64,000 nucleotides of DNA from Ramazzottius varieornatus (taxonomy: Eukaryota > Animalia > Tardigrada), in contig BDGG01000005.1 in NCBI GenBank assembly GCA_001949185.1, positions 496,001 to 560,000 of the forward strand, in the 5' to 3' direction. Shown here one piece after another: positions 1 through 64,000 of this stretch; the first letter of the stretch is position 1; each line of letters opens with the position of its first letter. The notes beneath the pieces were generated by a model. That model was not told the DNA's origin. It worked only from the letters and a program-made list of their open reading frames with translations, and searched no databases. Both the position numbers and the translations under genes were made by a program.

Positions 1-54
1 TGTCCGCATCTGGTCGATTGAAGGTCACCGTTAATATCGGCCTGTTTGTCTTAG

Positions 55-3000
55 GCATTCCCTGATGAACTACCTGAGTCTTTCATATTGCCTGATTTTG
101 ATCATTTGCGGGTTTGGGTTCCCGATTGCTGAATTGACGGCCGACAGCCTGGAGAATAACTACTACCAGGTAAATTGATGAAAGCCAACCGCAGCATTTT
201 GAAACCGGAAAGAAGGCACATGAAATTTGAATGGAGGTTTCTTTTTAGGCTTACTATATCTTCCTGTTTGGAATGGGACTAATCTATATGATATTCTCCT
301 ACATGTTCCTGGTAACGCCCATTCCCAAGCATCAAGAGATGGCGAAATCTTTCCGCAGATGGAAACGCAATATCAACAAGCAGAATTTCCGTGAACGGTT
401 CAACTCCATCCACGTCCCAACGGATCCTCCGCAAGCCACTTACACCAGCGCTGCCAGAGCGTCCAGTTTCTACCTTCGCATGGTAAGCTTGAGTCCCTCA
501 CTGTTATTCAACCGGCTTTTATAAGTACGGCGGTATGTCACTGGTGTGTTACCTTAGGACGCAGTCTTCTTTGGACTGGGTTCAATGGTATTTTCCGGCT
601 TTGAGTTCGGCCAGTTTTTCGAGTACCCGGAAGGATCGAGATGTCGCAACATCAGTGCTTTCGCTGTACCGGTCTTTCGGTTCTTCTTCACTTTCGCGCA
701 GCTGTATTTTTTATTCCTCAACATTCGAGTAAGATTTGAGCATTCATAATCTGTCCTATCTATTACTTCATCTAATAGTTTGTGTTTCTGCCATAGATCA
801 GGACGGACAAGTTCACGACCCTTACGCGTTTTGGCTTGATGCATGTGAGTTCTATTTGAAGCACGTGATCATGCAGGTTGTTCATATAAACAAACCGAAC
901 ACCAAGACAGTTCTTCCCATGGTTCAGCATTTTATTTTATTTGCTTTCAGATCCTGGGAACCAACATGGTTATTTGGGTAACAAGCCTGATTGAGGAAAC
1001 TAGTCATGCAGGTATACCAATGTTTGATTCCCAAACCCACATCAACCTGTTGCGGTCTCGAAAACATCACACCCAACTTCCGGTTCTGAATTATGATAAT
1101 TTTCTTATTATGGATAATCTTCCTTTGTACTTCATGAGTAATAAGCTTATCACTGTATCTGCACGTGTCCCATGGAATGACATAAGCCTTATTCTGTTCC
1201 AGTCGCGCATTATTCAAGCCCGGCAGAGCATGTCCTTTCCGGTGACCACCATGACGATCCTCATGGTCCTTCGACATATGAGATCGCCATCGGGGTGGAC
1301 CATAACATCTCGCAGGTTCTTGCCAGTCTCCTCCCTGAAAACTCTTCCCTGGATATCAGTAAGATGGGACTGGATGTTACGGGCGTCGTGGCGGATGAGA
1401 TTATGAATTCGTGTCGAAGAAAGAGTATGATTGGTCAAGTCCTACAACGGGTAAGTTCGCCAGCCTGTTCTAATTTCTATCCTAACTGACTACGAAAATC
1501 TTTCTTTCATTAGGCTGCACCGGTCTTGTATCCGTTCATTGTCGAGTATAGTTTGATATGCGCGGCGCTCATCTATGTATACTGGAGAAACATCGGCATT
1601 CTTATCGGACCCGGAAGGCGCATGTTCCGCCTTTCTCGTGAAGCCGCGTCTGGAATCATCATGGACGCGATCAATGATCTAGATTCGCATACCCACAAAC
1701 GACATCAATACACAGTCGATTGCAAGGGTGGGTTTTGTGGAGGCTGGGGAAAGCTGAACATAGTACCCTTTAACGACAGGGATATTTTAGGTTCGACCAA
1801 TGGGATGTTCATGGGAATTTTAACAATCGTTGCAATGGTCATCATGTGAGTATTTTAGATGTATTCCGAAGAAGCGTGAACGGAATAACAACTCGGTTCT
1901 TTCGTCTTGCAGTATGGTTCTGTTTTTCTTCTGGATCAGCCTGTCCAATTATAAGTTCTTAGCGGTCCTGGAAGTCTACATCTCCATCATCGTTCTCTAC
2001 ACGATGACCACAGTCGCTGTCGTCGTTGCCTTTATCAAATTACAAGACTTCCGCTTCGACGATCGTGTCGGGTCGACGCTCGACGATGTTCTACTGGTCA
2101 CCTCGCAAATGGGCGTGATAGTATTCAACCTGTTCATCATCATCTGCGGCCATCACAGAGCGAAGGCCAAAGACGAGGACCCACAGAAAGATGTCGCGGA
2201 TATTTTGGGCCTCACAGCTTCATCCATCGAGACCATCCAGGTACGTAAGCTGAGAAAATATGCAGCGAAAATCTCACGCACGATTAACAAGAAGAACGGT
2301 GCTAGAAAATGGAACCTCAGCAAACGAGCTCCACAATCGTTTTCCCATGTGGCGCATGCTTTCAGCCAGTGAAATCGCAAACGTGCGCCGTTTGAGGAAA
2401 CAATCTTGTCGAGTTTATTTGACCAGCTCCCAGCTGTTCTTATACCACGCATAATCTCTCGAAATCGTCCAAGCTCGGCATATTATTCATTGCTTTTTTT
2501 TATCTCATGAGTTTTCCAGAGTCTGTTCCAAACCATTTTCCTTTTGGATGCGTCAAGAAGGCGGCCTTACAAGCAGAGCCACATAGAAAAGCGACCTGGC
2601 CGAGAGCTAATTACATTTCTGCTAGTCACCAATTTTGGCATGTGGTTCTTGGACACTCTGGAGTCTTGGCGAAGACAACTTCATCCGGTAGGAATTTCTC
2701 GGTCAAACATTTCTAGTGAGTGTCGCAGATGCATGATTTGGTGATCTTGTTTTGTAGGTTCAGATTGAGTTCTTTGGCTTTTGGCCGGTAGGTCGAATAC
2801 CGATATATCGAATTTGCATTTCGTGAACCGCGACCATGACACTGAAAATTTCCATAACTTGTCAAAGCTTCCATCTGGTGTGTTCATATGACACTGTATC
2901 AACTAACGCTTCTTTTTCCCACAGTGGATTTTGATCACACATATCTCGATGCCATTGACAATTTTCTATCGCTTCCATTCCAGGTCAGTAAAAATCCAGA

Positions 3001-3083
3001 AAATTTTTCTTACATTTTTAATTTTTTTCTTTTTTAGTGTGGTGCTGTCAGAGATTTGGAAAAAGTCCTATAAGACGAAATGA
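55..3083 (+). CDS. Otopetrin-family proton channel, multi-exon; 5' end lies upstream of the window
   Basis: Spliced translation gives otopetrin hallmarks: ASSFYLRMG.AVFGLGSMV, LYPFIVEYSLICAA, YTVDCKGSTNGMFMG, KRPGRELITFLLVTN, and C-terminal HISMPLTIFYRFHS-SVVLSEIWKKSYKTK* (TGA 3081-3083). Introns are GT-AG. Confidence 0.93.
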
Positions 3084-3561
3084 CCTTCTGCGAGAGCCTT
3101 GACTGTTGTTTTTTCTCTTTCGAAGCGTCATGTGACTTTGGAATAAAATTATACCCGTCGAAGTTGCTTGACTGGCTGACCTGTTTCTGATGGACAATTG
3201 TTACGTGATTTACAAAGGTTTACTACAAGTTTCATTCTGTTACTGTGACACGAAAAACAACAAACAAAATGCTTTGAGGAAAACCACTTTGAAGTTTTGA
3301 GATCAAACGTAAATACCAGTACGAGTTTCTGGAAACTGATAAAGCGGTGGCTGTGACGTATTTTCGTCACAAAAATAAAATCTGCCCAAGAAAGTCGGTC
3401 AAACTTGAAACTTCAGGATATTGCAAGAAACCATCTTACTCCACGTACACAATATCTGAAACGAACACATTCGAAAGGAACCGAAAGGAAGTCAAGAGTA
3501 GATTCTGCACGAGTACCACGATACAGTTTCACACAACAGATCCTACCTTGAGTACTCTTTT

Positions 3562-6500
3562 CTAATGAAGTACAGGTTCATCCAGACCAAAAAGTGAACG
3601 CAAACGTCGAATAGTCAGGGCATTTCCCTGACGAGCTTCCTCGCTAACCAGCAAGAAATTCAGGAACCCATGTGGGAGGTTAGACAGTAAGTCGAGTTGC
3701 ACGGCGTAACCGGCCTTCTTCAGGGCCTTCGCCATCTCGACGGAATCATCGAGGAACGGATCTAGGTGAGTGGCAATCAGACATACCGCTGGAAGAGCCC
3801 GCAGCATGACCTCATCAGCTTCCAGCGGGGATAGCAGCGGGTCATTCGCGGCTATTTTATCAAAGTTGTATCTCTTCAAAGGAGCGACCATCTTCGTCCA
3901 TGGCGCGTTAGGGTTTACGACAGAGTTGGAGCGCTGTCGAGCGGGACTGGGTCTAGACTGTAAGAGAGATTCGGCGGTGTCGGCCACGAAGCTGTAACTA
4001 CGGTTTGCGGCGTTGGTGGCTCGCTGGATCCCATGAGACACACGAGATGTCACCGGCTTGGTAAATGACAGAATGTCTTGTGCGGAAGGAATAACGAAGG
4101 GGAAGCGATTTTGACTCGTGCGTGTGCTGTCGCTGTTGACTGGTTTGTCATCGTTAAACTGTAGTTTCAGCTGGTCCTCTGAAGCAGAGTCAGGGATCGA
4201 CTCCATCTCTTCAACACCTACGTAAAAAAACGTTGATCATAGCCGCGTCATGCCTAACATAATCGAGAGGTCAGCAATCGAAAGGTCCAGGATGATCAAG
4301 ATCATTATTTTAAGTGGCGCATTCTTCCAGCCAATAATAATGAAAACGTGTGCCACTGTGAGATATCAATCTTGTACGTTTCGTTTGCCAGCATCCTTGA
4401 TATAGCACTTGACGTGAGCGAGAGGACAAAAACAAGGAGACAGGCTCTACAAAAATACCTCTCAGCTCTGACGGGCTCATGCGATCCCAGCTGCCCTGCG
4501 ACTCGCCCGACGGCGTGGAGTCATCCGAGCCTGTAGGTTCATCTGCTTCAGTTACTGCGTCTTCCATGACGACGTGTTCGGGCAGTCCAGCGTAAGCAGC
4601 TAGACATCTCGTCAGGATCCCTAAAAACAACTCTCAGCGAGAAGACTAAAAAGGCTGCGGTAGTTCGTGCAAGTGCGGATGGCAAAGAGAAAGTCACCTA
4701 TGGGGATGAGAGGGTCCATGAGTGAAATGACCCGGCTAGGGCTAGGCGTATACCGCGTAAATAACGGCGCGTACAAAGCCAGGATACCGTCAGGCATGCG
4801 AATGGACTGGGCGAAAGCTTGAAACGCCACTCCGAAGACGAGGTTCCCGCCGGCTGAATCGCCCACCAACACGATCTTCTTGCCAGTCCAGCCCAGCTTA
4901 TGAGCGTATCTGAGAGCCCAGCAGTACGCGTAGAAGGTTTCTTCGACAGCTCGAGGATAAGGTCCTTCTGGTGCGAGGGTGTAGTCGACCGACAGAATGG
5001 GGATCTGTAGGTGGTCGGCCCACTCGCGCAGATAAAGATCGCACGCTTTGCTCGACTAAAAAATACAGAATAAAAAGGCTTTTGTAAAACAAATTTACCT
5101 GTCCAAAATTCATCTGTCTGTTGTTTGCTTGGATATTCTGTAGAAGCGTTCTTACCTGTGCCACGAAGCCTCCACCATGAGCGTGGAAGAGAAGATAGTC
5201 GGACTTGGGCAGCACGCGACTGGGTAGCTTGTACGACTTGACGGTATCGTTGGCATCAATGAAGAGCTGACCTTCGCGGATACGAGTAGACAGTAGGCGA
5301 ACCATTAAGGGACGTTCGCCGATATGGGCAGACGGAGGCTTGATGAAGACTTCTTCCTCCATCTCGCCTTCGTTCAGTGCAATCTACAACAGCAGTCACG
5401 TTCAAGGCTAAGGCCCGATGCAAAGTACAGAATGCTACTCCTTACTTTGGGTAAGGTGAAAGACTCGGGCTCGATCAGGATCTCTCTATTGAGATCGGCT
5501 TTCGGCAGCATCCACCAATGTACAGGCTCGAAAAACCTCGACTCCGACACACTCCAGAAGGCTTTGCAGAATGTAATGTCGAGCTCTCTTGTTGAAGTCA
5601 CCAACGCCTGGGCTTTTAACTCGGGATCCATTATGAACTTCCGGGACGCCAGGAGATTCGAACCGAGGTACTTGAGCGCTTCAGGACCTGAACGAAAACA
5701 AATTAGTGAAAACATACTCGCAAATATTCTCAACGATAAATGAAATTTAACCTGAACCAGGGTTCTCCAACTCCAACGACTGATATTTCTCCGCGAAAGT
5801 AGCCAGTGCTGTAGTGATTGTATGCAAAGCTGCTCGGATGGAGGGACAAACATGGAAGGCAGTGCACGACCCAAAGAAGCACGTCTGGTCGAGCGTTTCC
5901 ACTCTCAACAGCCAGTCTTCCAGCAAATCCGAGTTATCATCGTCCGAGGTATTACCCGGAAACAGATCGTGTGTCCCAGCTGCCACTTCCACATCGATCA
6001 TCCGCTCTGTGTACTTCAGCATAGCGCGTAGAGTCCCCAGAACCTCCACATAATTTCTGATATCCGTCAGAGAACTATGTACTCTAAAATGGAACTTCTC
6101 TCGGTTGTTCCGCATGTAAACGTTGGCTTCGAGCAGTTTGACGACACATGCATCGACGATCTGCAAGAGACTTCGGTAGCCATTGCCTTCAACTCCGGGG
6201 AAGTCGAACAATGGCGCGGTTTCAGCGAGTCGTGCTGCGGACTGTTCCACTTCCGGAATATGGACAGACATGACTCGAAGGACGGCCGTGAGCTCGAGGA
6301 ATCTTTCATCGGGTTCGGAGGCAGCGGATATGTGGCCTTGGTAGTACGAAGCATTATCTTTTCCGAGGGAGAGTAGGTAGTACAAAAGGTTACTGCGAGA
6401 GGCCGATGATGTCTTCATTGTGCTTGGTGGATGTTCAGCTTGTTCAGGAACTCCACAGCGAGTTCGCTCGGCTTCTGAAGTGAAGGAGGACAAGTCCATG

Positions 6501-6562
6501 GTCGAAGAGGCGAATCGAGAGAAGGCGAAGGACAGAATCGTGTCTACAGCTTTTCGAAACAT
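3562..6562 (-). CDS. LIPE: Hormone-sensitive lipase, multi-exon
   Basis: HSL N-terminal domain (FDFPGVEGNGYRSL, CFFGSCTAFH, FCKAFWSVSE), oxyanion HGGGF, nucleophile GDSAGGN, LDPFLDD and LPHGFLN. Start is Met 6562 or Met 6499. Confidence 0.93.
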
Positions 6563-7665
6563 TTTCAGGCTGTAAAACACATTGAGTTAACGCTTGACGA
6601 CGATGAGGGAATTCACCCATACAGTAATTTAGCTGGATCAATACCATCTGGTGTCTTCCGTAGGAACGCGGGACACTACTCTCCGGACTCGATCCATTTG
6701 TTGTGGTGCAGCCTTGCAGCAAGCCTCCAGATTATAATCGATGACTTGGTGTAAGCCTTCCATTCCCAGCGTCTTTCAGGCTCGGCGCAGCGCGTGCGAT
6801 GAATACTTCGGTATAAAGTTCAATGTCACTACACAGAAAGATCGATAACGATGGTGTGACGTCTCACCAGCTGACAAGTACTTTCTCGATCGTTTCCAAC
6901 TAGTTTAATAGTAATATATGATACTGCCGTACGACATCTCTACCCACCTAGGTCTCTTCGCGCAACGCCATTGTCGATGAACACACGAACGTTACGGAAC
7001 GTACAACTGGTTCTGCTGTCCACAGAATTATCGGACATACCATGCCTTCCGTCCAGATCAAGGTGATACGATGATCGGCGACGTATTCCTATCAAGCTAG
7101 GGATGTTCCAGGTAAGACGAGGTTGGCGAGAATCCACAATGCAACGAAGTGAACGAACATGGCCACTCAGTGGCTGACAATGGGCAGTGTCTAACGTCTG
7201 ATAAAAAGTTCGGATCGGAAATACCAATGCAGAATTCAAATTTTAGAACATGCTACAGCCGATTCCCATATTTGCGAATTGAACAGAGGCAACAAGTCGA
7301 AGGCCTGGCCGCGGTTCGGTTCGGCGCGCATTGTTTGCGCAATGGTGTGCTCACGAACGATCTATTCAGCCTAACCGACCAGCCGGACAATCCGACCGGC
7401 CAGAAGGAAGGGACCACGTGTAAATCAGATTCAAACAAACAGTTACTGTACTGATTTCACTGAACCTGCAGTTAGGCGTTTTGATTCAATCGAGCTTCCT
7501 CCAAAGTCGAGTCATCTTTATTCGCATCCGTTCTGTCCCTCTGTTTTGGATGCACTGAGACAGCATGCAGTACGCCGTTGGAGCTTTTGAAGCGACGCGG
7601 TAGAACTGGGAAGGAATACGTCAGGAAGCTCTCCAGACGGATATCGAAAATATTGATACTTCACC

Positions 7666-10600
7666 ATGCGTAGTCTGCGTACTGCATCGCTCCTGCTGTC
7701 CATCGGAATACTGCTTGCAGTCGCCGTAAGTACATCTCTGATTCTCTTAGCAGCACTGTGTACAGTATCATTTTTATCCCTGCTTAGTGCTTATTAAATA
7801 GGATGTCCCTCGAGACTTCCGGTATGACGAAAGTACCGGCTTTCCAGGGATCAGAACCTGTGTTAAATGTAGGTTCTAGCAGTGAGCTGAGTTTACTTCC
7901 CTGTTACAGGATGGTCGTTGGCAAGAAGAAGAAGAAGTAAACAAGAGGCCGTCGTTCACGGTCGGGAAGAACACGTTCCTCAGAGATGGACAACCATTTC
8001 AGCTCATTTCCGGTACGATCCACTATTGGCGTCATTTGCCGGAATACTGGGAAGACACGTTCAGTAAAATGCGAGCAGCCGGCCTGAATGCGCTCCAGAC
8101 GTAGGTGCTGTTGAGGAGAGTTCTCGTAGTATCCGCTCCGAGAGTGTTGCGCGGTTAAACTGGTTCTGACTGTTTCAGGTACATAAACTGGAACATGCAC
8201 GAGCCGGAACCCGAAGAGTATACCTTCGAAGGGGTCCTCGATATCCGGAAGTACTTTCAGCTGGCTCAGAAGTACGGTATGGTGGTCATTCTACGCCCAG
8301 GACCCTTCATCGACGCCGAAGTGGATTTTGTACGTGATAACTGCAACGATGAATTTGTTTATACAGGATTTTCAGCTCACGAAGCTGACTGAATGTTGTC
8401 TCTGGCTGTAGGGCGGATTCCCGTACTGGCTGCTGCGAATGAATTCGACAATGAAGTTACGAACAAGCGATCCCTCTTACCTGCAATACGTTGAAAGATG
8501 GTATCGTAAAGTACTTCCCATGCTTAGGGACCTAACATATGCGAATGGAGGACCAATTATCACCGCACAGGTACGTAACTTGGGAGATGCACTTCAATGG
8601 GTGGCCAGGCGTAAACCAGAGAGACATTTCTGCATCAGCTGGTACACATGAGTGGTTTCCTGGTAGGTTGAGAATGAGTACGGAAGTTACCCAGCTTGCG
8701 ACAAGAAGTACAAAGAGTTTTTACGAAACTTGATGATTGAGCTTCTCGGGGACGATGTCGTTCTACTCACGACAGACGGATGTGGCGACGGGATGCTCAA
8801 GTGTGGAACTGTCGATGACGTTCTTGCCACGTGCGATTTTGGAGCAGGTCCAGAGAACCGTTTTGGTCTTCCGCGTTCCGCTCCGGATGTAACGCAGTAC
8901 TCTTTTGGACAGGTGGCGATGTCAAGGAAAGCTTCAAGATTCTAAGGAAATACAACCCCGAAGGACCTCTGCTGAACTCCGAATTTTACCCAGGGTGGGC
9001 TTATTGCTTCATTGGAGACCAGTAAGACTGTTTGATTGTCATTCAGTCTATACAGTATACTGATGTTGTAGGTGGATTGACCATTGGGGATATGAATGGA
9101 ATACCGTAGATACTCAAGATGTACTGGATACGATCCAAGGCATGCGTGCGATGAATGCTTCATTCAACATTTACCCTATCCGAGGAGGAACCAACTTCGG
9201 GTACGTTGCTGCATCTATTCTACACTTTTTCTGGCTTCCTGTGTCGATTACCGCGATTCATTTGCTAAATCACTTGTCAATACGTAGGTTCGTGGCCGGA
9301 TCGAACTTAGGAGATGACTTCCAGCCTGTTACAACAAGCTATGATTTCGACGCTCCGCTGAACGAAGCGGGGGACCCTACGGAAAAATACTATCGCGTTC
9401 GGAAACTTTTAGCAAAGGTTCGTAGGAGTTCAAATCCTCCACGCACAAGTAAAACATGCTCCATTATGCCGTTTGACTTGCACAGTATGTACCACTTCCG
9501 CCGGGACCAGCGCCAAAGCCCAGTCCGAAAGGCGAATACGGAGAAGTCCAGGTGTCTTTCGTCGGCTCTGTGTTTGACCATTTGAAAGATCTGAGGTCAG
9601 AAGGACCTGTCAAATCCGTCCTTCCCATGTCTTTTGAAACTCTGAAGCAGGCCTACGGGTTCGTGTTGTACCGCACGAAGATCCCGGGGAGGTTTCGCGA
9701 CCCGGCTAAGCTCAGCATACCCGGCTTGAGGGACCGCGGAATCGTTTTCGTCGATCAGGTATAGTTTTCGCATAGAAGCTACAGTTTCCATAAATGAATT
9801 ATTCATACCTCATGTATAACGAAAACGTGTTGTAGTTTGTTATCTTCAGGAACCGCGGGGTATTTTGAGCCGAACGCAGTTGACTTACGATATGCCTATT
9901 ATCGTGGAACCCAATGACACTCTGGACATTCTGGTCCATAACGAAGGACGTATCTGCTATGGTCAAGGTACGTGGACTTATATTACTCACCATGGTTAGG
10001 ATTCGTGATTAAAATGGAAGTTTTTCACTTCCACAAAGGTATTAGCGATATGAAAGGGATTTTGGGGAATGTTACACTCAACAAGAAGGTACTTCTCAAC
10101 TGGGAGATGTTCCCACTGGATCTTCCTAACTTCCCCGAAGTGGATGCTACGCCCTTCGGATATGACCAACAAGACTACTCCGCAGCATCCGATAGTAAAG
10201 TGTCGGGTTTCTACTCCGGAAAGTTTGTGGTTGAACGAGTCTTCGACACTTTCCTTCTGGTTAAAGGATGGACGAATGTAAGTAGAAGTTCCCCTATCGG
10301 ATGTTTTCCCATGCTTGTCAGCTAGATTTTTTCACCGGAATGTTCACTGAAATTTTTCACCCTCGTAGGGTTATGCTTTCATCAACGGACACAATTTGGG
10401 TCGGTATTGGCCCGTGCAAGGACCACAGGTATACTTTGTCGAAATATCTTTGGCAAGATAGCGGAAGTTCGCTCTTTGTGTCTTCCGCTTGTTCATATAA
10501 TCTCTCTGAACACGTTGTGATTGGCATCTTCGTTGTCTTTACAGCAAACACTCTACGTTCCGCGGGTTTATCTCAAAAAAGGATCTAACAATGTTATCGA

Positions 10601-10739
10601 ACTTTTCGAGCTGGAACGAGCACCCTGCGTCTCCGATGACACTTGTGTTGTCAGGTTCGTGGGTCAGCCTTTCCTGAACGGCACGGTGCCTCAACGCAGA
10701 CACAAGCAGGCAAAACCACTTTTCAAACGCGGCCACTAA
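7666..10739 (+). CDS. Beta-galactosidase (GH35, GLB1/GLB1L-like) with signal peptide, multi-exon
   Basis: Signal peptide MRSLRTASLLLSIGILLAVA; ISGTIHYWR, ILRPGPFIDAE, acid/base QVENEYGSY, nucleophile NSEFYPGW, GGTNFG, TSYDFDAPL, GRYWPVQGPQ. Confidence 0.93.
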
Positions 10740-11123
10740 CCAGCCTAAGCGAATATTCGGTTTATGGTTCTGAAATGTGGTCAAGCACGGTGAAACTCTG
10801 TGCCGATTCGAATGCCCAAAACATGATCCCAGATGGCCAACAAAATGCCTCGCGTGAAAGACACGTGTTGTTTTTCCTCTGTACTTTATGAATTTGTTGT
10901 AGAAGTATAACTATGCTCGTATTGCCTTCCTGTTTTATGTCAATTTTACCGGTACTGTTTATAAAAATCTCAAATTGGTCTCGGGTTCAAAGTCAAGAAG
11001 AATAGGCTCAAATTTCAGCGCTAAAAAATCACAGTCACTTCGGCCATGGTAGAAGATGGTTTTCTCACCGAGTTTCGGCAGCGCATCAATAGAACGTAAG
11101 CGAAGAAAGACTCATTCCGTCAT

Positions 11124-14100
11124 TCATGTGAACATTTCAAAGTGCCGCCTGGGTGCGCAAACCGGACAGCCGGAAACGGACCAAGATATGCACTTACTAT
11201 GGAAAGCATGCCTACACTGGAAGACGACCACGTCCGACACCGTTTCGTCAGCTGGAAGAACACGGTCTTTACAGACATAGCATACGGAATCGATATCAAC
11301 GAAAGAGCCACGCTGACGAAGTTTCAACAGCTTCGCTAACAGCTGGAAACAGTCGTTGACCATAATTTTCTTGCATCCTTCGCGCAACGTTATCTGAAAC
11401 AGAAGCACATTGCCATACTCTTTCCTTCCGATCGCTACAGCTACTGTAACTTGCCTGCAAGTGGTAGTCCTGAAGAATTCGGACGAGTGAGTCTCGAAGT
11501 CCTGGAATCTGGAGGCCGTTCTTGATTCGCCGTATGAGGATGGTAGGGTCGACGTGAGTTCCGATGTTGTGCAGAAGGGTGGTGATGAAGGCCGGCTTGT
11601 CGAGCGAGTACCCGATCATGATCATCCACAAGTCGTTATCGTTCTGCTCTTTACAGAACTCTACGGCTCGAGCAATATCGTTCATCTTGTTCATGATCAG
11701 CTCTAGCGCCTCTTTCAGGTTACCCATTCGACCTACGAACAAGAATAAAGTGAGACAACCGAAATAAGCCACAGTAGATAGAAAGCAGGGTACTTGTGCA
11801 TGAAGGCCCACATATACAAACCATGGTTTTTATTTCAACGAACTAATATCTCGCTTGTTTATGGATTCCACTATCAAAACATTGATATTTATTTAACTTA
11901 CTTAGCAGGTATACCATTTCAGGTACCATGCTCTTCTTCTGGCATATCTCGAAAGCATTCCTCAAGTCGAAGTGTTTACTATGTTGCATGAAATGCAACA
12001 GCTTGTTCGGTGCGTACTCTGCGTAGAGCTTCGCTTGGACGTCATGGTAGCTCTTGGCTACTGTCCTGTCCTTCTGGAACAACCTGTCTAAATACTGTAG
12101 AAGGAAGGGAGCTTTCTGCTCCAGCTGTTTTATGAGAGGAAGCATGGGTATGGCGTCGATATTCTCCGTGAACAGCCGCACAGCCTGCTCGTTGTCCATT
12201 TCCATCAACGCGATGGCCAACTGGCGGTCCAATATGGCTTTGTACAGGTTATGCCGGACGATGAGGTCGAAAACGTCCTGATGCTTGAGCTTGACGTAGA
12301 TGGCTAAGGCTTTGTCGAACTGCTTGACGAAACTGTAGAGTGCTCCCAGAGCCTCGAGGATCGTTTGGTTGGGATTTCTGACTAGGACATCGATCACCGC
12401 GTTGATCACAACCTACAAGAAATGAATTGTCAGACAGTAGTTCCCTGGACAAAAAGCGAGGAATTAATTTGTGAGTTGATTTGCTTTTAACTTTCATAAA
12501 CACTTTCTAGACAATTATGCTTATATAGATTCATTCATGATTTGGGACCTGAGCAAACAAACCCGGCTAGATTGTTTCTCCAAGTGGCGCATAATTTCCG
12601 CCAATAACACTGGAACGCGCGCCATTTAGGAAAAAGCATATTGCCGAGTTTGCTCGCCGAGCTACCATATCATTAGCGGTACCTGGACGTTGTACAGACC
12701 GAGCGGCCATTCTTTCACAGTCCTCAAGAACCCATCGTGGTCTGACTGGAGGAACGTAGAGAGTACCAACTCGTACACGGCCGGTGACAGCTGGAAGTCC
12801 GGAGAGCGAGGAAGGTATGGTGCTAACAGATGAAGTTTGCCGGCTCGATGGAATTCAGCAATCTGCTCTTCCCATAAAGTCTTGTCCTTTCCCAAAAGCT
12901 TTGTACACGCTCTAGCGGCTGCCTCGAAGTTCTGCTTCAGCCTCAGGGATTCTAGGTACTTGCGACCGATGTCGCGGAGGTTGTGGCGGCTGCTTTGGCG
13001 AGTAGAAAGCTGGGTGACAACCTTTAGCGCCTCCTCGTAGGCTTCTCGTTCCAGATGCCAGTCGATAATATCGTCAATATCCAATGGTTTGGCAATCACG
13101 ATGTCTTTTGAGCTGACGATAAAGTACAAACCTAAAAATTAGAACAAAGTTGACGATAAAGCGACGTGAGAAAAGAAAGAAAGCGTAATCTTGAACTTCT
13201 TGAGCCTGCGTACATTAAACCGTACGATAAACTGACAGACGAGTATGCAGGTAAGCGAAACACAAAAATTTCATCGGGACGCACGGATAAATAAGCACAA
13301 AAACTGAACATCACAAAGTATGACCGATAAAACAAGGAATGTCAGAGGTCTATCAGAAACCAACCATCTTCTGGTAGGGAATGCAGGTGATAATCTTCGT
13401 ACGAAGAGTACATGTTGCCTCGAAGCACCAGGATGTCACATATGGCCTCGCTGTAATCTTCCCAGCGAGGTTGTATTACTTTCAGCTGTAGTTTCTTGTC
13501 TTCTTCCTTCGAGCTGGCGCTGTACCCAAGGACCACATACTGTTCCGAGCTGTAGGGAATGTTTCCATACGGAGCTATGCCGCATATCGCGAAGTCAGTA
13601 TGAACCAGCTTGTTTATGACGATTTCGTAGTTCGGCAATTTGGCCGAGAACCCGTTCGAGTTAATGGAAAGGTTCGACGACTTCCTCCGGTCACGTACTG
13701 AGCAAACTTGAAAGACATGCGACCACGACACGATCAGTGTTCGGGAATCCATCCAAAAGATGTCACACTTGTTGGGAAAGTCGTACTTCTCTTCCGGTTG
13801 ATCGCGGGGTATCAACCCGATGATTTGCTTCTCTTTCATACACATGACCTAAAGAAGAAAAACTGAAGACTGGGCAAGATTCTTAGGACCTCACTAATCG
13901 GTTCTCACCTTTACGCCGGATGAGATTCCCCACGCCACCATACTTCCATACCACGATACGCGGCTGACTCTTCCACACCTCTCATCTAGTATCGTGGACT
14001 TTGGCCCGAGAAAGCGTTTCTCGCACATGACCAGCTGCTCGGACCCGAATATCACAGCTTTGTGAGCCGAATGTATGCTGCTAACAGTGAAAGCGGGACA

Positions 14101-14846
14101 GATGACGACTGCTTTGACGGGTTTGGAATGCTTGATGACGAAGTTATCCTCGGTAGAATTGAGACCCTGCACGAATACTTTACCGTCTTCACCTGCCGAA
14201 GCCATGTAGTTCCCATTCTCATCGATGGAGATGTCGTTGACAGGTCCTGCGTGTTTCGGAATGGGGACCGTGAGAGTCGTTCTGGAATACGATTAGCAAG
14301 CGTGAATGCTCAGGCAAACAAGATAACTCGGCCACCCCTTCGCACCATATTACCGCAGTGACGTCACGCCATTAAAGCCAAAGGGTGGCCGACTCGCATA
14401 CTTTGGCTCCAAAACATGATAATGAAATTTCGTTTGTACCTGTTGCCTTGTAGATCAAGAATGTGGATCTCTCCATTCTTTGTCCCCAGAGCTAGGAACT
14501 TAGAATGGACCGCTAGAGCTGTTGCACTGTCACGGAGTAGAATCTTGGCAGACTCGGGATTCTTGTCACTTAGGAGCCTTTCGTATTTGAATTTCGGTTC
14601 GGGGTCGTAGTCTAAATCTTCGTCCAACGTGTCGCCTTCGCCATCTTCTGCCATCCCCGGCGTTGATTCGAGAAACTCATCCTCTGACTTTCCGTTGATC
14701 TTATTAGTGCGAAATCTCGTGCTGTTGGTCTCTCCGACTGGGCTTCCAACTTCTAGCTTCCGGACGTCGATATGGTTATCGTTCTCGTTTGGCACAAGAG
14801 ACGTTTCCGTCGGGAACTCTTCTCCCTCGGGCGACGATGACATCAT
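11124..14846 (-). CDS. VPS41: Vacuolar protein sorting 41 (HOPS subunit), multi-exon
   Basis: EPKFKYERL, WD40 region (KFLALGT..G.IHILDLQGN), CHCR repeat (RMGNLKEALELIM, FCKEQNDNDLW, IPGLRDSL), C-terminal RING-H2 (CYVC..FQCRHAFHSKC..CPVC). Confidence 0.95.
12550..12655. mobile_element. Degenerate MITE-like inverted repeat in a VPS41 intron
   Basis: Left arm gagcaaacaaacccggctagattgtttctccaagtggcgc versus reverse complement of right arm gagcaaactcggcaatatgctttttcctaaatggcgc. The host intron is longer than usual. Confidence 0.5.
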
Positions 14847-15832
14847 GGCCAAACTGGACGTTAATTACGTAAGAGCGTTTGGAAGAGATGGTTATCATAA
14901 CAATACTGGTCCATTACGTTTTGAAGGTCTCTATCGTTGAAGTAAAAGTTGATCCTTCCAGCTCTCAAGACAGTGTTCCTCGCGGAGGTTCGTCAAGCTT
15001 GTCCGTCGTTAGCTCTAGTCGCTGCTAACCCTCCACGCTTCGTAAAGAAATCTCAACAATGCACCGACACTATGAACGCACTGACCAGCCTGAAACAAGA
15101 TAACTCTGTACGACACGGGGAATCCAAAACAGGCAAACAGCTGATCTTGATTCTTGTCTCCACTCTCCAAAATCCAAAATTTTTCGACCAGAAGCAGAAG
15201 GGATTCTAGGGAAGTGAACCAACGCCCCGAGCGCGAGGGGAGCTGTTGACTAAGGTGTAAGGTCAAACTGCTGTATCGGCCCACCCCGGGAGAATTTTGA
15301 CTCGCAGGTCACAAAAGTTTTCAGTGTTCACCTCTTCAGAAGTTTCAAGCTGTTTCTGATGGCGTGAAAGTGCGACGGACAACGACCTGTTTGTCTTTTG
15401 GGGTTATTCTTTGCGTGCAATTAATGCCAGCATGTGTGTGGCTGGCTTCGCAAGAAGAAAGCTCCGTTGACATAATCTGGAAAGCCACACTGTGCGGTTG
15501 CTTTGCTGCCGTCGACCGTCGAAACTGCTCGGACTTCGCAAGGTACGATTATGCTGACCATTATTCAGACGTTGCTATTCCTTGTTCTTCTGTACGTGGT
15601 GTCCGTACGACAACATGGCTCATGTACTTCCCGTTATAGACAAGAGGGAGAATTTCTGGAGCGATCCCCATATGCTGAATGCTGGTACTGGTCCTGAGGA
15701 TCGAGTATATAGTGGACGACCGCGCAGACGAGCTAGGTGCGCCAGTTGAACGGGGAGTTTGAGCGTTTTGTTGGATCTACTCGTCCTTCATATTTCCGTT
15801 CGCTCTACCAGTGTATCTAACTCCAAGACACC

Positions 15833-17414
15833 ATGTCGAGGAACAACGATAACCGTGAAAGGAAGACATATCCACTGAAGTTCGGCAAGACATTCGACAA
15901 GAAGTCCGATGTGTCCTATAATACTCTCAAGCGTAAGTCAGGTTGTCGCTATCACAGGAAAGGTTCAGTACACTGTAGTCTGTAACGCTCGTTTGGAAAT
16001 TACTGCCGTCTCTGGTAATACCTTTTCCGAACAAGGTAATTTGGATGGTTCCGTGTGTTGCAGTTGACTTTAAACCGGTTTCACTGGGGTCGAGCAAAGA
16101 CATGATGTTGGAGGTTGGAGGACCAGGCGGAGAAAACTCGAACCAAGTTACAGCCACAATACCCGGAAAACAGGTGAAGCAACTTAATGAACCTCGGAAC
16201 TTTGCAAAATTTATTTCATAAGTCCTTACTACTACAGTGCAGCTCTGTAAATACAAGGACAGCTCGAAGGTTCGTGGTTTGTTGATGCTCTGGTTTTAGG
16301 GATCTGGAGCAAATAACGCCCCGCCAACCATCTATAAGGGGCACAAAGCTCCATATGGTGCAAAAGACTGCCTTCTCATCATCGACGAAGTGACCGGAGA
16401 AGTCACGTTGGAAAGACTTGGCGAAAGCATCAATCTTAAGAAATCGAGGTGCGTGATCACGATCCAATAGGTATGGAAGGTTCACATCGTGTAATGTTCG
16501 TTTCTTGTTCCACTTTGAAGGCCAGAAGGAAGTTCCAAGGCTCAGGGATATCGCGGACGACCTGGAGGGCCGCTCCCTTCTCCCGGTAACTCCGACAAGA
16601 TGGAGCAAAGTCCTGGCGACTCGGCCAATGACTTCTCCCCGGCTCCGTCATCGTCCCCGATACCCTCTCCTTCCTCACAACCGCCTCCACTACCTGCTCA
16701 CTCACACAATTCATACGGTAACCATGCTCGCTCGGGTGGCTCCTTACAAGCAGCAAGTTTCGAACCGTGGGCTAAAGATCCTTCGGCTGGACTGAACAGA
16801 AACGATCATCGAAGGGGCTCAACTCAACAGGAACCTAAACGTACGAAATATCAACTCAGTAGCATCATGAAGTATCTACATATCGATATTTCCTGTTTAC
16901 AGAAACTCCAGTCAGCCTTCCAAAGAAGCCCTCACCAAAGAAGTCGGACGCTATGGTTATGAGTTCGTCAAGTTCGAGCTCTTCTAGTTCGTCCAGCTCC
17001 TCAGGTTCCTCTAGTGAAAGCGAGCCGGATATCGATTCGCTTTTGACAGATAACAGTCCCAAGAAGAAGAAAGGTGGGTTAGCAGTTCCTTCGACAACGA
17101 GCTGAAGTGTTGTTTGACTTTGAGTTCTCTGAGCATGTTGCTCTGTAGGTCGCGGAGCAGCTCAGAGTTTACCGCAGCAGCCTGTTCACGTTCCCGTTCC
17201 TCAAACTGTTATGTCCGGTGTGCCATCAAATTCGATGGGCCAGAAACTACGTAAGTTATTCGTGGAGGGTTGAAGATTACACATTTGGTTGGGAACATAG
17301 ACTTATGGGTTATTCTTTGCAGTTGAAGATCTTCATGTGAGTAGTGATGAGGATGAAGATGAAGACGACAAGAAGGAGAAGGAAGACGACCTCGATGATA
17401 TCATGGCTTTCTGA
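15833..17414 (+). CDS. EAF: ELL-associated factor (EAF1/2), multi-exon
   Basis: N-terminal EAF domain (YPLKFGKTF, DFKPVS, YKG, KDCLLIIDEVTGEVTLERL), Ser/Pro-rich middle, acidic end EDLHVSSDEDEDED. Confidence 0.85.
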
Positions 17415-18258
17415 TACTTTCTAAAAAGGACTCGTTGTCACGAAATTTATCCAGAGCAGTAAGTCTTGAAGGTTTTGCATGCTTTTTTGCAATATACGTC
17501 TCCGTTTTCTGTTGGCGGTTGTGCCTTCCCGAGTTTCTTTCTGGGTCTTTCACTGATAATTTATACTCGAGACGCGTACATTTCAATCAAACCGGAGATG
17601 TCTGACTTGCGGGTGGAACTTATAGTTGCTCTTGTCAGACGTAGTTCAGTTTCCCTGCACGAGTATAGCGAACGGGCCTCTGATTGCGTGCTGCTACACA
17701 CGCGACCTTGATTATTTATCGAGCGCCGCGCTCAGTAAACTGCAGGCGAAGCTGTGGGTGCCTGGCTAACTCTTCCATACTGTACTCTTCGCGTACTATT
17801 TGTGTCCTGAATGGGATGGCTCATAAGTCATAAATGATGTATGAATCGTACCGTTTTGTACCGCCTCGTCAAGTTTTCGGCGAGGTTCCGTGAGTCAGGA
17901 GCTGCTTAGCGGCCTGGGTGGCGCATATGTTGTACATGAGTCAGGTTCACATCGATAGTCAGTCTACCGCAGGGTCTGTAGATAGCCTGTTACATTGCTA
18001 GCGAACATCCGCATATTGATAATGGAACTCGTTCTTATAAAAGGCCAGTAGTTGTCGAAGGTTTTTTTATTTTCGTTTCAAACGAGCTCACAATCTCGAC
18101 AAGCTTGTCAAGGGAACAGGATTGCTTATTAGGCTTTCTTTTCCTCATCTGAACGCATCCAACATCGCTGTCCTTCCTAGCTAGCCTTTCGAAATTTTCT
18201 CGGGTGATCAGTGAGACTTATTGGATCTTTGTCTCGAACTTTCGGTACTTACACCACC

Positions 18259-20576
18259 ATGGCGTCCATTGTTCAAGAATTCAAGCCTCAGGAAGCGCCC
18301 ATTTCGAGAGTCACGGTTTATCGCGATAGAGCAGAAATTACTCGTGGTCTTCGCTTCCAAGTCAAGACTGTGGGTTTACAAGATGTGGTACTGGCCTCGG
18401 TGCCGACACCTGTGCAGCTGGACTCTTTGAGGTAAGATCAATCTTTCACTGGAAATCAATATTGGACACTGTGCTGAAACGGTCTGTTTCAGGGTCGACG
18501 GAAAAGGTAGCGCGCAGATCGTCGGGGTGAACGTGTCGGATTCATGGGTCGAGAAGTCCGCCAGTGGTGAGCTGAAGCAGAAAGAAAAGAACCAGAGAGA
18601 ACTGTTGGAGGGCCTCGAAGAGCGGAAGGCGGATGCGGAGAATGCCGAGTCACTGCATGTGAAACAGCTCCAGTTTTGGGATCAGTGTTCGGATTCCCTG
18701 TCCAAGGTACGAACTCTGGAGAACTTTAATTGGTGCAAGTTTTCTTGGATAACTGTCGTTTTTGTCACAGGAAATTTTCGCCGTGAAAGACGGAAAATCA
18801 AGTCCGGTGACGTCGGATACTTACACCAAGCTGAACGAGTTCTTGGGCGTCTACCTGCAGGAGAAGTCGAAAATCGAGAAGGAACTTCGCATAATCCGTA
18901 AAAGTATCACCAAGCTGAACGAGGAAATCGAAACCGCCCAGAGGAACTTGAATGAAGTGACGAACGCTTCCAGCAGACAGACATGGTACGTTTCGAGCAC
19001 GATTTTGCGCCAGCGTCAGAGTTTCCCAAATACGTTCGTAGCATATTTCGAGCTGGAAACCTATTATGCTGCAATTATGCTCGTCTTCAACGCAAAGTTT
19101 TTTCGCAGGAGCATTTTGGTTTCTCTGGATGTGGCAGCTCCAGGGGACATGGAACTGACATACAGCTACATAGCTCATCACTCGGCTTGGTGGAGCCCAA
19201 AGTACGATGTTCGTGTGGCACCGGAAAGCAAGAAAATTACGGTAAGCACAGACGGAAAAAAATCACAGAATACTCGCCAAACGAGTGGGAATGCTGATCG
19301 CTAATGGGAATGTTTTACGATGCCGACAGTAAAATCCACATAGCTTTATAGTACCGGTTTCATTCAGTAGCATGGCTCGTTAAAAATGCAAACTTGGCTC
19401 ATGTTTCCAGCTGCACCTGAATAACTTTACATAAACAGGTTTTTGTATTAGTAGAATAGAACATTGTTTAATATCATTCCCTGATTCCTTTAGCTATCGT
19501 ATTACGGCGTCATCACGCAAAACACGGGTGAAGATTGGGTCGACGTACCACTACAGCTGTCGACAGCCGTGCCGTCCCATGGAGGAACTATTCCTACACT
19601 GGGAACTAAGCAGATTTCCTTCAAGGAGCCCCCACCACCGGTACAAATACAGAATCCCGGGTTCGGGTATGGTGGGGCCGAACCTCGAATGAAACGCATG
19701 ACGGCTGCAACCTTCTCGGCCCAGCATGACACCATGGAGTATGCTATGGCACCAATGGCGATGGCTGTTTCTCGGGTAAAAACAGTCTAAATGATAATGG
19801 CTCACGCTTGTTGAAAGTGCCTTTGGAATAACTCCTTGTATGACATTAGGTTCAAGATTCTGGCGTCACCACCTCGTTCGAGATTATCAGGCCTGCCACC
19901 ATTCCGTCTGATGGCTCGGAGCACAAAGTTACCGTTGGCATCATAGACATGGAGTCGCACATGCAGTACAAGAGTATTCCCAAGCGAGAAGAACGAGCTT
20001 TCCTGGAAGCCAAGGCGAAGAACTCCAGCCCGTATCCCATTCTGCCGGGACCGGCTAGCGTCTTTTTTGGCACAAACTTCGTTGCAACGGTAAAAACTTT
20101 CTTGAGACCTGATGATCACCAGGTTCTAAATGTCTTCTCGATACCGATAGGTGAATCTGAAAACCGTGAGCCCGCAAGAGGACTTCACGTGCTCCTTAGG
20201 CGTCGACCCAGCTGTCAGAATCACCTATCGACCGGTCCGAAAGTTCAACGAGCAGACCGGCTTGCTTCAGAGATCCAATGTTGTGACATACGTTCAGGAG
20301 GTCGATATCTACAACACGCGCGAAGAGAGTATTCACATCGTGCTGCAAGAGCAGGTACCTCGAAGCACAGAGGACCGCCTGAAGGTTATCCTGATCGAAC
20401 CTGCACTTACCCGAGACCAGCGAGAAGCCAAGGGCTATCTGCTGAACCAAGATAATAACCTGGAAGCCGAAATGGACATCAAGGGTCGTACCAAGCACGT
20501 CTGGACCATCAAATACAGGCTGGAGTACCCTTCGGACAAAGAGATCGAAGAAACAGAATTACCATCGACCATCTAA
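18259..20576 (+). CDS. DUF4140/DUF4139 domain protein (F37C4.5/MuiA-like), multi-exon
   Basis: ISRVTVYRDRAEITR, DSLRVDG, a coiled coil, WSPKYDVRV, ITQNTGEDW, LSTAVPS, TIPSDGSEHKVTV, LGVDPAVRI, EQVPRS. Confidence 0.88.
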
Positions 20577-21155
20577 CTGGCATCATACTGAAGCCTTGCA
20601 GTCTTGCTACTTGATAAAACTGTACGTGTACCCTTGTTAATCTGTCCACCAGCGAAAACCGTTTTTACGGAACCGCACTAGTGGCCCTTTGACGGCTTTC
20701 GTGGTTTCGGGGACAGTTGGATACATTTTCTGTTTTATCTTTCGCTAGACGTCTTATAACAAAGAGGAACTTATAAACAGAAGAATTGCAGGTTGTTTCT
20801 TGCGGTAGCTCACTGCGCGATTTTGCGCTCGCGCAAATCGAAGAATACGACGAACCCAGAAGTGCTTGGACCATTCAATCTAATCAATCTTTCTTGAAAT
20901 CAAGTGCGAGTCACTGTATGCCATCGACGGCTTCTCTCTCAGAACTAAGAATCAGCTGATCAGCAGCTGAAATGGTGGTATGGCTTCTTTTGATTGATTC
21001 TCAGTGCCCACTTTCACGTTCCAGGCTTCCAGACAGAGTAGGCTTCCAGAGTCGGTGTTGAGGTTCGCACAGGTTGTCAAAAGAGACTGCCCATTTTTTG
21101 TACTCGTGAAGTTGCGCCGAATGATCCAGCAGATTGCTAGTCTTAGCCTACAAGA

Positions 21156-22428
21156 ATGATGCCGGACGGGAAGAGACTGTTGATCGTCGGAGCGGGAATC
21201 ACCGGAAGTAGCCTTGCGTTCGAACTATGCCAAACCTTTGGGAAAGCGATCATTAGCAAGCAGGTTGTCGTCTGGGACAAATCTAGAGGTCCAGGTAAGA
21301 TACCTTGTTCCGGGATGTTCTCCAGTTCATAGTTTTAAAATTTAATGCGTGGATAGGCGGACGGATGTCCACGTCGCGATCACCAACAAATCCCGAATGC
21401 CGGGCTGATCTGGGAGCACAGTATATAAGCTCCTCGCAGGAAACCATGAGGAAGTATAACAGGTAAACGCATCGTTTCGAACCGTCGATCCTTTTCATGT
21501 ATATTCGAGTTGTTTAATTGACCCAAAGTCCAAGATCGCAAAGTCTGTTACTGTATGTATTTTCAGGTTTTATGACGCTTTAACTAAAGATCATTTGTTA
21601 ACCGAGATGGTTGCGCCCGTTGAAGGCAACAATCCGTACCAAAAACCTGGAATAGTGGATATGATAGCTCCACAAGGGATGTCCTCCATGGTGAAGTTCT
21701 TCTTGCAGCAATCCGGTGTGAAAGTGGAAACGGAACGCGAAGTGAAGCAGATTGATGCACAATTCCATAGAGAGTGTTTAACGCTGCTGACCACTTCCGG
21801 CCACACGGAAGACTTCCACACAGTGATATTGACCATTCCAGTTCCCCAGATCTTGAAACTCAAAGGAACTTTTGCCGACGACTCCGCAAAGCAGACTTTG
21901 GCAGAACGATCGATTCAATACTCTTCAAAGTACTCGCTTGTGTACTTCTTCGACGAGCTTACGGACGTCGGCTTGAACTTTGGCTTCCGGTTCGTGGATG
22001 ATGACGATATAATTCGGTATATATCAGTGGACAACATCAAGAGGGGGAAACCGGACCAACCTGCTGCAGTAGTGTTCCACTCAACGTGGCAGTTCGGAAG
22101 GGATAAAGTTGACACCGACAAGGAGGAAGTGGAAAAGCTGATGATGGCGAAGGTCGTCCAAATGTTTCCGGACCTTCCTCAACCTTCGGCGCGAAAGATC
22201 CACCGATGGAGGTACTCTCAAGTACGGAGTCACAATGACAGAGATTCAAAAGAGAAGTCAGACGTGAACGGATGCTTTGTTTTGAGGAAAGAGAAGCCGA
22301 TTGTGATATGCGCCGGTGATGGCTTTACAGAGTCTTCTCTTGATGGTTGTTTACAGTCTGCTACTAAAACTGTTCAATATTTCAAGCCAGCGTTAGAAGA
22401 AATGTTTTCTCCAGAGAATATCCAATAG
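21156..22428 (+). CDS. RNLS: Renalase-like FAD-dependent oxidoreductase, 3 exons
   Basis: LIVGAGITGS Rossmann motif, WDKSRGPGGRMSTSRS, ADLGAQYIS, VILTIPVPQIL, HRWRYSQV, CAGDGFTESSLDGCLQSA. Confidence 0.92.
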
Positions 22429-23027
22429 AAAACTTGTATATTTTGTCGTGTGTACTTTCCGATGCGTTTTCGTTTCAGTATCGAGGGTTCCACACACATG
22501 AGTATTTATGGCCATAAAACTTTCGTAGAGCCTCTATATAACAGTTTACATGAAGCACCAGATGAAGCGGGAAAACTTGCGAACGTGGAAAAGAAAAAAA
22601 CTCGGGTAACATAAAAATGCCACCGAAGATGAAACCTACTCATGTATTGTCCACAAAAAATACAGCTCAAAAGTCATTTAATAAATTAGGGGCGTGTTGC
22701 GCGTCTCAGCTGTGATGTTTGAACAGAACCATATAATGATGCAGTAGCTTCCTTGGAGATCAGCAACCTGCCATCTGCACCAGGATAAAATGAAAAGACC
22801 GACATTTTGGTACTTAAAGGTCCAGAAAAAGGAGGGAAAGCCCACATCAACAGGCATTCGTTATAGATCATATGGTACTCTTTCGGTACATGATCACTTC
22901 GTCAGGCTCCGTAAACATGGCATATCTACAGTACAAACACACCGGAAATGAATCACAACATCATTATTCTGGCAGTAATCGTTCATCATACATCTTAGTC
23001 TTCTAATTTACCCTGAAGGAACTTCAC

Positions 23028-26000
23028 TTACGCGTTCCGTGTCATCACAGCGTCAGTTAAAGGGCGAGCATGGTTGATGCTTTTGAGTGCTTCTTCCTCG
23101 CGGATGGCTTCCCAGTAACGAGCTACTGGATCACCTTCCCAGTGAGTCTTCTCGAGAGGACGGAAAAACCTAAAAGAAAGAAGCATCTCAGTCCTTGCAA
23201 CTTCCACGCCCCAAGTTTACATGCAGCTACCATTGAAACTACTTACTGTCCCTTGACGTCATCGACCAAATTCTTCTCCTTGTCTGTCATAGGTTCTATT
23301 ACAGTGTCAATATTCATATGGACTAAAGCCGGCCTGCAATGAAACAACAGGATGAGATAAACGCACCACGTACACATTACGTAAGAAATTCGCCTTTACC
23401 TTTCGATGCACACCATACTGGCGACAGTCGTGTCAATGTCATTGGAATTGTAGCAGAATTTGAGGATAATCTTTTCCAGATCCTCGCCCTGTTCCTGCAA
23501 GAAAAAGCCGATGACTGCAAAAAGAATAGCCAGGTGCTGGTTAAAAATACCCCCCCCCCCGCTGTGCGGCAAGAAACGTCATCTGAAAAACACACCACAT
23601 GTCTTGAGGCTAGACTTACTTCGGCGTATGCGACAGCAGCACGACAGGCAATTTTCAGCGAGTCATTCGCCGGGTGCCAGTCTTCCGGGCCGTTCTTCGA
23701 CAGGAGACCCAGGCCGAGCGGCGCGGCATTGACAACACCCACACCCCGCTCTCGCAGTTCCGGAACGATGTCAAGCAGATCCTAGAAGGCACAAGACGTG
23801 AGTAATTGCATCGGACGGCTTCAGTGACAACCAAAGGAAGAAACTTTCCTGTCATGTGATAACAGTAACGGCTTACATTGTTATACATTCCGTAGCGACA
23901 GAAGCAATGGATCGTGTGAATTTTCACCGAGCTCCTTTGCACAACTTCCCTGCAAAGGAGAGAAGACAGCATTACAAACACACCAATCAAAGTCACATCG
24001 ATTTTCCATCATATTTATTCTACAAAGGAACGCCAGCTGTTATTATCCGATCTGTCACCATGTAAGCTAATTTAGACCGTCTATGTCTAACCATGCATAT
24101 GACTACGACGTCGTAGCCGGAAATGACTACACTTCTCTCCAAGCGTGTTCGCGACGTAGCTACGAGTTACTGTCGTCAATTATCGGCTAGTCGATATGGG
24201 CCAGAAACAAGTGTGAATTGTAAGAACCATTTAATTTATCAGGGTCAGAAGGGCTGGCATTCGCTCAAGTGTTACTTCAGCCCTACTTCCGTTCTTTCCA
24301 CCCGAACGCACGGCAGATACGCGTGTCAGGTTTCGAGAAGCAGAGTACGGAACAGTTTCGAGGTCGCCACCAAGTTCTCACCGAAAAACCCGCATAAATT
24401 AGAGGCCGACAAAGGACATTCGTTGCCCATACACTTACATACCAATCCATCATAAAAGTTCTATGGCTCGAAGCATGCAGGTGCATGATAGACAACCATC
24501 GCGGGAACGTGCACACCCCGAACCAGAGTAAACGAACGATTTGCAGGTACGCGGGTACGTTAGATGCACTATACTCCTTCCAAGGTTCTGCGTAGTCACA
24601 TGACAGGCTCACAAAATAATCCCCGAGGGCTACTGACTGAACCATGGTCACCTGGGGCCTAACGTATGGGCCTGTCATCTGACTACGCAAGACCGTGGAA
24701 GGAATACAGTATGCCCAATTTGCCTCCCCGCCTCTGAGAAGACCTGTAATCTGTTTTCGTTAAATTTACGGTGGATTATTCTGAAGGAAAAGAAGTAGCG
24801 TGACAAAAATGCTTACAGGAGGGTTTTGGGTTGGTATCCAGTGATGCCAATGAAACGGACTTTGCCAGCCAGTCGGAGTTTTTCCAAGGCAGGCAGTGTT
24901 TCGTTGATGATGATGTCCAAATTAGGTGCAAATTCCAAATCGTGAACCTAAGCGAAACAAGGACGTTCTCACACATTACATCACCTGACAGTTCAACACA
25001 ATAGCAATGTACAGTATTTCCATCATTCCTTCCACGAGGAAAACACGCGGTAATTGAGCTGCTTAAGCAAACCGGTTATGGGGGTATATGCCATGTCAAT
25101 ATGCGCATTTGATGCACGCCGAAAGACAACCCAATAAATCGGTCTGTAAACCTCTTACATACTAGTCTGCAGCGTGGCCCATGCAACTGGCTCGTAACCC
25201 GGAAAAGAAACGGCAGAGCACGTACTTGAATGATATCGACATAGGACAGACCGAGACGCGTCAAGCTCTCCTCGAAACTCTCCACCACACGCTTGGCACT
25301 AAAATCGAACATTTCCTCCACACTTCCGGCATATCTTCCCGCTTTGGTGGCGATGTAGTAGGCTCGACGAGGAACCAGTGCCAGTGCCTGAAACAATCAA
25401 GCAAAATTGAAGGTCGAAGCGCATTTCATCGACACGTAAGAAATTAAAAAAGATATCCCCTGGGGAACTCACTTTGCCGATCAAAGCTTCTGACTTCCCT
25501 CCACCGTACCATGGTGCTGTGTGGACGTAGTTTAGGCCTCGCCTGATACCCTCGCGAATACTCTGCACGGCGTTATTCTCATCCAAAGAACCGTAGAAGC
25601 GTTCGAGACCACCGCCACCGATGGCCAGGGCCGAAACTTCTAAACCTGTTGTTCCAAGAGGTCGATACCGTAGTCGGCGTACTGTCGCTTCATCGCTGTA
25701 TCCGGGGACGAAGGTGGCCGGAAGTTTGCCTGTATATCCATTCCTGCAAAAACAAAAAACGGAAGATTGTTATGTAACCTGATATCAAGCAGCTTACACC
25801 ACTTCCGGTTCGAACTATTCATCCCATTGTCTGTCAGCAGGAATATAGTACAATGCAACAACGATGCGTCAATTGAGTGAGAAGAAGCCAGTGAAGCGAA
25901 AGAAAATGCGGCCATGTTGATTAATCATGTTTGTCACATTTTGAAGAAGAGACACAATAACGTATACATCAGCTGACATCAATCCGACCTTTCGCTCTCC

Positions 26001-26270
26001 TATAAATTCTTCCAAATGACCAGCTTATTAGTTCCCAAAGCCAGAGGAATGAAGATGCGTCTCTTACGTTGAAGCAGCGGGGTGTTGCGCGGAGGAATTG
26101 TTGGTGGGAACGGAAGAAGATAGAGTTTTGGAGCTTTCAGTAACGGTCGAGAGGGCAGGTTTCCTTGAGACGGAATAGGAGCCTGTTCTTGTCCGGGGTC
26201 GAACAACGAGGTCCTTGTCATCCAAGTGATTTATGAAGGCACTTCCGTTCATGGTGATGTCCTGAGGCAT
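23028..26270 (-). CDS. Aldo-keto reductase, L-galactose/D-arabinose dehydrogenase-like, multi-exon
   Basis: YRPLGTTGLEVSAL, NYVHTAPWYG.GKSE, YYIATKAGRY, SLTRLGLSYVDIIQVHDLEF, GKVRFIGITGY, NAAPLGLGLL, WHPA, THWEG. The last codons are uncertain because the TAA overlaps a GTAAGT donor-like site. Confidence 0.88.
24568..24710. mobile_element. MITE-like element with ~44 bp terminal inverted repeats in an AKR intron
   Basis: Left actatactccttccaaggttctgcgtagtcacatgacaggctca versus reverse complement of right actgtattccttccacggtcttgcgtagtcagatgacaggccca. Confidence 0.75.
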
Positions 26271-26861
26271 TTCAGAGTCCTAACATCCGGTAGGGACTTC
26301 CACGCATAGAGTTCACTGAGCGATAACCTCTACGATACCATTAGACATTCAGCCTTGAGAATTAAGCAAGCGACATGAAGGGAGACTGGCGATATTCTTC
26401 TTCTTCTTCTCCGAAATGGCTGATGTGGAGGTCGCTCGTCCCGTCCTCTCAGGTCATGCAGTCGTCAAGGATCTTCATCGAGATGCTTCACCTAAACAAC
26501 TGACGGACGTAATCTGATTACTGTGCTACTTACGGAGAAACCATAAAGTGCCCTTCGAGCGAGTCGGTTAACTTGTGTTGAAAGCTCGTCTAGCTCGCTG
26601 GTCGCGTGTCTTTGCCATTTGACCAATCAAGCACTGTGGACTGGAAGCCCCGCCGCACCGTATTTGACGTCACATGTAACGAGACTCTGTTCGTTCGCAA
26701 GGTCAGTGCGCCATTAATCAAGGAATCAAGCCCAAAAGTGTGTCGTGTTTGTCATGTCATCACGGGCACAAGGGAAAGGGTATCGCAAGGTTCTATCTGT
26801 TGCCTTGTAGAATTTGGAGAATCAGGGATCTGTTAAGTTTCTCTAACTCCAACCTCGCGCC

Positions 26862-27651
<790 letters not shown>

Positions 27652-28923
27652 TCGTTCTCGGCTTTCATTTCTCCGCAGTCTGTCAATTTTATAGAACTTT
27701 GCTTATCGTCGCAGTCTCTGGAGATTCTTCATCCTGATTACATCACGATACGAGACGCTATAGCACGTGCTTTGGTTATCTGTAAGATTAAACTAACATT
27801 TTCTTTCCATATACGTCTGTCCTTGACATTGAAACTTTGCCTTATTGCCTGTAAATATTGTTAATTGAACACAAACGAGGTTATATGCGGAATGTAACTC
27901 TCCAAAGGGTCATGAAACCCTTGCTCTTAACAGTTCAATGCTCTCCAGATTGCTCCTATTACCGGTAAGTTCCTGCGGAAACAACAGGAAGCATATTCCG
28001 TTAAGCTCCAGCAACTATCCGGTTATCGTCCCGGAACTTGTGATGCTGTGTCTTAAAGGTGTGTACGCTCTCCAGGTGGCGAACCTGCATAATATTATGT
28101 TATCAGGAGTTGCCACGGCTGTGAACTTTGTGCTGAACTATCACATGCTTCGCCCGGATAACAAGGCGGACCGTACAGTGGACAGCGCATGCCAAGGAAT
28201 AACGGAGACAGAATCTGATGACTGGTGCAAGACTGGTGAGACTTCATTTACATTCTTTCGGATAAGCAGTTCAGGCTTTGACTGTTGAGTAAACAAAGCT
28301 TTTATAGCGGGTTGCAGGGCAGACTAAGTTTTGTACAAAGTAATGGGAGAATTCAGCACGTAGAGGAATAGCGTCAGCATGTGTGCATATGTATATGCAC
28401 ACCACAGAAACCACAGAAAAATTGTCGAAGAAAACGGTGGCAGTTCTACAGAATACGCAAGTTTTGAAAGTGTAGCAGAAGTCTGGTACCGGTGCCCAGT
28501 TCAAGCTGGTTGTTTACCAAATTATGGGTTGCAGCTATTTTATGCCGACGCAGCTGTTTCCCAGCTTGAGGAAGTGGTTATCGGGCAATCACATCGTTTC
28601 TGGGCTTGTCGTGACCCTCATGCGTGCCATAGTCTAGACAGCTCTGGCAACCGTAGATCAACCGGCTTTCCGATAACATTATCGTGGACATTATGCGTTG
28701 ACACTTCCAATGCTGCATATTGGGATAACGGCATTACTTTCAAAAATCACTACTATAGATAATTCATCACCCTCGGACGATATGGACAGCCTTCACCCCG
28801 GCTGCGGCTTCTGATGAGAACCTTGGGAGGCACCGTTCATCAGTGGAATTTTGGAGATGGGAACCCGCGCTGGCTCGTTGCTCGTTACTGTACAGCCTGA
28901 TGCTATAAAGCTCGATATTTAAT

Positions 28924-31707
28924 ATGGGCGGATTTATTCGCTGTGGGCAGAAACTGTCCAACCGATGCTGGACCTGGTCGACCAGCCGGAAAGGCGCTCC
29001 CATCTTTTTCGGTCTTTTTCTGGGGTTCTTCCTCGAGCTCTCGTATTACAACCCTAGTCTTTCATCTACCTGCGATCGCGAGCGGACAGTGATGCTGGAC
29101 GATATCAGTAAACCGGATTATACTGCTTTCGTCCTTCCTGCACCTAAACCACTAGGCGATGTGGATTACGAGCCGGAAATACTAATCGACAACCGAAAGA
29201 TCCCACCTTCCGTGCAGAAAGCCGCCCATCCGGTTCGTCCTCGATACTATGCATCGGAACTGGGCATCCATGACACGCTATACGTGGCCGTGGCTTCGGC
29301 CAGTGTCCATACCCTGGAAACTTTGGGTGTAGCTCTCAATAAAACGGCCGCACAATACCTGCAAAAAATCTCTTTCTTTGTCAATTCTCAATCGCCTGAT
29401 CTCCCGTTACAATACCAAAATGATTCCATGACCATCATTCGCGCGGCGGACGCTGGTGAAAAGGTCCACCCGTTGCTGATACTGAAGTTCCTTGTTGAAC
29501 ATCATATGGATAGTTATGACTGGTTCTTCCTGACGCCAGATTCAACTTTTATTCGCGGAAATGAGATGGAAAAGTTTATCAGGAGGAAACTTAGCGTGGG
29601 TGGAGTGGAGTACCTGGGTACAGCGCTGGAAGGTCCACGGAAGAGCTTTTGTGACTTTGACGGTGGAATATTGTTTAGTCAGGGTCTGATGCGTTTGATC
29701 TCACAGTCCATGCCGGCGTGCTTGAAGTTCTTGAATGTGGAGGATGTGTCTGTTGGAATTGGAAGTTGTGTGGAGAAGGCTTCTGGTCTACGCTGTGGGA
29801 AGACTTCCAAGGTTAGCTGCTGAACATCTTAATCCCGACGTCAGTGACTCAAAGTATAGTGCCTCCTGTTTGCAGACTGTGATTTTTCCCTCGTTTCGTC
29901 TGGCAAATTCGAACTCTCTGGACTCCCAAGATACGGCCTACCAGCTCGTGGAATCGGAAGAGGCTCTTCGGTCCGCTCTGACGATCTACAGCCTTTCCCA
30001 GCCAGAGCAGTACTACCGGCTGCACCTTGAACTCAGCCAGAGAAAAATTGCCGAGATGGAACAGACTATCGAAGAACTCCAGGAAGACATTGTCAAACAG
30101 AGTCCGCATACACCAGCGAAAGGCGAAGACCTGAAGTGGCCAGTTGGCGTCAACGCACCGACCATCCCAAAGAACCGTTTTGATCTCGTCGAGTGGACCT
30201 ACTTCAACGAGACGCACCTGTTTCGTCCTGATGACTCTCGAGTCGTGATTCCATTGGTTGGTTCTTACCTGAAGAGCATCCAAATGGTTCTCTTACATGC
30301 CAGAAAAGAAATGGAAGGTCGACATGCAGCAGACGATCTGAAATTCGTCAGTCTACAAAACGGTTATGTGAGGTTCGACCCCGCTCGCGGGTTGGAGTAC
30401 CTTCTGGACATGGAATTCCAGGTTCGAAATGTTTCATCAAAGATCCCTCCGGAGATGAAAATCATTTAGAAGAAAGATTTTGCTGATTTTCTGCAGTACT
30501 GTATAAATACATTTCGAGTAATTATTATCGTACTGTACTGTAGGTTGGAGGAACTTCCGCTGGGAACGCCCCAGCTCCGCAAGAAGTCGACGGTGCGATG
30601 GAGAATGAAATGCCCAACAACGCAGCTTCAAACAGCAAAATCACCAGAGTGGTCAAGCGGGTGCGACTACTGCGGGCATTGGGAAAGATGGAACAGATCT
30701 CTTTGCCGTTCGTTACCGAGAATTCACGGGTTCACATAACAATGCCTCTGGCTGCAGCTGACGTAGCAGACGCCCTGGTTTTCCTCCAAAAGTTTGTCAA
30801 GGTGCATCTTGAAACTCAGGACAACGTCTTCCTCATGTTCGTTCTGATCTACGGACCGAACGAACCGGGAAAAGACAGTCTGGTGGACGTCTTCCGAAAG
30901 CTGAAAGTCGAAGCCAAGGAGGTTGAGAAACGGTTCACTAAAACTTTAGGTAAGACCTCGTCGACAAACGATAAACTGGACAACTGGCGTTACTTCAGTG
31001 TCCACAGAAGCGGCAACTGAACTCTTCTTACAGGAGCTCGTTTGGGCTGGGTCAGCATAAGGAATCCGCTAGAAACTCCACCGTCAGAGCTCGCCATTAT
31101 GGACCTGGTCGCCCGGAAGTTCAGCAAGGACTCCATCGTTCTGCGATCCACTCCCAGCCTCGAACCCTCAGCAGACCTTCTTAATCGCGTTCGACTGACC
31201 ACCATACCTGGCTGCCAAGCATACTTCCCGATACCTTTTATGGAGTACCTTCCTAACATTACCCATCGTGGCCGTTCTGACTTGGACAAGGACGACTTGG
31301 ACATCAAAAGACAGCTTGGCCACTTCGATCGTGACTCTGTCGAGTACGGGGCGTTCTACATTTCAGATTATGTAGCAGCCCGAAAGAGCATAGCGGCAGA
31401 GTGGCCAGTGGTCACGCAAGATCGTGACATCCGGAACGAGTATCCGCGACCTAGTTTGACGGGAAAGGTTTACGATTTGTATTCTCTATTCCTCACGCTA
31501 GATATCCATCTCTTCCGGGCGGTTGAACCGGCACTAAAGGTTCGTTACAAGGCCCCAAAATGCGAAGGCTTGAAGGACCCGAACTTGGATGGCCGTTTGC
31601 TCGAGCGATGTGAACGACGACTTCCGGCAAGTTTGGCTAATAAACAGCAGCTTTCTCTGTTTATCGCCTATCGAGAAGCCCAACCAGAAAGTCGTGGTCA
31701 GAACTGA
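28924..31707 (+). CDS. CHPF: Chondroitin polymerizing factor (chondroitin sulfate synthase 2), multi-exon
   Basis: Type II membrane anchor, RPRYYASELG, LGVALNKT, YDWFFL, WPVGVNAP..P.NRFD, RFDPARGLEYLLD, LPFVTE, LNRVRLTTIPG.QAYFPIPF, FRAVEPAL. Confidence 0.92.
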
Positions 31708-31982
31708 GCGATATAACGATATTTGACTCGTCGTTATAATTTTCGCATTCATGGCTCTGCTCCTATAATCCTGTTTCCTCTAACGATCTTTGCTATGTGC
31801 GCATTTTGGTAGTTTTTTGAGCGCGCTTATACACGAAGCCACAGCCGAGAAAACCCAGTTCTTGGTTGGAGCCTGTTGCTGTGAAAAATGCAATGGCGAC
31901 GACGACGGTTAATCTCAGTTCTAGCAAAGAGCTCAAAAGGCTGGATGAATACTCTACAAGGTGAGCAAAAACCACTGGCAAG

Positions 31983-34900
31983 TTACAAAGCTACAACACT
32001 AGTTTCTTCTTTGATCGGTACAAGAGCATCTGTCCCTGGCGGACTTTCCTGGTCCGGGTTGAGCGGCGCGCACTCGGGCAAGTAGGACAACCGTCGGAAA
32101 GATGAACCACCAGGGGAACCCTTACTGGCAACCTTCACTCCCAGGCCTGACGTCAGACTTCCCGAGGAATCCTGCCACTGGAAGACACCTGGACGGCGTG
32201 ACTTAGAGTTAGGGGACGGAGTCTTGCATTTAACTGAGTCTTGGTGAGCATAAAACTGCGAAGGACGACGAACGTCGGGCGACGGCGACGCAGAATTGGT
32301 ACCGGCACCATTGCGGTGTTTCTGTTGCACACTTACAGTATTACTTGACTGGTCATGTCATATGACATTACAGGACTCTGCTTACTGATCTGATGGAGCT
32401 GTGGTTGACCGTGGAAGAACGAGTGCGGTTTAGAACGTACGATTCGCGGCGCGTCCTAAGATCTCGTCGAGTCAGATCGACGACCTACCAAATCCATAAA
32501 ATACCGATTAGTATGTAGACGGAGAGAGGCCGGAGATTTTCGTAGGCGTTTCTGCGCAAGCGTGCCAGTTTAAAGCGTGTTGTAAGTTAAACTGTCAACA
32601 ACAAAGAAACGTGGGCGTTCGTGGCAGTAAGTCATGGCAAATAAACAAACTGGGACTAGCCGAAATTAGCTGAAATCACAATATCCCAAACGAAAGAACC
32701 CAATGCCATATCAGTCAGAATTAGACTAGGATGTGCTCACAACGGGTTTAGAAAGCTCACTGCATGCAGTATTATCATCGGATGTTTTATGAGTTTTGAA
32801 TTCGGTGCATGTGGTTCCAGAACTGGCGGACATGCTCATACGAGTGCGGTACATTCCCGAAGCAACGGGCACTTCGTGCATGGACAAATACTGGCGAACT
32901 GCGCGAGTACACATTTCTCGTACCTCCCCGTTGAAGAAGCAGAAAATGAGGGAAACGAAGAGACCCTGCAACACACAAGCACACCACATCGTCAGATTTA
33001 TCTCATTTTTCAGCGAACCGGAAACGCTCATCGCTCGAAACCATTCCTGCTTCTTGTCAAATAGCCCGTAAAGCGTGATCGTTACCTGGAGCGAAGTGAA
33101 GACCGCCGAGGCGATATCATAGGCAAACGTAACATCAGCGCCTGCCGATGCTTCCTCCGGCCGGAACGGAAAGAGAATGTACTGGAGACCCAGCAAAGGC
33201 ACTAGAATCAGCGTGGCTTTCACTGCTTTCCTCGTATGGTGATCCTGAAAGCAATGTTCTATATAGCTACTGTATTCTTCTCCAGAAACTTATCGAAAGG
33301 AAGGAAATTGATTCTGACTTTTGATTTCCTTATTACGCGGATCGTCAAAGTAAGTCAAAACAGAACCGTCCATTGAGACACGCTTCACATACCTCGCGTG
33401 AGTTGGTGGCACGCATCTTAGTGATCAGGACTCTCACGATGTTACACAGAAATATGAGATTCGCCTGCAATGAGAATAAAGCGTTCAATGAAACATTACT
33501 CATGAAGCAAACATTGTGGGAAACCATAAAATCGAGCATTACGAGGAAGCCTACAAAATTAGAAAACATAGTGTGGCGATTTTCGTCCACCTGCGTACAG
33601 CGAACCATTAGAGTGTTGCGCTACTCTGTATGCAGGTGAGTGTAAACGAGGTTCAGGAATTTCACATGGATTTGAAATTTAAACGAGAACATTATCAATA
33701 AAATGAATTTCCGCTGTGACGTCACCGCGAGATCCTGCAATTACTGTTCGAGGGTCCCTCAAAGGCTCCCCTGGGACTGTACATTTATTCTCAAGACATG
33801 GTGCTTGATGCATGGTGCGTGATAGGAAGACGTCCCTAAACGCCCAGGACGACATCCCTTTGCTTACCAATAGTGAGATGATGACAGGAGCAGCCAGTAT
33901 GTACACATATGTGCCGGGGTTAATCCAGCATTTCTGATTCTCTTGGGCATCCAGAGCTCTCACTATCCCATAGCTCACGGCGGGTATTATCGGTAATCCC
34001 CAACCAATCGAATAAAAGATTTTCATCAATAACTCCGTCTTCACAAACGCAACGACCAAGACAGTGTGCAAATATAGTCCTTCACAGAACATCCTAAAAC
34101 CCCAAATAAAATTAAAGTCGATGATACTTCTTAAATTAAGTTTCACTGAGAAGTTGGCAAAACGGAAAGGAGATAGTGAAAAAAATGAATATTGCGAAGC
34201 CTATCTGACAATTGAGACCAAAGAAACAAACTCGAAAAGATCGCTAACCGGGCAGCGCAGGCTTCCAGCCTGCTGTCCTACCTTCCTCCATGGCACGTAA
34301 TTTGGAAAAGAAAAAAATATCACCAAAATACATGCAGACGAAACTTTGCCCAAAGTATATTATACAAATGTACACACGTACTTTGGCAAGATACCAAGAT
34401 TTGATTAATACCGTGTCACGCTATCAAGGTAATTGGGGAACCGGGAAGATTTAGCTGCCGCCGAACTTGACCCTGCGAGCCCCCATATCATATGTAAAAC
34501 GCGTGACACAATATCAAGCAAATGTTGGATCTGGCCAGAAATACCTGTGAAACTGGGAAAAGACATCTGGTGGTGAATGGCCTCCCAGATTAGGAAAACG
34601 ATCTTGTCGAGTTTGTTTGCCGATCGAGTATCCATAATTATAATGTCCTAATTTTTTGGAGTCTTGGGACTTGTTGACTGAAACTAACAGTGACGGTTCC
34701 ACAAATATCTTACCAAAAATAATTGCAGACGAGGACGTAACGGATGAAGACATGGAAGAGCCGACAGGCCCACTGCAAAAAAGAGACCATTAAGCATCGA
34801 GTCTTCGGCTCTTGAATTTTAAAATTTGGGTTCTCGACAGGAAGCCATTACTGCCTTCCATTACGAATGCTAATTCTGATGTGGAATCAAGTGTACTTTG

Positions 34901-36672
34901 CCGGATAGAGCCCTTTTTCGTAACGACACTGGAACGACGTGTCATTAATTCGTGTGAAGCATTCGATAAAGACATACTGGTAGTCATTACAGACCTAGAC
35001 TTCCCTATCAACCTACACCATTAATCCGCTAATGGACGACTTCATTCGATTGGAAGAGCTCGGAATACTCTTAGGATATTGTACATACGCTATTCTCTTT
35101 GACGACATCGGTGTTAGGCGTGATGGCGGTGTCATGGATGATCCACACGATGTTGTGGACAATGAAAGACACGAAGAGTTGCTTGTGGATTGACACTCGG
35201 GTACTCCGAAGTTGCCGGAAGTAGCAGAATATGAACAGGGAAATCAGCAGGAAGAACAAGGAAATGGAGTAGCCAACCAAGTAAATTTGATTGATGGTTT
35301 GCTGTCTCTACGGACACACAGAAAACCATAAGTTACAAAGAAAAGACCCTTAGGGTTTTTCACCGTTCTTCTGGCCCAAAGTTCAAAAGTCGAATTCTCC
35401 TTATGGATAGAGTGACCGCCTTATCGGTATACTGTACTCGCCATTTGTCAAATTGATCATATCCCGTGATGGCATTTACGCGGACCGATCTAGCATAATT
35501 TCGTGCAATGAACGTTTTCCTCTACGCTTCCCGTAAGCCTTAGGCGTAGGGGTATAACGCCAGTGCTGCGCACTTACCGACAAATACTCCGAATTGATGC
35601 ACGTGGTGTAATTACTCCATGGGTTCCCCGTTTCCTGAAAGACAACGCATTAACATCAAAAAGGTGCAAGATATTCCGCTGCATGAAAGGAGCATTTTCT
35701 GTCGGTTCGACGAGGGACTTCGTTCTTCCGGAAAACGTTCACCACATCGAAGTGATAACCTGCCATTATTCAAAATTACTCGCTCCCCGTGAGGTTTTCC
35801 CGTTCGACCTGCCCATGCATAATGTAGCGCAAAAGCAGGCGCGCGAACACGATATGAATAATTTCACGGGACTTTGGACTCACCGGATGCACCCACCACT
35901 CACCATCCGCATTGCAATCCTTGAACGCGGTCACTGCAATCTCAGAACATCCGTGTCAAAACTTTACCCGCTTCTGAATTTGTCATTTTCAGACGAAAAC
36001 ACTCTTTATAAACTGTATTTGAGAGTGTTTCCGCCTCGTTCAAATCGAATTTTCTTGGGTTAATCTCAATTGCTCGATCTGTCCACACTCGATAACAGCT
36101 AATTATATTAGTAACTTACGCTTTGCGTCGAAGCCTTCGTTAGCCCAAGTCGGACATGGAATGAAGGCCCGAGTTCCTGCCAACGTGTCATTCCAGCATC
36201 CCCATCCGTCAAAGGTCCGATTACAGTAGACCTGACCTGTGATCACAAGATGCAAGTTGCGTCATTCAGTTTATTTTCCAAGGCCAGTTTTATTAATTTT
36301 GCTTCTTTATGCAGTATCTGAGAGACCGGCAAGCGATGAGTAAATAGACATTGTTATTTTAAGTGGCGCACACTTCCAGTCACCATCAACGTGAACGTGC
36401 GCCACTTGGATAAACAGCCAGCTGATAACATCGGCATAGTGCGCCACTTGACATAACCGATCTCGTGCGTTTCGTTTGCGGATCTTCCAATTTTGCTTAC
36501 CGTCTTGCGGATAGGGTTGGTCGAAGATTTTGTCGCGGCACTCGGACAGCGCCGCATGTTGTTTGGCGATAAACTCAAACTTATAATGGGGCAGCTCATC
36601 AATCACTTCGTCTCCCTGTAACTCGATTTCCTCCTCCGTTTCATTGTGAGCAGCCAGATAGATATCCTCCAT
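31983..36672 (-). CDS. Class B GPCR, calcitonin/DH31 receptor-like, multi-exon, with two possible C-terminal tails (stop at 32726 or 31983)
   Basis: Hormone-binding domain YCNRTFDGWGCWNDT..CP..C..DGEWWVHP..WSNYTTC; TM1 GYSISL; RVSIHKQLF; NYFWMFCEGLYLH; IGWGLP; NIVRVLITK; KAVKATLILVPLLGLQY; SLQGLFVSLIFCFFNGEV. No signal peptide is visible after Met 36672. Confidence 0.93.
34372..34549. mobile_element. Degenerate inverted-repeat element in a GPCR intron
   Basis: Left cacacgtactttggcaagataccaagatttgattaataccgtgtcacgc versus reverse complement of right cacaggtatttctggccagatccaacatttgcttgatattgtgtcacgc. Confidence 0.6.
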
Positions 36673-39600
36673 CACAGTCAGAAGCGCGTGAAGTCCGTAA
36701 GCGCATTTATCTCTATCTTTCCTCCACAAAAACTCTCATCGGAAAACCTCATCTGTCAACAGCAAAAGACGTGCCGGTCAGAATAATACCCCAATCATTC
36801 TCCATAAAATCCGTACTGAGCGATTATTAAATAGTCGCGCCACACATACGGTACGATAATTGTACTACGTCGGTGGAATAGCGAAAAAACATCACATTGA
36901 CAGACCAAGACAGCGCCAAAGCCAGAGGAGTAAAACGTCGTTAATAAACCTTCCGCCTCGATTAATAGGGCAATAATTTCCCGTTGGGCCTACTGCGCAA
37001 TCCAACCCCGCAAAGAGAGGTTGGTTCTCGCTGGCATCACTGCACGGTCATGATTGATGCATAATAACAACTGTCCTTTTACTAATAATTCCCCTCACGA
37101 CCTTGTGAGCCATCATAATGCACGGCGGGAATAAGGAAAGGAATAAAGCATTATGTGTCTCTTCCTCATTGACAACGGAAAAGCCGTCAGCAGCTCAAGA
37201 GACTCGCCGATAAAGGGACTCACTTCTCCATTTCGAGCTTTTCAGCACGATCATTATTATCACGATAAGCAAAAGTCTTTTTGAATCATCGCAAACGATG
37301 CCTGCCTTACGTGCCGGGAACCCTCTTCACATCTTGAGCCCAGCCATAACACCAACGTGCTTACATGTATTCCGACTACAAATCCAGGCTGTTACACGGT
37401 TATTGTGTTTCGTCAAAGCAGCGGAGAAGCACAGGAAGATTGAAATAAGAGGAAGACTCAAATAAGGGGAAGACAGTTACAATGCCGGCGGACATGCGTC
37501 ATTAGGCTCTGCTGCACACTGATCAACCCTGGCGACCTTGTTTCGATGCGTGTATATTCCACGAATATCCAAAGCGATCCGGCACTGAAACCCTGGTATC
37601 TTGAAAGGTAGCAAGAAAATTCACAGCTTCCCCGATAAGTTCAAGGGATATTCCAAGCTCCATTGGAGAATATTACACGGACCGAAAGTCGACCAAAATA
37701 AACTCAAACGGCAGTTTCCGAAATGTATAACATATTAAACGGATAAAGTTTCCCCGCCCACACCACCAACTTCTTCTCGGGTTCCTTGACGATGTGCCAC
37801 ATGCAGCGATCACTCAAAACCGTGACGCTTCGCGAAATCACATGCAACGGGAGCTGCATGCACTGCAACAAGGTTCTCTGAGCTTCCCTGTGGGTTTCTG
37901 AAGATGCTCAGCGTGAAGACTCGAGCAAGCGGAGTCTCTATTCCACTTGCGCACAAGCCTGAAGCCTCCAGCCAGTATACAAGATGATCAGGAGGAAGAG
38001 CTACAGATCATGCTGCTTTTAGTGACAGTGTGTATGTGCTTCTGGCTCTTCGTGACTCTTTGTAAAGGACACTGCGGTAACGTGTTCACAGATCGTCAAG
38101 TTAACCTTGCGGAATCCTGTATCGTACCAACACAAAGATCACCGCCCGAGCGTTGAGAGATGGGCGTACTGTAATTTCTCTGGAGACCCTTCGTGTACGT
38201 TCGGCCTTTCCCCTCTCTAATGACCTTTCATATTAGCTCCGAAACCCAACCGTGAATCAAAACAGGATACCCGCGTGCCAGCTTCCGTAAACTTACTACT
38301 ATCAATGTCAATCACGCAACTGCCTAGTGCTGACATCTAATAGATCTCTCTGTGGACATGTATGGCTGATGTATGCACGTGGGAAATTGATAGACCATAT
38401 CGGTGATAAATAGTCATAATAACAAAACAGGCGATAAAAAATCTGGCGTTACTCGGTCCTGAAGACATAATAAACATATTTTGACGGTGCGGTGACACGA
38501 ACTGTCGGGAATCTGACTTGCAATAGGTTAAACCCGTATATATCATATGCGGACATGTCACCGGGAAGACCTCGTCCATCAAAAGCGTTCAGCTTACGTC
38601 CTATCGAAAATTTGAAATTTATCAAAAGTCAATACAACATTTACTCAAAAAAATTCTGATGTAATTTTAAACGGAGCTAAAAATTCGACATGAACGTAAA
38701 ATACAGTTATTTTTATCGCTGAAGAATAAATTAACTAAATCATATTTGGCTTTTACCAGACAGTTCACGTTTACAGGGAGAAATTCGCGTACGCTGTTTT
38801 CCTTGAAAAGCTACTTTAAGATAATTAAACATCACGTCTGTTGCTTTCTTAGATGTTGGAAACCGCATTACTGCGTGTGATATAACCAACAGGTTGTCAC
38901 ACACAAAAAATGGACCTGGTGTAGGGCGGAAGCGTACACTGCGCTGCCAAAAGACATCCAACTGACATCGTAAACGCCGGAGAAAGAAGCCGGCGGAACA
39001 TCAGTTGTGCAGCACGACACATGCTTGACACTCAAAAAGTACGACGTAAATGAGAGGACGTGAAAAGAGATGATGGCCGTCATCAAAGAATATCCAAATT
39101 GACAATAATTGGACGCCTAAAAAAAGAATCTCTTCTCGAACGCGAGGAACTCCACAAACGGAGACCTTCGATGCTGGCAAGGCTCGCTCGTCAAGCGTGA
39201 CGTAATTACAGATAATTTCAAGGACCTCGACAAAAAAGAATTCGGCTTTGTCATGAATAGATCGCATTAAGAAGTGTGACAAAAGCAATTATCTTTGGCC
39301 ATAACCAGTGATGCAACCTCCAAGTTTCCTGCCTGTTTAGGGGGAATCTTGCGAAGCCGAGTTTGAATTACCTCAATAGGATAAAGCCGAAGGTGACTCG
39401 ATTCAAGTATCAACGAATAATAAAAGTCAAGTTGCTGAACTTGAAGTCCATACCCGAAGCACTTTGAAATCGACTCCGAAATTTTTCTTGCACATGCGAT
39501 GCAATCTTTGTTTCACCGGTTAAAGTACGAGCAACAGTTACGCCTCGAAAAGACTCAAAGCAGCAAAGCGTCTAGCTTAATTCTGCTTGTCAACACACAA

Positions 39601-41748
39601 GCTTGTCATACAGTACACGAAACGAATAAGCTTAGAACCTACCAGAAACGGACTGAAGAACGATAGCAAAACGTACACACGTTCAACGGGCGATCGGAAC
39701 TCAGAAAGACACCGCCACTGGTCCGTCAAGACAACTCGACGAGGGAAACATCTCCCACGATATAAGATGCAGATCTGTAAATCAAAGCGTCGACTATTGT
39801 GGCGCAGCAAGCTGGCAAAACGAAGCCGGTGGAATGAGAAATCTTTAGTGCCAATCAAAACTTGTTGCGTGAATATCTGGGAGTCAGCAAGGGCAGGATC
39901 TGCGGAACATAAACATCAATAGAAAAGACCTCAACTCACTCATGCAAAGCATCCAGTCAATAAACAACTGGAAGGAAGTACGCGTACAGGCGTGCGAGCA
40001 GTTTGTTCTGGTTGTGGGTATTTCCGGCGACCTCGGATATCGCAAAGGAGACTTACAACGCAGGCTTCGTTAAGTGCCACCCATAAAAGAAGTTCGCCTG
40101 ACAAGTTCTGTCCTAAAAACCATCGACAAGTACTGTATGTGCTATCGCTGCCATCATGGTACGGAATTTTACTGTGACGAACCTTCCTTGCCGTACTCGA
40201 ACTGCCCGTAGGGTTTTCCGGTACAAAGAGCCTCCTTGTTGATCGACTAATTCTTGCTGTGTTGCTGTTGTACCACAACACTAACTGACTGAGCTGCATT
40301 AGCATAAATAAAAAGCAAAGATTGGTACTGTAATCCGCTCGTATCTCTGTTGTCGAGTACTAGGCAGACAAACAACAGATCTCTGTCGTATGGTGCGATG
40401 CGGACACGAGGAACAAGGGCTGCATTCCACCGCGATGACGTAACCCGTACGTTACGTCAGGCGCCAGTAAATCTGACCAAGGGCTTGTTGTTGTTTTTGC
40501 CTTATGTCGCAGTATCTGGCATACTTTCGCGTACAATGCCCCATCTTACTAAACATTTTCTTACGCTTTTACGTACAGTACCTGGAGGGAGTCATGACTT
40601 TTAGTTCTGCTGTAGGCTGCAAAATGGCTAGCTGTGACGTTATCTTGAGCATCGCGGACCTGCAACAGAAAAGAAGGGACGATATGTCCAGTTCTCTTCT
40701 TTCAAATCTTCTAACATTCATTCATGCAGATAACACTGTGAGGAAGATCTCCGAACAGATGTCGCCGTCACATTCAGTAAGATTCAAGATACCGTAAGCT
40801 GGTGGATGCAGGAGCAAGAAAAGCAGCTCACGTGCGGCGGAGTGTGGCAACTTCCGTTGACGGTTGCTGTGGTCAGAGTGAGCCACATTGGATTGCTTAC
40901 CTGGCTCATAGTACGTGGTCGCAAGCTTGCAGTCCGGCTTTTCCTTGTGAATTCTGGTAGCGCTGCCGAAGTCCACGGGCCTGCAACAGCCGACAGGTAA
41001 AGCTGCGAGTAATGTTAAATTTTCCGGGCGATGCTGGAGTTCCAAACTCCTCATTGTCTAATCTGTACTTACCTCAGTACATGGTTCGATGTGCTTTGCA
41101 ACAGGTGACCCGCTTCCGGCATCAGACCTTTACTGCTCTCGTAGTGTATCGTCCTCCTTATGCAGCTCAGCAAACAATCATGTTTAAGAAGTCCAGGCGA
41201 TCAGAATCTGGCTGGATAAGTTTCAACTTTTCCTTCGCGTTTGCGGTTTGCGTCGTTTGGTGCCTTTGGCGGTGCCTGGTGATGCCTCTGGTGATGCTAT
41301 AAAGCCTGCACCAGGTCGAAGGCGGGAACGGGAGTCGGTCCTGGGTTCGGGGGACTGACCCGAGTTACCCGATTCCCTTAGCCGGGTGAGGCCAGATCGA
41401 TTTGAGTCAGTTTTGCGCAAACTGTGTTGCTTACTTGCTTTCTCACTTTTGTACGATCTTCGAAGCTTTCTCTGGTCGTATACATAAACGACGTCTCCAC
41501 TGTCGGGCACCACCACTTCGCTGGATCGTCAAAGAAGTTGCAAAGCAGGTTGCATGTCCCTTATTCCATCGTGCAACTGCAACCTGTGTACGCGTGTAGT
41601 CCGTGTACCATTCTCTTTCTTCCAGAATCAGCCGAGAAAGGATTGCTGTTCGCTCCGTCTCTACTAGTGGACGATCAAAAAGACTGCTGGATACTGCGGA
41701 ATCGCACCTACGCATCTCCTGCATCGGACGAAAGCTCTTCTGAAAGAA

Positions 41749-44700
41749 ATGGACGACAGGCCTTATTTTCGTGGCTGCAACCCTCATCATTTGGATATCG
41801 GTTTGGACGAAAGTCACGAAACTGACGATGGCAAACCTGTTTCCTTCCGTAAACGGGAATCCAGCCATAGTCCCCATGTCGATGGAATGGGAGATTATCT
41901 GGAGAAATATAAAGAATCAATCGAAAATCCCGAAAAATTCTGGACAGACGTGGCGCGCGACTTCTACTGGCACGATACTACTGAGCGTATGAACAGACAC
42001 CAAAAGCCCATGTTTGAATCTAATCTCGACGTGCGGAAGGGGCCAATCTTCACGCGCTTCATGCCAGGAGGTAAAACAATCGCACTTGAATTCTATATAT
42101 TTTTAATCTGTATGAGCTTATTTTCAGCGAAAACCAACCTCTCCTATAATGCGCTGGACAGGAATATCGAACGAGGACTCGGAAACAAGATTGCGTATTA
42201 CTGGTACGATCGCGGGCACTCTCCATGTAAAAATGGTGCCCGATACTCAATTTCGGGAATTTATCTTCTTGTATAGGGAGGGAAATAATATCGGGGACGA
42301 AGGAAAAGTCACCTACTCGCAGCTTCTTTCGAACGTCTCAAGGTTCGCCAATGCGTTGAAGGAGATGGGACTAAAGAAAGGAGACCGAGTCGCGATCTAT
42401 CTTCCGATGATCTTAGAGCTTCCCATCGCTATGCTCGCTTGCGCCAGAATAGGCGTTATCCACTCCGTGGTCTTCGGAGGGTTCTCGGCAGATTCATTGT
42501 CTGAACGAATGATCGATGGACAGTGCAGCGTTCTCGTGACCGCAGGTTTGATTTTAAAGGAAGAACTACAATCACGTGGATTTTGGTACTGCATTATTAC
42601 TCGAGTTGAAATATTACGGGCGGAATTTTCGCTTCTCTGATCATGGATTAATTATTTTTCAGATGGTGTTTGGCGAGGAAACAAGTTCATTAACTTGAAA
42701 GAGATCGCGGACGAAGCTTGCGCGAGATGCGAAGCTCATGGTCATCCCATTACCCGGAAGTTCGTCGTCCGGCATATGGGACCCGTAAAGGCACGCCCGA
42801 ATGTTTTCAATCTATAACGAACGTAATTAAATCAAAGTCGTATAACGTCATTGACTATCGTGTTTTGCAGAGCGTGAGCAACCAATTAGCTAACAGCTCG
42901 GAAAACGGCCTGACCCATCATCCGAAGGGTCTCGGAGGAGCAGGGGACCAAAGACGAGGCTCGTTATGTACTAAAGTTCGCCAAGACGCGCTTGTCATTG
43001 CTTGGGACGACTCGATAGATCGATGGTGGCATGAGGAACTCCACAGAGCTTCCGATAGCTGTCCTGTCGAATGGATGGACGCCGAAGACCCTCTTTTTAT
43101 TCTGTATACATCCGGAAGTACCGGCAAGGTGATTATCGTTCTGCTGCATCGTGATCTTCTTTAAGTTTGCTGATTGTACGAATTTCGATACATTTTTTTT
43201 GTGGTTTCCAGCCCAAAGGCGTCTTACATACCACCGCGGGCTATATGGTTTACGCTGCCTTCACTTTCAAGTAGGCTGTGACATCTAATTTTTCCATTAA
43301 CTAAGTAGGCCTTGGCAGCCGTATAACTAATCTCGCTGAGGTGTGGGATTAGTTAGTAACATTTCTCATTTTAGATGCGTATTCGATTATCAAGAAGACG
43401 ACGTTTACTGGTGTACTGCTGACGCTGGCTGGATCACCGGGCATTCTTACTTGGTTTACGGACCGCTCATCAACGGCGTTACCGGGATAGTTTTCGAAGG
43501 TACCGCTAAGTCAGTGCCAATATGTCTTCTGGCTACTTGGTCGGAGTAAACTTGTTACCGAGCCTATTGCCGCCGGGAAATGTCTCACTGGTGTCACAAG
43601 GAACTGAGATTTCCTTCCTTATCAGGTATTCCTACCCATCCCGAGCCGGATCGATATTGGAAAGTAATTGAGAAGTACAGAGTAACGAAGTTTTACACTG
43701 CGCCGACGGTCATTCGATCCCTCATGAAGTTTGGAGAGGACCTTGTGCTCAAGTACGAAGGGAAGCGGATGATGTCAAGAATTTGTATCGATTAAACTAA
43801 CGAGTGTCTTGTTTATCTTCCAGTCACGATCGAAGTTCCTTGAAGATCTTGGGCACTGTTGGGGAACCCATCAATCCGGAAGCCTGGCTCTGGTATCACA
43901 AATACGTTGGCAATTCCCAGTGCGCCATCGTCGACACATACTGGCAGTGAGTCTCTCTGCAGTAACGTCAGTGAAAGCCTCGTTTGTCTTATAGATTATT
44001 CTATTGATTTCTTTCGAGTAGATGGGAACCAAATTGAGCGTTATCCTTCTTGTTGCTTTGCAGAACGGAAACTGGCGGCCGTAAGACAACTCGCATATCG
44101 TTTGCTTCATCAGTCACAATCGATCAGATGGGCTGACTGACTAAGTTAACAAGTTGAATGTCTTTAGACGTGATAACGCCGCTTCCCAGTGCGACGCCAC
44201 TCGAGCCCGGCTCGGCGACCCTCCCTTTCTTCGGCGTGATACCCGCAGTACTGGACGAAGACGGCAATGAAATCGACGAACCTGACTGTGAAGGGTACCT
44301 TGTTTTCAAAACAGCCTGGCCTGGTATCATGAGGACAGTTTATGGTAACCATGAACTGTACGAGAAGGTCTACTTCAAAAAGTTTCCCGGATACTATACG
44401 ACAGGAGATGGTACGGGTTGTAGGAACCAAACCGTCTATTGCTGTTTCGCTGTGTTGGTTGTGCAGAAGGTTATACTTACTAATTCCTGTTTGTTTTCAG
44501 GTTGTAAAAGGGATAAGAGAGGGTACTACTGGATAACAGGGAGGATCGACGATATGGTCAACGTTTCCGGTCATCTTTTGAGTACCGCCGAGATCGAGTC
44601 CGCTCTCGTCGAGCACCCCAGCGTTGCGGAAGCCGCAGTGGTATCACATCCCCATACGATTAAGGGAGAGTGTACCTACGGTTTCGTTACGCTCAAAGTA

Positions 44701-45028
44701 GATCATGTATTTGATCAGAAGACGGTTAATGAGCTAAAATTAAAAGGTTTGACGCCTTGACGATTTGGTGCTCTGTTATTGTGCCACGAGCCGAACCGGA
44801 AGTGAGTTAAAGCGTCTGTACTTTGCAGTGCGAGAAAAGATTGGAGCCTTCGCTGTTCCCGACTTTTTACAAGATGCTCCCGGTCTTCCAAAGACGCGAT
44901 CTGGAAAAATCATGCGGAGGGTTCTTAGGAAGATCGCCCGAGGCGACCGGAACTTGGGCGATACGTCGACATTGGCGGACCCTACGGTGATCGACTTACT
45001 ATTCAGTCTTCGCCCGAAGAATGCTTGA
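41749..45028 (+). CDS. ACSS2: Acetyl-CoA synthetase (ACSS2-like), multi-exon
   Basis: [97 protein letters not shown]. Confidence 0.97.
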
Positions 45029-46151
45029 GTGTACGTCGAGCTCGATTAAGTTATAGTTTAAAATAGTGCCCAGTTTACGTGTTTTCGAGTGACCCAGGCG
45101 AGTACCCGCTCCGTTTCTTAATTGTTTTAGCATTCCAGTCAAGTTGGAATTACCTCAGGTGGAATTCTGGCCAGTGTTTTAATTTTTCGCCTTTTTTCTT
45201 GAATGGACTGCCAGTAGCTTGGATCTTTTCAGATGGCGACTATTTCACTCACGTTCCCGTTTTCGCGAAAAATACATAGTATAAAGTTCGAGGATATTCT
45301 CAGACGAGCACGCTGAAAAGGAACGCACGTGGTCAGCATGGACAGCTTGGCGACTGCGGCTGCAGCCTCTGTGAAAAGAATTTACTTTCATTCATTCTCA
45401 AGAGCAAGAAGAGTCAGCACGGTATTTACGCAGGAATGTTGAACAGCTGGACGGACAGCATTCCTGATGCTTTGTTCACATGATTATCGATCGATCTGTC
45501 GGTGTCGTCTTTCTCCGAAGTGAAGCACGGGTCAGTTTGACCAACAGTTTTCGCCACAAACGGCACCCGCTTGGACCAGTCGATTGGTTTGGTGGCTCGC
45601 ACTCGTAGATACCACGGTGCAGGGATGTGGCGGCCTTTTCAATCAAGGCCAAACCGGATGGTCTCCGATTCTGCCGTGACTAGCTGCTGACTAGTCTGCC
45701 CCACCAAAAGTGTCTCACCCGAGGAAATCACGGTGGTTGATGGCCATTTTGTAAGCCGTATCGTGAGCTGAATCTAGTCTACACGAATTAATCCGATTTA
45801 AAAACAGAAGTGATTGAAGTTTTCTGCTCTGACTCTGGAGTTATTCTGGGACGTCCACTTCTATTCTTTGTTGGAGCCAACATTCGTAAGGCGTGGATCT
45901 GTTTACTTGCTCGGGAATCAGCTGGAGCAGTTTGGAACGGAAGTCGTCTCAAGCCTGAAGGTAAGACTCGAAACAACGTAATTCACTGGAACAACGTAAG
46001 TCTGTATGCGAAAACGAATGCTGAAATTAGAGACTGGAGAAGTACATTGATCCATTCTTCAGGGAATTCTAAGCGGCTGATCCTGAAGAGGAATTCTCTG
46101 CCTGTCGTAGATAAGCAAGCTGTGTTAGGACGCTGGTCTCGGAGTAGGAGT

Positions 46152-47224
46152 ATGAACATGGCTGATGTTCTGGACGGCGGTCAAGCTATCCCAGATGCTG
46201 ATGACTTACGTATCAACGTGATCCCCAACTCCCTATCTGGATCCCCTTCGAAAAAAAACCCTCTTCTGTTGTCAATCCAAATACCGCAGAACCACATCGA
46301 ATCAACGGGACGCCAAAATATCCCGCGGTCCGCTGCAGCTGGCAGTAAGCCTCAAGCATCGCCAAAGCCAAAAGCGTCACCATCGAGAGCATCTCCCAAA
46401 AGAAAAGTCGATGAATTCGAACAGTCCACCACATTTCTCGTTACTTCGTTCGTTAACTATCGTCTGAGAAGGCTGAAAGCAGAAACCAAGGCAGAACTTT
46501 TCGCGAACCCTAAACTTCGACGACGCACATATCCATGGACTTCAAACACCAACCGCGCCCTAGAAGGTGGGCAAGCTCTCAGTGTTCTCTTCCTCTGTCA
46601 CGATCTAATGCTGTGTTTTAAATTCAGATGGACCAAGAATCGCACCTCGCTTGGGCCAAGTGGATAAAGTAGCGGAAGCCCTTCAAGCTCTAGGTGACCA
46701 TCTGGACTCGCGCTACTGGCAGTCCTTCGAAGAGGCATTTCCGGCGGACTGGTTCGACTCTAACACCACCGAAGAACTTCGAAACAGGTTCCTGGACATG
46801 TCTCAAGATCTCTACTCTAATGTGCAAGATGTAGAAGACGAAGCCCTGTACGAGGAAAAGATTAACTGGGGACGAATCATCACTCATTTCTGCTTCACAT
46901 CTCAGCTAGCTACAGTTGCTGTCCTGTCCAAACAGTACGAGCTGGTTAATCAGTTAACAGGCTGGTTGACGCAGTTCATCACTCTCCATCTTCGAACGTG
47001 GATCGAGCATCATGGAGGATGGGTAAGCTATCTTTTCCAAATTATTTTAAGGTGTTAAATGGATTTCTGTTTTGCAGGAGGGACTGGTAGATTACCGCAG
47101 AGTACTGTTAGGCAAGTCGAAGCAGGAGGACTCCGCTGTCGACCTGGCGTCCAGCGTGATCGCGGGAGCTGTGCTGGGTGTCTTCAGCTTCTTAGCGTTT
47201 AGAAACTACTCCAACTCGAACTGA
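46152..47224 (+). CDS. Multidomain Bcl-2 family protein (BH4-BH3-BH1-BH2-TM); exons 46152-46566, 46628-47022, 47078-47224
   Basis: BH4-like TTFLVTSFVNYRL, BH3 VAEALQALGDHLD, BH1 INWGRIITHF, BH2 WIEHHGGW|EG (intron after GGW), C-terminal TM VIAGAVLGVFSFLAF. Splice phases are consistent. Confidence 0.93.
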
Positions 47225-48859
47225 GCTGTTACGCTCGAAGATGAAAAGGTGACTTCGGATTTGGCGTTCCCGACGAGACGTTACACGGTGCAACTTCGAC
47301 ATCGGCAGCTGGGCTTTTGGGGCCTCGCCGACTTCTTCGAGCAAGTTCTTCTGACTCAAGTTCTCAGGATCCATTCTGTACGATCTATTTCTTGAACAGC
47401 AAGCTTACTTTTTAACAAAGGCAACGTACGTACGTGATCATTTTTAAATCTTTTTTGGTGACTTTTGTCAAGATGTGCGCTACACGTACGATACGCAACG
47501 ACCACTCCTCCTTTTCTCATTGACGCAAGTACGTTCTTTTGTCCAGGTTTCTTGTCTGCGTTACAGGGTTTTGGCAATGTCTTACCGTGTATTTTGCCTA
47601 TTTACCATGGGTATCGTCTATGTATTCTGTGCATTTTTTCTGAACCCGTCACTAATGTTGTAAAACAAGGCGGTATAAAGTATAAACTCGACTGTGAGCA
47701 TGTCGTTGTTGTTTTCGGGTTCTTTATGTTGAAGGAAGTGGACTTCCTAAAAGGCATACAAAGTGATATCGAAAACGACGAGGGAAGGCCATGCAAGAAG
47801 GAACCGCGAGCTGGTTGGACAGGACATATGGACTCTCTGAAGGATCATCAATCTTTATCGTAGTCGTAACTGTCCATCGAATGCATTACTAGCCACTGTT
47901 TTAGGTCCCTCGTATGGCCAGAATATCATTGTAAATCTAGCCATTCCGAACTTCCATCCTATCAAACAAGGAGCTGGGGCAGTGGCTTGCGGACATTTGG
48001 TGTGTAAAGACGGTGGCGTTCAGCTAGCTATTTTTAGTTCGGAATTCATCAGATTGCTCATCTCCACGAGCCTCATCTCCCAATAGGCTCGTAGATGGCG
48101 CTGTTTGCCGAATCTTGTGGGCAAATAACTCAAGCAAAGCGGTAGCACAGGCGTCGTTCTCGTTCTCGCCCCTGCTGTCCAACCCGTCGACGAACAACGC
48201 TACAGAGGTGGTTTGGAAACAAGGAAAGTTTGAGCATCATCAGCCCGTTATGGTGTTTAGATGCCAAGGAGCAGTGAACTTCCTAGTGTCAGGTCCCAGC
48301 TAACCACGCCCATATCGCCTGCCCGTAGAACCCATCATGGACAGCTGGAGCGAGCTCCCGAATCTACGGGACAGTAGCCTGGTACAACATCAATGTAAAC
48401 GTATCTTCGAAACCTGGTTTCTTCCGTAGTCCCCATGTGCTCGCCACAGTGAAATCCCGGCAGTCTGGAAAGCTTGCTAAAGCGAGAGCACGACGAGCTT
48501 TCACAAGACCGGGGCGTCGTGGACCTGCTGTAAGATATCCTGTAAGCTTTCTCACTTCACCTTACTGGCTACGGCGAGAGTAGAGCAATAATCCAAGATT
48601 CAACCGGTCACCAAGCGTCTCATTCTAGGGAACGGACCTTGCAGTTTTGCCGGTGCAGTGGGGCGAAGATGGCGCACATTGCGCGTCGTCTTTTCACTCT
48701 ACCAACACCTTCGCTTGCGCTTTTGCAGACAATATGGCGTCGCACTATTGTCCCGCGCCGACCAGAGTGGACACGGAAATGTGCTGAAAAGAAAATTATG
48801 ATGGTGAAGCAGTTTGGACAAGGTCAGCAGTAAGGTCAGAAGGATTAAGCGATTGCTCG

Positions 48860-49790
48860 AGGGGAGACACCTGTGTTTATCCTCTTTGTTTTCATCCCCG
48901 CTCATTATCTCTTTATTCACGCGTCGCATTATAGCTGCTTTCAAACCACAGGACTCCTGCGGTGACTCCACTGATCGTTCCAAAATGAACCTAAGTTCGG
49001 ACGTACCTGTCGCCACGTCCGATCCCCGAACTGACTTCGTGCTTCCTGGTCCAACTTGGACTTTAGGCAGAACGACCAACCGTCAAGACCGCTACTTGGT
49101 CAAGACTATCGACGTCACTGACCTCCGGTCGACAAAAGAGAAGCAAATATGGCTACTTCGAGCAAGCTTATGAATGTTGTAAAGACGTGTCCGTTATTGA
49201 CCACACGTCTTCCACACGACAAACACGCGACACAAACCGGTTATCCGATGAACGTCCAATTGACTTTGAATTGCATCCGTATACAGACGCGTTCAAAGTG
49301 ACGGACCAGCAGACCATCGTAGATATTTCTCGTTAGAATGTTCATATTTTCCTCTGTTGAATACCTTATGGCTGCTCCTCGCTTACAGTGTCCATGTGGC
49401 AAACCAAGGTTGTTGGTCTGTGCAAACTCGAAATAAAGTTTGATTCATCACGTTCGAGGTGTGAAAGGATGAATATTAGCTTCCTTTAGGAATACTTCGG
49501 TTATCGCTTAGGGTGGCCACGATCGTTCGTCAGTAGATATCACTCCGACCAATTTTTTGGGGAACTTCGTTACAAGGCACACTGTCGTGCATTATGACGC
49601 CGACAAGTGCAAGTTAGCAAGTTGTCTGCATAATGTTGGATATTCCCTCGAGATACATTGGTATTGAGGATAGCAGAGTGTTAATTTGATCAACAGTTGT
49701 TTGAGGCTTCTTGTTGACGGGCACTACAAGCGTAATCGTTAGACGGATATGCCAACTGAATAATTAACAGCCCATCCCAGATGTCAAGTG
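48860..49790. repeat. Local direct repeat copy 1 (block A ~48860-49310, block B ~49640-49790)
   Basis: Shares a near-identical stretch tgtaaagacgtgtccgttattgaccacacgtcttccacacgacaaacacgcgacacaaaccggtt, and agtgttaatttgatcaacag...gggcactacaag, with 51655-52470. Confidence 0.9.
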
Positions 49791-50769
49791 TTTATGTTTC
49801 AAGTGCACTCAGATTCGCCGTGGATGTCAATAGATTTTCTGTATCATTGCTGGTGTCACTACCTGTGGGCTTGCCATAAGGCAAGATGTTCTCCCCTCGA
49901 AGTTTTAGAGATGTAAAGGTACTCATCCGAAGAAACATACCTACATACCAGGTTTGGGAATTTGTCGTCGTGAAGGTAATCATCCTTGTTTGGATCCGTG
50001 ACATTCGAGCTCGTCGATGATCAACTACGGTCTCATCATACTCGGACGAAGAGTATCCATAATATGATTCCATATGCATCTGTTAAGTGACCTTTAGACA
50101 AGGAGTGATGTAACAAACTTCGTAAGCCGATACACTTGTTGTTCATTTTGGCGGTACCAGTGTCTCTAAATGTTCCGAACTCTCATCCGTGGGTTCTCGC
50201 CAGCTTTTAGACCTAACCCAGCTATCTTCCGACAAAACTGAAGATCGAGGTCAGGTTTCACGTCGAGATAAATCAAAATGCCTCGATGGATAGTTTGATA
50301 CGGATATCGATACGATTGAACGCTTTGAAATACCACCTGTATGAAATCCGCTTTTGCTGTTTGGCTGGTAGTCGATTACCAGCTTTTATGCATGGATTAT
50401 AAACTCCGTATGCATTATGCATTTATGCATGAATATCAAGGACGAGACAGAGTCTGTTTTGCACCTGTGAACTGGTAGCTGATCGCTTGGACTTGACCTT
50501 TCAAACTGGAAAGTCCAAATCTGCAATCCGAAACTTCAAATGGCGGCCGTGAGATGGAACCTCCGTGTGAAAATATTCGCGCAACCTGCGGGTCTTACGT
50601 TCTCTCTTCCTACCACTGTAATTATCCTTTCAAGTAGCAAAAAATTTGATCCATTCAGTATTTCCGACGTACGCTGACTAAGGTGACGGTCGCATTTTTG
50701 CAGTTCATGGACCGAGCTTGATGAATTGGCTCGCTGATATTACCGTGCATCAAATTGTCTCATTTACGA

Positions 50770-51270
50770 TTTCGATGCGTGCAATGAGGGACTTGTTATC
50801 GTCATGATTAATAGTCGAAATGTTCAGCAGCCATGTCAAAGGATGGCTCCCACCGTTCGCCCATAAAGATTGACGATACACTTCATAACTTGTAATGGTT
50901 GCGACGGCGTCCATGCAAACCGCCGATCAATTCACTTTCCTTCCTGTAGTAACCACTCAATCGCTTTGTCAGGTTTGGCTTGATCAAAAGATGCTTTGAA
51001 TGCGCATTCTATCATATCGCTAACCAGGCAGGAAATCTCCCCTCGTCAAACTAACGGAACGCCGCTCTGCGTGGCTAATTGCGACTTCCGGTAAGATGAT
51101 GGATCATGTATACACCGTTGTCCGTAAACGAATTCTTCTTCACCAAACACCGTTCTCATCTTTCAGTCGGCTAATCTCGTAATCCGCTGCTCACACGATT
51201 CGTCAAGTGATGCTGATCCATACGGGCGATTCTGCGGTTGGTCTCACGACTGTCCTACACGTGCACGTGT
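50770..51270. repeat. Dispersed direct repeat, block C copy 1
   Basis: cttgttatcgtcatgattaatagtc, cgtccatgcaaaccgccgatcaattca and cattctatcatatcgcta(a)ccaggcaggaaatctcc are shared with 58645-59150. Confidence 0.9.
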
Positions 51271-51654
51271 CCTCGAGGTTAATTATTATACCAATAATAT
51301 TTTTGAGTCACGCTGTGGGCAGCGCGATTCCGATGCGCACCGGTTCCCGGAAATACTAAATACTGCCAAAAAAGATGGTGTGGCTTCTAGGATAAAACCA
51401 AGGGTTATGCGGCTGCGAAGACCCATATCGCCTGGCCAGGACCTCAGTTACAAGATCGAGCCGCGACAGAAGGCCTTTGTGTTGGTAGCTCCCAACTGAA
51501 CTGCCTAATGTGACGAACTTCGCAGACTTTTGGGCGCCACTCGATATGGTCATTCGTGCCAAAGCAGAGTGAGCAGGCCTTTTGTTTTCTCACTGGGAAG
51601 CGCAGTTTAGAGCGAGGTGAGTAGTGAGGTCAGAAAGATTAAGCAGTTGCCCGA

Positions 51655-52470
51655 GGGGAGACACCTGCATGTGTTTCTCTCTTAATATTCAGAGATATCG
51701 TCCTTCTCTCTGTGTGCGTTATGATCAGAACGATTCCCAAAAATAGCATAATTTTCAACTCATCAATCGATGACGGATGGAACCACCGTCGGAGAGGCTG
51801 GCACTTGTCTTGCTTCCTTATACGGTTTACTCTGGGAACAAAAGAGGCAAAGGATAACCGATCAAGAAACAATTCAACGTCACTGACCTCCGCCCGACAA
51901 AACATGGGCAAATATGGCTACCTTGGGCAAGCATATGAATATTGTAAAGACGTGTCCGTTATTGACCACACGTCTTCCACACGACAAACACGCGACACAA
52001 ACCGGTTGTTCGAAGAAGGTCCGCTTGGCTTTGAATTGCACCTGTATACAGACACCGTTACCGTGATGGACGAGCAGACGACAGTATGCGTTCGAGACGT
52101 GGTAGGATAAAACTAATATCAGATTTTACATAGAGTAAATACAAATGTCAGTCGAAGAGCCTATTACCATTCTGTGCAAAGGTTATTTTGAGCGCTCTGT
52201 AAAGAGCTCGAGGGCAGCAGCAGTAGTGATGATATTGATGAGTGACGGACATTTTGCAAAAGAGACCAAATGTGTATCATGGAGTGTCCCGTGAACTGAT
52301 GAAGAGCATGTCCATCTATTGAAATATTCCCCGGAGATACATTAATGAAGAGGACAAAGTGTTAATTTGATCAACAGACTGTTGGGCTTTTTGTTAATGG
52401 GCACTACAAGTGTAATCATTAGACAGATATGCTCATTGAATAATTAACAACCCGGACCAAATGTCAATAT
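51655..52470. repeat. Local direct repeat copy 2 (blocks A' and B')
   Basis: Same orientation as copy 1, offset by about 2.7-2.8 kb. Confidence 0.9.
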
Positions 52471-53704
52471 TTCACCCTGAAACAGATCACCATTTTGCCT
52501 TGAATATTAAGTTAGCAAATTCGTGCTGTTACTGTTATGATTACCGCACCGGTGGATATCCATCACTGTTCGCCGCTGTGCGGTTAACTTATTGAGAGCG
52601 GTTGTGGGTAAATTTTGGTTGTACGGTTGTGACGATGATACTGCCGGCTTAATTTACAGTCATTCTGCGGAAGAACCCGGAAGTTAGAATATCATTGATG
52701 CTATAAAGTTTTCGAATTTTACTTCATGAAGCCATAAGTCGGAGGGTCATTATGTGCTACTTAACGCGTGATATTTGAGCCTGTTTACGATCAGCCATCA
52801 TCATTATTCGGTAGAAAGTTTCCATCTGTTGGCCGACCTTCGAGTTGACATACGGACGATAAATTTACATTTGCTATTGGATCGAGATGCCGTAACACGC
52901 ATGGACCGCAAACCGACATCGCATTGCTTACTTCCAGTGGTCATCTCTGCTTTGACTCCACTGGATGATCATTTCAACGAATGCGGCTTCCTAGATACAG
53001 CCGTCGAAAACTACTCTTTAGCGAGCTTTCCCTCTAGCGATTTTTTGTCTGGGGCGAAGTACTGGTCGCCTAGTCTAGTTGTCGCCGGTCAGGCGTGACA
53101 AAGCGCCAGTTCATAAATCATCGCTAATTAATTCTCAAAATGAATTACTGCTATCTCCGGACAGACACGCGCCAGATCAAGAAGATTATTTACAGTACCA
53201 AAAGCCTTCATGACGAATGTACAAACGGAGAATGGAGTGCAAAACAATTCCAACCGGTTTCAAGATTCGGTAGATGCTAGACAGAGCAGTGCACCATTAG
53301 TAGAAAAGTTGATTTCGATTCTAGAGGAACCAACGTTGAAAAACCAAGGTCCAGTAAAATCGATCCGAGAGATCCGACATCAGCCAGAAAATAAAAACAA
53401 TATGAAGTGGAATTTCAGACTTAACCTCGACCACGCCCAACGCTGCAAAGGCTTCCAGGCCCACCATGCTTTGGAAGGGATTGAAGAGATATAAACATAA
53501 ACAGAACAGTCGAAAGGACGGAAACAACGAAGAGGACTGTGCAGTAACTGAACACAAATGACGATAAAAGCCGTATAATAATTACAGATGACGGCCGGAA
53601 GGAGAGAAGAGAGGAGGGAGGAAGGAGATCACTCGGTCATGTTCGTGTTATTGCAAGTGGCTGTTATCACCCAACACTTTCCACCATCAAAGTTCCCTTC
53701 GTGG

Positions 53705-56700
53705 TCAGTCAGCCGTTGAGTGTGATCTGTGTCGAGACGATTCGACAGGTGGCGCCCCTCCTTGACGTGTGATGTAATGCCAGAATCGAGTCACCACAGC
53801 CGAGGAGCTGGACCCAATCCGCCCCAGCACGTTTCTTCCTTGTCCATCAACGGCGTCCTGAAAAGAAAGGAACATATATTAACTCTCAGCCGTTTGAAGT
53901 TTCGCAAAGCTGGACAAGAAAGAAAAGGCACGTTGTTGGCCGTTGGTCTGGCCGAAAGTTCCCAGACGCTTCAAGCGTTCGGTTTTCAAAGACAACGTTC
54001 AAAAGCTTGAAATTGTTATCCACACAGCGTCTCAATGGTGGTCTAACAAGTTTAAAAGGATTCTGTAACGACTGCGATAATTTTCTCACGTTTAACCCGA
54101 GTCAAGATACCTTGCTTGAGTCGTACTGTATTGCGAGGCGCTTTGAATATTCATTAAATCGACGAAACGCACTGGGGTATTTTTGAATTGGCCAACGCCC
54201 AATACTAACGTCCCAGCAAAGCCTTTCTTCGAGAGCATAAGGTTTCGCTCCAAAGCGATAGTTTTCGAATTTGAGTGTTTGATCAAAACGGCGAACAGCA
54301 GTTTGGCGACACGTGTGTCAGTGTGTGTGTGGGACGACTTGTGATAACATGTTTGAAGTTGATTTTAAATCCGTCATTAGAGGACTTCAGCACGCGTCAA
54401 GCCCACGACTTTGAACATCTTCACTCTGTTTATTCGACTGGGTAAATTTGCACTTGAAAGGTATAATCAGAGATGGAATCAGCCACTTGATAATCATAAG
54501 TCAACGCAGGTGCGGACATACGACCGATCGCGAGGGACCTTTTAAGGGCATCAATCTCATATCTGCCTTGACTCTTCATATTTGACATCTCTTCTTTCCC
54601 TTAGTCAAACATTTTCCACCGTAATCACATTATGTCTCCAAACAAAAGAACAAGTTTTGATAGGCCCCATCTTTCGCCCAAAATATCCAGTCTTCCCTCA
54701 CACTGTTCATGTCCTGTTTTGCCATCCCGCACTAATTTATATCCGTTCACTTAACCCAAACTGCCTCCTAATAAACCTTCACGACCAGAAGGCGCTCTTC
54801 CGGAAATCCTTCATCATTTAATTAGCCAATTATTGTGTGCGCTATTATACGCTGTTAGAAGACCATCCTAGTTATCACTTCCGTGTTGACATAATGTGAT
54901 TGAAAAGGGAACCGAAACAATCGATTGTTATTCTAATGCCCAACATAGCGAATTGTATCATCGTGTCTTTCTTTTCAGTGACTGTGCCACCGTCCAGTAT
55001 GGTTTTTCCCATGAAACACCCACCCGAATCACAAAATGGGTAGTCAATCAAATATCCCGCTTATCAAAGCACATCGAAGCGCATCAAAGCGGGATACTGC
55101 TTCGAAGCGGGGTGAAGCGGAGTAAATAAATTAAATTGTGACATTTCCGATGTGCTTGACTTGCTCCTGATTACCATCGACGATGGGCAACTCCCTCTTT
55201 TGACTAAGCGTTAACAGCCCTTCGAACGCCGTTCAAATTCAGTTTAAAGACTTCGCAACACATGTTGCAAATGTGTAACTGCTAAGCAAACATTTCACTC
55301 TTGACAGACGAAGCGAGACGACGTTTCAACTTTCAAGTCGTAAAAGCGCGGCTTCTCAAACGTCATATCTATATTGAAGAGCTGGTCAGCGGCAGTCAAT
55401 ACGGAAGGTGGTTCTATGTTTGTGATGTCAAGCGAGGGATATGACTTTTGTAACGACAGCGGCATTTTGTTGTCATCCTAAGAACGGTTTGGGGATAAAC
55501 AAACAGCTTCCGCCCACCAACTGATGACCGAAGAGAAGATATTTGCGCATCGAAAAATAGTTGCAGTGCTTACCGTAGTCTGGAACATTTGCAGGTCAAA
55601 TTCGTCGCCAATCTGGGCCAGTCGACAGGCGATGCGGTACTCGAGCTTCTTCATCCGCGTCGCGTCGGCCTCCGACAGGGTTCGCTTTCTTCGTGGGCGC
55701 AGACCGGAAGTGACGATGTCGGGCAGGTCCCAGCTGGCTTCTTCGTCTCGAAACATGTCGGGCGAGTGAGACGCGGTCGAGGAAGCTCCGTCATCGCTGA
55801 ATGGCTCATCTTCGTGTGCGCGATTTAAGTGAACGGCTTTATGCGGAGAAGGACCCATGTCGGGAGCCTCACCGTCGATCGCGTCACCTGCCACCAGAAA
55901 AACTGTTAAAACAATAATGAAAATCAAGTCGTAACTTTTAGAAAAATACATTGCCAGGTGGATCAATTTGAAAGGGGTTCGAGGAGGGACGACAAGTGGA
56001 CAAGTGAGTGGACATTGGGGCGAGCAATTATGACGGCCGCACGTGCATTTCGACCGGCGATTGACAGCTGGCGCCTACTGCATCTCAATTGGAATTGGTC
56101 AACATTATCATTTATCGTCAAAATCCTCTTTATATGTTTTATGGCGGAGTGAGGATCTCTTCGCATTGTCTGCTGATACTGTGGATTGCTCGGCGGTTAC
56201 GAAACTTGTTGTTGCTCATCTTACGGCATCGAAGTGCGCCACTATACTAACAGTTGATATCTTCTGTCAAAGAGGTGAAATTTGAGCAGCTGCTTTTCAG
56301 ATGCCTTATGCAAGATTAGACCGACTCGCATGTCCATCACGAAAACTTCATCGATGCCCTTTTCTGTCGTCTGTCCATCGAACAAAGGAGAAAAACAACC
56401 TGTTTGCGCAAAGTACGAATCAGAGCGGTTGCCGTACTTAATTATCCTAGCACAGCCGAACTTCCGTGGCTAAAGCTGCCTTAACCGCGGCGAAAAGGAA
56501 GAAAACTACACCGCTGACAAAGTGCCGCTAATTAGCGTGTTTACTTCCGACTGCTGGTGCTACCTTTCCCGTTTGAGTCATCGCAGAGTGATTATATCTG
56601 CTCGGATGAACCTCTTCAACAGACGGAGAGAAGCAGCTAATCGCCAATGCACTTGTTGTTTTCTTGTCCTACTAATCCCGTCTTCTGGGTTCTGGGTTCT

Positions 56701-57420
56701 GGCGCCTTTCAACCTTGCACCTGTCGATCGATGAAACATAAGAGCAGCACGGACAATCACAGAGTGACACTGAAATGAGCAGACTCTGATCTCATTGCAC
56801 TATGTAAATAAACCTACAGGTTGTCCTTGTTACCATTATCCCTTGGCCGTCATATCATGCGGATTAGTCATGCAAAATTACAGTAGAAAAGAGAACTTCC
56901 ATCACTATGTAAATAGAATGGAGGCTCGGTACTTACTGTGGAAGGAATTTTCCCGTTGCGCATCGAGCTCTTCCAAAGAGTGGTCCGCCGCTTGTGTTCG
57001 AAAGTTCTCCCAGAAGAGACTCAGTGAGGGACGACTTAATAGATGACGGCGCATCGTCAGCGAAGATCCAGCCCAGATGCAGGCATCAAACGGGAAGTTA
57101 GAAGCTCGGGAAGGACCGAATAACAGTGGTGATTTGGAGCGGACTGTGACGCTCAACTGAAGGTCCAGCTTGACTTCCGGTTGGAGACGACTACGGTCTT
57201 CGTCGGCCAGCATCATGATGTGACTGAAGTCCGGGTCAACGGAAAGATTGTCCTGTTCTTCATCCGAGGTAGTTAACCAAAAGTCAGCGTCACCTGTGGA
57301 CGGGAAGAAGCGAGTGTTGGGAGGGCAGAAGAATCCACGAGGAGAACCATAGCCACTTTCGTCAGTGTGAGCAGGAGAAACAGGAACGGCGTCGAAGGAC
57401 TTGTTGGGCAGATCAGACAT
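53705..57420 (-). CDS. Candidate BH3-only protein (BIM/BAD-like); exons 57420-56937, 55887-55574, 53857-53705; ~316 aa
   Basis: BH3 motif LEYRIACRLAQIGDEFDLQM in a low-complexity S/P/D-rich protein with no BH1/BH2. Donors are GTAAGT (56936) and GTAAGC (55573), acceptors are pyrimidine-rich CAG, and phases match (1 and 0). A 5'-UTR acceptor lies 12 nt before the ATG. Confidence 0.78.
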
Positions 57421-58644
57421 AGTTGATGCTAGCTGCAACTAGTATAGAAGAGGAGGGGTCAACAGTGCTCATCATATTGCACGTAATGAATTGGTTTCAC
57501 TGAATCCACTCACAGTTGGCTCACTTGGGAAACTGGTACATGAAGTTCAGTGGCAGAAATCGGGAACGCGATCAGGGTTGGAGGATCCGGGAATGAACTG
57601 CATCCATCCACCTATTTCAAACACAGATATAATCGGTTTTGAACTGCAAAGTTTGCAACCCGACCGAGGAAGGAGAATGCACTGTTTATGAACTGGGGAA
57701 GTGAGAATACTCGTTCGGGTACTCGTATTCGAAGTGGAAAATGACCAGCTGACCAGGCAGACCAGACTCATATGTGCTACGACCGCCCTTCCAGCTCGTG
57801 TCAGCGAATCACCGCGAGAGATATGGAGATACAGTTTGTTACACGGTGGCAGGCGATGAGGGCATATCTCTGTGACGCAAGCAGTCGCAGGTCTTCCGTA
57901 GTTCTTCGGTGTTCTTCAACTTCTTTGCGGAGGGCTTTCTGCAGTCTTTCCCGCCGTTGTCAAATAAACTTTTGGAAGTCCGGTTTTTGAGGTCCTGAAA
58001 TATTTTCTGCGGCTGAATTACTTGAAGGTGCACACAAAAGATTTATTTACGGCAGTTTTACGCTGTGCTGAATCCCAGTTCAGGAGGTTTTGACGAACTA
58101 CGTACTTCTCGTCGGCTATCAGGGCAGACATATCCGGGATGACAAGGGTAGAGATTTCGATTCGGATATCCATAGAATTAAGCCCTTCATGACACAATTC
58201 AGATCACTAAGAGGTCTCAGATATTCATCTTCCCCAAGGTTGTGTTTAGGCGGGATTTGGCGCAGCATTGCGCTCATCTAGCTGGGCCTTTAACTACGTA
58301 ATCGATCCCCCAGTTAAGCATACTACAGTTTCAGGTTGGTTTCGGAGGACCTTGACGTCTGAATGCCGGCACCTCTGCTTCCCAGCTCGTTTCAACCTCG
58401 ACAAAGTCCACTGTCCCTGCAGAGAAAGTGAACTTTAACCTCGGCTAACTTAACTTCCGAACAAATACAAAAATCCAACCGTCGACTGAGCAAAGCGTCC
58501 ATACATTCACAGAACTGACTTCTCGTGGGTGAGTGGACAAAACCTATGTTGACACGGAATTTGTGTAATTTTCCAATTTGACGGATATGGTTGATTAGTT
58601 TGCCCACTGGTATAACCGCGCTTTAAACTGTCCCTTTTGACGCG

Positions 58645-59150
58645 TGCAATTCGATGCTTGTTATCGTCATGATTAATAGTCAAAATGTTCGGAAGACCGT
58701 ACCAAATGGTGGCACCCGTCGCCCGGTCGTAAAACCCTCTTTCGAAAGATGGACGATCGATGGGCAACTCACAGCTTGTAGTGAGAGCGACGACGTCCAT
58801 GCAAACCGCCGATCAATTCATTTTCCGTCCTGTAATGACCACTCCATCGCTTTGCCAAAAGATCTTTCGACTGCACATTCTATCATATCGCTACCAGGCA
58901 GGAAATCTCCTATCATCAAACTAAGGGAATGGTCCGAGCGCCGCTGTGCGTGGCTAGTGCCAGCTTCCGCTTGGATGATGGATAGGTCATGTACCTTTGC
59001 ATCCAACAAATTTCTGTACCACCATCGGTAGATATTGGTCTGCTAATCCGCTGTTCACCCTGTCACACGATCTGTGTCAAACGACACAACTTTTCATACA
59101 GGCTATTTCTGCGGTTGGTCCCACGCCTGTCCGACACGTGTGCTTCGGCT
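58645..59150. repeat. Dispersed direct repeat, block C copy 2, upstream of the BH3-only gene
   Basis: Collinear ~500 bp similarity to 50770-51270, with indels. Confidence 0.9.
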
Positions 59151-59730
59151 CACGGAAACCTGTTATGTCTGTCGCTGGTTTGTGTGCAGATTTTCTGCAC
59201 ACAAATGACAAATTTAAAGAGACGCGCCAAGGAACCCATATGTTATTTTGGTAAACTTCCCTTTCCGGGTACCAGACTAGAGTCACTGGACTACCAGTTG
59301 GAAGCCAAGTGGCACCACCTCTGATTACCCTCGGGGTAACTACCCCAGCAGCCCAGCGACTGGGTAATTTACAGCGTGCGAAAATTCAATCAACCGCTCA
59401 TATTTGCACTCTCACATTTCAATGCTCACATTACACATGTGCACTGGTTTGATTGATCTGAAAGTCACATAAGACTTTTGATTTGCTTCTTAACCGGAAA
59501 TTCATCCCCAGTCTACTTAGCAAAGCTGCATGACCAATATTAATAAGCTCGATCTAGCTGCAGGATTCTTCAGTTCTCCTGCATCTGTGCGAGCATAGAG
59601 CGGACGTCTTCCGGAGAATTTATCTTATCGGTATACCGCACTTCGGTTTCGTCGATAACGTCAGTTTACTGCAACTACAGAGAGACCGACAGTACGTACC
59701 TGGCAGGCTGGCGACGCGTTCAAGGTGTGT

Positions 59731-59864
59731 AGTGTACTGTAATTGCTTCATGAACTTGGCGAACTGACGTCAGAGTAAGCGTACAGTTTACGGGTACGAT
59801 GACGCATACAGCATGCGTTTACAATGACGCCATTCGCCAAGTTCATGAAGCATTACAGTATACT
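59731..59864. mobile_element. MITE-like element with ~41 bp inverted repeats, core flanked by TA, just upstream of the rhodanese ATG
   Basis: Left agtgtactgtaattgcttcatgaacttggcgaactgacgtca versus reverse complement of right agtatactgtaatgcttcatgaacttggcgaatggcgtca; termini TA|CTGTAA...TTACAG|TA. Confidence 0.72.
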
Positions 59865-59957
59865 GTAAATGTATACTGCCCTAACGGGCTTAATGATCCT
59901 TGCAGTCACCTCGAGTACATCGTCGGAAGTGTCATTTTTACAGCGTGAGGACTCAAG

Positions 59958-60835
59958 ATGTCATGGACTGTTAGTAGGTGCTTACAAGGATATCTGAGAA
60001 GCGCTTCTTTCTCTCCTCGGTGGGTGCGACCATGCTCCAAAGAGTTTCATGCGGATGCGAAGCTCAGCAGGAAAAGGAACGCGCATAGTCCACTTCTGTT
60101 CAGACGTGCTGGCGTCATTCCCTATTCCGTTTGTAGCCCGTATTTGCCCAAACTGACTCCTACCCTCGGTTATCGACTCGCTGGGACTGCACCAGGTATG
60201 CTAATGTTGGTCTAACGTCTTTCTTTCTATTTGGCGCGATATTGCGAGAGACTCAAGTCGTATTGCCCACTTGACTTCGCGCAGCGGTAATGGCATTCTC
60301 CTTTCAGTGAGCCACAGCTCGACAGAAATGGTAAATCCGGATGATATCGTTTCCTACGAGTATGTGAAGGAACTCGCAGAAAGTGGTAAAGGAATTATTA
60401 TTGACGTGCGTCGGCCGGAAGAAAGGGACACTGATGGTTCCATACCCTCAACCGTCAATATCCCTTGTACGAAAAGTTGGTACGAAAATTTAGACTGGTG
60501 GTCCTGACTGTTGTTTTTTTGCAGTGAACGATATTGCGGAAGCCTTCGCGATGTCTCCCGAAGAACTTTCATCGAAATACGGCCTCAACATCCATGATGT
60601 TAACGACGAAATTATCTTCCACTGTCGATCAGGAGCACGAAGTCAGCAAGCCATGGAGATCGCAAGGAATAATGGCTACCGAAGGTGAGTACTGCTTCCT
60701 GTTTTTCACGGTTACGTTTACCACATGCTGCTGTATGGAGCACAGGCCAATGAGAAGTGAAGATTATGGCCGTCTTTCAGTGCAAAGAACTACAAAGGAA
60801 GCATCACAGAATGGAACGCCAAGACAAAACGGTAG
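59958..60835 (+). CDS. Single-domain rhodanese/sulfurtransferase (TSTD-like) with putative mitochondrial presequence, 4 exons
   Basis: IIDVRRPEE..GSIPSTVNIPL, active-site IFHCRSGARS, NYKGSITEW. N-terminus is Arg/Ser-rich and poor in acidic residues. Confidence 0.88.
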
Positions 60836-61542
60836 ATGTCGTAAAGTAACTTCTTGTGATGTGACTTCCGAACCTGCATAGCTATCTCGTGACGGAGACA
60901 CACACACACACACCATACTATACGGGACGCTCTCCAAATTTCGCACGGCGAACATCATACATTTGCGTCTGTTTACGGGTAGCAGATCGAGAAACCTGTT
61001 GGTCAAAATTTCTTTCTCCGACGAGCTCGTATGCTAAACCTGGTGTCTCGAAGTTTTACCTTTCAATCCTTGTGACCAAAAACTTTATCAGTGCAAAGGT
61101 CTATTCCTAATAACCTTACAGTCCACACTCCACAGTATCCGTATAGGTGCGGAGGCAATCCGAGTAACAGATGTTCAAACATAAATATCTACCTCACAAT
61201 AAGCTCACATAATTGTGTAGACTCTACAATGGCACAACACTGTTTCACACATAGACGGAACAATTTGCAGTTGAAAGATCTGACAAACGGTTGAGATGTG
61301 CTTAAATCATTCAGAAAGTAAAATAAAATTTGTCGGTGGATATGAGAAAGTGGACAAGACAGCAGCTAGTCAAGCACAGACACAATGAGATATTACACGG
61401 ATGAGCTATACAATCAGTTCTCCGGCGACAAGAGTATGGGGGACTATAAAGTTCATGTACAGGAGCCGCAAGCAGCAACCCGCAGGGTCTTCAAGCTGAA
61501 TTGTTCTGGTGTGTGGTGTGAAGTGGAGGCGGATCGACGAGA

Positions 61543-62740
61543 TCAGTTGAATCGGAAGGATGGTTCCATAGATGACAAAATATCCCATTCGTTGTCCTCC
61601 ATGATCTGGGCGCTTGAAATTCTGGAGCTCAGAAAATATCTAGAAATGAAACTGGTTATCGGGACCTGACTGGAAAATCCCCTTCATCCGAAGTGATCAG
61701 TCTTACCCCAAGCCAGCTCCAATAACCAAGGCAAGTACGTTCGTTAGAATAAGCACCTTCCAGAAATGGGTCTTCAAGCTGGATGGCTTTTTGATGACTC
61801 GTCGTACACGATGCAATCTAACGGACAAAGAGAACGGCGATTTAGTGTTACCGCGCAGGACTTATGTAAGGTACTCTGCAAACCCTTCATAGGTGTACGC
61901 TAAAAGGTTTTCAGGCTTCACGTTACTCCGTGAACGGAAAAATGGTACGTTCAGAACGAACGTACACTTTTGCCCCGTTTTCTGTGTTATGCCATTCCCA
62001 AATCCAGTCAGTAGATCCGTCGGCGTTCACGGGATCCAGCATCTGCCGTTCAAATTCTTCGTTGCAGTCCCCACTTTCCGTAGGCGAATCCGGAGACATG
62101 GGGCTAAAAACAATAAGGAAAAAGATGTCTGGCATCGAAATTGAACTCGAAATACTTTTTGGCGAAGCGTTACAGGACGACTACCTGCTACGCTTGCTTT
62201 GGTAGAGGCTCTGTCGAGCAGAGTTTTGCAGCGACTCCTTCTGGGCATCGAACAGCAAACGTTCCATGCTCGCGGATTTCTTGGCCTGTGTGGAGTTGTA
62301 CTGAGCAGTGGACACCAGCATGGTCTCTTCCGTTTCACGTCCAGATGCCGAGGGGACAGAAAGGACTTCCCATGATTCAGTGGATTCTGCAGAATGGTAA
62401 AGGTCCTTTTAAAGTTTGTAAACAGTGAGTTCAAAGAGTGAGCATAACAATAATTCATTCATTCTGCTCGTCTGGATCACGACCAGAAGGTTCATCGCTT
62501 CTTTCCAGGATTCCGAGCTTATCATCTCTCCACTTATGCTGTGCGGAAGTTTAATTACAGGCACTAGTTTCTAAACCTTCGGATTCCACCTTCGTTTTCA
62601 GATCAACGAGCAACTCTCGCACGAAAAAACAGACGCTATAATAATCATTGCTGTGCTAATAATATCTCGATGGGTTTCTTCGAGTCCCGCTTACCTCTCA
62701 TTCGATCCATTTCTGGAGAGGTAGGATGAGATTTCTCCAT
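61543..62740 (-). CDS. BNIP3: BNIP3/NIX-like mitophagy receptor; exons 62740-62695, 62386-62185, 62103-61966, 61817-61707, 61639-61543; 197 aa
   Basis: N-terminal LIR ESWEVL, MERLLFDAQKES (cf. BNIP3 MEKILLDAQHES), DWIWEW (cf. DWIWDW), TM KVLILTNVLALVIGAGLGYFL with GxxxG. All four introns are GT-AG and in phase; total 594 nt. The first exon is the least certain. Confidence 0.88.
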
Positions 62741-63035
62741 GGATCGCTTGGCTAGCTGGTCCCCACACTTACAGATGATAGCCGAAGGTTGAAGGATTTG
62801 CAAAGGAGGTAATTTGATCGATAAGGTCAAATCGAATATCAAATCGAAAGAAGTTTCTCCATTCGAACGCAGTGTTTGTGTTTTTGAATGAGCTTTGTTT
62901 TGATTTTTCGAGCAAGTAATCGATCGGTCGGGAGAGCAAGTATGTGATTGGCTCAACCATGCGCATTGTGCGGAACCACTAGGGTAGCAAAGATATAAAT
63001 CAATCTGTGATGTGGTGGATTTGGCAACAGCTGTG

Positions 63036-63072
63036 CACGTCTTCCACCACGCGCAACGTGTATTAGACACGC
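63036..63072. promoter_or_regulatory. Cluster of four RCGTG (HIF response element core) motifs in the divergent BNIP3/NCKAP1 intergenic region
   Basis: CACGT 63036, CACGC 63048, ACGTG 63056 and CACGC 63068: four cores within 37 bp, about 300 bp upstream of the BNIP3 ATG. Confidence 0.45.
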
Positions 63073-63351
63073 CGTTTTTGTCATGAAAGATTTGGGTCAG
63101 GAAGTACTATACCTCTAGTGCCGACACAGAACATACTGTAGTAACTGTAGTTGCTACCATAGATCTACGTTGCTACTTCCCACGAGTGGGATTCGTCCTG
63201 CGGCTTCTGCTTCGTTCTTCCGGGGTACGTTGGCCACTTATTAGTCCTGCGACTAGCATCTTGCATACCCTCGCGTTCACCCCTGTTGCGGGATACTGTT
63301 GGATATCACCTTGGTGGGATGCGACGCGCGTAACTAACTGAACCACTCGCC

Positions 63352-64000
63352 ATGGCTCGAGCTCTCATTCCGGGACATCAGAAGCTAGCGGAGAAGCTAA
63401 CCATCTTAAACGATCGCGCTCAGGGAATGCTAACTCGCTTATACAATATCCGAAAGGTATGGTATTGAACGTGCAGCGTATTTCATATTCCCGTTCTCGG
63501 TACAGGTAGCGTTTCATTCCGCTGTGTTACAGGCCTGCCTGGATCCGGAATCCAAACCAAAGTTTCTACAGGACAAGCAACTGGAAGCAGCAATCCGTCA
63601 TATAGAAAAGAAGTTTCCAGCAATCAATGCAAAGTCGAGTGGGGTAAGACTTGCTGCGTCCAGTGTTGTATGCACGTAGCAGCTTCTCTAGTGTCTCTGA
63701 TTCAGAGCGTGTTTGGGTACTTGGGACAAATTCGAGCGGAAGTATCGAAGAACCTATCGATTTACTACGATACCTTCGTGGACATTCTCGAATTCAAAGA
63801 CCATGTCAGCGAGCTTCTTACGACCATGGATGCCTGTCAGCTGATACTGGACATAGTAAGAAATCTCCTGAATGAAATTGACGTGTTTTGAATCACTGGT
63901 GCTATCAGTCTACTATTTGTTTTACAGACTTGCAATCACGATGTCACCACTCGGTACTTGGAGCTGGTTACAAAGTATGTCTCGCTGATGATCCTTCTGT
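63352..64000 (+). CDS. NCKAP1: Nck-associated protein 1 / Hem (WAVE complex), 3' truncated by the window
   Basis: [26 protein letters not shown]|[36 protein letters not shown]. Confidence 0.96.

Follow-up and report, generated by a model that had tools for sequence, protein, structure and literature searches.

Does the close grouping of three genes of the cell death and mitophagy machinery in the tardigrade Ramazzottius varieornatus reflect a unit held together by selection, or is it linkage of a neutral kind? Within 16.6 kb of scaffold C5, this animal carries its sole Bcl-2/Bcl-xL-like gene, one of its two BH3-only genes and its sole BNIP3 gene; the vertebrate counterparts are not known to be neighbours. 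An earlier note, made from the letters of the DNA, had proposed a functional cluster for the three genes. The window considered here is the whole 64-kb stretch of DNA that was analysed, i.e., C5:496001-560000, and coordinates are given within this window unless preceded by the name of the scaffold (Table 1). As detailed below, the three genes and their linkage are real, the BH3 motif of one is predicted to fit the product of another, and the proximity itself is most likely neutral.

Table 1. Position of the genes, motif and repeats at the locus and of the related genes further along scaffold C5.
Feature	Position	Strand	Details
RvY_10015, Bcl-2/Bcl-xL-like, 318 aa	46152-47224	+	exons 46152-46566, 46628-47022, 47078-47224
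Repeat tract between Bcl-2 and BH3-only genes, overall	48800-52500		repeats X and Y
Repeat Y	48.8-49.8 kb and 51.6-52.5 kb		local repeat
Repeat X	50.7-51.3 kb		local repeat
RvY_10019, BH3-only, 316 aa	53705-57420	-	exons 57420-56937, 55887-55574, 53857-53705
BH3 motif of RvY_10019	55574-55660	-	end of exon 2, about residues 239-266
Repeat X, diverged copy	58635-59140		70-80% identity; upstream of the BH3-only gene
Rhodanese gene, single-domain	59958-60835 (approx.)	+	PF00581; between the BH3-only gene and BNIP3
BNIP3/NIX, 197 aa	61543-62740	-	exons 62740-62695, 62386-62185, 62103-61966, 61817-61707, 61639-61543, all GT-AG
RvY_10031, second BH3-only gene	C5:603-607 kb		inverted paralogue of RvY_10019, about 50 kb away
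Two caspase genes	C5:661-663 kb		about 100 kb from the trio

Three genes and what lies between them

The three genes lie where the earlier note had placed them, as indicated by exon models, Pfam matches and the public models RvY_10015 and RvY_10019, whose exon structure agrees, and each protein is of the kind then claimed, i.e., Bcl-2, BH3-only and BNIP3/NIX, respectively, on the basis of Pfam matches, motifs and fold. They form three separate transcription units, in the orientation +, - and -.

Considering first the Bcl-2/Bcl-xL-like gene, the exons of RvY_10015 are all bordered by GT-AG with fitting phases and the model is identical to the public protein P0002. Exon 2 matched PF00452 with 66.9 bits (cut-off 31.4) and the whole protein with 63.7 bits, while the motifs read in P0002 comprise a BH3 (LxxxGD), a BH1 (NWGR) and a BH2 (GGW, split by an intron), together with a C-terminal hydrophobic tail. 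As for BH4, the Pfam family found no match at E<=1 and a confident N-terminal helix (residues 82-106) carries F-x-x-Y-R-L, a motif conserved in the H. exemplaris orthologue. The AF2 model (pTM 0.56, core pLDDT 80-93) has the helices and hydrophobic groove of the Bcl-2 fold; its top Foldseek matches are Bcl-xL/Bcl-2 (TMt 0.79-0.86) and the closest solved relatives by sequence are likewise Bcl-2/Bcl-xL (59.8-55 bits versus 52 bits for BAX). From this resemblance to pro-survival Bcl-2 members in sequence and predicted fold, RvY_10015 is presumed to be the guardian of the animal. A Bak-like gene on scaffold C15 is the one further PF00452 match of the genome.

The BNIP3/NIX gene is the only PF06553 match of the genome, an identity resting on exon-wise matches (19.3 + 13.0 + 13.3 bits, covering profile positions 7-62, 71-113 and 137-169, in order) and on one Pfam search read through one intron (28.5 bits; cut-off 26), with the five-exon protein joined by hand. 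Exon 2 encodes SWEVL, the LIR, and the blocks MERLLFDAQKES and DWIWEW are present. The transmembrane helix bears an AxxxGxxxG motif split over exons 4 and 5, and after it comes a second W-x-x-L-like motif, namely NEWDIL; no BH3-like motif is recognisable in the protein. As it appears to be anchored in the outer membrane by its tail and to carry an N-terminal motif for Atg8 binding, this BNIP3/NIX homologue is presumably a mitophagy receptor.

The rhodanese gene lying between the BH3-only gene and BNIP3 (PF00581, 21.8 + 20.4 bits over two exons) had been regarded as the only other recognisable intact gene among the three. This holds insofar as no other ORF of at least 70 aa between the three genes matched Pfam, but the numbering of the tags from RvY_10015 to RvY_10019 implies that the 6.5 kb separating the Bcl-2 and BH3-only genes probably hold three annotated models. 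None of the tests applied here assigns the rhodanese to the death machinery. Its in-phase upstream exon (ORF 59949-60212) opens with an Arg/Ser-rich stretch free of acidic residues. Regarding the repeats X and Y of the tract 48800-52500, every copy lies within C5:544-555 kb and 601-612 kb, and a nature of dispersed transposons was rejected on account of this confinement to the neighbourhood.

The BH3-only gene and its local paralogue

The model of RvY_10019 is identical to the public protein P0162, annotated as "hypothetical protein". The lone BH3 motif claimed earlier was recovered, i.e., a canonical BH3 with four hydrophobic positions and a small residue followed by Asp, read in exon 2, alongside which neither a further BH domain nor a Bcl-2 fold is present. 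The full protein matched no Pfam family at E<=1, including BIM, BAD, BMF, PUMA and BID, exon 2 alone reaching 13.1 bits on Pfam BID (E 0.072, under the cut-off of 25), and it is modelled as disordered except for helices 234-261 and 284-298. Its nearest Atlas clusters are BMF, PUMA, BIM and BIK, where the similarity to the BMF/PUMA/BIM clusters (0.82-0.87) is to be taken as a lead only. By sequence, only chance matches to solved structures were obtained, and JGI metagenomes scanned with the BH3 exon, as well as with the Bcl-2 alignment, gave no match; a word-index protein search returned no BH3-only protein of H. exemplaris, an absence which says little owing to the length filter.

In P0001, the orthologue of another organism, 22 residues of the BH3 region are identical for an overall identity of 52%, no part of the protein being better conserved than the BH3. 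Just upstream, a basic site R-x-R-x-x-S is conserved in P0001 as well, which we take to recall phospho-regulation of the BAD type. Against the paralogue RvY_10031, dN/dS amounts to 0.27-0.35 in each of the three exons; judged from this ratio and from the conservation of the BH3, RvY_10019 is a gene under selection.

Identity between RvY_10019 and RvY_10031 is a mosaic ranging from 60 to 100% with gene-conversion tracts, and the BH3 falls within a stretch where both are 100% identical. An uncollapsed haplotype was rejected, as large parts of RvY_10031 are just 60-80% identical. Duplicates of the BH3-only gene and of the repeats X and Y are confined to C5:544-612 kb, and this local duplication carried neither the Bcl-2 gene nor BNIP3. 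The earlier note had missed this second BH3-only gene, the unlinked Bak-like gene and the caspase pair.

A modelled fit between BH3 and groove

The BH3 peptide of RvY_10019 modelled together with RvY_10015 is placed in the canonical groove with an ipSAE of 0.78, against 0.02 for the best control. Among solved complexes, 51 of 78 attained this mark, as did 2 of 108 mismatched pairs; such a pass may stem from solved Bcl-2/BH3 complexes already familiar to the model, and the family member that is bound cannot be told from it. At least 85% of the contacts agree between model runs, the pLDDT of the partner does not fall below 71, and Arg221 of RvY_10015 contacts the Asp of the BH3. As a predicted complex, then, the fit to the groove of the neighbouring Bcl-2 protein is as the earlier note had supposed. 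Most likely, the BH3 helix of RvY_10019 would occupy the BH1-BH3 groove of the neighbouring protein, its Asp lying against the Arg of NWGR, and through this docking the Bak-like effector from scaffold C15 would be freed or activated. While the genes and the modelled groove fit come from the present analysis, these death and mitophagy roles are drawn from knowledge of the families.

How improbable is the grouping?

Under random placement, one gene of each kind falls within 16.6 kb with a p of about 5e-7 to 1e-6, any three of 29 apoptosis/mitophagy loci with a p of about 9e-4 (~1e-3), and four independent loci within 121 kb, counting the caspase pair, with a p of about 1e-3; the grouping is improbable, but all these values are nominal, the gene set having been picked after the locus had been seen. 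Hundreds of pathways could have been considered, and among so many a trio at some place of the genome is not rare. Conversely, rearrangement is fast in tardigrade genomes, where local synteny is seldom found and the HOX genes are dispersed over 2.7 Mb (PMC5531438), so that a tight trio is not the default. None of the genes for the Bak-like effector, Apaf-1, Beclin and FUN14 is linked to the trio.

A common origin of the three genes was rejected, in agreement with the previous claim of no similarity beyond the BH3, for hhalign aligned just 19 BH3 columns between profiles with a probability of 1.7%. The 700-nt upstream regions of the three genes have no 8- to 10-mers in common, which is a weak test, and simple patterns for FOXO, p53, HRE, ARE and HSE gave nothing informative upstream of them.

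Meaning of the proximity

Our preferred reading, to which we give about half of our confidence, is that three independent, intact genes of one pathway lie close together neutrally rather than as a co-regulated unit held by selection. The proximity would most likely result from chance, or from linkage left over in a region that is compact and duplicates locally. A regulatory unit is disfavoured by the mixed orientation, the rhodanese and repeats in between, the unshared upstream k-mers and the duplication of the BH3-only gene without Bcl-2 or BNIP3; counted against neutral linkage are the low placement p values and the general scrambling of gene order in tardigrades.

That selection would have kept sensor, guardian and mitophagy receptor together, through a common chromatin or regulatory domain or the co-inheritance of co-adapted alleles, in order to set apoptosis versus mitophagy under stress, would be one form of the functional cluster suggested by the earlier note; we regard it as unlikely. 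In other animals, the Bcl-2, BH3-only and BNIP3 proteins are known as direct partners, and such a cluster would be consistent with the nominally significant clustering, the modelled fit of RvY_10019 to RvY_10015, the further death genes on C5 (the second BH3-only gene and the two caspases) and the poor conservation of gene order that is the rule in this genome (PMC5531438). The units, however, point in different directions with unrelated genes and repeats between them, their upstream regions have no k-mers in common, the effector and three further genes of this kind (Apaf-1, Beclin and FUN14) are located elsewhere, and the genes to be tested were picked with the locus already in view. In its strongest form, this idea makes the sole guardian, the BH3-only sensor and the sole BNIP3 a selected and co-regulated life-or-death module, with a spare BH3-only gene and two caspases within about 120 kb, persisting despite the scrambling of gene order and maybe tied to survival of desiccation or irradiation, which we consider quite unlikely.

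Linkage by descent is likewise improbable in our judgement. Here, a lineage-specific BH3-only gene would have been born at this place and not yet moved, or C5:540-665 kb would be the remnant of an older linkage group, in a region prone to duplication and gene conversion. The confinement of the duplicated gene and repeats to C5:544-612 kb and the mosaic identity of the paralogues point in this direction, and the literature regards BH3-only genes as young and specific to their lineages (PMC10107002; PMC8998228). The presence of BNIP3, an old gene, is nevertheless left unexplained and, as no homology of the BH3-only protein to Bcl-2 or BNIP3 could be detected outside the motif, a local origin of its gene cannot be shown. 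Finally, that RvY_10019 would be an unrelated disordered protein with a chance short linear motif, leaving a mere Bcl-2/BNIP3 pair, would agree with the want of a Pfam family for the full protein and with BH3 motifs being short and arising by chance (PMC10107002), but is very improbable in view of the BH3 region kept identical in P0001, the BMF, PUMA, BIM and BIK clusters nearest to it and the canonical contacts of the complex model.

Comparison with known systems

Ecdysozoa have been described as having reduced or lost Bcl-2 machinery, where BH3-only proteins were named only in C. elegans and later in Drosophila with Synr (PMC10107002; PMC8998228); no relevant paper was found on tardigrade BH3-only genes, on tardigrade BNIP3 or on the locus tags. 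The known ecdysozoan BH3-only systems are EGL-1/CED-9 of C. elegans and Sayonara with Buffy/Debcl of Drosophila, and the tardigrade resembles them in having a BH3-only protein and few Bcl-2 proteins on which it is predicted to act; neither of these two papers (PMC10107002; PMC8998228) describes the genes of the two systems as linked in the genome. While Synr exhibits a weak, dipteran-specific BH3 in a coiled-coil protein, the tardigrade motif is strong, BIM/BID/BIK-like and borne by a disordered protein. In contrast to C. elegans, a Bak-like gene is additionally kept in the tardigrade.

With respect to the BNIP3/NIX/DCT-1 receptors, the tardigrade protein shares the Pfam match, the N-terminal W-x-x-L, the DWIW(D/E)W block and the C-terminal transmembrane AxxxGxxxG, but differs by the absence of a recognisable BH3-like motif and by the extra NEWDIL after the transmembrane helix; where the transmembrane dimer of human BNIP3 has a Ser-His pair, the tardigrade has Thr-Asn.

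As for the tripartite Bcl-2 system of vertebrates, both comprise Bcl-xL-like and Bak-like multi-motif proteins, one of each in the tardigrade, as well as BH3-only proteins, in vertebrates such as BIM, BAD, BMF and PUMA, and in the tardigrade a disordered protein whose canonical BH3 is modelled in the groove. The tardigrade set is nonetheless minimal, i.e., 1 + 1 multi-motif genes and two BH3-only paralogues, and its BH3-only protein belongs by Pfam to none of the vertebrate families BIM, BAD, BMF, PUMA and BID. Judged by their sequences, these genes show that the tardigrade retains a minimal but complete set, namely one Bcl-xL-like, one Bak-like, two BH3-only with a textbook BH3, and BNIP3, which is small enough for testing the restraint of apoptosis during anhydrobiosis.

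Gene models of the trio

The earlier note had reported linked Bcl-2, BH3-only and BNIP3 genes, and this linkage is confirmed by the gene models, by the public models for the Bcl-2/Bcl-xL-like gene RvY_10015 and the BH3-only gene RvY_10019, and by the profile PF06553 for BNIP3. As for RvY_10015, exon 2 matches PF00452 with 66.9 bits (cut-off 31.4), and the public model (318 aa), searched with the open frame of exon 1, is identical to the gene model read here, in which BH2 is interrupted by the last intron directly after GGW. The solved structures closest in sequence are Bcl-2 and Bcl-xL (E ~2e-15), followed by BAX; the AF2 model exhibits a confident N-terminal helix (residues 82-106), a disordered loop (121-147), a helical core and a C-terminal helix, with Bcl-xL and Bcl-2 as top fold matches (TMt 0.79-0.86). 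The orthologue from H. exemplaris, namely BV898_17035 (P0004), shows 56% identity over exon 2, and further orthologues are present in ENA and Logan contigs. When the R. varieornatus assembly (55.84 Mb in 200 contigs), of which the window forms C5:496001-560000, was searched, the second and last match to PF00452 was located at C15:767163-767483 on the minus strand, unlinked to the trio, in a gene whose closest solved relatives are BAK. Directly upstream of the Bcl-2 gene (window ~41700-45000, plus strand) lies an acetyl-CoA-synthetase-like gene (AMP-binding 83.7 bits, AMP-binding_C 46.6 bits).

The BNIP3 model, on the minus strand, comprises five GT-AG exons totalling 594 nt and encoding 197 aa. 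In the genome profile search, this locus is the sole match to PF06553 genome-wide, reaching 28.5 bits (cut-off 26) when an 81-nt in-frame intron is read through, with individual exons scoring 19.3, 13.0 and 13.3 bits over successive parts of the profile. The protein carries a SWEVL motif, which occupies the position of the LC3-interacting motif in human BNIP3, a MERLLFDAQKES block, a DWIWEW block and a transmembrane helix with AxxxGxxxG. Past this helix, the last exon (61543-61639) holds a second W-x-x-L-like motif, NEWDIL.

The exon structure found for the BH3-only gene is that of the public model RvY_10019 ("hypothetical protein", 316 aa), which matched no Pfam family and is predicted by structure modelling to be disordered except for two helices, i.e., 234-261 (the BH3) and 284-298. 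Exon B has an orthologue in P0001, a gene predicted on a short ENA contig of a different organism; overall identity is 52-54%, but 22 consecutive residues across the BH3 are identical. RvY_10019 also bears, some 12 residues ahead of the BH3 (window 55680-55700, residues ~226-233), a basic R-x-R-x-x-S site, RRKRTLS, retained as RTRTMS in P0001 and resembling an Akt/PKA-type site as in BAD.

Coordinates of the features in the window and on scaffold C5
Feature	Position	Strand	Remarks
Bcl-2 gene RvY_10015	46152-46566, 46628-47022, 47078-47224	+	GT-AG introns, fitting phases
RvY_10019 exon A	57420-56937	-	ends in phase 1
RvY_10019 exon B	55887-55574	-	exactly one base required to stay in frame
RvY_10019 exon C	53857-53705	-	phase 0 start
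Single-domain rhodanese	~59958-60835	+	PF00581 21.8 + 20.4 bits; H-C-R-S-G-A-R-S active-site loop
Repeats X, Y	48800-52500, 58635-59140; C5:601.5-602.1, 608.4-609.2, 611.5-611.7 kb		local repeat families
BH3-only paralogue RvY_10031	C5:603,365-607,000	inverted vs RvY_10019	~43-47 kb past window end; public model, 311 aa
Two tandem caspase-domain genes	C5:660,971-661,654 and 662,608-663,264		~100 kb from BNIP3, same scaffold

Modelled complex of the BH3-only and Bcl-2 proteins

The binding of the BH3-only protein to the neighbouring Bcl-2 protein, as anticipated in the earlier note, is supported by a structural model. Upon co-folding of RvY_10015 residues 84-289 with the last 39 residues of RvY_10019 exon B, the BH3 is predicted to dock with an ipSAE of 0.78 vs 0.02 for the best of three controls, a pass that may reflect Bcl-2/BH3 complexes of solved structure remembered by the predictor and that does not discriminate between family members as the binder. 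This mark is attained by 51 of 78 complexes of solved structure, compared with 2 of 108 mismatched pairs. Contact agreement between runs is at least 85%, and the pLDDT of the partner at least 71. In the model, the Leu, Ile, Gly-Asp and Phe positions of the BH3 would oppose Bcl-2 residues 164-175, 192-202 and 216-228, i.e., canonical contacts, with the BH3 Asp adjoining Arg221 of NWGR.

Local duplication around the BH3-only gene

A genome search with the exon-B alignment retrieved a second copy at C5:604781-605143 on the plus strand (204 bits), belonging to RvY_10031 (P0161), a paralogue 71% identical to RvY_10019. The whole BH3-only gene together with its flanking repeats has been duplicated and inverted ~50 kb away. 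The identity of the pair is a mosaic, where tracts of 99-100% stand amid stretches of 40-80%, one tract of 100% spanning the BH3 along with 95 nt at the start of the following intron; this pattern is as expected from old paralogues undergoing gene conversion, and it speaks against an assembly artefact. Between the paralogues, dN/dS is 0.35 for exon A, 0.33 for exon B and 0.27 for exon C, the frame and stop codon of the latter being retained, which indicates that all three exons are coding.

Repeats X and Y, which matched no Pfam family, have all their copies within C5:544-555 kb and 601-612 kb, and occupy the 6.5 kb separating the Bcl-2 gene from the BH3-only gene, an interval where the locus-tag numbering implies three annotated models. 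The X copy at window 50.7-51.3 kb shares 95.7% identity with the one flanking RvY_10031 but only 70-80% with that adjoining RvY_10019. Elsewhere between the trio genes, a phase-compatible upstream exon of the rhodanese begins Arg/Ser-rich, and 20 other ORFs gave no Pfam match.

Chance, descent or function

Genome-wide, caspases occupy seven loci, including the tandem pair (C5:660,971-663,264) and another at C5:1.284 Mb; together with the BH3-only paralogue, this pair near the trio brings six death-related genes within ~121 kb. BIR genes amount to ~14 loci, 0 on C5; FUN14 and Beclin are on C1 and Apaf-1 on C2. Under uniform placement, with the gene set defined after the locus had been seen, p values are nominal, i.e., ~5e-7 to 1e-6 for a span of 16.6 kb that takes in BNIP3 together with one Bcl-2-fold gene and one BH3-only locus, ~9e-4 for any 3 of 29 apoptosis or mitophagy loci in a span of that size, and ~1e-3 for any 4 of the 29 in a span of 121 kb. 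By our own estimate, a whole-genome scan over hundreds of pathways would be expected to yield roughly 0.1 to 1 coherent trios.

Neutral linkage of the trio is the leading reading, to which we give about an even chance. Linkage by descent within this locally duplicating region appears rather unlikely. The view of the earlier note that recent tandem duplication does not explain the trio agrees with hhalign, where no homology was found among the three proteins beyond 19 BH3 columns (probability 1.7%). The functional apoptosis/mitophagy cluster proposed in that note likewise appears rather unlikely. The nominal p values concern a set chosen post hoc, no sign of a shared unit was found at the trio (orientations are +, - and -, other genes lie between, and the three 700-nt upstream regions have no 8- to 10-mers in common), and the BH3-only duplication took along neither Bcl-2 nor BNIP3.

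Comparison with known systems

The literature search turned up no publication dealing with these genes in tardigrades, and metagenome scans with the BH3 exon and the Bcl-2 alignment as queries returned no match. Gene order is poorly conserved between R. varieornatus and H. exemplaris, with HOX genes spread over 2.7 Mb (PMC5531438), so that the trio, if conserved, would be informative. Regarding ecdysozoan BH3-only proteins, reviews report those of C. elegans only and, later, the dipteran-specific Synr, BH3 motifs being viewed as short and easily evolved (PMC8998228; PMC10107002). In the ESM Atlas, whose neighbours are taken as a lead only, RvY_10019 is nearest to an arthropod hypothetical-protein cluster (score 0.90, 119 members, ~247 aa), followed by BMF, PUMA, BIM and BIK clusters (0.77-0.87); this arthropod cluster may represent an unrecognised panarthropod BH3-only family.

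Follow-up and report, generated by a model that had tools for sequence, protein, structure and literature searches.

Does the minus strand of a 64,000-nucleotide stretch of the Ramazzottius varieornatus genome (the window) carry a gene for a BH3-only trigger of cell death and, if so, of which family? BH3-only proteins are stress sensors that start mitochondrial apoptosis and, to our knowledge, only the atypical EGL-1/CED-13 and Sayonara have been characterized as BH3-only within the Ecdysozoa. BH3-like motifs also exist in proteins without a role in apoptosis regulation. A literature search for tardigrade or arthropod BH3-only proteins returned no relevant paper, and none was found that links tardigrades to this class of protein. 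A sequence-only reading of the window had proposed a hidden BIM- or BAD-like gene here. Our analysis retains the gene and, probably, its BH3-only character, while removing both 'hidden' and the family label.

The three-exon structure was verified on the minus strand. Exon 1 (57420-56937) opens with an ATG at 57420 and encodes residues 1-161, as 161 codons plus one base, the first of codon 162; exon 2 (55887-55574) encodes residues 162-266 and carries the BH3; exon 3 (53857-53705) encodes residues 267-316 and a TGA stop. The introns have GT/AG borders (donors GTAAGT and GTAAGC, acceptors ...GGCAG and ...TTTCAG), the codon split between exons 1 and 2 is AGT (Ser), and the reading frame is kept throughout. 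The junctions proposed from the letters alone, 56937/55887 and 55574/53857, were correct: the quoted sequences are present in the window, and the translated exons are identical to residues 1-161, 163-266 and 267-316 of a database protein, P0010, which was obtained by database search and used as the full-length sequence for analysis. P0010 is the GenBank entry 'hypothetical protein RvY_10019' of R. varieornatus, 316 aa in length and annotated with exactly these exons; a paralogue, RvY_10031, also exists. RvY_10019 is, then, an annotated but unnamed gene rather than a hidden one. Rfam gave no match on 45-64 kb of the window, and neither a p53-type response element (with up to two mismatches) nor a FOXO site occurs in 53000-59500, where the shuffle mean is 0.7.

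The BH3 core encoded by exon 2, IACRLAQIGDEFD (55595-55633, minus strand; residues 247-259), places I247, L251, I254 and F258 at the hydrophobic positions h1 to h4, with G255 and D256 preceding the last of these; the segment LEYRIACRLAQIGDEFDLQM is located at 55645-55586. Against a strict 13-position pattern (h1-small-x-x-h2(L)-x-x-h3-small-D-acidic-h4-polar), the core satisfies all nine of the positions that are specified. Eight of the 13 positions are common to this core, I-A-x-x-L-x-x-I-G-D-E-F, and the BIM BH3 as quoted in the sequence-only reading, and Gly precedes the Asp as it does in BIM, BID and BIK. Of 200,000 shuffles of the RvY_10019 protein, 41 produce the strict pattern, which has no second occurrence among 137,229 six-frame residues of the genomic DNA examined. 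Because a few strict matches per proteome are expected from the shuffle rate, the evidential weight lies in the conservation and context of the BH3 and not in the motif alone.

Conservation does focus on the BH3, a check that the sequence-only reading had itself proposed. An orthologue of 324 aa (P0003/P0006) has 51% overall identity to RvY_10019, yet the 22-residue block LEYRIACRLAQIGDEFDLQMFQ (55580..55645, minus strand; residues 243-264) is invariant between the two, and the next-longest identical run spans 7 residues. Given 51% identity, such a run at the BH3 has a probability of about 1e-4 if positions are independent. The most distant relative, P0005, keeps all nine consensus positions and differs only at non-contact positions. 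The N-terminus MSDLP is common to RvY_10019 and P0003. The orthologue sits on 1.5-kb contigs, too short for introns, whereas a genomic read-through prediction from its species (P0002) shows exon 2 flanked by non-coding DNA; P0003/P0006 therefore represent spliced mRNA. The borders of exon 2 are identical in P0002 and in the paralogue. Besides the paralogue, relatives are present in two other sources, all those retrieved being at the level of tardigrades. A word-indexed search with exon 1 gave no match because its length window excludes the 311-324-aa relatives, and a metagenome scan with alignment produced 360 pattern matches and no relatives. One protein, P0004 (210 aa, ...RQIGEDTPLPDSGG..., E=3e-6), was discarded as a relative, being a low-complexity repeat protein of metagenomic origin without the G-D pair.

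The paralogue (P0001) lies 45 kb from RvY_10019. A tract of the latter (54350..55790, minus strand), which takes in codons 33-104 of exon 2 together with some 1.2 kb of intron 2, is 98-100% identical to RvY_10031, with dS = 0 inside the tract against about 1 in flanking coding sequence. This is probably the result of recent gene conversion, owing to which the identity of the BH3 between the paralogues is uninformative. Outside the converted tract, purifying selection is evident (dN/dS 0.19-0.36), exon 1 giving 0.36 and exon 3 giving 0.27 against the paralogue.

The rest of the protein had been read as disordered and devoid of BH1 and BH2, and prediction agrees. AlphaFold2 returns a disordered chain (mean pLDDT 38) with two isolated helices, at residues 234-264 (the BH3) and 284-296; no Pfam family passes for P0010, and BH1, BH2, BH4 and the Bcl-2 fold are absent. 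Exon 1 corresponds to a disordered N-terminal region with short conserved motifs. Exon 3 encodes AVVTRFWHYITRQ, which the sequence-only reading had likened to the membrane-binding helix of BIM. An amphipathic helix is indeed predicted there at low confidence, SSAVVTRFWHYIT (53768..53806, minus strand; residues 284-296; muH 0.50), conserved in P0001 and P0003 and directly followed by the invariant ITRQGG; a membrane-spanning stretch, on the other hand, is absent. Since uncharged residues nowhere in the protein form a run of 12 or longer, exon 3 was ruled out as a tail-anchor TM segment.

Several short motifs hint at regulation. ESGYGS (57343..57360, minus strand; residues 21-26), within the invariant run HTDESGY, fits a DpSGXXpS-type phosphodegron (PMC13097077) and could function as one; its counterparts are DSGYYS in the paralogue and ESGYHS in the orthologue. 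RKRTLS (55673..55690, minus strand; residues 228-233) has the RxRxxS form of basophilic-kinase sites and lies 14 residues before the BH3; it is retained as RTRTMS in the orthologue and is a candidate regulatory phosphosite, as is a second conserved RxRxxS, RHRSHS (53717..53734, minus strand; residues 308-313), inside the invariant RSHSTAD at the C-terminus. To judge by the conserved [DE]SGYxS and RxRxxS motifs, phosphorylation and degradation may control the protein, as they do BIM and BAD.

Profile searches do not assign the protein to a known family. Sub-threshold Pfam matches to BID, Bclx_interact and BIK coincide exactly with the BH3 block, and none of the BIM, BAD, BID or BIK models reaches its cut-off. 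BID (PF06393) gives E=0.083 and 12.9 bits against a cut-off of 25, the match being confined to the BH3; BIK (PF12201) gives, for P0005, E=0.011 and 16.2 bits against the same cut-off of 25; and of the BIM models (Bim_N, PF06773; Bclx_interact, PF08945) only PF08945 responds, to the paralogue P0001, with E=2.5 and 8.5 bits (cut-off 25). BAD (PF10514) yields no match, and Gly255 stands where BAD has Ser. The BIM or BAD label was consequently dropped.

Searches of structures and embeddings point to BH3-only proteins more generally. Among the best 10 PDB matches of a 29-mer, six are BH3 peptides or designed BH3-type Bcl-xL/Mcl-1 binders, namely BID, two BIM peptides, EGL-1 and two designed binders; a PXT1 peptide appears among the matches too. 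The full-length protein yields chance matches only (E>0.5). In the ESM Atlas, the nearest neighbour is an unnamed arthropod cluster (0.90; 247 aa, 119 members), followed by BMF, PUMA, BIM, PXT1 and BIK. Residues 1-225, without the BH3, fall near BMF/BIM and Bim_N clusters at 0.77, which we treat as a lead only. The structure-based Atlas search, in which all TM scores were below 0.3, is meaningless for a disordered protein. Taken with the motif, its selective conservation, the disorder and the C-terminal helix, these mostly BH3-type neighbours lead us to consider it likely that RvY_10019 is a BH3-only protein, although the proposed membership of BIM or BAD does not follow.

Comparison with characterized proteins sharpens this picture. 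Like BIM and BMF, RvY_10019 is disordered, bears its BH3 on an exon of its own and has N-terminal phospho-motifs, and BMF, BIM and Bim_N are its nearest named Atlas clusters. A dynein-light-chain motif of the TQT type is, by eye, not conserved in the alignment of RvY_10019 with its relatives. BIM shares with it a short basic amphipathic C-terminal helix, the tardigrade segment VVTRFWHYITR corresponding to the BIM CTS, where the residues are I181, L185, R186, I188, R190 and V192 (PMC6414199); BIM ends at this helix, whereas RvY_10019 continues for a 20-residue tail. The best single PDB peptide match is the BID BH3 (2voi_B, ...IARHLAQIGDEMD...), but BID folds into a helical bundle that cleavage activates, and RvY_10019 is predicted to be disordered. 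A true TM anchor is present in BIK and not in RvY_10019, which lacks a TM-capable run, and the 14-3-3 sites that flank the BAD BH3 resemble the RxRxxS sites by analogy only.

Within the Ecdysozoa, EGL-1/CED-13 of Caenorhabditis elegans and Sayonara of Drosophila share with RvY_10019 a superphylum and a proposed role. The best 10 PDB matches include the EGL-1 BH3 peptide (1ty4_C), but EGL-1 is very short (57 residues in 1ty4_C) and unrelated outside the motif. Sayonara (CG14044; PTHR21974) is a coiled-coil protein that arose within Diptera; its weaker BH3 (LAYNLGVIGDARK) is dispensable for gross binding, and its two coiled-coil domains are required for activity (PMC10107002). RvY_10019, in contrast, carries a canonical motif, and its AlphaFold2 model shows neither long helices nor a coiled coil. 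A resemblance in length, predicted disorder and the placement of the BH3 on a single exon is found in echinoderm and cnidarian candidates (118-373 aa, in silico only), for which human BIM, BAD and BMF had served as BLAST queries; that survey listed no ecdysozoan BH3-only protein beyond C. elegans and did not mention tardigrades (PMC8998228).

Genes for possible partners are present. A three-exon Bcl-2-family gene on the plus strand (46152-46566, 46628-47022 and 47078-47224) encodes a 318-aa protein with BH3, BH1 (NWGR), BH2 (GGW) and a C-terminal TM segment; it matches PF00452 with E=2.8e-18, and in the PDB it comes closest to Bcl-xL and Bcl-2 (E ~1e-12). This Bcl-xL-like gene is convergent with RvY_10019, their 3' ends being 6.5 kb apart, and a BAK-like gene is found elsewhere in the genome, on contig 15. 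The gene cluster to which RvY_10019 belongs also includes a BNIP3-like gene of the mitophagy type. When RvY_10019 was modelled together with the neighbouring Bcl-2 core (without helix alpha-1), the complex scored 0.55, which the tool grades as weak support, and the best control 0.01; at least 90% of contacts are common to the runs, and the partner pLDDT is at least 64. In calibration, 51 of 78 solved complexes and two of 108 mismatched pairs reached the mark, and passing scores of 0.60 or less comprised just five of the 78 solved complexes plus all four passing mismatches. The score of 0.55 lies in this often-wrong band and may stem from the model having learned solved BH3:Bcl-2 complexes.

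The complex score and the neighbourhood leave some room for a different account, namely that RvY_10019 is a disordered protein conserved in tardigrades and specific to them, with a helical motif that merely mimics a BH3 and binds another partner, or binds Bcl-2 proteins non-apoptotically, in autophagy, mitophagy or calcium control, as do the Beclin-type or BNIP3-type 'BH3-like' proteins. No BH3-only Pfam family rises above its cut-off, the BNIP3-like gene is close by, and HTDESGY, MRRHL, DLPDI, ITRQGG and RSHSTAD are invariant against the orthologue as well; since several motifs besides the BH3 are invariant, RvY_10019 has functions beyond it. We nevertheless judge this account unlikely: the core conforms at all nine consensus positions, which are exactly those kept in P0005, the nearest PDB and Atlas neighbours are pro-apoptotic BH3-only proteins rather than Beclin or BNIP3, and the architecture is typical of BIM/BMF-type proteins.

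Far less probable is a functionless motif in a fast-evolving orphan protein, arisen by chance or left over from a HEAT-like repeat (A..AL..IGDE). The LxxIGDE motif does resemble the HEAT-like/alphaRep repeat consensus, the top two PDB matches of the 29-mer are alphaRep/HEAT-like proteins with LGQIGDE, and the strict pattern is of the kind expected a few times per proteome by shuffling. Yet the BH3 block is the longest invariant block by far, and its GDE is followed by Phe at h4 and an acidic cap, where the repeats have Arg. The repeat reading itself was rejected on the grounds of a single copy, no repeat array and a predicted-disordered context. That the locus holds an annotation artefact or pseudogene and no real gene is hardly credible, given an intact frame over three exons with canonical splice sites, the same structure in the paralogue, dN/dS well below 1 and full-length orthologous proteins on intron-less contigs.

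Returning to the BH3-only reading, RvY_10019 and RvY_10031 would be disordered proteins of BIM/BMF-like architecture: a long disordered N-terminal region with short regulatory motifs is followed by a BH3 that has an exon to itself and by a short, basic, amphipathic helix at the C-terminus, encoded by the last exon. From established BH3-only proteins, we infer how its binding, killing and regulation may proceed. A death signal would lead residues 243-264 to fold into a helix, whereupon I247, L251, I254 and F258 would occupy the hydrophobic groove of a protein with the Bcl-2 fold, and D256 would pair with the Arg in NWGR, the BH1 motif. As partner, the Bcl-xL-like protein encoded 6.5 kb away is the likeliest, with the BAK-like protein of contig 15 as a possible second target. 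Binding would neutralize the survival protein, might also activate the effector, and would thereby start mitochondrial apoptosis.

RvY_10019 is the best current candidate for a BIM-like cell-death trigger in Tardigrada, a phylum in which none has been described. It is possible, if doubtful, that the tardigrade pair and the 119-member arthropod cluster nearest to it in the ESM Atlas are true orthologues of vertebrate BIM/BMF, descended from a gene of the bilaterian ancestor that has persisted in Panarthropoda and that flies and nematodes have lost or replaced. If so, this ancestral BIM/BMF-type gene combined a phosphodegron region at the N-terminus with one exon for the BH3 and another for a basic C-terminal helix, and tardigrades would run a minimal mammalian-style tripartite switch of Bcl-xL-like, BAK-like and BH3-only proteins. 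A canonical BIM-like tardigrade candidate would point to an ecdysozoan ancestor that already had the tripartite Bcl-2 switch, and to its secondary loss in the model species. It would also supply a short, testable peptide with its partner, and would offer a direct handle on the decision between repair and death in an animal that survives desiccation and radiation.

RvY_10019 is likely to be a BH3-only protein with a BIM/BMF-like architecture. Its gene lies on the minus strand and, as read from the window sequence, consists of three exons (57420-56937, 55887-55574 and 53857-53705, the last closing with TGA), with splice donors GTAAGT and GTAAGC, acceptors formed by a polypyrimidine tract followed by AG, and a first junction that splits an AGT codon. 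A profile search identified the 316-aa product as the public entry "hypothetical protein RvY_10019 [Ramazzottius varieornatus]", of which residues 1-161, 163-266 and 267-316 match the three exon translations in every letter. The sequence-only reading had described a hidden BIM/BAD-like gene; the exons and sequences it quoted are present exactly in these translations, but the gene is not hidden, as the public annotation already uses the same junctions, albeit without a name or domain.

A six-frame search of the genome (55.8 Mb, 200 contigs) located a single paralogue, which lies about 45 kb from RvY_10019 and is inverted relative to it (GAU98962.1, RvY_10031, 311 aa). Exhaustive phmmer comparison of exon 2 with 1.8 billion representatives returned only four credible relatives. 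Besides the paralogue, these are a 324-aa orthologue, P0003 (of which P0006 is a variant); P0002, a fragment of the orthologous gene covering 150 aa; and P0005, a 96-aa fragment whose source is more distant. The contigs bearing P0003 and P0006 measure 1,524 and 1,458 bases, into which a gene with kilobase introns would not fit, while P0002 is exon 2 reading through both borders into flanking non-coding sequence. Together, these features show that the exon borders are shared by the orthologue and that it occurs as spliced mRNA, which is indirect evidence of transcription.

Residues 247-259 (IACRLAQIGDEFD) satisfy all specified positions of a 13-position BH3 consensus. When the protein was shuffled 200,000 times, the strict pattern arose in 41 cases, and it had no other match in the 137,229 six-frame residues of DNA examined. 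At the shuffle rate, a few chance matches are still expected per proteome, and conservation is therefore the deciding criterion. RvY_10019 and P0003 are 51% identical overall, yet share an identical run of 22 residues at 243-264 (LEYRIACRLAQIGDEFDLQMFQ; probability approximately 1e-4, assuming independence), the next longest run being seven. In P0005, all of the changes within the BH3 (R to Q, Q to T, L to V, Q to K and M to F) fall at non-consensus positions, with the four hydrophobic residues (h1-h4: I247, L251, I254, F258), the small residues, the G-D-E and the cap retained. The BH3 is thus selectively conserved among orthologues.

The paralogue cannot be counted in the same way. RvY_10019 and RvY_10031 have 98-100% DNA identity, with a dS of 0, over codons 33-104 of exon 2 and roughly 1.2 kb of intron 2 (window 54350-55790; approximately 4925-6350 of L005, the DNA piece carrying the paralogue), whereas the copies are 57-75% identical outside this tract and 67% identical in exon 1, with a dS of about 1 in each case. 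The pattern is probably the product of recent gene conversion. A constrained intronic element is a possible alternative source of the identity; Rfam recognized nothing within the shared tract. Because this shared tract covers the BH3, identity of the motif between the two copies carries no evidential weight. Outside the tract, dN/dS values of 0.19-0.36 indicate purifying selection on both copies. At its N-terminus, the ORF of RvY_10031 (L005 3370-3915, plus strand) reads IISQLP, without Met, where an MSDLP start would stand, and it lacks the MVDQ with which the public model begins, so that the start was apparently joined from a short upstream exon; this terminus may be either mis-annotated or truly different.

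Ser, Asp, Arg and Pro are abundant in the protein, which AlphaFold2, given the five-sequence alignment, predicts with a mean pLDDT of 38 and only two helices, 234-264 (containing the BH3) and 284-296 (SSAVVTRFWHYIT). Uncharged runs of 12 or more residues are absent, leaving the protein with no tail-anchor transmembrane segment. The C-terminal helix is amphipathic (muH 0.50) and can be matched to the middle portion of the BIM C-terminal sequence, whose key residues are I181, L185, R186, I188, R190 and V192 (PMC6414199); the proposed likeness of exon 3 to that helix holds as a resemblance only. Further short runs that are invariant are HTDESGY, MRRHL, DLPDI, ITRQGGA and RSHSTAD. The form [DE]SGYxS matches the beta-TrCP degron consensus DpSGXXpS (PMC13097077) and, with the RxRxxS sites RKRTLS (228-233) and RHRSHS (308-313), would suggest post-translational control in the manner of BIM and BAD.

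Pfam assigned RvY_10019 to no family, with sub-threshold matches falling exactly on the motif (BID, E=0.083; in relatives, Bclx_interact, E=2.5, and BIK, E=0.011). When a 29-mer around the motif was compared with all PDB sequences, no single match had a significant E-value, and six of ten were of BH3 type, namely four BH3 peptides (BID 2voi_B, two from BIM and EGL-1 1ty4_C) and two binders designed for Bcl-xL/Mcl-1, the remainder being one PXT1 peptide and three alphaRep/HEAT-like repeats with LGQIGDE. By language-model features, the nearest ESM Atlas cluster is an unnamed arthropod family (0.90, 247 aa, 119 members), followed in order by BMF, PUMA, BIM, PXT1 and BIK. Among the matches listed for residues 1-225, which exclude the BH3, are one BMF/BIM and one Bim_N cluster at 0.77, a likeness that the tool's calibration ranks as no more than a lead. 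Motif, selective conservation and predicted disorder support the BH3-only part of the original proposal, while membership of the BIM or BAD family is not demonstrated.

The genome contains at least two Bcl-2-fold genes. One (46152-47224, plus strand; three exons, 318 aa) lies 6.5 kb past the 3' end of the BH3-only gene, convergent with it, and encodes BH3 LQALGDHLD, BH1 NWGR, BH2 HHGGW and a transmembrane tail, with the intron after the Trp of GGW that is typical of the family; among solved structures, its product is closest to Bcl-xL and Bcl-2 (E approximately 1e-12). The other match lies on contig 15 and has BAK as its closest PDB neighbour (E=1.4e-8); judged from its BH1-BH2 exon (L004 1447-1833, equivalent to G000:C15:767163-767483, minus strand), it could be a pore-forming effector. 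The sole PF06553 match in the genome (28.5 bits, cut-off 26), a BNIP3-like gene with a DWIWEW motif at 61986-62378 (minus strand), places Bcl-2, BH3-only and BNIP3-like genes within 17 kb. A rhodanese-like gene (60271-60688, plus strand) sits upstream of the BH3-only gene, between it and the BNIP3-like gene, and no recognizable domain was found in the interval between the Bcl-2-family and BH3-only genes. Upstream of the former, 44158-45028 (plus strand) holds C-terminal exons of an acetyl-CoA-synthetase-type AMP-binding enzyme (PF13193, E=7e-12).

Residues 228-270 were co-folded with the exon-2 core of the neighbouring Bcl-2 protein (alpha-2 to alpha-8, without alpha-1). The complex scored 0.55 and the best of the three controls 0.01, with contact agreement between runs of at least 90% and a partner pLDDT of at least 64, which the tool rates as "weak support". 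Of the 78 solved complexes in its calibration, 51 reach the mark, as do 2 of the 108 mismatched pairs, but scores of 0.60 or below comprise only 5 of the 78 together with all 4 passing mismatches, and a pass in families with solved complexes may reflect the model's memory of those structures. The predicted complex lends mild support to the likeness, not to binding as such.

The literature searched yielded no description of a tardigrade BH3-only protein, and a survey of metazoan Bcl-2 families found none in any ecdysozoan other than C. elegans (PMC8998228). Sayonara of flies is unrelated, being a coiled-coil protein with a BH3 motif weaker than the tardigrade one (PMC10107002). It is a possibility that RvY_10019 marks an ancestral panarthropod family of the BIM/BMF type.
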